Source: Malacoraja senta
Lineage: Eukaryota
Reading direction: 5' to 3'
Assembly (NCBI GenBank): GCA_038087875.1
Contig: CM075987.1
Span: 25,918,001 to 25,982,000 of the forward strand
DNA length: 64,000 nt
This document shows, in pieces, positions 1 to 64,000 of this stretch. The notes beneath the pieces are model-generated. The model was not told where the DNA came from and did no database searches. It saw nothing but the letters and a program-made list of their open reading frames with translations. A program made the translations under genes and the position numbers. The stretch's first letter is position 1. Each line of letters starts with the position of its first letter.

Positions 1-138
1 TATTCTTAAACTGTGGCCCCTGGTTCTGGAATCTGGTATCTTTCCTATAACATGGTGCCCAGAACTGAACACAATATTCTAAATGCGGTAATGGGCTAAC
101 TTTGCATGGCACTTCAAGCACCAGTGGAGTAAGTTCAT

Positions 139-338
139 NNNNNNNNNNNNNNNNNNNNNNNNNNNNNNNNNNNNNNNNNNNNNNNNNNNNNNNNNNNNNN
201 NNNNNNNNNNNNNNNNNNNNNNNNNNNNNNNNNNNNNNNNNNNNNNNNNNNNNNNNNNNNNNNNNNNNNNNNNNNNNNNNNNNNNNNNNNNNNNNNNNNN
301 NNNNNNNNNNNNNNNNNNNNNNNNNNNNNNNNNNNNNN
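139..338. other. Assembly gap (200 N)
   Basis: Run of N bases. Confidence 0.99.
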
Positions 339-626
339 GTTGAGGCTGGGACAATCCCAACATTTAAGACCCAATCCTTCTCTCCAGAGATCCTGCCTGT
401 CCCACTCAGTTACTCCAGTATTTTGTGTCTACCAACATTTAAGAAACAGACAGGTACATGGATAGGACAGGTTTGGAGGGATATGGACCAAACGTGGCCA
501 GGTGGGACTAGTGTAGCTGGGACATGTTGGCCGGTGTGGGCAAGTTGACTTGATGTCAACTCTTTTTCTCCCTCCAAACTTTTAGCAAGCCTTTACCACA
601 ACCCCTTACGCCAATTAGTTGCTTAC

Positions 627-736
627 CGATTAGTAACCAAATGTTGATTGAAGCTCAAACCCATTTTGTTACAATTGGTAGACGTTTCTCTTACACCTTT
701 CTTCTCCCCACTTGAATGAGAACACAAGGAAGTCAC
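627..736 (-). other. Candidate exon (110 nt) of an unidentified minus-strand transcript
   Basis: Minus strand: TTTTTTTTTTAAATCAG| acceptor and CG|GTAAGC donor in unique sequence; no recognised product. Confidence 0.3.
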
Positions 737-1119
737 CTGATTTAAAAAAAAAATGACAGGAGCCCATGAGAAAGATTCATTAGTATTTTAGTTTTGTGTG
801 GAGATACAGCAGGGAAAGAGGCCCTTCGGCCCACCGAGTCAACACCGGCCAGTGCACTAACACCACCCTACACACACGAGGGACAATTCTTTTTTTTTAC
901 ACACTTATACCAAGCCATTTAACCTACAAACCTGTACGTCTTTGGAGTGTGGGAAGAAACTGAAGATCTCGGAGAAAATCCACGCGGTCACGGGGAGAAC
1001 GTGCAAACTCCGTACAGACAGCACCCGTAAGGCAGCAACTCTACCACTGCGCCACCGTGCCGCCCTTAGAAGGATGTGGCCAAGAACTCAGAGGACCAAC
1101 CATGGGGAAATATGTAAGA

Positions 1120-1346
1120 CAAGGGTTCCACAACCTGGGGTAAACTTACCCCTAGGGGTAAATTTCACCTACCCAGGGGGTAAATTTGTTGATTCTGGAT
1201 ATGTACATATTTTTTTCTTATTGACTGACTGTGTTTGGTTCTGGTATACCGGCATCATTAGTTGTTCATAAATAAGTGAAATAACATTGTTATGTGCTAT
1301 TAAAGTGGCCAGTGGTAAACGGGACGAAAAAGGTTGGGAACCCCTG
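1120..1346. mobile_element. hAT (Charlie-like) non-autonomous DNA transposon
   Basis: TIRs CAAGGGTTCCACAACCT / AGGTTGGGAACCCCTG; 8-bp TSD atgtaaga (1112-1119) / aggtaaga (1347-1354). Confidence 0.8.
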
Positions 1347-1385
1347 AGGTAAGACACACCAGGTAAATTAGGAAACAGGACTCAC

Positions 1386-1398
1386 TTAACTGAAAAAC
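1386..1398 (-). other. Candidate 13-nt microexon
   Basis: Minus strand: TTTTCTTTTCGCTCCCGTTTTGCAG|GTTTTTCAGTTAA|GTGAGT. Confidence 0.3.
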
Positions 1399-1924
1399 CT
1401 GCAAAACGGGAGCGAAAAGAAAACTAAGGGATTACCCCAGTGTGAAATGTTAGAAAATAATGGACTGTGCTATTTTGGAATAGTTTAATAAATCTCAAAT
1501 ATCGCCATAAATGTAATGAACGGATGGTGTTTGAGTCTGTTGGACATATGATAGAGGCCAAGATATCCAGTTTCTTCCCATATTCCGAAGACGTGGAAGT
1601 TGGTAGGTTAATTGACCTCTGTAAATTGTCCTTTGTGTGTAGGATAGAACTGGTGACGGCAAGTTGCCAACTTTGGGTAAATTTATCTCAATTACATCGC
1701 AGTAGAGATTGGTGGATGTTTGCCGAGTGTTTGATTCTGGGGCCCTCGACTGTCAAAACTGTTCAAACTTCATCCCGGCCCAGGACTGATGCCCTCTGGT
1801 AAATGCAGAAGGACAGCAAGAGGGGGGAGTTTAGTATTACTTTCGGTTAGTTTGGAGATACAGCGTGGAAACAGGCACTTCGGCCCACGCCGACCAGCAA
1901 TCACCCCGTTTACTAGTTCTATCC

Positions 1925-2307
1925 ATGTAGGAAGGAACTGCAGATGCTGGTTTAAACCGAAGATAGATACAAAAAGCTGGAGTAACTCAGCGGGTCAGGC
2001 AGCATCTCTCGCTCCGTCCTCCCCCTTGCCTAGTCATTGTGCCAGTTTTACCGTCATCCTGGTGAGTCTCATTGTCTGTCACTCTTTTTCACCTAGCCCA
2101 CAGCCTGTTTCCTTTACCATCATTACTTTTTTGCATATCTTTCATTCATATGTTCTATATCTCTCTACATCACCGTCGATATCTCACATTTCCCTCTCCC
2201 CTGACTCTCCGTCTGAAGAAGGGTCTCGACCCGAAACGTCACCTATTCCTTTTCTCCAGAGATGCTGCCTGTCCCGTTGAGTTACTCCAGCTCTTTGTGT
2301 CTATCGC
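1925..2307 (+). mobile_element. Penelope-like 3' fragment with inverted 5' segment and hammerhead-like motif, inserted in a SINE
   Basis: Matches 3' end of the GIY-YIG element at 56290-57032; CTGAAGA..GAAACGTC at 2213-2240; 12-bp flanking duplication ctagttctatcc. Confidence 0.75.
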
Positions 2308-2606
2308 TAGTTCTATCCTACGCAGGAAGTACAATTTGCAGAGGTCAATTAGCCTACAAACCTCCACGTCTTCGGAATATGGGAAGAAACTGGAGCACCC
2401 GGAGGAAACCCACGCAGGTCACGGGGAGAACGTTCAAATTACACACAGACAGCACCCGTGGTCAGGATCGAACCCGGGTCTCTGGCGCTGTGAGGCAGCA
2501 ACTCTACCGCTGCGCCACTGTGCCACCCCGGAGTTGATAGATTGAGTTGGCAGTGTTATTGAAGGTTAGTTATTCTGAGAGCAGGCTTGCCTGAGATTAG
2601 GCTGAC

Positions 2607-2693
2607 CTGGATTCTCCAAGCGTTTGATGGGGAGTTTCTGGAGTGGCTGATCTGACCCAGAAATGACCACATTCCACTCCGGATAATAACACT
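2607..2693 (-). other. Candidate exon (87 nt)
   Basis: Minus strand TTTATTTTCCAG| acceptor; CAG|GTCAGC donor (alternative CAG|GCAAGC 16 nt further); two reading frames open. Confidence 0.3.
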
Positions 2694-2917
2694 CTGGAAA
2701 ATAAAATGTTTTTCAGAGCCACCCTGATAAAAAAAATAGCACAACCCTTTTACATTTTCTAGGACGGCAGCTTTTTCTTAAAGGTAAAGTGTAGTCAGGG
2801 ACCAAACTATTCTGATCTTGCTTACTGTAATTTTAAATCAAACCTTAGTTTTGTTTAGAGACACAGCGTGGAAACAGGCCCTCCGGCCCACGAGTCCCCG
2901 CCGACCAGCAATCCCCG

Positions 2918-3573
2918 TATAATATGATATAACTTTTTCATCCCCTGTTGAAAATTGGTCTGCCAACAGACTCAACACACGGGATGATGGAACTCCGACA
3001 TCAGAACAGAAGAACATCCTTAGCAGCTTGGACTTCTGAATCGGCCACTTCTTACCGGAGACCGCGGCTCCCGAAGTCCACAGGCCGAGCTGGGCGGAGA
3101 TTCAACGCTGGCGGCCCTCGGCAAAGGGATCCCAGGGCGCAGCGATGTTGAAGTCAGCGCCGCCTGCGGCTGAGCTCCGCAAACCACAGCTCCTCGATGT
3201 TGAAGCAGCAGGCCTAACACTCCGGAGCTTCAAACGGCGTTCCCAGGTAGGGCATCGCCCGCTCCGCGATGTCTCCAGCGCTGTGCCGCCGCTGCTGAAG
3301 CTCTGGTCCGGTCCCCGGCAGGAAAGGCTGCGTCAATCCAGTTGGTAGGCCGCGAGGAGGGGGGAGTGGACTCGACTCGGAGAATAGTCGCATCCTCGCC
3401 AGGAAGTGACTGGGAAACGGTTTCCCCCTTACCCCCCCCCCCCCCTCCCCCACATGGAAATACTAAAAAAAATCCTCCAAGACATACTTTTAAACAAACT
3501 AAAAATAAAAATAAGATAGAAAAGCAGACAGACTGTAGGCAGAGGCTGCCATCATGTGGCGCCCCCTAGTGGC
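2918..3573 (-). mobile_element. GC-rich non-autonomous retroposon, Rex/Babar-like 3' tail, CTCF-like motif at 5' end
   Basis: Shares blocks with 5694-6733, 14166-15042, 21414-22160; minus-strand 3' end aatttcaacaggggatgaaaaagttatatc. Confidence 0.6.
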
Positions 3574-3639
3574 ACACGTCTCTAGGATGTAAAAGAAAAT
3601 GGAGGCACCAGGAGGAAACTCATGCGGTTTACAAGAAAA

Positions 3640-3995
3640 GACACAAAGTGCTGGAGTAACTCAGCGGGTCAGGCAGCATCTCTGGAGAACGTGGATAGGT
3701 GACGTTTCACAGAGTGCTGGAGTAACTCAGCGGGTCAGGCAGCATCTGTGGAGAACATGGATAGGTGACGTTTCACAGAGTGCTGGAGTAACTCAGCGGG
3801 TCAGGCAGCATCTGTGGAGAACATGGATAGGTGACGTTTTGGGTCACGACACTTCTTCAGACTGATTGTGGTGGGGGGATTGAAGAAGGGTCTCGACCCG
3901 AAGCATCATAGGTTTGTTCACTCCAGAGATGCTGCCTGTCCCGCTGAGTTACTCCAGCATTTTGTGTCTAATTTCGGTGCAGTTCCTTCCTACAC
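3640..3995. repeat. Penelope-derived inverted pair with a 66-bp unit repeated three times
   Basis: Unit agtgctggagtaactcagcgggtcaggcagcatct..ggataggtgacgttt x3, then an oppositely oriented copy. Confidence 0.85.
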
Positions 3996-4289
3996 AATGG
4001 ATTACATTTCAGGTCGGCAGAAAGGAAATGTTTCTTCTGCCTAATGATATCATTGAGGTATCATAGGCGACAAAGCACTGAATATTGGAGGTGGAGAACA
4101 TAAGGAAAGTCATTATCCTGACAGAGATTGACTCTGAAGTATATTGCACATTATCACATCTGGTAGTTTCACTGCAATCCAAAGATATTCTTTTCCGAGA
4201 GCTTATAATATGCTTCAGTGCACTGCCATCTGAGATGACAGGAAGCTACAAATTTAGCATGCATAAAGAGGGAAAGGTAGAAATGGTGA

Positions 4290-4820
4290 GTGATTATGTT
4301 CTTGCACGTATCAATACTCCTATCAATCAACTCCATCTACACTGCACGCTGCCTCGGCAAGGCCAGCAGCATAATCAATGACCAGTCTCACCGTGGTCAC
4401 TCCCTCTTCTCCCCTCTCCCATCAGGCACGAGGTACAAAAGGCATGCGGGTTTGTAGGTCAAATGGCTTGGTGTGAATGTAAATTGTCCCTAGTGTGTGG
4501 AGGATAGAGTTATGGGCCTGTCCCACTTGGGCGTCATTTGCGCGTCACGCAGGTGGCGTGCGAGGATTTTGAGAATCCCCAAATCCTGGGGCGGCGAGCG
4601 CTACCGCGCGTCACTACCTACGTCACCACGTCTCACCACGCGCCATGCACGAGTAATGCACGCCATGCACGCTTTACGCGCGCGTCTTGCGTCATGGCGC
4701 GTAAACGACGCGCAATTAACGCCCAAGTGGAACAGGCCCTTTAGTGTGCAGGGATCGCTGGTCGGCGTGGATTCGGTGGGCTGAAGGGACGGTTTTCACG
4801 CTGTATCTCTAAACTAAACT
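4290..4820 (+). mobile_element. Chimeric Rex/Babar fragment joined to an HE1-type SINE 3' part
   Basis: Encodes SIYTARCLGKASSIINDQSHRGHSLFSPLPSGTRY (Rex1-type C-terminus) then SINE tail; second copy at 37315-37615 minus. Confidence 0.65.
4513..4740. mobile_element. PIF/Harbinger-like MITE
   Basis: TIR GGGCCTGTCCCACTTGGGCGT / ACGCCCAAGTGGAACAGGCCC; TTA TSD; empty site restores SINE consensus gatagagTTAgtgtgc. Confidence 0.8.
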
Positions 4821-4894
4821 ACAAAAAGTACAGAAGTGTGAAAATGCACACTTTCAGATTCGGGGACAGTTACTTCCCAGCTGTTATCACCAAA

Positions 4895-5622
4895 ATGAAC
4901 CATGCTATCGCCAACTAGAGAATGAACCATGCTATCGCCAACTAGAGAATGAACCATGCTATCGCCAACTAGAGAATGAACCATGCTATCGCCAACTAGA
5001 GAATGAACCATGTTATCGCCAACTAGAGAATGAACCATGCTATCGCCAACTAGAGAATGAACCATGCTATCGCCAACTAGAGAATGAACCATGCTATCGC
5101 CAACTAGAGAATGAACCATGTTATCGCCAACTAGAGAATGAACCATGTTATCGCCAACTAGAGAATGAACCATGCTATCGCCAACTAGAGAATGAACCAT
5201 GCTATCTCCAACTAGAGAATGAACCATGCTATCGCCAACTAGAGAATGAACCATGCTATCGCCAACTAGAGAATGAACCATGGTATCGCCAACTAGAGAA
5301 TGAACCATGCTATCACCAACTAGAGAATGAACCATGCTATCTCCAACTAGAGAATGAACCATGGTATCGCCAACTAGAGAATGATCCATGCTATCACCAA
5401 CTAGAGAATGAACCATGCTATCTCCAACTAGAGAATGAACCATGCTATCACCAACTAGAGAATGAACCATGCTATCGCCAACTAGAGAATGAACCATGCT
5501 ATCGCCAACTAGAGAATGAACCATGCTATCGCCAACTAGAGAATGAACCATGCTATCACCAACTAGAGAATGAACCATGCTATCGCCAACTAGAGAATGA
5601 ACCATGCTATCGCCAACTAGAG
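4895..5622. repeat. 27-bp minisatellite, about 27 units
   Basis: (AATGAACCATGCTATCGCCAACTAGAG)n with few variant positions. Confidence 0.97.
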
Positions 5623-5693
5623 AACATGCCTGACCTCCAATCTGCCTCATTGGAGACCCTCAGACCTTTATTGGATTTCACTCGACTTCATCG

Positions 5694-6733
5694 ATTTCAA
5701 GAGGAGGAGCCATCTTGAGGAACGGCTGCCAAACAGCAGCCGTCCGCTAATTGTACTTTTTTTCCAAGTTTTTTTTAGTTTTCTTTAAGTCTCTGTTTTT
5801 TTCCTTTATTTTGCCTTTGATGTGGGGGGATCAAGGAGAAATCACTTTCCGGTCCCTACCTGGTCGGTGAGGCAGCCTTCTCTCCGGCTGCCCAGTCGAC
5901 CCGTCCTTGCGGCCTACCAGCGGGCGTGGAGCGGCGTTTCCCGACGGGGGCCGCACAGCACCCTCAGCTTCGGTGGCGGCACGGCGCTGGAGCGCTATTG
6001 CGCAGCGGAGCGGGCGATGCCTTGCCTGGGTCGCCGCGCTGGACCGACGCGCTGGAGCTCCGGTGAGCTGGACCGCCGAGCTCAACACCTCCGGGCTGCG
6101 GGACCGTGGAGCGACCATCCGCGGGCGGCGGCGCCGACTCCAACATCGGGAGCCTCGTGGCTCCGAATCGGCGCGGCCTTGTCGGCTTCAGGTGCTGCGG
6201 ACGCCTGCGGGGAATCGGCCGTTCCAGCCGTAGTTGCGGCCTCCGGTGTGGGATGCGGCCGTTCCAGGTGGCCCTGCTGCTGGAGGACTCTCCCGACACC
6301 GGGGCTACATCACCCGGCGAGAACGGCCAGGATCATCGGGCCTCCGTAGAGGCAATAGCGGGGGCTTCATTTGGCCTGACTTTTTTGGGTGAACTGGGGC
6401 TGGGGACTGGACATTGTGCCTTCCCCCACAGTGGAAATCATTGTGGGGGGATGATTTTTGTATGTAATTGTTTGTAATTGTATTTGTTAGTCTGTGTTCA
6501 GGATGGCGGTCGGAGGGGAGAGTGGACGCTGGCGCAGTTTCGCTGCCGCTGCTCTCTCCTCAAATTGTGCTTCTGATTTTCTTTTTTGTGTTTTTGGAAG
6601 GAATTCTGTCCCTGATTTGTGTATTGGTCTTTATAACTTATTTTTTTTATCTGATTATATGTTTCCTATAAATCTCTGTAAGGTGTCCTTGAGACCTCGG
6701 TATAAGGCGCCCGTAAATAAAATTCATTATTAT
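5694..6733 (+). mobile_element. GC-rich non-autonomous retroposon with L2-type 3' tail
   Basis: CpG-rich body; 3' end tgtaaggtgtccttgag..aaggcgcccgtaaataaaattcattattat; close copy at 21414-22160 minus. Confidence 0.7.
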
Positions 6734-7814
6734 CCCATACTAACCGTTATTCCCTTTATCCTGTATCTCTGTACACTGCGGACGGTTTGGTTATAATCAT
6801 GTATCTACAGTCTCTTCGCTGGTTGGATAGCATGCTGCAGAAAGGCTGTTCACTACACCTCAGTACATGTGACAATAAACTAAACTAAACTAAAATGCAG
6901 TTTGGAAGAGATTTTAGCCCTAACGCTGCACAATCAGTCCCCATCGGGTTTGGAATGTGAAATGGTTCTTATCTAAGATGTTAGGGATAAAGGAACCGAC
7001 TTGTAGGAGCTGGCTTGTAAGACATAGACAATACAGCACAGGAACAGGCCCTTCAGCCCACAATGTCCGTGCTGGACATGACGCCAAGTTAAATTATTCT
7101 TCTCTGCCTGCACGTGATTTATAACCCTCCATTCCTTGCCTATCCACGTGCCGATATAAAAGCCTGCTCAATGCCACTATCGTATCTGCTTCCATCACCA
7201 CCACTGGCCGCGTACTCCAAGCACTCACCACTCCCTGTGTAAAAAAACCCTCCAATGTAGAATTGATGTAGGTGGCAATCTTCATGTCCATAACTTCTAG
7301 GAGCAGAATTAGGCCATGCGGCCCCTCAAGTCAATTCCGCCATTCAAAATCATGGCTGTGCTATCTTCCTCTCTTAACCCCATTCTCCTGCCTTCTCCCC
7401 ATAACCCCTGACACCCGCACTAATCAAGAATCTATCTATCTCTGCCTTTAAAATATCCATTGATGGCCTCCACAGACTTCTGTGGCAAATAATTCCACAG
7501 GTTCACCAGAAATTCCTCATCTCCTTCCTAGTGGAACATCCTTTAATTCTGAGGCTGTGACCTCTGGCCCTAGACTCTCCCACCACATGGAAATGACAGG
7601 AACAACTAATGCAGGTTGTCACCCAGTACAAGTGCGATGTTAGCCAATGGTCAACTGCAGCGTACAACACACTGTTACTGATGTGATGTGCAGCAAGATA
7701 GACTCTAAATGCTGGCGTAACTCAACGGGTCAGGCAGCATCTCTGGAGAATAGGAAGAGGTGACGTTTCAGGTCGAGAACCTTCTTCAGACTCAGACTTC
7801 AGACTAGTCCACAT

Positions 7815-8138
7815 GCGGCTCGGTGACGCAGCGCTAGAGTTGCTGCCTTACAGCGCTTGCAGCTCCGGACACCCGGGTTCGATCTCAACTACGGGTGCTG
7901 TCTGTAGGGAGTTTGTACGTTCTCCCCGTGACCAGCGTGGGTTTTCTCCGAGATCTTCGGTTTCCTCCCGCACTGCAAAGACGTGCAGGTTTGTGGGTAA
8001 ATCGGCTTGGTGTAGGTGTAAGTTGTCCGTGGTGTGTGTAGGTTAGTGTTAATGTGCGGGGATCGCAGGTCGGCATGGAGTCAATGGGCCAAAGGTCCTG
8101 TTTCAGCACTGTATCTCTAACCCAAACTAAACTAAACT
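7815..8138 (+). mobile_element. tRNA-derived HE1/V-type SINE (representative; more than 25 full or partial copies in window)
   Basis: Pol III A box TG(G/A)CGCAGCG, B box GGTTCGATC, central ttctccccgtgacc..gcgtgggttt domain, (CTAAA)n tail. Confidence 0.85.
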
Positions 8139-8520
8139 GATGAAGGGTATTAGTTTAGCAACCTCCTCCCGCAGTTCTTTCTTGAACATTTTGTCTGCGC
8201 CACTGCGAAATCTCCTCAAGGTATGTCTACTTCGAAGAAGTCCTCCTCCTCTTTCCGAAGACAGTTTAGCGACCTCCTCTCTGCAATTCTTTCTTAAACA
8301 AGGGTCAATACTCGAAATGTCACCTGTTCAGTTTCTCTAGAGGTGAGGGCAGACATTGGCCAGATTCAGAATCATTACATGGGTCAGAAGGGATTATTGG
8401 AAGAAGCATGCAAAAATAGAAAGAGAAGGTAATGAATGAGAGGGATGCTACCAATGAAAACATCTAAACAGGGAGAGGAATCCCTCTGTGTGAGAGAGAG
8501 GGAGTGTGTATAATGTGCAG

Positions 8521-8625
8521 CCTGATGCTTTGATTTGTGTGGCTTCTATGTATGAGAAGCGAAGGCAGGGAAAATCAGGGCTCCACTTCACATGCATAGA
8601 TGCCACACAAAATCAAAGCACCAGG
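8521..8625. repeat. Imperfect inverted repeat (about 46-bp arms, short loop) in unique DNA
   Basis: cctgatgctttgatttgtgtggcttctatgtatgagaag pairs with cttcacatgcatagatgccacacaaaatcaaagcaccagg. Confidence 0.8.
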
Positions 8626-9974
8626 TGCCGTATAACACACACAGGCTCCTTCTCGCGCTCAGTGTTGAAGACTTTCTCTCCCTGTCAAGGTATTGCATTG
8701 GTAACACTGATTAGTTACTTTCTGTTTGGATCTGCGACAGGACTTCAGAGTCACGGTGCTGAAACAAATATACATGTTGTTTGTACAACTGACTGACACA
8801 GGAACAGATTGTTCCCTTAAGGCAGCGAGGCCGTTGATAAGAGATGTACTCACTCACCTTCCCAACAAAGCGCATTCAATCTCAAGGCGTAGATAGACAC
8901 AAAATACTGGAGTAACTCAGCGGGACAGGCAGCATCTCTGGAGAGAAGGAACGGGTGACGTTTCGGGTCGAGACCCTTCTTCAGACTGAGATCTCAAGGC
9001 GTATATGGGTGAATTTCTGGCAGTATTGTGGCAAATGCATTTCAGGGTCTGTGACAATGGCCGATAATTTCAAGGTATTGCCAATAATTGTAACTGATTG
9101 GCCGGCGCGGTGGCGCAGCGGTAGAGCTGGTGCCTTACAGCGCCAGAGACCCGGGTTCGATCCTGACCACCGGAGCTGACTGTATGGAGTTTGTATGTTC
9201 TCCCATTGACCTGCGTGGGTTTTCTCCGGGAGCTCTGGTTTCCTCCCACACCCCAAAGACGTACAGGTTTGTTGGTTAATTGTCTTTGGTGAAATTGTAA
9301 ATTGTCCCTAGTGTGTGTAGGATAGTGCTGGTGTATGGGGATGGCTAGTCGGTACGGACTCGGTGGGCCTGTTTCCACCCTGTATCTCTCAACTAAACCA
9401 AACGAAACACGTTGCTTGTACAGCTGACTGACACAGGAATACTTTTGTGGTAGAAATACCTATGATAATAAATGTACCCACCCACCTGTAGAACAAGGTC
9501 AAGACTGTATGGGTGACGTTCTGTCAGCACTGCGGCAAAGTACTCCAAAGACGTACAGGTTTGTAGGTTGATATAAGTGTAAAATTGGCCCTAGTATGTG
9601 TAGGTTAGTGTTAGTGTGCGGGGATCGCTGGTCGGTGCAGACTCAGTTGTCTGAAGGGCCTGTTTCCGCACTGTATCTCTAAACATAACTAAACTAAATT
9701 AAATGTATTGCATGGTCTATGGCATGGGCCAATAATTGCAAATAAATGTCAATAATAGTCACTGACTACTATGCACAGTCTAAGTGATTAGTCAAGGATT
9801 GGTTTGGAAGTTCGTTTGGAAGGATGAATTCTTACTTTAAAACACTGAAACACAAATATGCTGAAATTTCAAAAAATTGGCTCATTGTGAGACATTCTTT
9901 CAGAACTCAGCTTGTGACTATGGAGTTCATTTCTATGTTTACACAAAAAATTGATTCCTAACATTAACTACAAT

Positions 9975-10115
9975 ATCTTCTTCTTGCGTGTGGCGTGCAC
10001 AGCCTAAAGTTGTAGGACAACTTGTTCTATTCGATCTTATTTGATTGTGCACGCCAGGTTGATTGCATTCGTCGAAACAGGGCGGACCACGTGAAGGTTG
10101 CAATCTCCCACCCCC
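9975..10115 (-). mobile_element. Short non-autonomous retroposon, probably Vingi/ingi-dependent
   Basis: 9-bp TSD AACTACAAT (9966-9974, 10116-10124); minus-strand 3' end ctgtgcacgccacacgcAAGAAGAAGA; no Pol III boxes. Confidence 0.75.
10061..10114 (-). ncRNA. Minimal HDV/CPEB3-like self-cleaving ribozyme (predicted)
   Basis: P1 GGGGUGG/CCGCCCU with G1.U wobble, P2 GAUUGCA/UGCAAUC, P3 ACC/GGU, L3 UUCACGU, J4/2 CGAA. Confidence 0.8.
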
Positions 10116-12835
10116 AACTACAATTTAACAGATCATTTTTAATGTCAGTGTTCCAAAACCTTGTTCTGGCTGCACTTCACACCCACCACCCTCATCTTTG
10201 GACACCCTGTGCGTAGGGGAGAGGGTAGGGCTGAAGATGTCTCCTGGGCCTGGCCAAGGCGGAAGAGGGCTCCGGCTGGCTGCCTGCCCCTTTTTTCCGG
10301 GGTTACGTCCGCGCCTCGGTGGTGTTAGAGAGGGACTACCCGCTGTCTACGGGAGCTCTGGGGGATTTCCGGGACCGCTGGGCACCGCGGGGGTGGAACG
10401 CACCCATAACAAGGATGGGGAAATAATAATTGAAGAATATTTGGTTTAACTTGTGCTATGGTGATAAGTTCCATTTGAATCATTTAGTATTGTACATATT
10501 ATTGTAAATAATTGAATCAATTCTTTTTGGTTAAAACATTTTTTTAAAATTATAAAATAAAATTTGAATTTCACATTGTCCTGAAGGCAGTTCCTAAATG
10601 AAGATTCCTCCATCGTCAATCTCCACATGTGGAAACCTACTGAAGTATTTAATCTCTCAGTACACCAAGCCGATCTGCCATCTGCTACTAATTAAATATT
10701 AACAAATATGTTGTTAAAAAAAAAAGCCATGATCTTCATTATTAACTAGCTGGTCTGAAAAATGATCTGGAAGCTCAGGAGATCCTTTGATAAATGACGG
10801 CATGGTGGCACGGTGGCGCAGCGGTGGAGTTGCTGCCTCACAGCCCCAGAGTCCAGGGTTTGATCCTGACTATGGATGCTGTCTCTACGGAGTTTGCACG
10901 TTCTCCCCCTGACCTGCGTGGGTTTTCTCCCGTGATATTCGGTTTCCTCCCACACTCCAAAGATGCACAGGTTTGTAGGTTAATTGGCTTGGTATAAATG
11001 TAAATTGTCCCTAGTGTGTGTGAGACAGTGTTAGTGTGCGGGGATCGCTGGTCGGCGCGGATTTGGTGTTTCCGCGCTGTATCTCTAAACTAAATAAACC
11101 AAACAAAGTCTAAAGAAGGGTCTCGACACGAAACGTCACCCATTCCTTCTCCCCAGAGATGCTGCCTGTCCCACTGAGTTACTCCAGCATTTTGTGTGTA
11201 CCTACAAACTAAACAAAGTGCTGGAGTAACTCAACGGGTCAGGCAGCATCTCTGGAGAACATGGATAGGTGACGTTTTGGGTGGGGACCCTTCACTGTAT
11301 TGAGATGGGATTGAGAGGGTTGTAAACTGGAAGGGAATCACCCCAAAGACCTAGGCAAGCCACACGTTATCCTAACTCGAATGCATCTGGCCAATCTTTC
11401 ATAGTTGCAAAGCTACCATTGTGATAGTGGCTTCGGCGCATGCACTGCAAAGCATCATGAGAAAGCCTGACCATTAATTTCCCAAATTGCTAATGGGTTG
11501 GATGGTAAATTCTGTCTGTGGTATCAATGGCAGCATTCCCTAAGAGTGAATCTTTAATTTAGTATTAGTTTAGTTTAGAGATACAGCACAAAAACTGGCC
11601 CTTTGGCCCATCAAGGCCGCAACAAGCAGCGATCCCCACACATTAACACTGTCCTACATACACCGGGGGACAATTTTACATTCATACCAAGCCAATTAAT
11701 CTACAAACCTGTGCGTCTTTGGAGTGTGGGAGGAAACCGAAGATCCTGGAGAAAACCCACGCAGGTCACGGGGAGAACGCACAAACTCCGTACAGTCAAG
11801 CACCCGTAGCCAGGATCTCGGTCGCAGTAAGGCTGCAGCTCTACTGCTGCACCTCCGTGCCACCCATTGTATTAGATTAGAAAAATGAGGAAAGAATCTT
11901 TGGAAAACAAACTGGTATTCCAAAATGAAAACTTCTCAGCCGCAAACATTATTTCTGTTTACATGCAATTATCTTTTGTTTGTTACTCTGAACAAAAGAA
12001 GACCAGTTGTGATCGGCACGATGAATAATAAAGCAGCCAATAACATTAGCCTTCTTTACAGGCCGAGGTTTTAACTGCATTCCATTAGTGTACTGAACTC
12101 GACCAGCCACCTCGGTAAAAAAAAAAAGAAAATTACATATTGATTTATTCGTCCTAAGTCGCTTTGTTAAGGCTTCATGATTTTTGAGGCCATGAACAGG
12201 CCTGTGTGATTTATCCAAAAGTCTCTGTGGAATTAACTTATTTACTCAAGAAATGCTTGCCCTGCCTCTTGTGAATTGAAGAACCTATGTTGCGTAGTCA
12301 GTCGTCGTTATTATAGATCATGATTTCAGAGTCTGAATGGATTTGGACAAACAAGTCGTGACTGCATGGCAACAATAATTGTTGAACACGTTTCAAGTTA
12401 TCAACTTTCCCCGTGTCACTAAATTACATTTCCAGTCATTTTTCTAGCTCCGTGCATCAATTAAGCTAATACAACAGATTAGAAAAGAGTAGGCTTCAAT
12501 ATTTACTTATTGTATGTTTTAATGGGGCATTGAAGTTTCAATGGCATGAACTGAATCTCAATGACTCTGTGCTCATTTATACAGATTCATTAACTCAACC
12601 ACTCAACACTTTCTCCTCCTTGACCTGCCTGTGCTTGACTTTCTGTTCCGGCTTTTGTTGAAATTTGCACATTTCTTTTGCATTTAGCTACGCAACAATC
12701 AGCAGGGCCTTCATACAAATATTAACAAATAAAATCACAGTGGATGTTAGATTTGAGAGCAGAGGGATAATGATGGGGCACCTGATAATGATGAGGGGGG
12801 GGGGGGCCTCATTGCAACGTACCGAACAGTGCAAG

Positions 12836-13175
12836 TGTGGGTGTGGAGAGGATGTTTCCACTAGTGGGAGAGTCTAGGACTGGAGGTCATAGCCTCAGAA
12901 TTATAGGGCGTTCCTTTAGGAAGATGAGGAGGAATTTATTTAGTCAGAGGGTGGTGAATCTGTGGAATTCTTTGCCGCAGAAAGATGTGGAGGCCAAGTC
13001 AATGGATATTTTTAAGGTAGAGTTAGATAGATTCTTGATTAGTATGGGTATTGGGAGTTATGGGGAAAAGGCAGGAGAATGGGGTTAGGAGAGGTAGATT
13101 AGCCATGATTGAATGGCAGAGTAGACTTGATAGGCTGAATGGCCTAATTCTGCTCCTATCGCCTATGACCTTATG
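12836..13175 (+). mobile_element. CR1 LINE 3' end
   Basis: VERMFPLVGESRTGGHSLRI..FSQRVVNLWNSLPQ..DIFKVELDRFL; (CTTATGAC)n-type tail. Confidence 0.9.
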
Positions 13176-14165
13176 ACCATTATTATACAGGCATTTAGAT
13201 GGACAAGCAGATGGACACAAAATGCTGGAGTAAATCAGTGGGACAGGCAGTATCTCTGGAGAAAAGGAATGGGTGATGTTTTGGGTCGAGACCCTTCTTC
13301 AGGGGAGGGGGAAACTCTCCAGAGGTGCTGCCTGAGTTACTCCAGCATTTTGTGTCTATCTTCGGTTTAAACCAGCATCTGCAGTTTCTTCCTACACATT
13401 TAGATGGGCAAAAGCTGATTAGGGAGAGTCAGCATGGTATTGTACGTGGGAGGTTGTGTCTCACAAATCTGATTGGGTTTTGAAGACGTGACCAAAAACG
13501 TTGATGAGGGCAGAGCTGTAGACATTGTATATCTAGATCTCAGCAAGGTATTCAACTAGGCTCCGTATGGTAGGCTGCTCTGGAAGGTTAGATCGCATGG
13601 GATCCAAGGAGAGATAGCAGAATGGATAGAAAATTGGCTTCATGGAAGGAAGCAGAGGGTGATGGTGGAAGGTTGCTTCTCAGAATGGAGGCCTGTGACT
13701 AGTGGTGTGCCTCTAGCTTCGATGCTGGGCCCATTGCCGTTTGTCATCTACATCAATTATATAGATGAGAATATGGCGTGAATACATGGCATGATTAGCA
13801 AGTTTGCAGATGTCACAAAAGTGTGGGGGGGAATTGTAGATATTGAAGATGGCTGTCAAATATTGCAGCAGGATCTTGATTGGTTTGGCAGGTGGGCTGA
13901 GGAATGGTTGATGGAATTTAATACAGAGAAATGGAAGGTGTTGCAATTTGGGAAGTCTAACATGGGCAAGGCCGACACTGTAAAGGTAGGTCTCTGGGGA
14001 GTGTTGTTTAGCAGAGGGATCTATGAATGCAGGTGCATAGTTCCTTGAAAATGTCATCACAGGTAGATAGGGTGGTCATAAAGGGTTTCAGATCATTGCC
14101 CTTCATCAGTCAGAGTATTGAGTATAGAAGTTGGGAGGTCATGTTGCAGTTATATGACCTCCCGA

Positions 14166-15042
14166 CTGGGTAGGGGGCGCTGCTCTGGGCAGCGGCCATG
14201 TCAGCAGTGCATCAGTTTTTTCAACTTTTTCTTATTTTTTAGTATGTTTTAAAGTATGTATGGTGTGTTTCTTTGTGTGTCTTGTGTGGGGGGTGGTGTG
14301 GGGGGGTAAGGGGGAAACCGCTTCGGTCGCCTCCTCCATGGAGAGGCGACTTTTTCTAGCTCGCCTCCCCCGTGGCCTAACATCAAGGATCGGCGCGGTC
14401 TTTCCCAGAGACGTGCCCGGGGCTTCAGCGGCGGGCGCAGCGTGGACTCTCGGCGTGGAGCGGGTGAGCCCTCGCTGGGGCTCGCTGGAGGGGAACGCTC
14501 CGTTTCGCTGGCCCGGGGCAGCCGGCAGCCTGAAGTCGCAGCCTGAAGTCGCGTTCTGCAGAGCTCCAGCTGGTGCGGCGTCTACAGCCCGGGATCCCTC
14601 GTGGGGGACCCGGGGGAAGAAGAAGAAGCCATCACTGCCGGCCCGCGGCCAACTTCTACAGCGGGGCCGGCATGGACTTACCAACACCCCTGCAGGGGAG
14701 CTTCGACCGCCGGCCCTGCAGTCTACGGTGCTTCTGGCTGCGGCGGAGACTTTAAATCTCGACAGCCGGCCTGCGGCCTACAACAACTTAAAGCCGCGGT
14801 CTCCGGTGAGGAAGAGCCGATCCTGGACTGACTCTGGACTTTGGTCCTGTCCACGGAGGGGAAATGGAGGAGGATTGGCCACATTTTTGTGCCTTCCACC
14901 ACAGTGTTGAATGCTGTGGTGGATGTTTGTGTTATATTTTTTTATTGTGGTTGTGTGTTCTTTATTATTGTATCGCTGCTGACAACCCAAAAATTCCACC
15001 AGCTTGGCTGTGTGGTCATTAAAATACTATACTATACTATAT
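14166..15042 (+). mobile_element. GC-rich non-autonomous retroposon (third tail type), inserted in CR1
   Basis: Shares blocks with 2918-3573 and 5694-6733; ends attaaaatactatactatactat; CTCF-like gggtagggggcgctg at 14168-14182. Confidence 0.6.
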
Positions 15043-15307
15043 TAAACGTCGGTGAGGCCAACTTTAAAGTAATGAGTTTACTTTTGATCACCATGTTGGA
15101 GGAAAGATGTTGTCAAGCTGAAGATGGTGCAGAGATTTACGAGGATGTTGCCAGGACTCACGGGCCTGACCTATAGGGAGCGGTTTATTCCTTGGAGCAC
15201 AGGAAGATGCGGGATGATCTTGTAAGAGGTGTACAAAATCATGAGAGGAATAGATTGGGTAAATACACAAAGCCTTTTGCCCAAAGCAGGAGAATCAAGA
15301 ACCAGAG

Positions 15308-15719
15308 TTTAGAAGGATGAGAGGAAATCACATTGAAACATATAAGATTGTTAAGGGCTTGGACACACTAGAGGCAGGAAACATGTTCCTGATGTTGGGG
15401 GAGACCAGAATCAGGGGCCACAGTTTAAGAATAAGGAGTAAGCCATTTAGAACGGAGATGAGGAAACACTTTTTCTCCCAGAGAGTGGTGAGTCTGTGGA
15501 ATTCTCTGCCTCAGAGGGCGGTGGAGGCAGGTTCTCTGGATGCTTTCAAGAGAGAGCTAGATAGGGCTCTTAAAAATAGGGGAGTCAGGGGATATGGGGA
15601 GAAGGCAGGAATGGGGTACTGATTGGGGATGATCAGCCATGATCACATTGAATGGCGGTGCTGGCTCGAAGGGCCAAATGGCCTACTCCTGCATCTATTG
15701 TCTATTGTCTATTGTCTAT
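15308..15719 (+). mobile_element. 5'-truncated CR1 flanked by a 104-bp direct duplication
   Basis: IETYKIVKGLD..FSQRVVSLWNSLPQ; (CTATTGT)n tail; 15204-15307 matches 15720-15823 with one mismatch. Confidence 0.9.
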
Positions 15720-16123
15720 AAGATGCGGGATGATCTTGTAAGAGGTGTACAAAATCATGAGAGGAATAGATTGGGTAAATACGCAAAGCCTTTTGCCCAA
15801 AGCAGGAGAATCAAGAACCAGAGGCTTAAGGTGAGAGAGGAAAGGTTTGATAGGAACCTGAGGGGTAACCTTTACACACTGAGGGTGGTGGGTGTATGGA
15901 ATGAGCTGCCAGAGGAGGTAATAGAGGCAGGAACTATTACAATGTTTAAGAAACATTTAGACAGGTACATGAATAGGACGGGTATAGAGGGATGTGGGAC
16001 AAATGCAGACAGGTTCAGTTCAGTTTAGTTTATTGTCATGTGTACTGAGGTACAGTGAAACGCTTTTGTTGCATGCTATCCAGTCGGTGGAAAGAAAATA
16101 CATGATTGTAATCGAGCCATTTA

Positions 16124-16480
16124 AGGGCCTGTCCCACTGTACGAGGTAATTCAAGAGTTCTCCCGAGTTTTGCCTGATTCGAACTCGGAGAATGTCCGTA
16201 GCAGGTCTGTAGGAGTTCGTGGATGTCTCGTAGCGGCTCGTACAAGTAAAAAGTAACCATTTTTTTCATCACGAGTATTTTTTTTACTCGTGGACATTTT
16301 TCACAGTGTTGAAAAAACGTCACGAGTCTACCGGATTTCCCGAGTACCTACCGCTACTCGTACGAGCCGCTACGAGGCATCCACGAGCTCCTACGGAACC
16401 GTTACGGACATTCTCCGAGTTCAAATCAGGGGAAAACTCGGGAGAGCTCTTGAATTACCCCGTACAGTGGGACAGGGGCT
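16124..16480. mobile_element. PIF/Harbinger-like palindromic MITE
   Basis: AGGGCCTGTCCCACTGTACG..CGTACAGTGGGACAGGGGCT; long internal inverted arms; TTA/TTG flanks. Confidence 0.8.
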
Positions 16481-19180
16481 TTGATGCGTGAAAAGGGAAT
16501 AACGTTTAATGCAAGGTAACGCCAACAAAGTCTGATCCAGGATCGTCCGAGGGTCACCAATGAGGTAGATATGTAGTATTTCAGCACTGCTCTACGGGAA
16601 TAGTGTTGATGGGGCATGTTGGTGGGGGTGGGCAAGTTGGGACAAAGGGTGTGATTCCACGCTGGATGACTCTATGACCAGGCACAGAATGGGAAATTAG
16701 GTAGAAAGGTGAGACTTGCCCGGCTAATGTAATTCCGTATGTAAGTGGACCAATGCAGGGCAGCAACACCATTGAAAGCATGGCCACAGATCTTAAACTC
16801 ATTTTAATATGTAAACAAAATTAATCAAAGACCTTAAAAGCCTTAATCCACAATGAGACTAAGCCTAAAGTAAGTGGGGAAGAATCCATAAGTCAAAGGG
16901 AATACATTAACTGCGAGAGTGACAAACATGAGTCATGAAAATAGAATGAAAGAAGGTAGACTGAATATCAATACAACGAGAAAGGTCTTGCAGTCTGTGT
17001 GAAGCCGAATTAAGTATAAGAACATATAAGTTCAGGACATGATTTCAGATCAATGGATTTACAAGATTAAGTTAAATCCATAACTAGCTTGTGAAAATAA
17101 GTTCATGAATTCATGATGAACATTTTCAGAAACGGACATCAATTTAAACTTTTTTTTTTTAAACATGCAAAATCCATTATTTGCTTTTTTAAAAATATAA
17201 ATGTGATCTCCCGGTTGCCAAACACTTTAATTCCCCTTCCCATTCCCACACTGACCTTTCTGTCCTGGGCCTCCTCTACTGCCAGAGTGATGCCCAATGC
17301 AAATTGGAGGAACAGCACCTGATATTTTGCTTGTTTCACTGTCGTCCTGTTGAGTTACTCCAGCACTTTGTGTCCATCCCCGGTTTAAACCAGCATCTGC
17401 AGTTCCTCCATACTCCTCTGTATTTTCCCCTGTCTAGTGATGCACATATCAGTAATTAAAAGGATCCCAGCCAAATACAAGGTGCAGCATCATTCAGAAT
17501 TATACAAGTTGAAGATTTTATTTTAACTAACATTGACATTGACATTATCTATTTCATACCACACCCATCACTGACAATATTTCAAATTGGGTGTAAAATC
17601 AGGAAGTGCAAGTAAAGGGAAAAAGTGTAGAGGTGATGGGAAGATGTGCGACAGAAAGTTATGCCTAACAATGCCCTGTAGATAAAGAGGCTGAGGTACA
17701 ATGGAAAATAGACACAAAATGATGGAGTAACTCAGCGGGTCAGGCAGCTCCTCTGGAGAAAAGGAATAGGTGACATTTTCGGGGCGAGACCCTTCTTCAG
17801 ACATTGGCCCTTGTGGCATTACGCTGAGATTGGCTTGAAAAATCACATCTGCTTGCTTCCATTATAGAGAATAAAAACTGTAGTCTGAAATAATTTTGGC
17901 AAGGATTGCTTTAAATATCTCATTGCTAAATTATTTACTGTGTAATATTATGGAATGATTTACGTTTAGTTTAGAGATACAGAGTCGAAACTGGCCCTTT
18001 TGACCCACCAAGTCCGCGCCGACCAGCAATCCCCGCACTTTAACACTATCCTACACACACTAAGGACAATTTTTACACTTATACCAAGCCAATTAGCCTA
18101 CAAACCTGCACGTCTTTGGAGTGTGGGAGGAAAATGAAGATCTCGGAGAAAACCCACGTGGTCATGGAGTGAATGTACAAGCTCCGTAGAGTAAGTTGGG
18201 AGAAAGAGAAAGAGAAATATGAAACAATCATTTTTTCAGAAGAGCTGAATTGGGAAGTGTGCTTAGTAACTTTTAAAAAACTTACCGTGAAAATAAACTA
18301 TTTTTTACATTTAATTTTCAGAGCCAACCCGCGTCTATCCAATACTATATTGGAAAATTCCAATTCATGTATAACCTCACGGACCCTAATTCCTTCCTAT
18401 ATTCCAGAAAACGCTGCACACCAATTTTTAATTTAGTTTAGTTCAGAGATACAGCGCAGAAACAGGCCCTTCGGCTTGGAGAGAGTGGTAATGCCGAGGT
18501 TACTTGAAGTTAGAGAAATCAATCTTCATGCCACTGGGTTGTAAGGTGCCCAAGCGAAATAAGAGATGCTGTTCCTCCAATGTGCATTTAGCCTCACTGT
18601 ACACCAGTTATCCACTCCTTTCTGCACTCTTTTTAGCTTCATGGAAACTTTCCAGTAGTAGGGAACCAAAACTAAACACAATGATACAAATTAATTAGAC
18701 CTTGGTCTTGTCACATAAATATAACATCCCAAATTCTATATTCAATACCCTGACTGGTGAAGGAAGGCTAATGTAACATAAGCCTGCTTAGTTTAGTTTA
18801 GTTTAGTGATACAGCGCAGAAACAGGCCCTTCGGCCCAAGTCCGCACCGACCAGCGATCCCCGCACACTAACACTATCCTACACACACTATGGACAATTT
18901 ACCATTTTTACCAAAGCCAATTAACCTCCAAACCTGTACGTCTTTGGAGTGTGGGAGGAAACCGGAGCACCCGGAGGAAACCCACGCAAGGTCACGGGGA
19001 GAACGTACAAATTCCGTACAGACAGCACCCGTGGTCAGGATCGAGCCTGGGTCTCTGGCGCTGTGAGGCGACAACTCTACCGCTGCGCCACCCCGTTTTT
19101 TCCTGAAAAGTAGAAAGTAAGAAACAAGTGTATTTTGCCGCAGGGTAAGATTTATTGGTAAGAAGCCCGGCTTCACTTAC

Positions 19181-19189
19181 TGCAGCAGG
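19181..19189 (-). other. Candidate 9-nt microexon
   Basis: Minus strand AACTAAATCCTTTTGTTCCAG|CCTGCTGCA|GTAAGT. Confidence 0.3.
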
Positions 19190-20950
19190 CTGGAACAAAA
19201 GGATTTAGTTCATGTTCATGAATAGGTTATGACTTAGCCTGTATCCTACAGCAGTTGGCATGTCATAAATTAAACATCTATGAAACAAAACGACAAGCTA
19301 ATAGACCATCATATGAGCTATGAATTTGAAAACATTTTAGTACTTGAAAATACATATGATAAATGTATAAAATGTAAGCACAAAAGATGGAAGGCTGTCG
19401 CTCAAAGCAGTCCTTCCTAAAACGATACTGTGGCTGCAGAGAGGTCTGTACCTCGCCCATTGAATTAGACTCAATGAAGCATCTTGCATTTTTATCATTG
19501 AACTTAATACAACTTGCTTGAATGCAGTGAATGCCAATCAAGCAGGAGATGAGAGAAGCTTAAAAATACAGCGTGGGACAAGGTTCTTTGGCCCACCGAG
19601 TCCATGCTGACCATCGGTCACCCGGAAACTGGTTCTGTGTTATCCAGCTTTCATATACTGTACGCTGGCACTTAGAATTTTACCAAAGCTAATTAACCTG
19701 CCAAACCTGCAAGTCTTTGGGGTGTGGGATGAAACCAGAGGGCCCGGAGAAAACCCACGAGGTTACAGGGAGAACGTACAATTTTGACCGAAGCCAATTA
19801 ACCTGCAAACCTGTACGTCCTCGTAGCGTGAGAGGACACCGGAGGACTTGGAAAAAAGCCACGCAGGTCACGGGGAGAACGTATAAACTTCGTACAGACA
19901 GCACCCCGCAGTCAGGATTGAACCGGGGTCTGTGGTGCTGACAAGCAGTAGCTCTACTGTTGCGCCAACCCTGCCACCCGCTATACCAGGAAGTTCAAGG
20001 AGTTGTTGAAAACGTTGTGTAAATGTTTTAATTTTTTTTAATTTTATTTATTAGTACATTACATTACAAACAATTACATTAGTACACATCACGTATATCT
20101 TATTACAATTAATGTACTCCTTCATTTTTTAAAGATAATAAAAAGAAAAGGTTGAAATTAAGAAGAAGGAGAAAGTGAAAGAAATTAGTGTTAGTGTAAA
20201 AGCGTGACGAAAGAAAAGAATAAAGACCCTATAGAAGAGAAAGTTGTGTACAAATTCACGCGGTAAAAACCTGTTGCTGTACCGTGGCTGACATCCAAGG
20301 AGATAGTCGGTGGATCGAGTGCCTGATTTAATGCTTAAAATCTTTTGGCGACATTGATATGACGCCGGCAGTCGCCGAAAATATCGCCAAGTGGGACAGG
20401 CCCTTTAGTTCATATATTAGGTAATGGTTAGGAGTTCCACTCTGCCTTAGTATTGTGGCTTTACATGGGAAAGGTATTCTCCATTTACAACCTTTCACAG
20501 ATCTGTCTCGTTTTCTGGAGCAGCCCTGACAAAAACCTTTGAAATGGTGTTTCAATAGAAACATAGAAAAATACGTGCAGGAATAGGCCATTTGGCCCTT
20601 CAAGCCAGCACCATCATTCAATATGATCGTGGCTGATCATCCAAAATCAGTACCCTTTTCCTGCTTTCTCCCCATATCCCTTGATTCCTTTAGCCCTAAG
20701 AGCTAAATCTAACTCTCCCTTGAAAACATCCAGTGAACTGGCCTCCACTGCCTTCTGTGGCAGAGAATTCTACAGATTCACAACTCATTCTACAGATTTA
20801 ATACAACTGTTGAAGCCATGAGTGAAAAATATGAAGGGCCAACTTGCTCATTATGATTAATATTAAACTTTGCAGTAAAAAACTGAAGAACGGATTATGT
20901 GGAACGGGAGATTCAAGTAGTAGGTGTCAACAGAACACATTTAAGAGTGC

Positions 20951-21282
20951 GCACCTCTTAAGGAGGAATAGCACCTCACATTTCGCTTGGGCAGCTTACA
21001 ACTCAGCGGTATGAGTATTGATTTCTCTAGCTTCAAGTAACTCTTGTTTTCCCTCTCTCTCCGTCCCGCCCCCACCCTAGTTCTCTGACTAGTTTCTCTG
21101 TCCTTATGATTAATTTTACTTCTTGTATTCCTCCTTGTCAACTTCTCCTCAGCTAACAATGTCCCATTCTCAACCCAAAACTTAACCCATTCCTTCTCTC
21201 CAGAGATGCTGCCTGCCCCGCTGAGTTACTCCGGCATTTTGTGTCCATCTTCGGTGTTAGCCAGCATCTGCAGTTCCTTCCT
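20951..21282 (+). mobile_element. Penelope-like 3' fragment
   Basis: HLTFRLGSLQLSGMSIDFSSFK* C-terminus; 15-bp flanking duplication acacatttaagagtg. Confidence 0.8.
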
Positions 21283-21413
21283 ACACATTTAAGAGTGTAC
21301 TGAAAGTGTAAGTGACTTCAGCGTAAGTGACTTCGGCCAAACGAGGGCAGGTGGGACTAGCGTAGATGGGGCATCTTGGGTGGCACAGGCAAGTGGGGCC
21401 GAAGGGCCTGTAT

Positions 21414-22160
21414 CTATAATAATAATAATAATCATTTTATTTACTGGCGCCTTTCTAAAACCCAAGGACACCTTACAATGCATAGAATCACAAAAAAAAA
21501 TACAAAACACATAATCGGAATAACTTAAATATAAAAACACCACAGTACACAAATCAAGGACAGAATTCAATTTCAAGAGCACCAAAAGAAAATAAGAAAC
21601 ACAATTTGAGGGGAGAGCAGCGGCGACCAATTCGCGCCAGCGTCCACTCTCCCCTCCGACCGCCATCTTGTACACGGACTAACAGGCACAACACACAAAA
21701 ATCATCCCCCCACAATGACCACCACTGTGGGGGAAGGCACAATGTCCAGTCCCCAACCCAGTTCTCCCCAGAGTCAGGCCCATCGAGGCCACCACAGTTG
21801 CCTCTACGGAGGCCCGATGTTCCTGGCCGTCGGGAGAGTCCTCGGAGCGGCTGGAACGGCCGGTTTCCCAGCGGAGTCGATGGCACCTGAAGCCGACAAG
21901 GCCGCGCCGATTTGGTGCCACGAGGCTCCCGATGTTGGAGTCGGCGCCGCCGCCCGTGGCTGGTCGTACCGCAGCCCCGCAGCCCGGAGGTGTTGATGTC
22001 GGCGGTCACCACATACCGGAGCTCCAGCGCGTCGATCCAGCGCGGCGACCCAGGCAAGGAATCGCCCGCTACGCTCCGCTCCACGATAGCGCTCCGGCGC
22101 TGTGCCGCCACCGAAGCTGAAGGTGCTGGGCGGTCCCCATCAGGAAAACGGCGCTCCAAG
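21414..22160 (-). mobile_element. GC-rich retroposon with L2-type tail, 5'-truncated
   Basis: Reverse-complement homologue of about 5930-6733. Confidence 0.7.
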
Positions 22161-23524
22161 ACTCTATGGCTCTATCTGCCTTTCTGTTTCAAACAAACCC
22201 AAAGGCTCACTTGCATTAACATTCCACCCCAAGGAGCGGAGTGCTTACTGATGGGAATTCTAACTGGATGGGATTGCTCTGGATGGGAATCTGGCTGCAA
22301 GGTTGGTCTAAAACATCCACATTGTCAAAGAGAAAATTAATAAAGAATTAAGGAGGATTTTTTTTTCCTTTTGAGAATTGAGTAAATCGGTTGGACGCAC
22401 AGAGTCTCTTGCCCAGAGTAGGGGAATCGAGGACCAGAGGACATAGGCTTAAGGTGAAGGTGAAAAGATTTAATAGAAATCTGAGGGGTAACTTTTTCAC
22501 ACAAAGGTTGGCGAGTGTATGGAACGAGCTGCTAGAGGAGGTAGTTGAGGCTGGGGACTATTGAAATGTTTGAGAAACATTTAGACAGGTACATGGATAG
22601 GACAAGGTTTGGAGAGATGTAGGCCAAACACAGGCAGGTGGGAGTAGCAGGTGGCAGGTGGGCCTGTTTCTGTGCTATCACTCTATGAGACATGGAAGAA
22701 AGTGCACTCTGGCCTTCCCTTCCCAATCAATGCGTTCCTAAGTCTGAAGAAGGGTCTCGACCCGAAACGTCACCCATTCCTTCTCTCCAGAGATGCTGCC
22801 TGTCCCGCCGATTTACTCCGGCATTTTGTGTCTACCTTTAATACATTCCTGATCTCCACGTGACACCTAGAAATGAATTGCAGTGACATTATGTATCTGT
22901 TGGTGGCAAGAAAGAAAATTGGATCCTTGTACCTTGAAAATATAGTCACACATAATTTGTTATGAATGACAATGCATAACCGGAATAAAAAATGTAATAC
23001 AAGAAAATAAACTTCAAAAACCCATTACAAGGATTCACAATTACATATGCAGAACACTGTTAACAATTTGAACACCACAATTTTTTCTCCTCCATTTTTT
23101 ATTGTACAAAAATCCTAAAGCATCCTAATTGGAGCTTTCAATCCTGTTGGTGCAAGCGCTTGAGGGATGAATATAAATCAGTGCTTGCTGGAGGGTTTGA
23201 TATGTTTCATCTTTAGTAGCTCCCGTTTAGAAGGACTACGTCTATTCATGTGTGCGTTCTTACATTTGGAGGGATTGATTGATCATCAACATCAGAACCA
23301 TTGTCCATAAGTCACATGAAGATCTTTAATTGGGCTTGTCTTTAGTAAGGCAGCACATTGTTGGTTGAGACTTTATTTCAGTCAATGGATGGGTTGGAGT
23401 AGATTTCGGAACCAGAGCTTGCAGCACAGGAGACCCGGGTTCAATCCCGACAACAGGTGCTGTATGTACGCCTGTTTCCACACTGTAGCACTCTATGATT
23501 CTAGGTTTGTAGGCTAATCTTAGG

Positions 23525-23929
23525 CCCCCCTTCAGTCATGGCTGACCATGTGTGTCTCCAGGGTTGGAGGACGCCTGTGCGTGACTTTGTTTAACGTGGG
23601 GAGACTGGTGCACAGACAGCCACCACACGGTCCTTGACTGATCTGGGTCAGGATCCAATGGCGTGGAGTCCAAGACGACCGGAGACCCTTTCCTGCTGCA
23701 GCCTTCATCCGCCTTCCCAGCCGTTGTGACGCTGCACTAAGGTCAGCCATCGTCCTCCGCCTGTTCCACCGTTGAGGTCTTGGTTGGATTGCTCTTTGTC
23801 AGAGACCTCCCCCTCGACCTCACTGCCATGGGTGGCCCTACCAGGAGCAGAGCTCCAGACGGCATCGCTCTCAGGATCTCAGGTCCACACAAGCTTCTCC
23901 ACCACGACAAGCTGACAATCCACGGAGGT
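23525..23929 (-). mobile_element. RTE-derived non-autonomous element (Expander/Rex3-like 5' UTR plus short 3' end)
   Basis: Minus strand cttgtcgtggtggag..ctggtagggccacccatggca..gacaaagagca resembles recalled RTE 5' UTRs; ends ccatgactgaa; inserted in a SINE. Confidence 0.6.
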
Positions 23930-24553
23930 TAATAGGCTTGGTATAAATGTAGACTCTCTCCCTAGTGTGTGTAGGATAGAGTTAGTGAAGTGCAAATACT
24001 GATTCAGATATTGTCATAAAACTGAAATCTGTGGTCTATTTGGTGGACCTGTATTCCTCGATTCCTCTTTGGATAATTTTCACTCGTTAGTTTAGCACAA
24101 GTTATCAAAAGTTTTCTTTCGTCTTCAGATGTCAATCTAAATTCTGAGCATTTTTGCATTTCAAGTCCCTCGAACTCATGCAGTTATGTAAACAATCAAG
24201 TTAATGACTCCGGTTCAGGCAGCATCTCTAGAGAGAAGGAACAACTCCAGCATCTTGCAACCAACATCTGCAGTTCCTTCTTCACACAGGTTAGTTTGGC
24301 AAGGGGCATGTCAGAGCCTTGGTCATTTAAAACACTATTTCAAACACCTGAATCACATTAAGGCTTTGTTTACTCTGCTGCTCGTTGTCAATAATGCCTT
24401 GGTGTATGCTCATTTGTAAGTGCAAATCACCACATTTCCTTTTCCTTTTCTCCAGAGATGCTGCCTGGCCCACTGAGTTACTCCAGCATTTTGTACCTAT
24501 CTATGGTATACACTGGCATCTGCAGTTCCTTCCTTCACAATTCATCACCACAT

Positions 24554-24795
24554 TGTAGCGTCCATCACGTCGGGGTCACCAGTGTAGCGGCCTGAACGAG
24601 GTCAGTAAAAGGCCAGACGCCAGGCGGGTTCAATTAGTAGACTTTAATGCTTACAGGGAGAGCACACCACACACACACACCTCGAGAGCAGTAAATCCAG
24701 GGTCGACTGGAAACCCCGTGGCAGACCAGTCCCCTGTCCTTCACCCGGCGAGGGGGATGATCCAAGGAGTGGCTTACCCCCCAGGGACCGCCACA
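24554..24795 (-). mobile_element. LTR (213 bp, 24583-24795) with adjacent tRNA-Trp primer binding site, probably Gypsy-type
   Basis: TGTGGCGG..CCGCTACA termini, ATTAAA signal, then C-TGGTGACCCCGACGTGAT (24581-24564). Confidence 0.85.
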
Positions 24796-25369
24796 CGATG
24801 CTAGTTTAGTTTAGTTTAATTTCGTTTAGAGATACAGCGCGGAAACAAACACGTTCGGCCCACCGAGTCCGCGCCGACCAGCGACCCCCGCACATTAGCA
24901 CGATCCTACACACACTAGGGGACAATTTACAATTCTAACCAAAGCTAATTAACCGACAAACATGTACGTCTTTGGAGTGTGGGAGGAAACCGGAGCACGT
25001 GGAGAAAACCCACGCAGGTCACGGGGAGAACGTACAAACTCCGTACAGACAGCACCCGTAGTTAGGTTCGTGCCCCGGTCTCTGGCGCCGTGAGGCAGCA
25101 ACTCTACCGCTGCGACGCCGTGCCACCTGTCCGTTACATGTGGTGATATATTGTATAGGAAGGAACTGCAGATGCTGGTGAATGTCATAGATAGACACAA
25201 CATGCTGGAATAACTCAGCGGCTCAGGCAGCAAGTCTGGAGAGAAGAAATTGTTGATTTGCACTTGCTAATGACCATATACCATGGCATTCTTGCTAACC
25301 AGCAGCATAGTGAAAAGAGAGTAGTTCTTATACTATACATATCCCACCCCTGGACACGACTGCAGTCTG

Positions 25370-25730
25370 ACAACAAAAGATGATGACAAGCTCGTGGAAA
25401 ACATGAATCACTACCTACACACTGGCAGTCACCTCCCAACAAGGGCAGGAACCGGTGAGGAAAATCACCATGGCCTTCGGTGAGCTAGTGCAGCCTTTAG
25501 TCATCTGAGGAAAGGAAAGTTTGAAGATCAAGACTTGACCTGACCTGAAATACATGCGGAGAGTCACATCCTGCACGCTGCTGGTAACAACCCTCACCTC
25601 AACACACAGGAGAGATGGTATCAACCATGGTATTTGCTGAGCCAGCACAGGAGAGCTGGCTCAGCCAAATCCTCTGAATTCATCAAATGGATATGTGAGA
25701 CACAAAGATACTTCCTCTCCCAGGCCAACA
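25370..25730 (+). mobile_element. Old RTE LINE ORF2 fragment
   Basis: Degenerate ENMNHYLHTGSHL..ASAAFSHLRKGKFEDQDL..LSQAN, like the RTE post-RT region. Confidence 0.6.
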
Positions 25731-26746
25731 GTTATATGTTCATGAGTCCTAGGAGCAGAATTAGACCACTCGGCCCATTGAGTCTACCCCGCCATTCAAT
25801 CATGGCTGATCTATCTTCCCTTCTCAACCCCATTCTCCTGCCTTCTCCCCATAACCCCTGACACCCGTACCAATCAAGAACCTGTCAATATGTCAGGGTT
25901 AATCAGTTTAGTTTAGTTTAGAGATACGACACGGAAACAGACGCTTCGCCCACCGAGTGCGCGCCGACCAGCGATCCCCGCACACTAACGCTATCCTACA
26001 TATTCCAAAACGTGAGAAAACCCATGCAGGTCACGGGGAGAACGTACAAACTCCGTACAGACAAGCATCCGCAGTCAGGATCGAACCTGGGTCTCCGGCA
26101 CTGTAAGGCAGCAACTCTACCGCTCTGCCACCATGCTGGCTTCATATCTGCAGTTGTGTGCATGCATACAGCAAAGAATAAAACCCATGTTTAGGGGAAG
26201 AGCCGAAACATGTTATTATGGAAACCAAATCACAATAACTTTGGCCAGATGACACTTTTAAAGTTACTTAAAACTTAACTGTTCCTTCAGTAAGTAACGC
26301 GCAGTTAAACCTCACCTTTGGCATATCTTCCTTAAGCAGTTTTTATAAAAATTGATTGATCAATCATTTCAGCTCTTTCAGTGAATAGCTTTGCAATTTC
26401 TGCATTCTTGGCCAACCATTAACGGCGTGTTGAGCAGACTAATTACACTCTCAAAGTGCCACCAGCAAATTATGCTTCAATTTTATCACTGATCAATGTT
26501 AAAATGAAGTCGGCTCACAGATTTATTGATCAGTGAGGAAGGCACCACTCAAATGGATGCACTTCTATGGTCGGGCATGGCTAGCGTTGAAAAACTAAAA
26601 TGACCGTGGCTGTGACTTAGCCACTGTCATCCATCACGGTTCCCCGAACCAAGAACAATATTAGCACACATCAGACAGAAATAAAGGAGGGTAGGGGAGG
26701 TGTGGAAGGAGAAAGATCTACATGTGAGAAAATAATTGCACTTTAC

Positions 26747-26840
26747 CTTGGTACAGGTGATAATAAAGGGAACATTGATCCAGAGGGACTCAGCAAAGGT
26801 GACATCAGAAAATGGTGCTGGTGTTAATCTCAAACCAGGT
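26747..26840 (-). other. Candidate exon (94 nt)
   Basis: TTATTTTTCTAG| acceptor and AAG|GTAAAG donor; only one frame open: PGLRLTPAPFSDVTFAESLWINVPFIITCTK. Confidence 0.3.
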
Positions 26841-28363
26841 CTAGAAAAATAATTTCTCTAAAGTAACCCCTGCATTCCCTCACTCTCCATCCCTCCCCCA
26901 CCCAAGTCGCACCAGCTTCTCGTTCTCACCTAGCAAACGGCTAACAATGGCCTGTTTCCTTTATCATCGTTGCCTTTTTGCATATCTTTCATTCATTTGT
27001 TCTACATCTCTCTACATCGCCGTCTATATCTCTCGTTTCCCTCCCCCCTGACTCTCGGACTGAAGAGGAAGGGTCTCGACCCGAAACGGGTCACCCATTC
27101 CTTCCATCCAGAGATGCTGCCTGTCCCGCTGAGTTACTCTGGCATTTTCTGTCCACCTTCTGGAAAATGGGCGTTCTGTGGAGGAACATCAGTGAACCAC
27201 GACGGTGGTCCTGAGATGTAAACTGAGGATCTAGCCCATCATTCTGTGTTTCACTCAAGAATCACGCTAGATGCCATCTTTTCAAGGAAGATTTAATTTA
27301 AGGGCAGCAGCGCAGCCTGTCGAGCCTAGGACTCGGGGAATCACAAGACACAGAAATGATCCCTTCAGCCCAACAAATCCATGACAACCATTCTACCCAT
27401 CTACACTAGTTTACTTTAGTTTATTTTTTAGTTTAGAGATACAGGAAACAGGCCCTTCGGCCCACCGTGTCCGCGCCGACCAGCGATCCCCTCACGTGAA
27501 GGGGATGTGCCAAAGGAGGAAACTAAAGATCGTGATCGATGAACCAAAGTTCTTGAGAAGTACGGGTGTCAGAGGTTATGAATGAATGAATGAATAAGTT
27601 TATTGGCCAAATATTCACATACAAGGAATTTGCCTTGGTGCTCCGCCCGCAAGTGACAACAACGACATACAGTGACAGTTAGGAATGACACATAAAACAT
27701 TAAACATTAATAATAAATAATTATGGGGAGAAGGCAGGAAAATGGGGTTAGGAGGGAGAGATAGATCAGCCATGATTGAATGGTGGAGTAGACTTGATGG
27801 GCGGAATGGCCTAATTCTGAACTTATCACTTATGATCTAATGATCTTGGAGATAACCCACGCAGGTCACGGGAAGAACGTACAAACTCCGTTCAGACAGC
27901 ACTCACAGTCAGGATCGAACCTGGGACTCTGGCGCTGTAAGGCAATAGCTCTACCGCTGTGCCACCGTGCCGCCCAATACAAATGGCAACTAAACTAATC
28001 CCATTTGCCTGCATTAGCTCCAAAGCCTTCAATGCCTGGACTATTCAAGTGGTTGTCTACATGCCTCTTAAGGTCTTAAGGTCATAAGGTCATAAGAAAT
28101 AGGAGTATAATTAGGCCATTCGGCCCATCAAGTCTACTCAAGTCAAGTCAAACTAAAGTTTGATCTTTATTTTATGAGGAGTTACGTTGGTGATTACGTG
28201 AAGAAGACCCGTCATGGCGCATGCGGTCCGCATGTGCGTCAATCTTCAAAGCAGCGGTATGAAATCACAGACAACACAATAATTGAAGTAACATATTAAG
28301 ATGAGGAACATGAGAACTACCATTACGACCTTTTTTCTATGAGAGAGGGTTGGGCGTGGCGGG

Positions 28364-28475
28364 CACGTAATCACCAACGTAACTCCTCATAAAATAAAGA
28401 TCAAACTTCAAACTGGTAAGTTCTCGTTTAATCTTACTATTTTACTTCGGAGTCACGTGAGTGACTACGTGAAGA
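28364..28475. repeat. DIRS copy A internal complementary region (ICR)
   Basis: 28364-28408 is a perfect 45-bp reverse complement of 28156-28200; 28439-28475 is a perfect 37-bp reverse complement of 32955-32991. Confidence 0.95.
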
Positions 28476-28683
28476 TTTCAAAGCTCTGTGATTTTATGCC
28501 GCAGATCAAAATCCCGGCTTCTCACTGCATCGATTGACTCTGAGTATAATCAATAATGCTGTAAACATGACATTGAATATCATGCAAAAAAAACAGTTTT
28601 ATTTTGGGTCATAAAACAAACAATAAACCCTCTTAATTTAGGGCAACTAACGAAACAGAATTAAACAGTATTGAAAACAGAAT

Positions 28684-29674
28684 TTAAACAATAGCAACAG
28701 CACTCAATATTGAGTTGGCAAACAGCCCTCCATCGGCAATCGGCCGATGGTAGTATTGCTGAAACACAAGTTCATTTTGCCACCCTGCGGCTTTTAATAT
28801 ATGGTCGATGGGAACGTCCATTGCCCTGGCCGCCGATGTTGCTGCTGCCCTAGTGGAATGAGATGTAAACACATCAGTGTTAATTCCTGCCTGAACCAAC
28901 ACTTGCTTTAACCACCTTGAGATAATCTGAACTGCCACTCTTTTATGTGGCTTCTTGTAACTGACAAATAATCCTGTTTCTTCATGTCTTAAAGCCCTTG
29001 TGGCCTCAATGTAATGTAACCAATGTGTCCTTACTCATAAACATGGATCTGTAGGATATGCTGAGAACACAATCTTAAATCCTGTCACACCTGGCCTGCT
29101 TTGTTTGAGCAGGTCATAAATATAAAACATAACATTCTCTATAGTCACTTCCATTCTATCTAACTGAAGTTTTTGCAAAGTCTGCACTCTCTGTGCTGAA
29201 ACCAATGCCATTAGCATAGCCAACTTTCATGGTTAATTTTGACAAAGTCATAGACGTGACAGGGACCCAATGACGAAGCATGTTAAGAACAACACTTACA
29301 TCCCAGATAACCATATACCTAGGCTTAGGCGGTTTGGAATTAAAGATTCCTTTCATCAACCTAGATATGAGAGGGTGAGAACCTATACTTTGTGTCCGTG
29401 TACCTATTGCAAGATATGCGGACAAAACACTTCTAGCTGTATTGATAGCACTATAGCTAAGACCCTCATCATAATAAAGTGTGGATAAAAACTCTAACAC
29501 ATTTTCAATAACTACAGTATCATATTGAATATTCTTTCCAACACAATATTGTTCCCATTTTTTTACATAAGTCATATACTGCTGTTGAGTACTCTTTCTC
29601 CAGGCTGCAGTGAGCATATCCACCGTTCGCCTAGAAAGTCCTCGACCCATGTAAGGCCTTCTTAAAACTTGCAA
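28684..29674 (-). pseudogene. DIRS tyrosine recombinase, disrupted
   Basis: AQRVQ, SHSTRAAATS, ILKAAGW, QYYHRP catalytic motifs across several ORF pieces. Confidence 0.9.
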
Positions 29675-30947
29675 ATTAACAGATCAATACGATCACATAA
29701 CGGATGAACTTCACGCGTTACCGGATGCTCCAGCAAATTCCTACTCTTTGGAATCAGCAAAGGAGGTTGGATCGCTATCTGTAACATCAAAGGGAACCAT
29801 GGTTGAGTTGGCCAATTTGGTATCACCAAAACCCCTGAAGCGGCATCCTGCTTGATTTTTTTTTATTTTTTTAATCATCGACCTATGAGAAAGAATGGTG
29901 GGAAAATGTACACAAACATATTACCCCAATTTAATGAAAAAGCGTCAATTGCCACTGCCCCTGGATCTGGTTCCCATGAAACATATTTTGGCTGCTGGTG
30001 GTTAAGCCTGGATGCAAACAAATCGATATCTGGCATTCCATATAGAAGTACTATGTTCTTGAACACATCCTGGTTCAACATCCACTCTGTATTATCACAG
30101 AATTTTAGTGACCTGGCATCTGCTACTACATTAGGTGTCCCTGGCAGATGGATAGCTGAAATCCAAATATCTCTATCCATACACCAGGTCCAAATTTGAT
30201 TTGCCAACCTGTCACATGATAACGATTTGATTCCACCCATGTGATTAATATAAGCAACTGCTGTAGTGTTGTCTATTTGGCACTGCACATGCAAGCTAGT
30301 TTTGTTAGTGCAATAAGCCTGGATCCATAAATACTCCTAAAAACTCTAAATGGTTAATTCCCCATGTTTGCAGAAGCAATGACTCTTGCTCAGTCCATCT
30401 GCCTCCACAGCTGGATCTCGTATCAGTAGCACCCCACCCAAGTGCATTGACATCTGTCTGCAAAATCATGGAAGCTTGGTCCAATAACACTTTAGAATTA
30501 CTAGTGGACACATGCTGAATCGACCATTGTACATCAGCAACAGCCTCTACTGATAGACGCATAGGCCTGTTATAATGACCCAAATGTATCCTCAGTGCTT
30601 GTTCCTTTGACCTTTGTACTGTTGATAATGAAGTGGCCCGTATTGAACTGCTGGAAATGCTGCCACCAATTTCCCAAGCAGGCTAGCCACCTGTCTAATT
30701 GAAGGCTGTGTGTCAGCAATCAACTTGATACAGCTCTCAATTAGCTCTACCCTTTTTTGCCTGGGCAAGGTCACAATCATGTTGATTGAGTCTATTTTGA
30801 ACCCAAATAGTCAATTTGTGTCACAGGTGTTAATTTAGATTTCTCTGGATGGATTATGAAGCCCACACTTTGAAAAGTGGTTTTAACAACTGCCACTGAT
30901 GCTTCAACTGTTTCCTTTGATTGTCCTACAATCAATATATCATCTAG
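29662..30947 (-). pseudogene. DIRS pol C-terminal part: RNase H and adenine-methyltransferase-like domain, frameshifted
   Basis: LQTDVNALGWG, INHLE, IDNTTAVAYINHMGG, HLPGTPNVVAD (RNase H); DIDLFASRLN and YIFPPF (MT). Confidence 0.88.
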
Positions 30948-32776
30948 TTAAGCCATGAGCACATGCCCTTGACTTCTCCTCATGCCTAGAATAGGTTTTA
31001 ACAACTTTGTAAAAACTCTAGGAGCTGAAGACAAACCATTAGGCAGTGCATTGTATTGCCATAATTGCCCCATCCAGCTGAATTTTAAATATCTTCTATC
31101 CTGCAAATGAACAGACACTGAATAATACGCATCTTTAAGATCTATAGTTGCCATATAGCATCCTCTGGAAACAAGTTGCTTAGCCGTCACAAACGTTTCC
31201 ATCTTAAAATGTCTATACCGTACAAAAGGGTTAAGACTAGTCAGGTCCAGTATAATTCTGCTTCCCTCATCCTTTTTTGGTCTGGGAAAGATATTGGACA
31301 CAAACTGTTGGCTTTGGTAAACTGCCTTAGCAATTACACCTTTATTACATAAGCTTTCAAGTTCCACCTGAACTTCCAATTGTTCAGTGATACTGAAGTC
31401 AAAACTCCTTTTTGGAACATGTTGCATGGGTAATTCAGAATTTGCATTAAACTCTATTCGAAACCCTTCAATAACATTCAGTATAAACATATCTGAGGTA
31501 ATTTGTTTCCATTCCTCTAAGAACAGATGTAATCTTCCTCCAACTTTTAATTGTATTACTTTAGATCTGTCTACATGAGAACCAGACCCACATACCTCAT
31601 TACAACCTGGCATCCTTCCCCGGCCTCGAGCTGGATATCCCACCTTCCCTGGCGCTGCTACAGCCGAACGCCAAATGCGCTGCATCGTAGCTCGACTTGT
31701 CCCTTGCCCGGACCAGTCTCCTCGCTTATAGGGATACTTCCGCGTCGGTGGATATGTGGCTACTGGCTGCTTAATCAAGCCCACCGTCTTGGCCTCCTCC
31801 TCCAGCTCCTTCACCTGCTTTGCGAAATCCTCGCCAAACAGTAGATTTGCCGGTTGCACTGTGCCAGGCTGGCAGAGTGAAGCATATTTAGGATTGATGG
31901 TTGGTCTTATCGCCGTTTTGCGGAGGCAGTTGATCTCAAAGTGGGCACTACACAATAGCGCCAGCACCTCTTGTTCTAATTTGGTCATGGCCTCTCCATC
32001 CACCATCCTGGCAAAGCTAGTTATGCCTGATCCCAGCAATTTTAAAATATGCTGGAGCTTCACCACCTGGGCTCTCCTTTGTATGCCCATCTGGCCCCAA
32101 ATCATCCTGTTCACAACAGGAACTTTTAACAGGCCACAGTTGATTGGGGCTTCATGCTTCTTTACTGTCTCCTCCATCGTCAGCTCCTGTAGCTGGTGTG
32201 AGATTAAGTAATTAATACTGGTGGCTATTTCCTTACCCAGAGGCTCACCAGCTTCCGACGACTTGGCAAACCGTGCTGCACACAGTGTCAGCTGTGGCAG
32301 CTGCCTGTCCTCCATTTCAAAGTCGTCGTCGGACTCAGGGTCAGAGCTTATCTGCCCTTCTGCACTCACCTCTTGAAAGAGGGTGCTTTCAAGCAGGCCT
32401 CTACCAGGCACTGCCGGCGGAGCCTTCCCCACGGCCTCCCTCCCACACAACTCCTCCTGGAGTGTGGCTTTGTGGAGCAGCCCCTGTATGAGCTGCTCCA
32501 TTTTGGATAACCACTGGGGCACGGTATCCTGTCCCGGACGGGACTCTCCTGGCCCGACTCTGCCGAGTCAATGGACCTAACAGACTTGGCTTTTGCCTTC
32601 CGCCTGACTGGCGTTGGCTGTGTACCCGGCTGGGCACTTGGGAGTGCCAAGTCTGTCGCCGCACCGCTACCGACTTGCGACTCCCCAGAGGTGACAGGCT
32701 GCCTTTCAGAGACTGCGCTCCCGCAGCTCTCTCTCCCCTTTTCCGTTGCACGCCTGCACCTTGTTGATTTGTCCAT
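30948..32776 (-). pseudogene. DIRS Gag plus reverse transcriptase N-terminal half in one frame; nonsense mutation in YLDD
   Basis: VGGRL, RIILDL, HFKMET, TIDLKDAYY, LPNGLSSAPRVFTK; YLDD reads TAA-CTA-GAT-GAT; gag ATG at 32776 is in a shifted frame. Confidence 0.9.
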
Positions 32777-32991
32777 TAATCCTGTATTTTAGGGATAAAC
32801 ACAGCAACAATTTTTCTTATCTCCTAAATCCTCCAAAGTCTCCCCGACTTTGGTGGAGCTTCTAAACTACTCACCTGCAGGAGGAGCTCCTCTTCCTGCT
32901 GCCGTTCACGCCAATGCGTCAGACGTAATGACGCGCATGCGCCCTGACGGGTTTTCTTCACGTAGTCACTCACGTGACTCCGAAGTAAAAT

Positions 32992-33495
32992 CTATCTATC
33001 TCTGCCTTAAAAATATCCATTGACTTGGCCTCGACAGCCTTCTGTGGCAAAGAATTCCACAGATTCACCACCCTCTGACTAAAGAAATTCATCCTCATCT
33101 CCTTCCTGAAATGTCCTTTAATTCTGAGCCTATGACCTCTAGTTCTAGACTTTCCCACTAGTGGAAGCATCCTCTCCACATCCACTCTATCCAAGCCTTT
33201 CACTATTCTGTACGTTTCAATGAGGTCCCCCTCATTCTTCTAAACTCCAGCGAGTACCGGCCCAGTGCCGTCAAACGCTCATCATAGGTTAACCTACTCA
33301 TTCCTGGGATCATTCTTGTAAACCTCCTCTGGACCCTCTCCAGAGCCAGCACATCCTTCCTCAGATACGGTGCCCAAAATTGCTCACAATATTCCAAATG
33401 TGGCCTTACCAGCGCCTTATAGAGCCTCAGCGTTACATCTCTGTTTTTTTGTATACAAGCCCCCTTGAAATAAATGCTAGCATTGAGTTTGCTTT
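32992..33495 (-). mobile_element. CR1 LINE fragment hosting DIRS copy A (3' tail at about 28070-28139)
   Basis: EYCEQFWAPYLRKDVLALERVQRRFTRMIPG, FSQRVVNLWNSLPQ. Confidence 0.9.
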
Positions 33496-33782
33496 AGTCA
33501 TTATCTGTTTTGTAATGCGTCACCAGTGCATAATATTGATGGGTGAAAAATTATACCGAATAAATGTCATTGGATAAATATTCATCAATGTTCAGCGATA
33601 AAATGAACTTTAAAATTCCAAGCCTCAAGTTAAATTTTTCACATGAGAAAATTGGTCTTCAAAATGTTATCATCAACACTTCATTCAAAGTGATAGGTAA
33701 TACCAGTCAGTTAGGAGATGTTAGACAGATAGATGTTAGGATATGTTTCCCCTGTCCACTTTCCTAACTGGGTAGACACTTA

Positions 33783-33974
33783 AGGGCCTGTCCCACTTGC
33801 ACAATTTTCTCGGCGACCTGCTGGCACCCGTCATAGTCGCCGCAGGTCACCGAAAATTTACAAAATGTTGAAAACCAGCGGCGACCAGAAAAAGGTACGA
33901 CTCTTTGGGCGACTACTCACTACCAAACAGGCTTCATCCCGTGACCAAAAAACCGCGTAAGCGTGACAGGCCCT
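33783..33974. mobile_element. PIF/Harbinger-like MITE
   Basis: TTA-AGGGCCTGTCCCACT..GACAGGCCCT. Confidence 0.7.
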
Positions 33975-36900
33975 TTTAGAGATACTGGTAAAGGCTTATT
34001 TAAATAATGATAATTTTCATTTCATGTGCTCCATTTGCACAGAATTTAGTTTAGTTTTAGTTTAGGGATACAGCGCGGAAACAGGCCCTTCGGCCCATCG
34101 AGTCCGCGCCGACTAGCAATCTCTGTACATGAACACTATCCTACACACACTAGGGACAATTTACATTCATACCAAGCCAATTAAACTACAAACCTGTACG
34201 TCTTTGGAGTGTGGGAGGAAACCGAAGATCTCGGAGAAAACCCACGCAGGTCACGGGGAGGACGTACAAATTCCCTACAGACAGCACCCGTAGTCAGGAT
34301 CGAACCTGGGTCTCTGGTTCTCTACTGCTGCGCCACAGTGCCGCCCTGATCTCCTCCAAAATGATCATCTGCAAAAGATTTTGCACATGTAATTAAATCT
34401 AAGATATTACTACCCAACACGAAGCAATCTCAAGTAATTATTCCATTAAAATATCACCTTACATCAGCATGGTGGCGCAGCGGTAGAGTTGCTCCCATAC
34501 AGCGCCAGAGATCTGGTCTTAAAAATATCCATTAACTTGGCCTCCACAACCTTTTACGCTGGGACCCTTCTTCAGACTGATTCAAAAAGCCATTACCTAG
34601 CACTCCAGGGTTAGCTCAGTCTGAAGAATGATCCTGATCTGAAACATTAACCGTTATAGTTAAAAATAAGTCTGTGAACTCCTTAGGATTTTTCACCAAA
34701 GCATAATTTTTTCAAGGCACTTTGAATCTGCCAAAGTATTTTTTTTTTAAATGTTTTTGTGATAGGAGCAGAATGAGGCCATTTGGCCCATCAAGTCTAC
34801 TCTGCCATTGAATCATGGCTGATCTATCTTTCCCTCTCAACCCCATTCTTCTGCCTTCTCCCCATAACCCCTGACATGTTTATGGTCTCCAATACTGAAA
34901 TAATAACTAACTAGAAAATCAACACACAGTTATTCTGCATCAATGTAATCCCGATATAAAGAAAATGTTTCCATATAACATCATGAAAATAACTGATATT
35001 TCATAAAGTGCTACCACAGATTTAGAGATACAGAAGTTGGGAGGTCGTTATATTAGACGTCTGTGAGGCCACATTTAGAGTATTGTGTTCAGTTCTGGGC
35101 ACCGTGTCGCAGGAAAGACGTTGTCAAACTGGAAAGGGCACAGAGAAGATTTACAAGGATGTTGCCTGTACTCGAAGGTCTGAGCAACAGGGAGAGGTTG
35201 AGTAGGCTGAGACTCTATTCCTTGTAGCGCAGGAGGCTGAGGGGTTGATCTTATAGATGTGTATAGAATCATGAGAGAAACAGAGTCTAATGCCCAGAGG
35301 CGGTCACGGCTCCACAGCAGTAGAGTTGCTGCCTTACAGCAAAATGCAGCGCCGGAGACCCGGGTTCGATCCCGACTACGGGTGCTGTCTGTATGGAGTT
35401 TGTACCTTCTCCCCGTGACCTGCGTGGGTTTTCTCCGAGATCTTCGGTTTCCTCCCGCACTCCAAAGACGTGCAGGTTTGTAGGTTAATTGGCTTGATTA
35501 ATTGGCTTGATAAAAATGTAAAATTGTCCAAGTTGGGGATATGCAGAGTACTGCCATGCTGACTACAAAATTCAGAAGGTTCAGAAGGAGTAGAGGAATC
35601 GAGAACCAGAGGACAGTGGTTTAAAGTGAAGAGGAAAGGATGAAAAGGAACCTGAGATGTAACTTTTACACAGAAAGGGTGGTGGGGGTGTGGAACGAGC
35701 TGCCAGAGGAGGTAGTTGAGGCAGGGATTATGGCAATGTTTAAGAAACTGTTGGATAGGTATTTGGATAGCACAGGTTTGGTTTGGAAGGATAGGGGCCA
35801 AACGCTGGTAGGTCGGACTAGTGTTGGCCAGTATGGGCAAGTTGGGCCGAAGGGCCTGTTTCCACGCTGTACCACTCTATGAATTTATGATAATTTTATG
35901 TGCAAACTTTTCCCAGCTCCCTTTGAATTTCACAAGTCAACCACTTTTCCTCAGAGGAAAAAAGTGATTTTGATTTCAAGATAATCTTTGGAGTATTAGT
36001 GGTGAATAGTCTGCACTCCTTGACAATGCAGCGATGACAACTATTGAAACTGAAGAATAAATTATTTACAATGCAATAACTGACAGTACAATAACTGGGC
36101 CTGTGACTGGCTCTAATAAAGGGAAAAAACAAACACATCTGACAACTGGCACAGAGGGAGCAATCAATAAGCACATTTGCATTTTATTTTGTCTCGAATG
36201 CCCTTGGTAGTTGTGTATCCTGAATGTTTAGAACGAGCAATCAGAGAGACACAAAGAGAATTACAAGTATCTCAAAGAGCAGGACACAATTCCAAATAGA
36301 AATGTTGCCAAGAAACCCCTCTTGTCAATAGGCCATTACCGACCATTGTGGCAACAAGCGCCAATCGCAGATGTTCCGTGATAAATCACCCAAGGATGGA
36401 AGTGCGATGGCTTTGTAGAGAATTAGAACACAGATGATAACATTCACAAAGAAGGTGACACGGAATAAGACAACACAATGTTATAAATGGCCAGAGTCTT
36501 GTCCTTGTATTTGAGGGAGGAACTCATTGAAACTCACCGAATAGTGAAAGGCTTGGATAGAGTGGATGTGCGGAGAGGATATTTCCACTAGTGGGAGAGT
36601 CTAGGACCAGAGGCCATAGCCTCAGAATAAAAGGATGCTATTTTTGGAAGGAGATGAGGAGGAATCTCTGTAGTCAGAGGGGTGGTGAATCTGTGGAATT
36701 CATTGCCTCGAAAGGATGTCGAGGCCAGGTCATTGGAACCAAGAAACAGAGGACATCGGTTCAAGATGAGGGGGGAAAGGTTTCAAAGGGGTAACTTTTT
36801 TCAAACAATGGATGGTGGGTGTATAGAACGAGCTGCCGGAGGAGGTAGTTGAGGCAGATACTATCGGAAAATTTAAGAAGCATTGAGACAGGCACATGGA

Positions 36901-39900
36901 TAGGATAGGTTTAGAGGATATGCGTCAAATGCAGGCAGATGGGACTATTGTAGATGGGGCATGTTGGTCGGTGTGGGCAAGTTAGGCTGAAGGGCCTGTT
37001 TCGACGCTGTTTGACTATGACTCTGTGAATCTCCTTTGCTGATGACTAAATCTCTGACTGCTTTTCTGGGCAACATAAGACTTCCTTTTGATTTGACACT
37101 ATTTTTACTTCCTTTAAGAATAACGATTCGACCACCTTACGTGTTGCAAATTTTGCCCTTAAATAGATATAAAAATATCACAGTCAGGTTGAGAACCCTG
37201 CACTTACAATAACTGGTCTTAAAAATGGCACTAAACTGGCGACTCTGTATATTATCTCAGCTTACTCCTGCTAAACACTTCTCACTTATCTAAATATTTA
37301 AGTATTTGCCGTAGCTTTAGTTTAGTTTAGTTTAGAGATACAGCATGGAAACAGGCCCTTCGGCCCACCCAGTCTGCACTGACCAGCGATCACCGCACAT
37401 TAACACTATCCTACACACACTAGGGACAATTTACAAGTCAATTGACCTACAAACCTGTACGTCTTTCGTACCTCCTGCCTGATGGGAGAGGGGAGAAGAG
37501 GGAGTGACCACGGTGAGACTGGTCCCTTGATTATGCTGCTGGCCTTGCCGAGGCGGCGTGAAGTGGAGATGGAATTGATTGATAGGAGTATTGATACGTG
37601 CAAGAACATAATCACACGCTATCCTCCACACAGTGGGGACAATTTTACTTTTTTTTCATACCAGGCCAATTTATCTTCAAACCTGTACATCTATGGAGCT
37701 TGTTTCGTATCCTTTCTAATGCAGTTTCCAAATCTACAAAAGCAAACTCACACCTAATGCCTTTGTAAATCACTTTATTCTGATTTAAGACCCTGGTACC
37801 TATCAATTATTTTCAATTTGTATATAAAATTCTCATGTACTGTAAGCATTCTTCCCTGAAGCCCTTTGGTTATCAGATCATCAAAGCCCCCTTTATACTT
37901 GCACATTACCAGATCTAAAACAACCTATTTATTTTGTGGTTCCTCAACATACTGATCTCACAATCTCCCATATACACTTCATGAGTTCATCTTCCTGAGG
38001 CTAATTAGTCTTCCTCTGTCTATATGTTCATTAAATTCTTCCATGACTGTTGTATAATCTTTTTACATGCATCTTCGATGTCGATTCTTGTATGGGTGGC
38101 CACGGTGGTGCAACGGTAGAGTTGCTGCCTTACAGCGCTTGCAGCTCCGGAGACCCGGGTTCGATCCCAACTACAGGTGCTGTCTGTACGGAGTTTGTAC
38201 GTTCTCCCTGTGACCGCGTGGGTTTCCTCCGAGATCTTCTGTTTCCTTCCACACTCCAAAGGCGTACAGGTTTGTAGGTTATTTGGCTTGGTGCATGTGT
38301 AAATTGTCCCTAGTGTGTGTAGGATAGTGTTAATGTGCGGGGATCGCCGGTCAGTGCGGACTCAGTTTCCGCCCCGTATCTCTAAACTGATCTAAACTAA
38401 ATTATCATTACGGTTGAGGGACCTAGTTACGATCCTCAGTGATATTTTCTGTTCTGTCTTTCAGCTTTACCCAACCTATTCTGAATCACTTGTCGGAAGG
38501 AACTGCAGATGCCAAAGACTGACACAAAATGCTGGAGTAAGTTTAAGGCAGAGATATATAGATTCTTGACTAGTACAGGTGTCAGAGGTTATGGGGAGAA
38601 GGCAGGAGAATGGGGTTAGGAGAGATAGACCAGCCATGATTGAATGGCAAAGTATTATTTTCCCCTGCTTTGAATGTAGTACATGATGCACCCTAAAGGG
38701 CAGCAAGGTGGTGCAGCGGTAGAGTTGCTGCCTTCCAGTGCCAGAGACCCGGGCTCGATCCTGACTAAGGGTGCTGTCTGTACGGAAGTTTGCACGTTCT
38801 CCCCGTGACCATGTGGGTTTTCACCAGGTGCTCCGGTTTCCCCCCACATTCCAAAAACATGCAGGTTTGTTGGTTAATTGTCGGTTCTGCAAATTGCCCC
38901 TAGTGTGTAGGGTAGAACTAGTATACGGGGTGATCGCTGGTCGGCGCGGGCTTGGTGGGCTGAAGGGCCTGTTTCCACGCTGTATCGGTAAACTAAACTA
39001 AACTAAACTAAACTAAGCTAAACTAAACACTAAAGGACAAAAAATGCTGGAGTCTCAGGTTGAGACTCTTCATTAATAATATTTGCAAAGACTGTCCCTT
39101 CTTGATGGATTATCTTCACTCATTTTACTACTTCATGTTATCATTTTGCATTGCTGCCAACATTGGGTGAGAGTTGAGAGTGAGAGGTTGCGAGGGAGCG
39201 TAGCGACTGGGGGGGGGGTGAGGGTGTGGGAGGGGGTGTTCCCCCTCCCACGGTAGGGAGCTTTTGCATTTTTCAGCTTGAAATTGTGCAATCTGGTGCA
39301 TACTGTAGCGAGTCTTTTAACTTGCATTTGAATGCAACATTTACGCTTTAAATTGCATTAGGTATGAATAAGGTTAGGCTAAATTACATTCCTAATTACA
39401 TTCCACAATAGAGACACGCTCTGATCAACAGGTGCAGCACATGAATGACTGTATTCATATATGGAAATCAGATTATATTCATGCTGTTATGCATATATAT
39501 ATAGAAAGAAACTCAGAGAAACAAAGCAAAAGTCGGACTTCCATCACTGTTCTGCACAAATAAATCAATCAACCTTGTTCAAGAAGGAACTACAGATCTG
39601 GAGAATCGAAGCTAGACAAAATTGCTGGGAAACTCAGCGGTGCGGCAGCATCTATGGAGCGAAGGAAATACGCAATGTTTCGGGCGAAACCCTTCTTCAG
39701 ACGGTTTCAACCTTACCCTTTGCAGGGACCCTGCACTTCTTTCGGATATGGGAGAAACCAGAATATCCAGAGAAAACCCATGTGGCAGTAAGGCAGCAAC
39801 TCTACCACTGCGCCTCCGTGCCACCCCATTAAATTATTTTTTCTGTAATATATTTATTATGGTGTCACGTGAATAAAGATGAACACATGATTCTTATTTC

Positions 39901-40207
39901 TGCCCTTAGTTGGATAACACACATGTCCAGTCATTGTGTTTTATGGCTGGTTTTCAACCTCTTCAGGCTGAAGGTCTCGACTCGAAACATCACCCATTTT
40001 ACTTCGGAGTCACGTGAGTGACTACGTGAAGAACCCCGCCAGTGCGCCTGCGCGTCATTACGTCAGACGCCTTGACGCAAACGGACGTGAGGAGCAGTGC
40101 TCCTCGAGTGGTTTGTAGGTTTTCAACTACAAGGTAAGTAAAAACTTTTTTACAGGTTTTCCAGGTCCGTTTACTGCGGGTCTATGGCGATTTTTTCCAC
40201 AGACGCC

Positions 40208-43200
40208 ATGAAAAAACGGACAGGGGGAAGAGGCGAGCGACACAGCCGACAGAAGTCGGGAAAGTCGGGAGTCCGCGGTTAGAGACCAACCGCCTCTAAA
40301 CCCCGGTACAGCCGCCAGCGGTGAGCATAGCGACTGTGGACCTGGGGCTGGTGAAAACACAGTCAGCGCCTGTCGGGCAAAAGACAAAGTTTAAATCCCA
40401 ACAGAGGGAGTCCCAGGCAATGAAGAAGCTCCAGGGCTAGATACTGCTTTAGAGCGTATTGCCCAAATAGAAAGCCTTTTACACAGGCTGTTGGAGCAAA
40501 GTTCACTCAGGGAGGAGTGTTCTGAAAGCCAAAGCTGCTGGAAACAGCTCAAACAGCTCCTGGTACAAGGGCTAGATACTGCTTTCGAGCGTATTGCCCA
40601 AATAGAAGCCTTTTTCATAGGTTGTTGGAGCAAAAGTTCACTCAGGAAGGAGTGTACTGTAATCCAAGCTGCAGGAGCAGCTTAACAGCACCTGGCTCAG
40701 GGCTGATGGAATGCACCCTCAGGAATGAGGAGCGTGCTACGGGTCATGAGATTTCAGACCCCGACTCTGACGGTGAGGCTGTACAAGGCGATGAAAGGCA
40801 GCTGCCAGATGTTCCACCCCTGGTAGTAGGATTCGCTGCCCCGTCAGGGTCGGGAGAGCTATTAGGAAGAACTGGCCTCCTTAATAAATTACTTGGTTTA
40901 CCATTAGCTGGAACAGCATGAAATGGATGAGACTGCAAGAGTATCTGGAATCAGTTGCAGAGAATATTAAAGCTGCTGGGTTCTGGAATAACTGCTTTTA
41001 CCAGAATAGCAGGTAACAACCAAAAGATGACGAAGTTGCATCAGCAAGCACTGGGGTTGCTATGCAGCACCCACTTCGAGAAGATGCTATACGGTCTACT
41101 ATGAATCCGAAATTCGCAGCACTCTGCAAACCAAGTAATATACAAATTACCCAACTTACTCTTTGGAGAGATCTCGGGAGACGTATTAAAGAGTTGGAAG
41201 ATGAAGCGAAAACAGGATTGATGAAGACATCAATGGTTGTGAAGTCTGTAAAGAGGAAGTATCCTTTCAGACGTCATACGGATCCTGGACCAAGTCGCTC
41301 ATCAACGCAGGGACGTAGTTGGCGGCCTGCAGCGGGAGCAAGAACCAGTGGGCGTGCTTCCGGGAGAACCCAGGAATCTCAGGGTACTCAATTGACTCAA
41401 GAGGTAGGTGGACCTGGTTCTCATGGGAACATACTAACTGGATTAAGTCCAAAAGTTGGAGGCAGGTTACATTTCTTCTATAATAATTGGAAGAAAATTA
41501 CTTCAGATGTGGTAATCCTGAATAATATACAAGGATTTCGAATTGAATTCAATCCAAATTATGATTTGCCTGTTCAGCATGTTCCTAGCCGAACTCTGCA
41601 CTTTGTACAAAAAGAAGTGATGGAGGTTCAGGTTGCAATTGAAATCCTATATAAAAAAGGGGTTATTGAAAAATCAGTCTACCAAAGTCACCAATTTGTG
41701 TCAAATATATTCCCTCGATCAAAAAAGGATGGAGGATGTAGGATTCTTGTAGATTTGATAAATCTGAATCCTTTTGTGCCAATTTAGACATTTTAAAATG
41801 GAAACATTTGTGACTGCCAAACAGCTTATTTCAGAAGCATGTTATATGGCAACTATAGACTTGAAAGATGCATATTATTCAGTGTCTGTTCATTCAGAAG
41901 ATAGGAAGTATCTTAAATTTAAATGGATGAACCAGTTGTGGCAGTTCAAAGCTCTGCCTAATGGGTTAATATCTGCACCCAGAATATTCACAAAAATTGT
42001 TAAAACCAATTCTGGGCTTGCTGAGTAGCCAGGGGCATGTACTAATGGCATATTTGGATGATGTCTTGATTATAGGAAAGACAAAACAGTCAACAGAAGT
42101 ATCTGTTGCATTTGTGAAATCAACTTTTGAAAATTTGGGGTTTCTAATTCATCCACAGAAATCTAGGTTAACACCATGTACCTCTATTAATTATTTGGGG
42201 TTCACAATTGATTCAGTCCAAATGAATATCACTTTGCCCAGGGAAAAGGGTGGATTTGATTAAAGATTGCAGTAATCTCCTAAACGAACAAAAACCTTCA
42301 ATTAGACAGGTGGCTCGTGTACTGGGAAAATAGTAGCAGCATTCCCAGCAGTCCAATTCGGACCATTACATTATCAACAGCTGCAGAGACTTAAAGAACA
42401 GGCACCGAGAATGCATGTTGGTCATTTTGATAGAACCATGCAACTAACAACAAATGCTGTTTCTGATCTGCAGTGGTGGATTCTACATGTCTCAAGCAGT
42501 TCCAGCAAAGTGCTGATTGAACAACCTTCCATGATATTACAAACTGATGCCAGTGCACCAGGATGGGGTGCAACTGACTTAACATCTAGCTGAGGAGGCA
42601 GATGGAATCAGGAAGAGTCATTGTTACTGCAGACATGGGGAATTAACTATTTGGAGCTTCTAGGATGTTTCTATGGGCTCCAAGCTTATTGTTCTAACAC
42701 AACTAATAAGCATGTTCAAGTTCAAATTGATAACACAACAGTGGTTGTTTATATTAATGATATGGAATTAAGTCGGTGTCTTGTGACAAAATGGTTAATC
42801 AACTTTGGGCTTGGTGTATTTGAAAAGAACATTTGGATTTCAGCTATCTATCTACCAGGCAGAATGAACGATAGCAGACACCAAGTCACGAGAAGTTCCA
42901 TGATAATAAAGAATGGATGTTGAATCAAGAGGTATTCATTGATATAGTCATCAGATTTGGAATGACCGACATCGACTTGAATCATCAGCTATCGAGATAT
43001 GTCTCATGGAAACCAGATCCAGGAGCAGTGGCGATTGATGCTTCTCGCTACATTGGGGTGGTATGTTTTCATATATATTTCCACCTTTCTGCCTCATAAG
43101 CCAATGTTTGCTTAAAATCAGGCAAGATGCTGCTTCAAGGGTATTAGTAGTACCAGATTGGCCTACACAGCCATGGTATCCGTTGATATTAGAATTAACA

Positions 43201-43310
43201 ACACAAATGTTGATGAAAGTCCCAAAAAAGAGTAATTTATTGCTGCACCCTGTACAGGGGAACAACATCCATTATATGATCGTTTGGATTTGTTGATTTG
43301 CAGGTTTTAA
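40208..43310 (+). pseudogene. DIRS copy B gag-pol (RT, RNase H, MT), many frameshifts
   Basis: VGGRL, HFKMET, TIDLKDAYY, AYLDDVLI, LQTDAS, IDNTT, YIFPPF. Confidence 0.9.
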
Positions 43311-44274
43311 GAATGCCTTTTCTGGACGAGGACTGTCTGAGCATACTGTGGACATGCTTACGGCAGCCTGGAGGAAGAGCACTCAAAAACAGTACCTTTC
43401 TTATATTAAGAAATGGGAAAAGTTCTGGGTACAAAAGAATGTGCAATAAAGTACTGCAGATATTTCAAATGTTTAGAATTTCTGTCAAAACTTTATTATG
43501 ATGAAGGTCTGAGTTTATAGTGTAATTAATTCAGCCAGAAGTGCATTGTCCTCATATTTGGTTCTGGATTCAGAAAGAAACTCAATTGGGTCACACCCAA
43601 TTGTTTCCAGACTAATGAAAGGAATCTTTAATTCCAAACCACCGAAACCTAGGTACGTGACAATCTGGGATGTAAGTGTGGTACTGAAACTACTTTGTGA
43701 TGGTTATCAAGTGTGTCTTTACCTTTGGTCAAGCTCAGTATGAAAGTATTCATGTTTATGGCATGAGTGACAGCACAACGAGTGCAAACACTGGAAAATT
43801 ACAAATAGATACTATGGAAGTAACTGAAGACAAGGTTACATTCTATATCTATGACCTAATAAAGCAAATTAGGCCAGGTGTGACAGGATTTAAAATTATG
43901 CTGGCAGCATATCCAAATGATCCATGTCTTTGTATTAAGACATATTTATTACAATACATTGAGGTCACAAAGAATTTGAGAATACGGAAACTGGGTTTTT
44001 GATCACACACAAGAAACCACACAAGAGAGTTTCAATACAGACTATTTCCAGATGGATAAAAGAAGTCTTAACAGCTGCTGGTATTAACACTTATGTTTTT
44101 ACGTCTCACTCGACTAGGGCAGCAGAAATGTCGGCGGCCAGGGCAAAAGACGGCCCCGTCGACCATATCCTCGCAGCCGCCGGGTGGTCCAATGAGTTGA
44201 TGTTTCAACATTTTTACCATCGGCCTATTGTTAATGCGGGGTTGTTTGCAGAAACTATTTTAAGTTCTGTGTAA
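43298..44274 (+). pseudogene. DIRS copy B tyrosine recombinase, frameshifted
   Basis: SHPIVSRLMKGIFN, SHSTRAA, ILAAAGW, FYHRP. Confidence 0.9.
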
Positions 44275-45589
44275 ATTCCTCTGGTTTAAAGGGGATCTGA
44301 TTCATTTCATTCTTGAAATGAATTACTGCATTTGTGGTACAAATGTTATTATGAATGCATGATTGATTATTCTCGTTCCGAGTCAATCTATGCAGTGAGA
44401 AGCCGGGATTGATCCACGGCATGAAATCACAAAGCTTTAAAATCTTCACGTAGTCCACTCACGTGATTCCGAAGTAAAATAGTAAGATTAAACGAGAACT
44501 TACCTAAGTTTGAAGTTTGATCTTTATTTTATGAGGAGTTACGTAGGTGATTACGTGCCCGCCACGACCCTACCCTCTATCATAAAGGTCAGATGGAAGT
44601 TCTTGTATTACTCGTTTTAGTATGAGACTATATTACTTCGGTTCTTGTTTTTTGTGATTTCACACCGCTGCTTTGAAGATTGACGCGCAGGCGCACTGAC
44701 GGGCTTCTTCACGTAATCACCTACGTAACTCCTCATAAAATAAAGATCAACTTCAAACTTAGGTAAGTTCTCGTTTAATCTTACTATTCTTTCTCTCCAG
44801 AGATGCTGCCTGTCCTGCTGAGTTTTTCTAGTTTTTAGTGTCTATCTTCAGTTTAAACCAGCATCTGCAATTCCTTCCTACACTATTTGTTAAGCAAAAC
44901 AGGTCCTATTGTCATTATATAATGTTGTGATCAGCGTGAGAGCATGAGAGTTTTGTGAAATGCGTGAGTCTCACGCTTAATGCGTGCGAGTTGGCAGCCC
45001 TGCTAATAATGCAAACATTTTATGCAAGTTCCAATTGTTTGGACAAAAATCACTTATTACTGCTTTATAACAGTTAAGTTACATTAAGACCATTTCAGAA
45101 ATTATGGCAGTCAACAAAAAATCAACTAACAAATTAAAGCAAATTAAAAGAAAATAACATGTTCCCTTTCCTGACTCTACCTCATAAGTACTTTAACGCT
45201 GTTAACAGAGCAAAGGGATATTAATCTCAAGAATCAAAATGGGGAAAGTGAGGGCAATTTTGTTTAAATGGTCATTCTAAGCCCATTCAGATCTGCATAG
45301 AGTCAGAGTTATACAACATGTACATGGCTGGCCCAATTTGTCCACAATGATCAAGTTGGCATTCTGCGTGCCCAGGTCAGCTCACGTCCCAGGGACTGGC
45401 TGCAGTTCTCAGGTCGGCTTGCCTGCCCCGACCCCGTGAAAACGAATTGAAAACCCCCCCGCGGTTTTTCAGGTTACGGGTCGGATTCGGCCCGTGTGCC
45501 GTAGGTTGCCGAACCCTGTCCTAGATGTTTGGCCTCATTGTGGTCCCCGCCCATGTTTTACAACCAATTCACCTGGTTAGTTCTATCTC

Positions 45590-45830
45590 CGGCTGCTTCA
45601 TGTTGTCGGCGGCTGCACATCCAACCAAGAAAGAAGAGAAGAGAAGAGATGCGATGTCACTCACAGCCGCCAACTGACGCGCTTCCCCAGACTGCACAGA
45701 TCGCTGTGATGTGGCGCAATAGAGACAAACTGTGCAGGGACTGAAGACAGCGTGAGAATTCTGTCATCAGCGTGAGCATTATCTGAAATGCATGACTCTC
45801 ACGCTCAAAGTGTGAGTGTTGGCAGCCCTG
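45590..45830. mobile_element. Right end of a hAT-like element; related copy at about 47095-47314
   Basis: Both end GTTGGCAGCCCTG and share ggctgcacatccaacca..gacaaactgtgcagggactgaa. Confidence 0.55.
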
Positions 45831-45850
45831 TCTAAGGCCAGGATGTGACA

Positions 45851-45885
45851 ACAGACACACAGGGAGACACATACACAAAGGAAGA

Positions 45886-45934
<49 letters not shown>

Positions 45935-46706
45935 ACGCACACGCACACGCACACCACACGCACACGCACACGCACACGCACACACAGACACGCACACACA
46001 CAGGGAGACACACATACACAGGAAAACACACACACACAAGGAGATACACACACACAGGGAGACACACACACACAGGGAGACACACACACACAGGGAGACA
46101 CCGACACACAGACACACACACACACACACAGGGAGACACACACACACTGGGAGACACACACACACACAGGGAGACACCACACACAGGGAGACACACACAC
46201 ACAGGGAGACACACACACACAGGGAGACACACACAGGGAGACAGACACAACAAGCACACACACACACACAGGGAGACACAGACACACACACACACACAAG
46301 GAGACACACACAAGGAGACAGACACACAAGCACACACACACACACACAGGGAGACACACACACACAGGGAGACACACACACACAGGGAGACACACACACA
46401 CAGGGAGACACACACAGGGAGACAGACACACAAGCACACACACACACACAGGGAGACACAGACACACACACACACACAAGGAGACACACACAAGGAGACA
46501 GACACACAAGCACACACACACACACACAGGGAGACACACACACACACAAGGAGACACACACAAGGAGACAGACACACAAGCACACACACACACACACAGG
46601 GAGACACACACACACACAGGGAGGCACACACACACACAGGGAGACACACACACACAAGGAGACACACACAAGGAGACAGACACACAAGCGCACACACACA
46701 CACACC
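45851..46706. repeat. Complex (CA)n-GGGAGA/AGGAGA satellite with higher-order structure
   Basis: CA runs punctuated by GGGAGA, AAGGAGA and AAGC. Confidence 0.97.
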
Positions 46707-47621
46707 TTTTCTTCCCCCTCCCTCCATCCACCCCTTCCTCCCTCCTGCCCCCATCCTTCCCTCTTTCCTCCCCCTCCCTCTTTCTCCACTTTCTCCTTTC
46801 CTTCCTTCATCCCCTTTCTACATTCCCTCCCCTTGTCTCTCTTTGCCTCCATCCCTCCTTTTTTCCTTTCCCTCTCTCTCTCTCTCTCTCTCTTTCCCCC
46901 CTTCCTCTCTCTCCGGCCGCCCAATGGGGAGTCTGGCGGGCATGGTGTAGCGTGGATTGGCGACGCTGGCGTTGCCGTGTGAGTTGAAGGGCAGGAGGGA
47001 GGGAGGGAGGGAGGGAGGGAGGGAGGAGCGAGGCTGCAGCGGCGGCCGGCAGCGCAGCGCTCACAGCCGGCACATAGAGCTGCTGACACCCGCCCGGCGG
47101 CTGCACATCCAACCAGAGAGAAGAGACGCGACGTCACTCACAGCCGGCAACCGACGCGCTTCCCCAGACCGTGCAGATCCCTGGCACGCGGCGCAAAGGG
47201 ACAAACTGTGCAGGGACTGAACTCAGCGCGAGAACTCGGTCATGAGCGTGAGGGCGTGAGAATTTGCTCCAAGACGTGATTCTCACGATGAAAGCGTGAG
47301 AGTTGGCAGCCCTGATTATGTCCTTTTTTTTTCCTGCAGTCATCCACTCAAGTTCTAGAAACTCATACGTGTAAGACAAAGGATGGACAGATGCATCTTT
47401 CGTGCAGTCTCACTGTCGCACAGAGTCACACCTCTTATTCCTCCACCCAGAACGCTTCTACAATATTAAATTTAAGTTATATAAGAGCTTCCAGGAATCA
47501 AAGTATCCAAAGACCGACAACAGATCGACACAAAATGCCGGAATAACTCAGCGGGACAGGCAGCATCTCTGGAGAGAAGGATAGGTGATGTTTCGGGTCG
47601 AGACCCTTCTTCAGACTGAAT

Positions 47622-47625
<4 letters not shown>

Positions 47626-47673
<48 letters not shown>
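47626..47673. repeat. Poly-G tract inside a Penelope-like fragment
   Basis: Uninterrupted run of roughly 48 G. Confidence 0.95.
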
Positions 47674-47674
<1 letters not shown>

Positions 47675-49286
47675 GGGAGATACAGAGATAAGGAAATGTA
47701 AGGTGTGAAAATGAGACAAAGTGGATGGAGATCAAGGAAAATGTAAAATAGATCATTCTGGCGAGGAGAAGTTAACAACAAAGCAAGCAGAGGTGTAATG
47801 TAAACAAGGACAGTCAGACTGGTCGGAGAACTGGAAGGGGGAGGGATGGAGTGAAAGATACAGCGTGGAAACCAGCTCTTTGTCCTACTGAGTCCATGCC
47901 GACCAGTGATCTCCGGTACGCTAGTTCTACCTTACACGCCAGGGACAATTTTACCGAAGCTAATTATCCTAGAAACCAGAGCACCCGGAGAAAACCCACG
48001 CTGTCACAGGCAGAACGTACAAACTCCGTACAGACAGCACCCGTAGTCAGGATCGAACCCGGGTCTCTGGCGCTGTGAGGCAGCAACTCTACCGCTGCGC
48101 CACCGTGCCGATGTAAGGTGATATTTTAACGTAATAATTACTTGAGATTGGTTCATGTTGAGTTGTAAGATCAATTTAATTACATGTGTAAAATATGGTA
48201 AATCCACGGGCAGAAGGTACAAACTCCGTACAGACAGCAGCCATAGTCAGGATCGAACCCGGGTCTCTGGCGCTGGAAGGCAGCGACTCTACCACCACGC
48301 CACTGTGCCACCCTGCATTAAAGAATACGGCAATGTAGTGACTAACCTGTGCACAGGGCAGTAAAAGTTGGTCACGGTATAAATATTGTCCAGAAAATGA
48401 AGGCATTTTGCAAAAAGTCCCAAGGATTGTCTACCTAAGTGGGTATACAGTACGTGGCTTCAGTTTAACACCTTGTTCAGCAGAAGTCAGCTCAGACCAC
48501 TGCACTGCCCAGATTATGTTCTCAAATCCCTCGAGTGTGGGATGGGTCGATGATGTTCTCACGCTGAGACCACCATTGAACTGTGGCTACCAACGCCTAT
48601 GTACAAAGAATGAAATGAACTGTGTTGTACTTTAATCCTATCACGCTCAGCTAAGCCCTGCAAAATAAAAAAAAATGACAAATGAAGAGCGCGTTGGAAA
48701 GAATTAATCCAGCAAGCGGTTTCTCAATTGGAATAAATGTGTTGCACACATCACTGTGTTGAAAAATAAAGCTGGAGCCATCAGTGCATAAAAGTCCCAA
48801 ATACTCTTGGAAGAGTCATCTGTCTGTAAGTCAACAATTGATAACCTTGCTGCAGGGTTTGTAACAATTGAATAATTTTCTCAAATTAGCAATGTACTGA
48901 AATGTATTCTCAAAATACACAGTCCATTTATTTTATTCAATGTCGCCCCTCACTGCCGCAACAAAACATCTTAGGACACAAAGTGCTGGAGAAACTCAGC
49001 GGGTGCAGCAGCATCTATGGAGCGAAGGAGATAGGCCAATGTTTCAGACTGACAGTCCTCAGTTCCCCACAATCCTCAATACTTCTCAAGGGGTTGAAGG
49101 AGAAGAGAAATAAAGACACAAGGTTAACATTTTTTAAATTGAAACTATTTTTCAACCAGAAGTCAGTCAAAGCAACCAGGTGCGGGGATGAAGGGGCAAG
49201 AACAGAAGAGTTCTGGTTCATCTGACGTTTACGGAGAGTAGAATGTAAAAGGGACTGTGTCTTCCCAGCTGTTATCTGACAACTTA

Positions 49287-49605
49287 GGGCGGCACGGTGG
49301 CACTGTGGTAGAGTTGCTGCCTTACAGCGCCAGAGACCCGGGTTTGATCCTGACTACGGGCGCTGTCTGTAAGGAGTTTGTATGTTCTCCCTGTGACCTG
49401 CCTGGCTTTTCCCTGGGTGCTCAGGTTTCCTCCCACACTCCAAAGACGTACAGGTTTGTAAGTTAATTGGCTTGGTATAAATGTAAATTGTCCCCAGTGT
49501 GTGTGTAGGGTAGTGGTAGTGTGCGGGGATCGCTGGTCGGCGCGGACTCGGTGGGCCGAAGGGCCCGTTTCCGTGCTGTATCTCTAAACTAAACTAAGTT
49601 AAACT
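49287..49605 (+). mobile_element. Full-length HE1/V-type tRNA SINE inserted in a Rex/Babar 3' end
   Basis: GGGCGGCACGGTGGC start, B box, central domain, (CTAAA)n tail. Confidence 0.85.
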
Positions 49606-51988
49606 GAACTATCCTACCAACAACTAGATAGCAGTCCTGAACTATTATCTATCTCATTGGAGACCCTTGGATTATCTCTGATCGGACTTTATCTTGTACT
49701 AAATATTATTCACATTGTTCCCATTACCATGTGGATTGCTCGAGTGTAATCATGTGTAGTCTTCCCGCTGACTGGTTAGCGAGCAACACAAGCTTCTCAC
49801 TGTACCTTGGTACACGTGACAATAAACTAAACTCAATCTCAAACTCAGGACTGCATTGGACTTGTCAAGTCTCGAGGTAATACATTTAATCCAGGCTCTG
49901 ATCTGATTAAAAATACTTAATTGAAAATTTCTTCATTAAAAAACAATTAAATCTGGGGAAGTTAATTAAGCACAAGTCTTTTGGAAGCCCAAGGACTGGA
50001 ATGTAAAGTGCTAAAATGATGAACTAGAGTTCTTTGTGGTCATGACGTTGAGATTCATGTTAGTTTATTGTCATGTACACCAGGGTGCAATGAAATGTTG
50101 TGTTCAATTAAGCTCTGAGAGAAACCAGTAGACATACAGAATTGTATAGGAAGGAACTGCAGGTGCTGGTTTACACTGAAGATAGACACAAAAAGCTGCA
50201 GTAACTCAGCGGGCTTTAAGAATAAGGGGTAGGCCATGTAGGACTAAGATGAGGAAAAACATTTTCATCAAGAGAGTTGTGAATCTGTGGAATTCTCTGC
50301 CAAACCTACAAACATGTACGTCTTTGGAGTGTGGGAGGAAACTGAAGTTCTCGGAGAAAACCCACGCAGGTCACAGGGAGAACGTTCAAACCCCATACAG
50401 ACAGCACCCGTAGTCGGGATCGAATCCTGAAACACTTCATTCTGGATTATAGAGTCATAGAGTCATATAGTGTGGAAACAGGCTCTTTGGCCCAACTTGA
50501 CCACACCGGCCAACATGCACCAGCTACACTAATCCTACCTGCAACCGTGTTTGGTCCATATCCCTCCAAACCTGTCCTATCCATGTACCTGTCTAACTGT
50601 TTCTTAATGATGGGATAGTCGCAGCCTCAACTACCTCCTCCGGCAGCTTGTTCCATACACCCACCACCCTTGGTGTGAAAAAGTTACGAAAAAGTGTGAA
50701 AAGCTTCGCTTTGAACCTATGTCCACCAGTCCTCGATTCACCTACTCTGGGCAAGACACCGTGCATCTACCTGATCTATTCCTCTCATGATGTTGTACAC
50801 CTCTTTAAGATCAGCCCTCATCCTCCTGTGCTCCAAGGAATAGAGACCCAGCCTACTCAACCTCTCCCTATAGCTCACACCTTCTAGTCCTGGCAACAGC
50901 CTCATAAATCTTTTCTGAACTCTTTCAAGCTTGATAATATCAATAGACAATAGACAATAGACAATAGACAATAGGTGCAGGAGTAGGCCATTCGGCCCTT
51001 TGAGCCAGCACCGTCATTCAATGTGATCATGGCTGATCATCCCCAATCAGTACCCCGTTCCTGCCTTCTCCCCATATCCACTGACTCCGCTATTTTTAAG
51101 AGCCCTATCTAGCTCTCTCTTGAAAGCATCCAGAGAACCTGCCTCCACCGCCCTCTGAGGCAGAGAATTCCACAGACTCACCACTCTCTGTGAGAAAAAG
51201 TGTTTCCTCGTCCCCCTTCTAAATAGCTCACTCCTTATTCTTAAACTGTGGCCCCTGGTTCTGGAATCTGGTATCTTTCCTATAACATGGTGCCCAGAAC
51301 TGAACACAATATTCTAAATGCGGTAATGGGCTAACTTTGCATGGCACTTCAAGCACCAGTGGAGTAAGTTCATCCAACTAAGCGAGCCTCCCCATTAAGT
51401 GACCTTATGTCTTGGTGCTTGGGCTGAGGTTTTTATCAATTAATCCTGACATTTGGGAAACGAGCTGGTTGCATCAGCAGGTTTACTTGTACAACATTCA
51501 AACTGTTGAACTTAACAAGTCATTTGAGATGCCTTTGGAATAACATGTGTTCGATGTCACTAAAAGCAGAAATCACAGCCATTATGTAGTTTAATGTCAC
51601 CCTGAAGGAAACTGCCATTAAACAATGTCCAGGAATTTAAGCAGGTAAAAGGCCAGACTTATTTTTGTCATTCTCTCAGCATCTAGCACTGGAAAATTAA
51701 TGATAATATTCACAATGACTTATTTTTTTAAGCGATACAGCGTGGAAACAGGACCTTCGGCCCACCGAGACCGCACCGACCAGCGATCCCCGCACACTAA
51801 CACTATTCTACACACAATTTACAATTTTACCAAGCTGATTAGCCTACAAACCTGTGCGTCCATGGAGTGTCGGGGGAAACCGAAGATCTCAGAGAAAACC
51901 CACGCAGGTCAAGGGGAGAAGGTATAATCTCCGTACAGACAGCACCCGTAGTCGGGATCAAACATCTCTGATTCTGTAAGTGCTGCGA

Positions 51989-53335
51989 TGGGCCTGTACC
52001 ACTTAGGCGATTTTTTTGGCGACTGTCATAGTCGTAGCAGGTCGCCGAAAAAACGGTGACTGGACCCCCCCCCGACGACAATGTCTACAACAACCTACCA
52101 CCTAGTCGACGTCAAGCTACCGACAACCGGCGACCCATTAGGACGTCCACCTATGACCACACCTACGACAACCTACGTCCACCCGCGACAAACTACGACA
52201 AGGTAAGGCTATTCAATCGGCGGTACCTGTTGCCGGTCGACGTAGGTTGACGTAGGTAGTCGCCAATGGAATTCACCGAAGTCAGCACCGGTGACAACCT
52301 GCGTCATCCTGGTGACAACCTACGTCAAGCCAACTGTCGCCGAAAAGTTTAGAACATTTCAAAATCCAGCGGCAACCAGAAAAACACTATGATTCTTTGG
52401 GTGACTGAGGAGACAACTCACGACCATAAATGTGATAAATGTGGATAAATGTGAGGTTATCCACTTTGGTGGCAAAAACTGGAAGGCAGACTATTATCTA
52501 AATGGTGGCCGATTAGGAAATGGGGAGATGCAGCGAGACCTGGGTGTCATGGTACACCAGTCATTGAAAGTAGGCATGCAGGTGCAGCAGGCAGTGAAGA
52601 AAGCGAATGGTATGTTGGCCTTCATAGCAAGAGGATTTGAGTATAGGAGCAGGGAGGTTCTACTGCAGTTGTACAGGGTCTTGGTGAGGCCACACCTGGA
52701 GTATTGCGTACAGTTTTGGTCTCCAAATCTGAGGAAGGGCATTATAGCCATAGAGGGAGTGCAGAGAAGGTTCACCAGACTGATTCCTGGGATGTCAGGA
52801 CTTTCATATGAAGAAAGACTGGATAGACTTGGCTTATACTCGCTAGAATTTAGGAGATTGAGAGGGGATCTTATAGAAACGTACAAAATTCTTATGGGGT
52901 TGGACAGGCTAGATGCAGGAAGATTGTTCCCGATGTTGGGGAAGTCCAAGACAAGGGGTCACAGCTTAAGGATAAGGGGGAAATCCTTTAAGACCGAGAT
53001 GAGGAAAAACTTTTTCACACAGAGAGTGGTGAATCTCTGGAACTCTCTGCCACAGAGGGTAGTTGAGGCCAGTTCATTGGCTGTATTTAAGAGGGAGTTA
53101 GATGTGGCCCTTGTGGCTAAAGGGATCAGGGGGTATGGAGAGAAGGCAGGTACGGGATACTGAGTTGGATGATCAGCCATGATCATATTGAATGGCGGTG
53201 CAGGCTCAAAGGGCCGAATGGCCTACTCCTGCACCTAATTTCTATGTATCTATGTATCTATGTATACAGGCGACACCCCGGTGACCATTTGGGGACAGTC
53301 TAGTCGCCTGTAGTCGCCTAAAAGGGACGGGGGCA
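51989..53335. mobile_element. Harbinger-like MITE split by a young CR1
   Basis: GGGCCTGTACCACTTAGGCGA..TCGCCTAAAAGGGACGGGG; internal gacaacctac repeats; related to 33783-33974. Confidence 0.65.
52432..53265 (+). mobile_element. Young 5'-truncated CR1 LINE, uninterrupted 243-aa ORF2 C-terminus
   Basis: NVDKCEVIHFG, RDLGV, LVRPHLEYCVQFWSP, RVVNLWNSLPQ; (TATCTATG)n tail; near-identical copies at 53650-53970 and 58232-58770. Confidence 0.95.
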
Positions 53336-55144
53336 TAAGGCAGCAATTGTACCGCTGTGCCACCGTGCCACCCAGATTGAAAATTGATTGAAAGATACAG
53401 CATAGGAACAGGCCCGTCATCCCACTAAGTCCACACCGGCCATCGATCACCGTTCACGTTAGTTTTACGCTATCTCTATTCCACATCCGCTCCCTACATT
53501 CTCGGGGTAATTTACAGAGGCCAATTAACCTACAAATATTTTGGGATTAGGGCGGAAACCGGAGCGCCAGGAGGAATCCCACGAGGAGAACGGGCAAACT
53601 CCGCACAGACAGCAGCCAAAGTCAGGATCAAAGTCGGGTCTCTGGCGCTAGTCCGGGACAAGGGGTCACAGCTTAAGGATAAGGGGGAAATCCTTTAAGA
53701 CCGAGATGAGGAAAAACTTTTTCACACAGAGAGTGGTGAATCTCTGGAACTCTCTGCCACAGAGGGTAGTTGAGGCCAGTTCATTGGCTATATTTAAGAG
53801 GGAGTTAGATGTGGCCCTTATGGCTAAGGGGTACAGGGGGTATGGAGAGAAGGCAGGTACGGGATACTGAGTTGGATGATCAGCCATGATAATATTGAAT
53901 GGCGGTGCAGGCTCGAAGGGCCGAATGGCCTACTCCTGCACCTATTTTCTATGTATCTATGTATCTATGCTATGAGGTAACAGTTCGACCAGCTGCACCA
54001 GTGTGTTGCCTTCTGCATCAAAAATACTCATAATGCACAAATATTTCTACAGAGCCAGGCTTATACTTCATGCTAAAGATAGACACAAAGTGCTGGAATA
54101 ACTCAGTGGGTCAGGCAGCATCTCTGGAGAACATGGCCAGGGTGCATTTCAGATCAGGACCTTTCTTCAGACTGAAGATTCTTGTCCTTGGGCAGCACGG
54201 TGGAGCAGCGGTAGAGTTGATGCCTTACAGCGCCAGAGACCCGGGTTCAATCCTGACCATGGGGGCTGTCTGTACGGAGTTTGTATGTTCTCCCCGTGAC
54301 CTGCGTGGGTTTTATCTGGGAGCTCTGGTTTCATCCCACACTACAAAGACACACAGGTTTGTTGGATAAATGTCCTTAGTGCGTGTAGGATAGTTTATGT
54401 GTGTGGGGGTCGCTGGTCGGCACGGACTCGGTGGGCCGAAGGGCCTGTTTCTGCTCTATATCTCTAAACGCAAAACTAAACTAAAGGGTTCCCGACCCGA
54501 AACGTCACCTATCCAAGTTGTCCGGAGATGCTGCCTGACCCGCTGAGTTACTCCAGCACCCTGTGTCTATCTTTGGTGTAAACCAGCATCTGCAGTTCAT
54601 TTTTTATTACATTTCAAACACTTTGCACTTCTTCGGTAGCCGGTTGTGCCTTTTGGGACGTGGCAATTCGAGCCTGGAGCACTTTTCCTTCCGACGCTGC
54701 GTGATATTGTATTTTATTTTAAATTATTTCGTCAACTGTTCGATGAGCCGACACTGGAGATTTGATTACTCACTGCCAGGCCAATCAAACCCTCAACGAA
54801 ACTCCAGCTCTCGAGAAGCTGAGATATCACAGCATGCCACTTTCCCATTAAGAGCAGAGTATTGGAAAAGTACCTGAGTAACTCATTCACACAAAGGAAT
54901 TAAATTGCAATGCCTGAGAAATTAGATGATCATTTAGTTCAACATTGATCACGCACACTGATTCTAAGACTTCCAAGAATCGATCTTTTGCTTTGACTTT
55001 CTGCGATAGAAATAGTTTGCATTCAGTTTCAAGTGTCTTTAAATGAACCTTAAGTAAGTTATGGGAAATATCACACCACCTTGAAATTTGTAATTATAGG
55101 AATGATAAGTTCAATACGCTGCAGCCTGGGATGATGGAGTTGTG

Positions 55145-55720
55145 ATAGGAGCAGAATTAGGCCATTCGGCCCATCAAGTTTACCCTGCCATTCAATCATG
55201 CCTGATCTATCTCTCCCTCTCAACCCCATTCTCCTGCCTTCTCCCCATAACCTCTGACACCCATACTAATCAAAAATGTATCCATCTCTGCCTTAAAAAT
55301 ATCCACTGACTTGGCCTCCACTGCCTACTGTGGCAAAGAATTCCACAGATTCACTGCCTTCTAACTAAAGGAATTCCTTCTTATATCCTTCCTAAAGGAA
55401 CATCCTTTTATTCTGAGGCTGTGACCTCTAGTCCTAGACTCTCCCACTAGTGGAAACATCCTCTCCACATCCACTCTATCACATCCAGTCTTTTCACTAT
55501 TCGGTAAGTTTCAACTCATCCTTCTAAACTCCAGCGAGTACAGGCCCAGTACCGTCAAACGCTCATCGTACGTTAACCTACTCATTCCTGGGATCATTCT
55601 TGTAAATCTCCTCTGGACCCTCTCCAGAGCCAGCACATCCTTCCTCAGATATGGGGCCCAAAACTGCTCACAATACTCCAAATGCAGTCTAACCAGTGCT
55701 CTTATAAAGCCTCAGTATTA
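55145..55720 (-). mobile_element. CR1 LINE 3' fragment
   Basis: Same family as 32992-33495. Confidence 0.88.
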
Positions 55721-56289
55721 CTTCCCTGTTGTGAAGCAAGGTTGAAATAGAGTGATTCAGTGTGAAAACAGGCCCATCGGCCAAACTTACCCACACCAGC
55801 CAACATGTCTCAAACATATTAGTTCCACCTGCCTGCATTTGGTCCATAACCCTCCAAACCTGTCCTATCCATGTACCTGTCTGTTTTTTAAATGTCGGGA
55901 TAGTTCCTGCCTCAACCACCTCCTCTGACAGCTTCTATTCACCCACCACCCATTTGGGTGAAAAGGTTACACCTCAGGTTCCTATTAAATCTTTCCCCCT
56001 TCACCTTAAACCTATGTCCTCTAGTCTTCGATTGACCTACTCTGGGCAAAAGGCTCTGTGCATCTACCCGATCTATTCCTCTCATGATTTTATACACCTC
56101 TGTATGATCACCCCTCATCCTCCTGCGCTCCATGGAAGAGGTTGAGTCCCAGCCTACTCAACCTCTCCCTATAGCTCAGACCCTCTAGCCCTGGCAACAT
56201 CCTCGTAAATAGACTCAAAATTCTGGAGGTACTCAGCGGGACAGGCAGCATCTCTGGAGAGAAGGAATGGGTTGAGACTCGTAAATATT

Positions 56290-57032
56290 GAATCCATTTT
56301 TGCCACCTCCAACGGGATCCTACTACTAGCCACGTTTTCCCATCTCCACCCCTTCCTACTTTCCGCAGAGACCGTTCCCTCTGCAACTCCCTGGTCAACG
56401 CGTCCCTTCCCACCCAAACCACCCCCTCCCCAGGTACTTTCCCCTACAACCTCAGGAGATGCAACACCTGTCCCTATACCTCCCCCCTCGACTCCATCCA
56501 AGGACCCCGGCAGTCTTTCCAGGTGAGGCAGAGGTTCACTTGCACCTCCAACAACCTCATCTACTGTATCCACTGTTCCAGGTGTGGACTCCTGTACATC
56601 GGCGAGACCAAGCGCAGGCTCGGCGATCGTTTCACCAAATACGTCCGCTCAGTCCACCTAAACCTACCTGATCTCCCGGTTTCCCCCTCCCTTTCCCACA
56701 CAGACCTTTCTGTCCTGGGCCTCCTCCATTGTCAGAGTGAGGCCCAGCGCAAATTGGAGGAACAGCACCTCATATTTCACTTGGGCAGCTTACACCCCAG
56801 CGGTATGAACAGTGACTTCTCCAACTTCAAGTAACCCTTGCTTTCCCTCTCTCTCCATCCCCTCCCCCTTCCCAGTTCTCCCACCAGTCTTACTGTCTAC
56901 GACTACATTCTATCTCTGTCCCGCCCCCTCCCCTGACATCAGTCTGAAGAAGGGTCTCGACCCGAAACATCACCCTTTCCTTCTCTCCAGAGATGCTGCC
57001 TGTCCCGCTGAGTTACTCCAGCATTCTGTGTC
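56290..57032 (+). mobile_element. Penelope-like element 3' part with GIY-YIG endonuclease and hammerhead-like motif
   Basis: FTCTSNNLIYCIHCSRCGLLYIGETKRRLGDRF..RKLEEQHLIF..GMN; CTGAAGA-AGGGTCTCGACCC-GAAAC at 56944; inverted segment at 56215-56270. Confidence 0.92.
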
Positions 57033-58173
57033 TTTCTGAGATTTTACTAAAGTGTGTGTGATTTTGAACGGGATTAACAGGTTGGATGCTGAGAGGAGAT
57101 TTTTCCTCACGTGAATACCTAAAACTACAGGGCAGAGTTTCGATATGAGGGAAAACCCGCGGAGATTGAGAGGTTGTGTTGTGGACAGCTTGCCCATTGG
57201 AAAGAGTTCTGAGCAAAAATGTACTTCATGCCTTCAGCTTTCTTTATGAAACAGAACCTTATGGCCAGAGCCTATTGCAGAATAATAAGACCATTCATAA
57301 ACATTGCATTTAAATCAATTGTACATCTTGCCAAAGATCGCAACTAATGACAAAACTCTAAAGATGATCAATAACAGCTTGTTACAACCCAGACTGTGGA
57401 AAATGACATAAAGTTTTCAATAACTTAATATTTGTTTTAATAAAAATTAAAATACAGGCAACACATTTCTTTATAAATAGCAAGAGTAAAAAAAAATCGT
57501 AAATATTATCTGATCAATCTGTAATTAAAAATGGGAATAATTTATTATTCCAGCTTCAGAGTATGAAATGATTCATAAGGCTATTATGAAAGCTATAATT
57601 TAATGATAGATGTTTTAGCATTCATATGGCTTGCCATATTATTGTTCTAAATTTAACCAATGTTGCTAATTACATTGATATAGATTAGGATGAATGCCCC
57701 CTAATAAGAATTTCTGAATCACTTTCTGTTAATTTTCTTGCTACGGTATATGTCAGAAGGATAGATATTATAGGTAGAAATTGCAGGACAGATATTATTG
57801 AGGTCCAAAGTCGGCAGACACTGCAATTGAAAGTTAAAAACAAAAACTTCACCCTCTGTTTAAATGCATGGGCTGCAGGAAGGAATATTAGAATAAGCAT
57901 TCAAGATCAATAACTTTGGCGGTGCAGAATGGGGAAAGTAGCAACCGATATTTGGTGATACGGTGGCGCAGCGGTAGAGAGGCTACCTTCAAGGCACCAG
58001 AGACCCAGGTTCGATCCCGACAACAGGTGCTGCCTGTACAGAGTTTGTACGTTCTCCACGTGACCTGCGTGGGTTTTCTCCGGGTGCTCCGGTTTCCTCC
58101 CACACTCTAAAGACGTGCAGGTTTGTAGGTTAATTGACTTCGGTAAAATTGTAAGTTGTTCCAAGTGCGTAGG

Positions 58174-59066
58174 TAATAATAATAATGGATGGGATTTATA
58201 TAGCGCCTTTCTAATACTCAAGGCGCTTTACATAGAAACATAGAAACATAGAAATTAGGTGCAGGAGTAGGCCATTCGGCCCTTCGAGCCTGCACCGCCA
58301 TTCAATATGATCATGGCTGATCATCCAACTCAGTATCCCGTACCTGCCTTCTCTCCATACCCTCTGATCCCTTTAGCCACAAGGGCCACATCTAACTCCC
58401 TCTTAAATATAGCCAATGAACTGGCCTCGACTACCCTCTGTGGCAGAGAGTTCCAGAGATCCACCACTCTCTGTGCGAAAAAAGTTCTTCTCATCTCGGT
58501 TTTAAAGGATTTCCCCCTTATCCTTAAGCTGTGACCCCTTGTCCTGGACTTCCCGAACATCGGGAGCAATCTTCCTGCATCTAGCCTGTCCAACCCCTTA
58601 AGAATTTTGTAAGTTTCTATAAGATCCCCCCTCAATCTTCTAAATTCTAGCGAGTATAAACCAAGTCTATCTAGTCTTTCTTCATAAGACAGTCCTGACA
58701 TCCCAGGAATCAGTCTGGTGAACCTTCTCTGCACTCCCTCTATGGCAATAATGTCCTTCCTCAGATTTGGAATTTACATCGCATTATTCATTCACTCCTC
58801 AGTCACACTCGGTGGTGGTGAGCTACTTCTGTAGCCACAGCTGCCCTGGGGCAGACTGACGGAAGCGTGGCTGCTAATCTGCGCCTACGGCCCCTCCGAC
58901 CACCACCAATCACTCACACACATTCACACACATTCACACGCAGGCAAAGGTGGGTGAAGTGTCTTGCCCAAGGACACAACGACAGTATGCACTCCAAGCG
59001 GGATTCGAACCGGCTACCTTCCGGTTGCCAGCCGAACACTTAGCCCATTGCGCCATCTGTCGCCCG
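58174..59066 (-). mobile_element. tRNA-CORE SINE with L2-type tail, interrupted by CR1 (58232-58770), itself inside an HE1-type SINE
   Basis: A box TGGCGCAATGG, B box GGTTCGAATCCC, CORE gtgtccttgggcaagacacttcaccc, tail aagcgccttgag..aaaggcgctatataaat..(ATT)n. Confidence 0.8.
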
Positions 59067-61719
59067 ATAGGATAGTGTCAGTGCACGGAGTGGACTCGGT
59101 GGGCCGAAGGGCCTGTTTCAGAGTTGCACCTCTAAAGTTAAATCTAAAGAGAGTACTTAAAAAAAAAAAATGTTTGCATTCACGCCTGCAATTGGAAATT
59201 AAAATGGATGAAGGATTCTCTGAATTAAGGTGCTACTTTCTTGCAGTTTTAAAGTTCGGTCCCGTGGGCTGGAATCAATCTTTGAGATCATTTAAAGCTA
59301 ATTCCTACTTTGAATGCTCGGAGACATCAGTAATAGAAAAAGTATATCACCTTATTCTTGACAAGATTCAAATTAAGGTGCAAGGGAATATATGTGCAGG
59401 ATTCCCGATTCGGTGCCTAAGAGCACCTAATGACAAATTTGGATTCACGAGCCAGACATATTTTAAATTAAAAATAAATATATATAATTTCTTCAAAAGC
59501 CGTGTCACATTGCAAATGAATAATTAATTAATCCAGAATGGACAAGAAGGATTCGGCTTTCAAGATGGAAGTCGCAAACTTTGCAAGACCCGTGGCTGTT
59601 TTTTTTTTCAGAGATACAGCATGGACACAGGCCCTTCGGCCAACCAAGTCCGAACTGACCAGCGATCCCCAAATACTTGCACTATCCTACACACACACAC
59701 TAGGGACAATTTTACATTTATACCAAGCCAATGCTGGTGACTGTGTGCTGGAGTACCTCGACGGGTCAGGCAGCATCTCTGGACAGAAGGAATAGGTGAT
59801 GTTTTGGGAACCTGAAAAACCCCACGCGGTCACAGGGACAACGTGCAAACTCCGTACAGACAGCACCCGTAGTCAAGATCGACCCCGGGTCCCTGGCGCC
59901 GTGAGGCAGCAACTCTACCGCTGCGCCACCGTGCCGCACAAAACATACCCTAAAGACACACCAGCTTGATCAGTGCAACTGAGCCTCATCTAGGACCCAT
60001 TTGTATTCAACCTTACTTCAGTGAAAATGAAATAAGAGGGGATGGGGAAGGAATTCTGTAACTTTTGCCTTTCATCTCAATTGAGCAGATGAAAGGAAAA
60101 TGTGTGGGAAGGAACTGTAGATGCTGGTTTACATTGAAGATAGACACAAAGTGCTGGAGTAACTCAGTTGGACAGGCAGCATCTCTGGAGAGAAGGAATG
60201 GGTGATGTTTCGGGTCGAGACCCTTCGTCAGACTGAAGAAGTAGGTGACGTTTCGGGTCGAGACCCTTCTTCAAATTGAAGAAGGGTCTCGACCCGAAAC
60301 GTCACCCATTCCTTCTCTTCAAAGATGCTGCCTGTCCCGCTGAGTTACTCCAGCATGTTGTGTCTATCTTCAAGAGGTGGAAGACACTTAATTTTGTCAG
60401 ATTCACAGTCTTGGTATGAATCAAATCCAGAATCAGCCAGCGATGGGCTTGGTGTGTCAAGAATGATCAATGTCTGTTTAAACGGTGGGCGGAAGATCAG
60501 GCAAGCACAGAGCTTCTGATGTACTATTGAAAATAAAAGAGCGAGGGACACATACAAAGCATCAGGAAGGTGACCCATCCCACTAAATTAGTTTGTATAA
60601 CCCAGGCATGAAGCAGTCATGTTACCAGCATGCCAGTGTCACTTGTTGCGAATACCAAGGAGCTTCGTGACAGCATTAGACAAAGAAGATAGACACAAAA
60701 TGCTGGAGTAACTCAGCGGGACAGGCAGCATCTCTGGAGAGAAGGAATGGGTGACGAAAGATCTGAAGAAGGGTCTCGACCTGAAATGTCACCCACTCCT
60801 TGAGATGCTGGTTTAAATCGAAGATAGACACAAAATGCTGGAGTAACTTAGCAGGACAGGCAGCGTATCTGGAGAGAAGGAATGGGTGACGTTTCGGTTC
60901 GAGACCCTTCCTGAGACTGAGCTCAGTCTGAAATTACTCCAGCATTCTGTGTCTGTCTTCTCTTGTGTTCCTTTTGTACAAGACAAAGACAAGAAGGGTC
61001 TCGACCCGAAACGTCACCTATTCCTTCTCTCCGGAGATGCTGCCTGTCCCGCTGAGTTACTCCAGCCTTTTGCGACAGGTTGCGTGTTGATGGTGACTGA
61101 GTGAATGGACGGTCAATCAGTGGAGACTGTCAGTGGTGATACACTACTAGGGTTGAATGAGCTGCCATCTTGAGCAACATTGTCCAGATGATAACGGGGT
61201 GATATTTGAATTATTTATTGTGCCGCTCGCTACCCAGGGGAACAGATCAAGGTGCCAGGGGTGTGTGAAATGGGATTGGGAAGTGGGGGAGTGGAGCAAA
61301 GCTTCCTCTACTGACTGTTCCAGCTCAAGGAACCAATTTATTTGGCAGAAAGTTGGCTACGTTTGGAAGAGCCTGTCTGGGTTGACAGGTGCCTGAGGTG
61401 ATTCATGATGAGCTTGGAAGCAATTAAGATTTCTAAGATTTCTAATTTCTAAGAATTAAGGTCCGAAGAAGTGTCCCGAAATTCACCCAGTCCTTCTTTC
61501 CTGAGATGCTGCCTGTCCCGCTTGAGTTACTCCAGCTTTTTGTGTCTATCTTTGGTTTAAACCAGCATCTGCAGTTCCTTCCTACACATTAAGATTTAGG
61601 AGTTGGGATTTGCTTGAGGAAGTTGCCAAACCTCAGCTCTTCAAAGGGACATCTGCCTTTCTTTGTAAGATAACAATCAACAAAGAAACAATCTTCTGTG
61701 CAGTGATCCCACAAGACCT

Positions 61720-62305
61720 TATGTGTAGGAAGGAACTGCAGATGCTGGTTCAAACCGAAGATAGACGAAAAGAGCTGGAGTAACTCAGCGGGACAGGCAG
61801 CATCTCGGGAGAAAAGGAATAGGTGATGTTTCGGGTCGAGACCCTTCTTCAGACTGAGAGTCAGAGGAATGGGAAATGAGATATATAGACGGTGATGTAG
61901 CGAGATATAGAACAAATGAATGAAAAATATGCAAAAAAGTAGCAAAGATAAAGGAAACAGGTGAAGCAAGGTGACAACGAGAAGCTGGTGTGACTTGGGT
62001 GGGGGGAGGGACGGAGAGAGGGAATGCAGGGGTTACTTGAAGTTAGAGAAATCAATATTCATACCGCTTGGCTGTAAGCTGCCCAAGCGAAATATGAGGT
62101 ACTGTTCCTCCAATTTGTGCTGGGTCTCACTCGGACAATGGAGGAGGCCCAGGACAGAAAGGTCAGTGTGGGAATGGGAAGGGGAATTAAAGTGTTTAGT
62201 AACCGGGAGATCAGGTCGGTCCAGGCGGACTGAGCGAAGGTGTTCAGCGAAATAATCACGCCGTCTATGATTGGTCTCGCCGATGTATAAGAGTCCACAT
62301 CTTGA
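61720..62305 (-). mobile_element. Penelope-like element 3' part
   Basis: Reverse-complement homologue of about 56580-57032. Confidence 0.85.
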
Positions 62306-62970
62306 ACATGTGGAGAGGATGTTTCCACTAGTGGGAGAGTCTAGGACTAAAGGTCATAGCCTCAGAATTAAAGGACGTTCTTTTAGGAAGGAGATGAGGA
62401 GGAATTTCTTCAGTCAGACAGTGGTGAATCTGTGGAATTATTTGCCACAGAAGGCTGTGGAGGCCAAGTCAGTGGTGGCGCAGCGGTAGAGTTGCTGCCT
62501 TACAGCGAATGCAGCGCCGGAGACCCGGGTTCGATCCCGACTACGGGTTCTGTCCGTATGGAGTTTGTACGTTCTCCCCGTGACCCGCGTGGATTTTCTG
62601 CGAGATCTTCGGGTTCCTCCCACACTCCAAAGACTTACAGGTTTGTAGGTTAATTGGCTTGGTAAATGTAAAAATTGTCCCTCGTGGATGTTGGATGGTG
62701 CCAATGTGCGGGGATTGCTGGTCGGCGCGGACCCGGTGGGTTGAAGGGCCTGTTTCCACGCTGTATCTCTAAACTAAGCTAAACAGTGGATATTTTTAAG
62801 GCAGAGATAGATAGATTCTTGATTAGTACTGGTGTCAGGGGTTACGGGGAGAAGGCAGGAGAATGGGGTTAGAAGGGAGAGATAGATCAGCCATGATTGA
62901 ATGGCAGAGTAGAATTGATGGGCCAAATGGCCTAATTCTGCTCCTATCACTTATGATCTTATGATCTTGA
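62306..62970 (+). mobile_element. CR1 3' end interrupted by an HE1-type SINE (about 62475-62784)
   Basis: CR1 ORF2 C-terminus; cagtgg duplicated around the SINE. Confidence 0.85.
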
Positions 62971-64000
62971 ACAACGGATACAGAAAGGCTCGGCAGGCAC
63001 GGACAGTCCAACAGCACCATCTCTTGTCAGCTTCACAAAGATGCCCTTGTGTCACTTGAAATAAATGCAGTGACCTGATTGTTGTGCAGTGAGAAAGATT
63101 GCCAGCGAACTTAAATGGATTCGGGTGAAGCAAGTATTCGTGGGATTTTGAAAGAAAAAGTGACCTCGTCATTCTGAAGGTAAACACAAAACATTGGGGA
63201 AACTCAGCGGGACAGGCAGCATCTCTGGAGAAAAGGAGTGGGTGACGTTTCGGGTCGCGACCCTTCCTCACTCTGAGAGGCAGGCGAGAGGTGCATTAAG
63301 AGATATGGAAGGTTAAGGTGTGAAAATGACAGATCAAAACAGAAAACGGTAAAAGGAAATGCAGAATAGTTCATTGTTAGCAGAGGGGAAGGTGTGCGAT
63401 CAGTAATAGGACGGTAGATCTAGTCGGAGAACTAGGGTGGGGGAGGGATGGAGAAAGAGGGGAAAACGAGGGTTACTTGAATTTAAAGAAATTTAACATT
63501 ATTCTATTGTGAGTAGACAAAAATGCTGGAGAAACTCAGCGGGTGAGGCTGAAGAAGGGTTTCGGCCCGAAAAGTTGCCCATTTCCTTCGCTCCATAGAT
63601 GCTGCCTCACCCGCTGAGTTTCTCCAGCATTTTTGTCTACCTTTGATTTTCCAGCATCTGCAGTTCCTTCTCAAACATCATTCTATTGTGAAATGCCTCT
63701 GGACTTTAGCCCATTCCGAAATGATTATTGAACATGGTAATTACCTATGTGTAGGAAGGAACTGCAGATGCAGGCTTCAACCGAAGATGGACACAAAATG
63801 CTGGAGTAACTCAGCGGGACAGGCAGCATCTCTGGGGAGAAGGAATGGGTGACGTTTCGGGTCGAGGCAAAAAGGGTTTTGCCCCGAACCGTCACCCAAT
63901 CCTTCTCTCCAGAGACGCTGCCTGTCCCGCTGAGTTACTCCAGTATCTTGTGTCTATCTTCAGGGTAATTAACTAAACAGAATGGGATATTTGGATTCCA

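What the first reader, a model, noticed from the sequence alone, without database searches (positions are those of the whole stretch)
9966..10124. 141-bp retroposon whose 5' end is a minimal HDV/CPEB3-like ribozyme
Seen: the minus strand from 10114 reads GGGGUGG-GA-GAUUGCA-ACC-UUCACGU-GGU-CCGCCCU-GUUUCGA-CGAA-UGCAAUC. This gives a 7-bp P1 with a G1.U wobble, a perfect 7-bp P2, a 3-bp P3, a 7-nt L3 and J4/2 CGAA (putative catalytic C at 10071), with essentially no P4. The predicted cleavage site lies 1 nt from the element's 5' boundary, which is defined by a 9-bp TSD. The rest of the element is a hairpin (tggcgtgcaca / tgtgcacgcca enclosing aagttgt..acaactt) plus an (AAG)n tail. Known: L3 UUCACGU and CGAA are as in the mammalian CPEB3 ribozyme, and ingi/L1Tc, R2 and RTE elements use 5' HDV-like ribozymes. 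Inference: a SINE without Pol III boxes that cuts itself out of host transcripts and uses Vingi-type RT. It would be an unusually small vertebrate HDV-like ribozyme.
Basis: partly seen in the sequence, partly recalled or inferred. Interest (0 to 1): 0.88.

Follow-up and report, generated by a model that had tools for sequence, protein, structure and literature searches.

The report
Retroposon led by mini HDV-like ribozyme
A 140-base jumping element copied thousands of times in this vertebrate genome starts with a stripped-down relative of the hepatitis-delta/CPEB3 self-cutting RNA, which most likely trims each transcript to the element's exact first base.

Summary
Window 9975-10115 (minus strand) is one copy of a young retroposon family. 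A 37-nt core matches 7,647 places at up to 3 mismatches, against 0 for the control. Copies have target-site duplications and (AAG)n tails.

Its first 54 nt form P1 (7 bp, with a G1.U wobble), P2 (7 bp) and P3 (3 bp). L3, J1/4 and J4/2 are identical to the Rfam CPEB3 consensus. P4 is missing.

The same genome holds at least five further families of CPEB3-type ribozymes; 39 of 60 matches score above Rfam's cut-off. One family heads a 3.1-kb LINE with a single APE+RT ORF and an (AAG)n tail. Another heads a second P4-less short retroposon.

Across families the helices covary: 18 of 26 pairs change on both sides, and 90.5% of cells pair against 35-47% in slid controls. The unpaired core stays fixed. 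A model built without this element finds it as the only hit in the window (E 3e-5).

In an unbiased sample, the target-site duplication abuts G1 in 24 of 33 copies.

Cleavage itself is not shown. One polyA RNA run shows no pile-up of read starts at G1. The proposed Vingi partner is not supported; an RTE-like LINE is the better candidate.

The parts
10116..10124 (-). 5' copy of the 9-bp target-site duplication (attgtagtt)
   Evidence: the same 9 nt recur at 9966-9974
10115..10115 (-). Extra G between the TSD and G1. It is absent from most copies, which start GGGGTGG.
   Evidence: in the unbiased sample the TSD abuts G1 with 0 extra nt in 24 of 33
10061..10114 (-). 54-nt P4-less HDV/CPEB3-type ribozyme domain; the predicted cleavage is 5' of G1 = 10114
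10108..10114 (-). P1 5' strand GGGGUGG (G1-G7), pairing with 10079-10085 (CCGCCCU); includes the G1.U36 wobble
   Evidence: P1 pairs 5-33, 6-32 and 7-31 covary between families
10099..10105 (-). P2 5' strand GAUUGCA, pairing with 10061-10067 (UGCAAUC)
   Evidence: 6 of 7 P2 pairs change on both sides across families, 95% of cells paired
10086..10098 (-). P3 (ACC/GGU, 3 bp) enclosing L3 UUCACGU (10089-10095)
   Evidence: five of the seven L3 columns (T20, T21, C22, C24, T26) are invariant in 48 aligned sequences and the other two at least 90% conserved
10072..10078 (-). J1/4 GU (10077-10078; G37 can pair with C22 of L3 as P1.1) followed by a 5-nt linker UUCGA in place of P4
   Evidence: pair 22-38 is C-G in 44 of 44 distinct rows; the second P4-less family has UUCCA here
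10068..10071 (-). J4/2 CGAA; the putative catalytic C44 is at 10071
   Evidence: aligned to CGAA of the CPEB3 model; the C is the first J4/2 position, as described for HDV-like ribozymes (PMC10879173, passages)
9986..10060 (-). 3' body: 11-bp hairpin (10046-10056 with 9991-10001) enclosing a 7-bp hairpin (10017-10023 with 10007-10013); ends ...CACACGC
   Evidence: the MFE fold keeps both stems; this region is the more variable one across species
9975..9985 (-). (AAG)3-AT tail, the presumed priming site for target-primed reverse transcription
   Evidence: tails of variable (AAG)n length. The LINE family ends ...ACACGAAAAGAAGAAGAAG
9966..9974 (-). 3' copy of the target-site duplication (attgtagtt)

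Best explanation
Window 9975-10115(-) is one copy of a young, high-copy, promoter-less non-autonomous non-LTR retroposon. Its first 54 nt are a P4-less member of a CPEB3-type HDV-like ribozyme lineage. In this genome that lineage also heads an RTE-like LINE and other short elements. Proposed mechanism: a copy is transcribed as part of a longer host or read-through transcript (inferred). The double-pseudoknot fold (P1, P1.1, P2, P3, with J4/2 carrying C44) cuts the RNA just 5' of G1, so the template begins exactly at the element's first base (inferred from homology, covariation and copy 5' ends; not assayed). The RNA is then copied in trans by the APE+RT protein of an RTE-like LINE, which nicks the target and primes on the (AAG)n tail, giving 6-14-bp TSDs. 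The TSDs, the tails and the shared terminal motif are shown; the identity of the partner is inferred.
For: Family: 40 of 40 scored candidates (of 1,597) are 94-100% identical. The 37-nt core has 3,848+3,799 matches at up to 3 mismatches, with 0 in the control. All 30 loci and all 40 carry the element with (AAG)n tails.
5' ends: the first 40 places reduce to 37 independent loci (3 are duplicated loci). Of these, 33 have an exact TSD of 6-14 bp. The TSD abuts G1 with no extra base in 24 of 33 (19 unambiguous, 5 with 1-nt microhomology).
Homology: Rfam CPEB3 on the whole genome gives 60 matches, 39 above the cut-off and the best at 64.2 bits; 0 of 14 control genomes exceed the cut-off. I fetched 50 of the 60. 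They fall into 5 families: A 12, B 4, C 25, D 5, E 4.
Covariation, on a MAFFT alignment of the element plus 47 of the 50: 90.5% of cells pair against 35-47% when the partner is slid. 18 of 26 pairs change on both sides. The score is 0.300 against 0.03-0.07 slid, and 0 of 500 shuffles reach it. Without the element: 90.3%, 13 of 26 pairs, score 0.280.
Element against LINE copy L040: 8 of 17 pairs differ on both sides and still pair, 0 differ on one side only, 0 are broken, and the unpaired core is identical at 14 of 15 positions. Against the other P4-less family (L071): 10 of 17 pairs are compensated and the core is identical at 13 of 15.
Independent model: a model built without the element hits only 10061-10114(-) in the window.
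Other species: the variants at 5% or more inside the ribozyme are G8>A in J1/2, G45>U or A (giving CUAA, as in family B), U36>C (G1.U becomes G1-C), and CpG transitions, of which the two in P1 keep pairing (G32>A, C31>U). None lies in P2, P3 or the P1 5' strand.
Partner: the family A LINE is 3.13 kb. Its ribozyme begins right after the 5' TSD, its single ORF has APE+RT domains, its end is ...ACACGAAAAGAAGAAGAAG, and it has TSDs.
Precedent: P4-less HDV-like ribozymes self-cleave in vitro (PMC10879173, passages).
Against: No cleavage was observed. In the one raw polyA RNA run laid (927 reads) no place met the tool's threshold for many read starts or ends. 281 reads run on past 10114 into other flanks; strand is not resolved and polyA selection is unfavourable.
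The element scores 14.2 bits on Rfam CPEB3 against a cut-off of 35.
A P4-less CPEB3-type ribozyme has not been assayed as far as my searches show.
The independent support is the covariation among the other families, the invariant core and the 5' ends.
9 of 33 copies have 1-3 bases between the TSD and G1, and the window copy has one.
The depletion of non-CpG variable sites in the ribozyme is only marginal: 3 of 46 against 15 of 78, p = 0.066.
Partner: only about 9 nt plus the tail are shared with the LINE's 3' end. No LINE carrying the element's 3' hairpin or its exact ribozyme was found.
Confidence: 0.75

Rival explanations
1. Ribozyme relic. The 5' domain descends from a LINE ribozyme but lost activity along with P4. 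Copy 5' ends at G1 would then reflect a transcription start (the 5' domain acting as an internal promoter, as Pr77 does in L1Tc) or simply full-length copying of a master RNA that starts there.
For: No cleavage signal in the RNA run laid. Low Rfam score. L1Tc's first 77 nt are both promoter and ribozyme (abstracts in the listing). An extra G at -1 occurs in some copies.
Against: Two P4-less families share the replacement linker (GUUUCGACGAA and GUUUCCACCAA). They differ at 10 of 17 helix pairs, every difference compensated, while 13 of 15 core bases stay the same. That pattern implies selection on the fold after P4 was lost. C44, L3 and G1.U are kept, and cross-species variants avoid the helices. 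P4-less HDV-like ribozymes are active in vitro (PMC10879173).
Confidence: 0.17
2. One reading: the element is mobilised by a Vingi/ingi-type LINE.
For: Only by analogy with L1Tc/ingi elements, which carry HDV-like ribozymes (listing).
Against: No Vingi-like element turned up. The window's RT is DIRS-like, lying next to a tyrosine recombinase. The ribozyme-bearing autonomous element found has one APE+RT ORF in 3.1 kb, no RNase H hit, and the same (AAG)n tail. Its relatives are ORFs of about 950-1000 aa on contigs of about 3.0-3.4 kb.
Confidence: 0.03
3. Chance motif in an ordinary Pol III SINE.
For: None found. The MFE z-scores of the 61-nt and 140-nt stretches are not significant.
Against: No tRNA found by ARAGORN. 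No Rfam hit to tRNA, 5S or 7SL, even at E up to 10. The model built without the element hits it alone in the window at E 3.3e-5. Covariation with five families.
Confidence: 0.02

Closest known systems
Mammalian CPEB3 ribozyme (Rfam RF00622), an HDV-like ribozyme
   Same: Same order of P1-P2-P3-L3-P1'-J1/4-J4/2-P2'. L3 UUCACGU, J1/4 GU and J4/2 CGAA are identical to the model consensus. P1 starts GGGG and ends CCCU, with a G1.U wobble. Sister families in this genome score 35-64 bits, above the cut-off of 35.
   Different: No P4: 5 nt stand in place of a hairpin of about 16-20 nt. P2 and P3 have different sequences. The element scores 14.2 bits, below the cut-off. It is multi-copy at the 5' end of a retroposon, not a single intronic locus. 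[quoted passage not shown]
Minimal (P4-less) HDV-like ribozymes: drz-Mtgn and the theta ribozymes of gut phages
   Same: HDV-like core without the P4 domain. These are active in vitro, and a C-to-U change at the first J4/2 position kills them (PMC10879173, passages).
   Different: About 99% of those lie in bacteriophages, many next to tRNAs, where they trim 3' trailers. This one is in a vertebrate genome (vertebrate-type telomerase RNA), at the 5' end of a retroposon, with a CPEB3-type core sequence. Sequence relatedness to the phage forms was not tested.
5' HDV-like ribozymes of non-LTR retrotransposons (R2, RTE, baggins, L1Tc)
   Same: The ribozyme is the first feature of the element, so cleavage 5' of G1 releases the element RNA from a co-transcript. 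RTEs are described as promoter-less and transcribed from introns or from upstream elements (review PMC6765202, passages). Family A here fits: a 3.1-kb LINE with one APE+RT ORF that starts at G1.
   Different: The element in the window encodes nothing and its ribozyme lacks P4. The primary paper (Ruminski 2011) is not held, so I could not compare sequences with the published RTE ribozymes.
NARTc of Trypanosoma cruzi and the R2 SIDEs: non-autonomous elements that keep the LINE's 5' ribozyme
   Same: A short non-coding element with the LINE-type ribozyme at its 5' end and a 3' end used by the LINE's RT (abstracts in the listing).
   Different: NARTc and the SIDEs are truncated or internally deleted copies that share long stretches with their LINE. 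This element shares only the ribozyme architecture and core bases, with helices recoded, plus about 9 nt and the tail at the 3' end. It is dispersed, not rDNA-specific.

Membership tests
HDV-like (delta-like) self-cleaving ribozymes | Nested double pseudoknot: P1, P2 and P3 in the canonical order, with P1 and P2 crossing | tested here: met
   17 of 17 pairs are standard. The helices covary with five sister families.
HDV-like (delta-like) self-cleaving ribozymes | Catalytic cytosine at the first position of J4/2 | tested here: met
   C44 (10071) aligns with the C of CGAA in the CPEB3 model. The column is at least 90% conserved in 48 sequences. The definition is from PMC10879173.
HDV-like (delta-like) self-cleaving ribozymes | G1.U wobble closing P1 at the cleavage site, and P1.1 between L3 and J1/4 | tested here: met
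   G1 (10114) with U36 (10079). C22-G37 can pair, and this pair is C-G in 44 of 44 distinct rows. That these features are typical of the family is recalled, not taken from a call.
HDV-like (delta-like) self-cleaving ribozymes | P4 helix | tested here: not met
   Only UUCGA lies between J1/4 and J4/2. P4 is dispensable in the minimal forms (PMC10879173).
HDV-like (delta-like) self-cleaving ribozymes | Site-specific, Mg2+-dependent self-scission 5' of G1 that is abolished by C-to-U | not testable with these tools
   Indirect only: the TSD abuts G1 in 24 of 33 copies. The RNA run laid shows no pile-up of starts.
Rfam CPEB3_ribozyme (RF00622) | Score at or above the gathering cut-off of 35 bits | tested here: not met
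   14.2 bits, E 0.12 in an 86-nt search, and no hit in a 2-kb search. Sister families A-E meet it: 39 of 60 matches.
Minimal P4-less HDV-like ribozymes | HDV-like core with P4 absent | tested here: met
   Shared with family C: 25 of the 50 fetched hits, and 76 pattern matches in the genome.
Non-autonomous non-LTR retroposon moved by a LINE (SINE in the broad sense) | Dispersed copies with variable TSDs, a simple-repeat tail and no coding capacity | tested here: met
Non-autonomous non-LTR retroposon moved by a LINE (SINE in the broad sense) | 3' end shared with an autonomous LINE of the same genome | tested here: inconclusive
   Only ACACG(C/A)AAGAAGAAG is shared with family A. Pattern searches for a LINE with the element's longer 3' end found only degraded or composite copies.
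Classical Pol III SINE (tRNA-, 5S- or 7SL-derived) | 5' head related to tRNA, 5S or 7SL, with internal A and B boxes | tested here: not met
   No tRNA by ARAGORN. No such Rfam match at E up to 10 or at gathering score.
   None found. The candidate LINE has APE+RT only. An RT phylogeny was not done.

The most novel reading that the evidence does not exclude
The mammalian CPEB3 ribozyme, reported as having no relatives outside mammals, may be an exapted 5' ribozyme of this RTE-like retrotransposon lineage. This genome is a vertebrate and probably not a mammal, since it carries a DIRS-like element. It holds living multi-copy families that score 35-64 bits on the CPEB3 model. Family D differs from the part of the mammalian consensus printed at only a few positions, and one of those differences is a compensated P2 pair. 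The 54-nt P4-less form would then be the smallest natural eukaryotic member of the lineage. It would be active enough to give a promoter-less element about 7,600 copies, and to place thousands of potential self-cleaving sites in host transcripts.
Probability: 0.4. Interest if true: 0.85.

Novelty: new variant of a known kind. Interest (0 to 1): 0.72.

Why it matters
HDV-like ribozymes at the 5' ends of LINEs, and of a few non-autonomous derivatives, are already known. P4-less minimal forms are known almost only from gut phages. This finding combines the two: a 54-nt P4-less, CPEB3-type ribozyme heading a very successful vertebrate retroposon, with a second P4-less family as a natural covariation partner.

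If it is active, three things follow. It sets a lower size limit for natural eukaryotic HDV-like ribozymes. It shows how a promoter-less element can spread, because any copy inside a transcript can become a source. And thousands of copies could cut host pre-mRNAs when inserted in the sense orientation.

The wider result may matter more. CPEB3-model hits above Rfam's cut-off sit at the heads of an RTE-like LINE and of several short repeats. That would supply the outgroups said to be missing for the mammalian CPEB3 ribozyme, and it makes a retrotransposon origin directly testable.

Tried and rejected
- Rfam on 2 kb around the site at E up to 10: no HDV-like hit. Only an 86-nt search gave weak CPEB3 and F. 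prausnitzii HDV hits. Whole window at gathering score: nothing.
- MFE folds of the 140-nt and 61-nt stretches: not better than shuffles. This is uninformative for a pseudoknot.
- Searches for an autonomous LINE with the same ends, using IUPAC patterns that demand non-element bases beside an exact element stretch; 5 hits; 1 hit; 1 hit; 164 hits at up to 3 mismatches, of which I examined 4. All those inspected are deleted, composite or variant copies of the element. No LINE was found this way.
- The look-up of sequencing runs, kind rna: no RNA holder listed. One raw RNA run was offered because it belongs to the same study as a holder.
- Read laying: no places where many molecules begin or end. 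Strand-resolved bridging of the cleavage site cannot be read from the tables.
- The protein-atlas search on the LINE ORF gave only generic APE+RT clusters, with no clade. The search for homologous proteins gave unnamed relatives of about 1000 aa in many animals. The RTE label therefore rests on architecture alone.
- The search for homologous proteins on window ORF 45779-47137, tried in order to place the host taxon, gave low-complexity matches only and was uninformative.
- The search of earlier findings by place, sequence and words: nothing.
- Ruminski et al. 2011 (PMC3308841) is not held. What I say of it comes from a review and from recall.
- Literature searches for CPEB3-like ribozymes in non-mammalian retrotransposons found no such report. 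Subscription papers and supplements were not seen.
- The window's RT ORF was considered as the 'Vingi' partner and rejected: it lies beside tyrosine-recombinase ORFs and is DIRS-like.
Full report
1. What is there

On the minus strand the window reads: attgtagtt | G | GGGGTGG GA GATTGCA ACC TTCACGT GGT CCGCCCT GT TTCGA CGAA TGCAATC | 75 nt of body with an 11-bp hairpin enclosing a 7-bp hairpin | AAGAAGAAGAT | attgtagtt. A script confirmed that all 17 pairs of P1, P2 and P3 are standard pairs. For the 54 nt alone, the minimum-energy fold is exactly P1+P3 (-12.4 kcal/mol; P2+P3 is -7.3). Longer stretches do not fold better than shuffles, which says little for a pseudoknot.

2. It is a real retroposon family

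- The genome holding the window has 1.94 Gb in 6,182 contigs. It gave 1,597 first-look candidates, and all 40 that were scored are 94-100% identical to the element.
- A 37-nt stretch of the ribozyme half matches 3,848 + 3,799 places at up to 3 mismatches. The reversed control matches 0.
- All 30 loci carry the element, with flanks that differ from locus to locus apart from L002, the duplicate described in section 10, and with (AAG)n tails of variable length.
- That first sample was biased, because my query carried the window's extra G. I therefore fetched the first 40 places in genome order.
- Three of those are duplicated loci, leaving 37. Of these, 33 have an exact TSD of 6-14 bp.
- The TSD abuts G1 with no extra base in 24 of 33 (19 unambiguous, 5 with 1-nt microhomology). 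In the other 9 there are 1-3 extra bases.
- The RNA that was copied therefore usually began at the predicted cleavage site. The window copy, with one extra G, is in the minority.
- The base before G1 is T in 23 of 33, and it belongs to the TSD. I cannot explain this preference.

3. Direct database tests of the ribozyme reading are weak

Rfam finds nothing in a 2-kb search. In an 86-nt search the CPEB3 model gives 14.2 bits (cut-off 35) and the F. prausnitzii HDV model gives 14.4 bits (cut-off 44). Both are in register with G1 = 10114. L3, CCCUGU and CGAAU align to the CPEB3 consensus, and P4 is deleted.

4. The decisive evidence came from the rest of the genome

Running the Rfam CPEB3 model over the whole genome gave 60 matches. 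Of these, 39 are above the cut-off and the best scores 64.2 bits. None of 14 control genomes exceeds the cut-off. I fetched 50 of the 60; the 10 lowest-ranked were not fetched. They fall into five families:

- Family A (12 copies): GGGGATC-AA-GGTAGAA-GCG-TTCACGT-CGC-GATCCCT-GT-[8-bp P4]-CGAA-TTCTACC, directly followed by an ORF.
- Family B (4 copies): long P4, with J4/2 CTAA.
- Family D (5 copies): close to the mammalian consensus printed, with one compensated P2 pair.
- Family E (4 copies).
- Family C (25 copies): GGGGTC-AA-GGAAAGA-GCG-TTCACGT-CGC-GGCCCCT-GT-TTCCA-CCAA-TCTTTCC. It has no P4, as in the window's element, and an almost identical replacement linker (GTTTCCACCAA against GTTTCGACGAA).

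Family C is itself a short retroposon of about 195 nt, with TSDs and a ...GATAAGAAGAAG tail. It has 45 + 31 pattern matches in the genome.

5. Covariation

- I aligned the element with 47 of the 50 using MAFFT, with no structure given. I dropped L048, which is rearranged, and L062 and L083, which did not match my L3 expression.
- With the structure P1/P1.1/P2/P3/P4 written on the alignment, 90.5% of cells are standard pairs, against 35-47% with the 3' partner slid by 1-3 columns.
- 18 of 26 pairs show changes on both sides. The covariation score is 0.300, against 0.03-0.07 slid and 0.15 shuffled, and 0 of 500 shuffles reach it.
- Without the element the figures are 90.3%, 13 of 26 and 0.280. 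In that run the measure 'further pair types' was not above shuffles (482 of 500), and 'pairs with a change on both sides' was reached by 47 of 500 shuffles.
- P2 is not part of the Rfam model's structure. Its covariation (4 of 7 pairs without the element, 6 of 7 with it) is therefore independent of how the hits were found.
- Pairwise, the element differs from LINE copy L040 at 8 of 17 pairs, always on both sides and always still paired. 14 of 15 unpaired core positions are identical.
- It differs from family C (L071) at 10 of 17 pairs, with 13 of 15 core positions identical.
What is not by construction is that the same unpaired core sits in the same register in six families.
- A covariance model built without the element (P2+P3+P4 nested) finds it as the only hit in 64 kb on both strands: 29.6 bits, E 3.3e-5 with rough calibration.

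6. Selection after the loss of P4

The two P4-less families share the linker that replaces P4, yet their P1, P2 and P3 are recoded with full compensation. The simplest reading is a single loss of P4 followed by continued selection for the fold. This is my main argument that the short form works. It is an inference.

7. Other species

- Words of the element occur in runs of eight coded organisms from 11 studies.
- I laid four runs at 85% likeness or more. Depth covers only 9976-10115.
- Inside the ribozyme the variants at 5% or more are: G8>A (J1/2, 23-46%); G45>U (23-44%, giving CUAA) and G45>A; U36>C (about 5%, turning G1.U into G1-C); and CpG transitions at four CpGs. The two CpG transitions in P1 keep pairing.
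- C44>U, which removes the catalytic C, reaches 3-13%. That is as expected from CpG decay in dead copies.
- No variant at 5% or more lies in P2, P3 or the P1 5' strand.
- The 3' body has 22 variable sites and indels.
- Non-CpG variable sites number 3 of 46 in the ribozyme against 15 of 78 in the body, Fisher p = 0.066. This is suggestive only.

8. RNA

- The one raw RNA run is polyA-selected. It gave 927 reads and no place where many molecules begin or end.
- 281 reads continue past 10114 into unrelated flanks.
- This is no sign of cleavage. However, polyA selection, unresolved strand and multi-copy mapping make it a poor test.
- Depth with the first mate on + is about half of that on -. It is relatively higher over the ribozyme half. 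I have no explanation for either point.

9. Partner

- Family A is a 3.13-kb LINE. Two copies are 97.3% identical over positions 99-3233.
- The ribozyme starts right after the 5' TSD. One ORF follows (940 aa in L088). Pfam finds Exo_endo_phos, Exo_endo_phos_2 and RVT_1, with no RNase H hit.
- The 3' end is ...CAAAGACACGAAAAGAAGAAGAAG, followed by the TSD.
- The element ends ...CCACACGCAAGAAGAAGA. A cross-species variant reads ACACGAAAG.
- Only 14 family A 5' ends exist at up to 3 mismatches.
- Relatives of the ORF (46-63% identical) are proteins of about 950-1000 aa on contigs of about 3.0-3.4 kb, found in amphioxus, echinoderms, insects, crustaceans, teleosts and Anolis.
- This architecture is RTE-like. 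RTEs are among the LINEs reported to carry HDV-like ribozymes and to lack their own promoters (review PMC6765202, passages). I did not run an RT phylogeny.
- Nothing supports a Vingi partner. The RT in the window lies beside tyrosine-recombinase ORFs and is DIRS-like.
- No LINE sharing the element's 3' hairpin was found, so the partner assignment is a candidate only. I put it at about 0.6.

10. Host and context

- The genome has a vertebrate-type telomerase RNA (173 bits, cut-off 70).
- DIRS1-like elements were not detected in 37 mammals (PMC3266345, passages), so the host is probably not a mammal. I did not determine the class.
- The window copy lies in a recent segmental duplication. A second locus 52 kb away is 99.1% identical over 3.16 kb.

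11. Comparison with what is known

- HDV-like ribozymes at LINE 5' ends (R2, RTE, baggins, L1Tc) and in non-autonomous derivatives (NARTc, R2 SIDEs) are known.
- Minimal P4-less forms are active in vitro, but about 99% of them lie in phages (PMC10879173).
- My searches found no report of CPEB3-type ribozymes in retrotransposons of non-mammalian vertebrates. The library lacks most subscription papers.
- I therefore rate the element as a new variant of a known kind. I flag the family-wide CPEB3 likeness as the more far-reaching lead.

12. Verdict

- The retroposon reading is as good as certain.
- Homology of the 5' domain to HDV/CPEB3-type ribozymes is about 0.95.
- Catalytic activity of source copies is about 0.75-0.8.
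- An RTE-like partner is about 0.6.
- A Vingi partner is not supported.

Noticed in passing
G000 loci L038-L087 (e.g. L040:1501-1573:-, L042:1501-1578:-, L051:301-368:-, L052:311-374:+): The genome holds many full-size CPEB3-type ribozymes: 39 of 60 matches exceed Rfam's cut-off. They form at least five repeat families. Family D is very close to the mammalian consensus, although the literature says the CPEB3 ribozyme is unknown outside mammals.
   Followed up: partly
L092-L097 (families B, D, E): Pairs of copies of families B, D and E share only about 60-110 nt, at most the ribozyme plus about 30 nt that usually begin ACCAC. There is no ORF or common 3' end within 9 kb. What kind of element these short units are is unexplained.
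   Followed up: partly
L098-L137 (5' junctions of the element) and L058-L087 (family C): The base just before G1 is T in 23 of 33 element copies with a TSD, and in most family C copies. It lies inside the TSD, which suggests a preference in second-strand cleavage or in joining.
   Followed up: partly
L138:1-741 and L139:1-741: Some copies of the element carry an insert of about 240 nt with inverted-repeat ends (GGGCCTGTCCCAC...) in the inner hairpin. It is present in opposite orientations in two loci, and several further loci show the same junction. This may be a MITE with a preferred site, or a composite subfamily.
   Followed up: partly
window 8466-11624 and L002 (G000:C11:25874161-25877319): The locus with the element is duplicated 52 kb away at 99.1% identity over 3.16 kb, which indicates a recent segmental duplication.
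   Followed up: partly
window 28684-32567 (-): An RT ORF (RVT_1, 27.5 bits, just under the cut-off) lies upstream of ORFs with phage-integrase domains on the same strand. This is a DIRS-like tyrosine-recombinase retrotransposon.
   Followed up: partly
window 45657-47137, both strands: Four overlapping ORFs of 299-452 aa on both strands have no Pfam family and only low-complexity matches. This is probably a compositionally biased repeat, not a gene.
   Followed up: partly
window 139-338: A run of 200 N (an assembly gap or a masked stretch).
   Followed up: no
window 9976-10114, RNA run X24: Read depth with the first mate on + is about half of that on -. It is relatively higher over the ribozyme half than over the 3' body, while the other strand is flat. 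Unexplained.
   Followed up: no

Follow-up and report, generated by a model that had tools for sequence, protein, structure and literature searches.

A probable, apparently undescribed expression plan in DIRS1-like retrotransposons: predicted splicing of Gag to the tyrosine recombinase

In Drosophila copia a spliced gag RNA controls the ratio of the proteins, the same kind of control as in the plant elements considered below, and the env mRNAs of retroviruses and gypsy, as well as the spliced pol mRNA of foamy viruses, express a downstream ORF by splicing. The DIRS1-like elements analysed here resemble the env and foamy systems in that the pol region is treated as an intron for the downstream ORF. 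Those systems use a leader donor and the own start of the downstream gene, whereas the donor here lies past gag and the predicted product is a Gag fusion. The nearest analogue is the shGAG splicing of plant Ty1/Copia elements, in which, according to the available text of PMC5580714, a conserved splice inside the retrotransposon's own coding region sets protein ratios. That splice makes Gag only, while the DIRS splice predicted here would swap reverse transcriptase, RNase H and methyltransferase (RT-RH-MT) for the tyrosine recombinase (YR) behind Gag.

Dictyostelium DIRS-1 and the DIRS1-like elements share with the elements studied here gag, an RT-RH-MT pol, YR, inverted terminal repeats, an internal complementary region (ICR) and an overlap of pol and YR, as far as the available text of PMC3266345 and PMC7192593 goes. 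The same text describes three ORFs with variable overlap and states no route to the translation of YR. The letters "splic" are absent from the available text of PMC3266345, PMC9210276 and PMC3783388, and in that of PMC7192593 splicing refers to a marker intron. No report of a Gag-YR splice was found in the accessible parts of the literature searched (including PMC6681497, PMC8547959, PMC5633606, PMC4495291 and bioRxiv 10.64898/2026.05.21.726589), and we consider a mention in the main DIRS reviews rather unlikely. Nor was an answer found there to how DIRS elements translate a YR ORF that often is without a start codon, or to why its overlap with pol is so variable; a conserved splice, if true, would answer both. 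Our data suggest that an animal clade of DIRS1-like elements quite probably makes its recombinase by alternative splicing, where unspliced RNA would give Gag-Pol and spliced RNA Gag-YR. This expression plan is probably real and apparently undescribed, in a known type of element.

Two decayed elements and their predicted splice sites

The window, i.e. the whole analysed stretch of 64,000 nucleotides from Malacoraja senta, holds two decayed elements, copy A and copy B (Table 1), which are 72% identical over 3487 columns. In each of them, self-BLAST and alignment revealed inverted repeats at the termini together with an ICR whose sequence is complementary to the two ends. The RT of copy A gave a Pfam RVT_1 match of 3.1e-6, which falls just short of the curated cut-off owing to the broken ORF, and its YR matched Phage_integrase (7.5e-7) and a SAM-like domain (2e-4). 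The RH/MT piece of the window has no direct Pfam match; it is 49% identical (E 3e-48) to residues 977-1127 of protein P0206, which has an RT_RNaseH domain at 935-1027 and a Dam domain at 1055-1155, in line with an RNase H and a Dam-like methyltransferase after RT. The window gag has no Pfam family; at E 1e-33 it is similar to what sea-urchin relatives encode as their first ORF, i.e. a gag-like first ORF, and YR occupies a separate frame, the -1 frame of pol, with an overlap of 7 nt with the end of pol in copy B. These features agree with the definition of DIRS1-like elements in the available text of PMC3266345, and the window elements are assigned to this known type of retrotransposon. Rfam gave no match within the window. 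The regions 33000-33600, 35000-39800 and 45800-47100 contain SINE- and LINE-like repeats, presumably similar to repeats known from cartilaginous fishes, as well as a long tandem array rich in CA.

Table 1. Positions of the two elements in the window and of their parts (a slash marks a splice junction).
Feature	Positions	Strand	Basis or remark
DIRS1-like element copy B, decayed	39996..44788	+	ITR/ICR matches, 72% identity to copy A
Candidate leader intron, copy B (AAG/GTAAGT ... CCACAG/), predicted from sequence	40134..40202	+	Top-scoring donor and top-scoring acceptor of copy B; ends 5 nt before gag ATG 40208
gag, copy B, broken (internal duplication, deletions, stops)	40208..41403	+	3' end in RT frame; gag HMM match in pol frame
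Phase-0 donor GTAGGT at gag/RT boundary, copy B	41404..41409	+	Weight-matrix score, A/B comparison
Proposed 1900-nt intron, copy B (RT-RNase H-methyltransferase coding region, broken)	41404..43303	+	Predicted sites
Methyltransferase FPPF motif, copy B	43078..43092	+	Cys next, so ancestral AG of most relatives absent
Out-of-phase AG	43085..43100	+	Weak score in copy B; strong in copy A and in L001
Phase-0 acceptor TTGTTGATTTGCAG at YR start, copy B	43288..43303	+	Position shared with L001, L002 and the Diadema models
Tyrosine recombinase frame, copy B, broken	43304..44274	+	First ATG 43313; one-base loss near 43323
Internal complementary region, copy B	44443..44557	+	Self-comparison
DIRS1-like element copy A, decayed	28156..32991	-	Terminal inverted repeats and ICR
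Candidate leader intron, copy A (CAG/GTGAGT ... AATACAG/), predicted from sequence	32782..32874	-	Donor rank 1/296; acceptor weak, score 3.8; ends 5 nt before gag ATG 32776
gag, copy A	31596..32776	-	Shares the RT frame; a single frame break near 32540
Phase-0 donor GTATGT, copy A	31590..31595	-	Rank 4 (tied 3) of 296
Best-scoring acceptor of copy A, not in phase with YR	29883..29896	-	Use would end Gag after 3 codons
YR acceptor position, copy A, CAA for CAG	29669..29683	-	CAA at 29671-29669
Tyrosine recombinase frame, copy A, broken	28684..29668	-	First ATG 6 codons in

The initial annotation had read the pol region as an intron whose removal would fuse Gag to YR. The sites on which it relied are present: Gag reads into RT without a stop in both copies (ORFs 41017-41787, plus, and 30948-32567, minus), and phase-0 donors stand at the same gag/RT boundary, GAG/GTAGGT from 41404 in copy B and GAG/GTATGT from 31595 minus in copy A. 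The acceptor of copy B, TTTGTTGATTTGCAG (TTGCAG/), ends at 43303 in phase 0, and the 1900-nt intron would join ..LTQE to VLRM.. in frame. Copy A has, as had been noted, CAA at this position, with the YR frame from 29668 and an equivalent intron span of 1927 nt. The further claim that YR opens without an ATG holds for the first codons, but an ATG follows 3 codons (B) or 6 codons (A) past the acceptor. The marks of a U2-type intron (GT..AG, pyrimidine tract and a phase that preserves the frame) are present in copy B and in 28 relatives, and in copy A the AG is missing.

When scored with approximate weight matrices, the acceptor of copy B ranks second among 348 AGs and its gag/RT donor third among 268 GTs within the element. 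At the gag/RT donor the identity between A and B climbs from 2-5/12 to 9-10/12 bases and the GC content drops from 52% to 37%. The YR frame is closed 8 codons (B) and 5 codons (A) upstream of the acceptor position. By itself the two-copy case proves little. It is weakened by the nearby ATGs, by a frame break in B, by acceptor letters in B that double as the last pol codons (..LIC-R-F-stop, with the pol stop at 43308-43310; pol of copy A ends ..LIC-K-F-stop at the same position) and by leader donors at 40134 (B) and 32874 (A), which outscore the gag/RT donors and rank first in each copy. The break in B is a one-base loss about 7 codons past the acceptor, so that a product spliced from copy B itself would fall out of the YR frame. 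This loss is missing in about half of the depth (22 contigs in run X1, and run X7) and is therefore a lesion of copy B or its branch. The gag of copy B also contains a tandem duplication of about 135 nt (40433-40704, units 86% alike), one unit of which is skipped by X1 and X7 contigs, and the duplication is thus variable within the family.

Copy A has no AG at the YR acceptor and no other phase-0 AG nearby. It carries about 10 frame lesions, and the prior for a chance G>A at one given base of it is small, a few in a hundred at most. Since this prior and the frequency of families without any phase-0 acceptor (0/44, see below) are of like size, it appears about evenly balanced whether the CAA is a mutation of this single copy. 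Should CAA be genuine for family A, YR would there likely be reached through the leader donor together with the ATG six codons in. An A-rich insertion of about 9 nt is found just past the FPPF motif of copy A (29875-29850, minus), and X1 loose ends with A-runs occur at 41894.

Acceptor and donor sites in related families

A search with the YR protein returned 150 proteins. In a scan of metagenome contigs the best 80 of 224 relatives gave 78 loci and 48 families (85% identity), the YR start being mapped in 47 of them, and all counts of families given here are drawn from these best 80 of 224. Judging from the named protein matches, the hosts are presumably marine invertebrates. Viral contigs gave no match to the YR protein, the YR alignment or the acceptor DNA pattern, and genome contigs gave no match.

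The notion of an AG that is universal at the exact position of the window was rejected, as only 3 of 47 families have it, and the acceptor position of the window is a derived state of one clade. This clade comprises the window copies, L001, L002 and the sea urchin Diadema (SH-aLRT 99, from a quick tree, as are all groupings here), with the acceptor at the same codon in all and, where the DNA is known, the YR frame closed 5-8 codons above it. In a wider sense the site is conserved: 44 of 47 families have an acceptor in phase 0 where their YR frame opens, the others being L021 and L055 (indels) and L053 (motif missing), and the AG is kept in all 70 member loci checked. The usual acceptor lies about 72 codons upstream, at the methylase motif FPPF-S, where the pyrimidine run from the codons of the motif ends in a phase-0 AG. 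In the 34 families with this arrangement (L051, placed by hand, is a 35th) the 2430 codons below the AG contain 3 stops in the YR frame, versus 230 in the 2448 codons above it, and the other alternative frame has 213 in 2600 over the same stretch. The AG is part of a TAG in 11 of the 34, which means that the YR frame opens at the acceptor itself. The serine of FPPF-S is encoded by AGY in 36/38 cases versus 124/599 elsewhere, and control serine columns that are equally fixed, as TCN, have AGY in 3/37, 0/46 and 0/17. Binomial P values for this codon were dropped since inheritance inflates them, and the AGY count overstates selection.

The nine families without an AG at FPPF-S all have 1-6 stops in the overlap, together with a phase-0 AG past the last stop. 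These relocated sites, which were picked by eye after the data had been seen, start 0 codons from the last stop in 5/9 and 5, 7, 15 and 30 codons from it in the others, at a background (acceptor score of at least 4.5) of 34/1194 at the stop and 231/1194 within 30 codons. The families concerned are scattered over several lineages, with at least 3 changes forced by the starred branches and 7 on the quick tree.

Donors were sought in the 32 families with an RT start, in an interval of 36-180 nt before the RT tryptophan that was set after the data had been seen. A phase-0 donor with a score of at least 7.5 is present in 24/32, as compared to 5 for phase 1 and 0 for phase 2, and the background is 6/329 windows inside pol. 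The donor of L005 is at -384, and L019 is without the GT, but two other members of its family have it. The length between both sites is 1613-1991 nt in 28 relatives. In L052 a mere 1238 nt separate the gag core from YR, as compared to about 2000 nt in the others, and the RT start is missing, which points to an internal deletion.

The frames of gag and pol differ in most families, and gag stops before the donor, which is in the pol frame; Gag-YR would accordingly need a -1 frameshift plus the splice. A slippery TTTTTTA or AAAAAAC in the -1 register from gag to pol was found in 22/27 families versus 9/224 control windows, and such in-register heptamers suggest -1 frameshifting between gag and pol in the DIRS relatives. 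Basic or Phe-Leu codons in gag could enrich runs of the slippery type, and the folds downstream of the heptamers range from -3 to -27 kcal/mol, as values with no shuffle control. The slippery sites lie at the gag 3' end, e.g. at -231 in L002 and -99 in L009, and the conserved Gag motif FLG is the TTTTTTA site.

The families L004, L005, L011 and L034 form a separate clade (SH-aLRT 99) in which Gag is in frame with pol. All four carry tandem donors 93-392 nt before RT, the phase-1 site preceding the phase-0 site by 5-8 nt. Use of the phase-1 site would end Gag within 1-2 codons, and this pair is predicted to be a splice-based stand-in for the frameshift that would give free Gag. For the window lineage no clear source of free Gag was found; the out-of-phase AG about 205 nt upstream of the acceptor is a speculative candidate.

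Reads, fused products and gene models

Reads and contigs of 4 of 15 runs were aligned to 40000-44430 (copy B). In X1 as many as 18,519 contigs aligned, which shows that family B is high-copy, and in X13 and X14 nothing aligned to copy B. The 41403/43304 joint is not among the 14 joints listed for the four runs, of which X7, likely the RNA, has no cover at the donor (41184-41775). Variants at the four splice-site bases of family B are absent from the 40 listed of 339 entries. The changes in X7 are A>G at 84 places and T>C at 82, with any other change at 24 or fewer, a pattern that resembles A-to-I editing and makes X7 look like RNA. One X7 contig spans the acceptor unspliced, as genomic RNA would. 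A loose end in X7 reads as the element's 3' terminus linked to its 5' end (or as antisense ICR), with A read as G, and, with the excess of A>G and T>C, it resembles the outcome of ADAR hyper-editing, in which double-stranded DIRS RNA made from both strands would be the substrate.

No spliced (intron-less) retro-copy was present among the 50 loci with gag and YR mapped. Two protein searches gave no single contig ORF of Gag-YR, both being weak tests: the first covered 1153-3290 aa, outside the expected size of the fusion, and the second had one match, a Gag-Pol. Fused products were found as gene models. P0005, one of the 150 proteins, and P0158, which turned up along with it, are RefSeq models, i.e. 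predictions, from the sea urchin Diadema antillarum, in which Gag is joined to YR without RT at ..PKE/VLKLPF, and this junction (E/V) falls at the same YR codon as in the window. In the Diadema element the stop of Gag itself precedes the junction by a few codons, and the models arrive there in another frame via an extra small intron; they therefore support the sites and not the exact product.

The splice reading is thus supported by in-phase sites across divergent families, by an acceptor relocation that tracks the closure of the YR frame, and by the two sea-urchin models. The original proposal, with Gag-RT-RH-MT from unspliced and Gag-YR from spliced RNA, gains from this comparison, but it has to be amended in that the acceptor position of the window is derived and most relatives would need the -1 frameshift too.

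Proposed expression plan and alternative routes

The plan starts from what was observed, namely the sequences and phases of the sites, the openness of the YR frame and the relocation of the acceptor. From these we infer that splicing and frameshifting occur and that fusion to Gag packages YR into the particle. Genomic RNA left whole would serve as template for reverse transcription and as mRNA for Gag-RT-RH-MT, while a splice from the phase-0 gag/pol donor to the phase-0 acceptor at the YR opening would remove RT-RH-MT and set YR behind Gag. Entry into the pol frame would depend, in most relatives, on a -1 slip at TTTTTTA or AAAAAAC, and both RNAs would yield mostly Gag and little Gag-Pol or Gag-YR. 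In the in-frame lineages, including that of the window, the spliced RNA would yield Gag-YR directly. The excess of Gag would be supplied by the -1 slip or by the second donor, and the partial overlap of YR and pol would be the trace of an acceptor inside the methylase coding region. A role of the Gag fusion in packaging YR is suggested because DIRS elements are without a protease, as described in the available text of PMC3783388.

We also lean towards a general plan for animal DIRS1-like elements, in which Gag would be the N terminus of Gag, Gag-Pol and Gag-YR, splicing would pick the enzyme, a -1 frameshift or a tandem out-of-phase donor would set the excess of free Gag, and the overlap would mark an acceptor that has moved several times. 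A Gag-fused recombinase may hold order-wide, via an unspliced long overlap in other clades. If this is true, the real recombinase protein has to be redefined as a Gag fusion, in most families with a linker of about 70 residues from the overlap, which bears on annotation, on the biochemistry of DIRS integration and on any use of these recombinases. It would also be a retrotransposon whose genome must stay unspliced although its RT gene serves as an intron, comparable to the way in which retroviruses express env.

In the window lineage the main partner of a real acceptor might instead be the leader donor, which would give an env-like, singly spliced RNA and a free YR from the ATG 3-6 codons on, with no Gag fusion. 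An ATG does precede the GLS-like motif in both copies, at different codons in A and B. This motif is kept in 42/44 families, and in 16/44, including the nearest, L001 and L002, the YR frame is open without an ATG before it. The leader donor is the best in both copies and a strong donor near the 5' end was seen in three relatives, yet the gag/pol donor has been retained by A and B alike and by the majority of the relatives. We consider it improbable that the leader donor is the main partner, and the two routes can coexist.

Production of YR without any splicing, be it through an internal promoter or, behind the stop of pol, through stop-restart or leaky scanning, is in our view very doubtful. 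The splice-like motifs would then be by-products of V-S before RT, of FPPF-S and of C-R. The FPPF codons alone do make a pyrimidine run, but this leaves unexplained why the stop-free -1 frame starts at the AG, why the AG relocates when the frame closes, and why donors occur 45-384 nt from RT without surrounding conservation of the protein. In copy B an in-frame ATG, from which translation could restart, lies 2 nt past the pol stop, an arrangement that does not account for the families without an ATG. That no joint was seen among those listed in the mapped runs agrees with this explanation. The least likely route, and a hardly credible one, is that ribosomes leave pol by a second -1 frameshift, either at FPPF or where pol ends, and so produce Gag-Pol-YR, for although every examined family has YR in pol's -1 frame and CCCTTTY-like runs occur at FPPF in a few, most FPPF runs and the window junction are not X XXY YYZ heptamers, and the TAG that directly follows FPPF in the YR frame in 11/34 families excludes it there, as it would stop a shifted ribosome.

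The Gag-YR fusion that we favour can be compared to the long-overlap DIRS proteins P0197 (ENA, 1438 aa) and P0205 (a Pelodytes model), each of which is one protein with an N terminus in the position of gag and a C-terminal YR, without RT. The N terminus of both is below the pass of the gag HMM, its identity as gag being judged by position. Unlike in the window lineage, their YR frame runs unspliced across all of pol. The residues at the end of gag, KR-YV and YG-KD, could hide a donor in these proteins as well.
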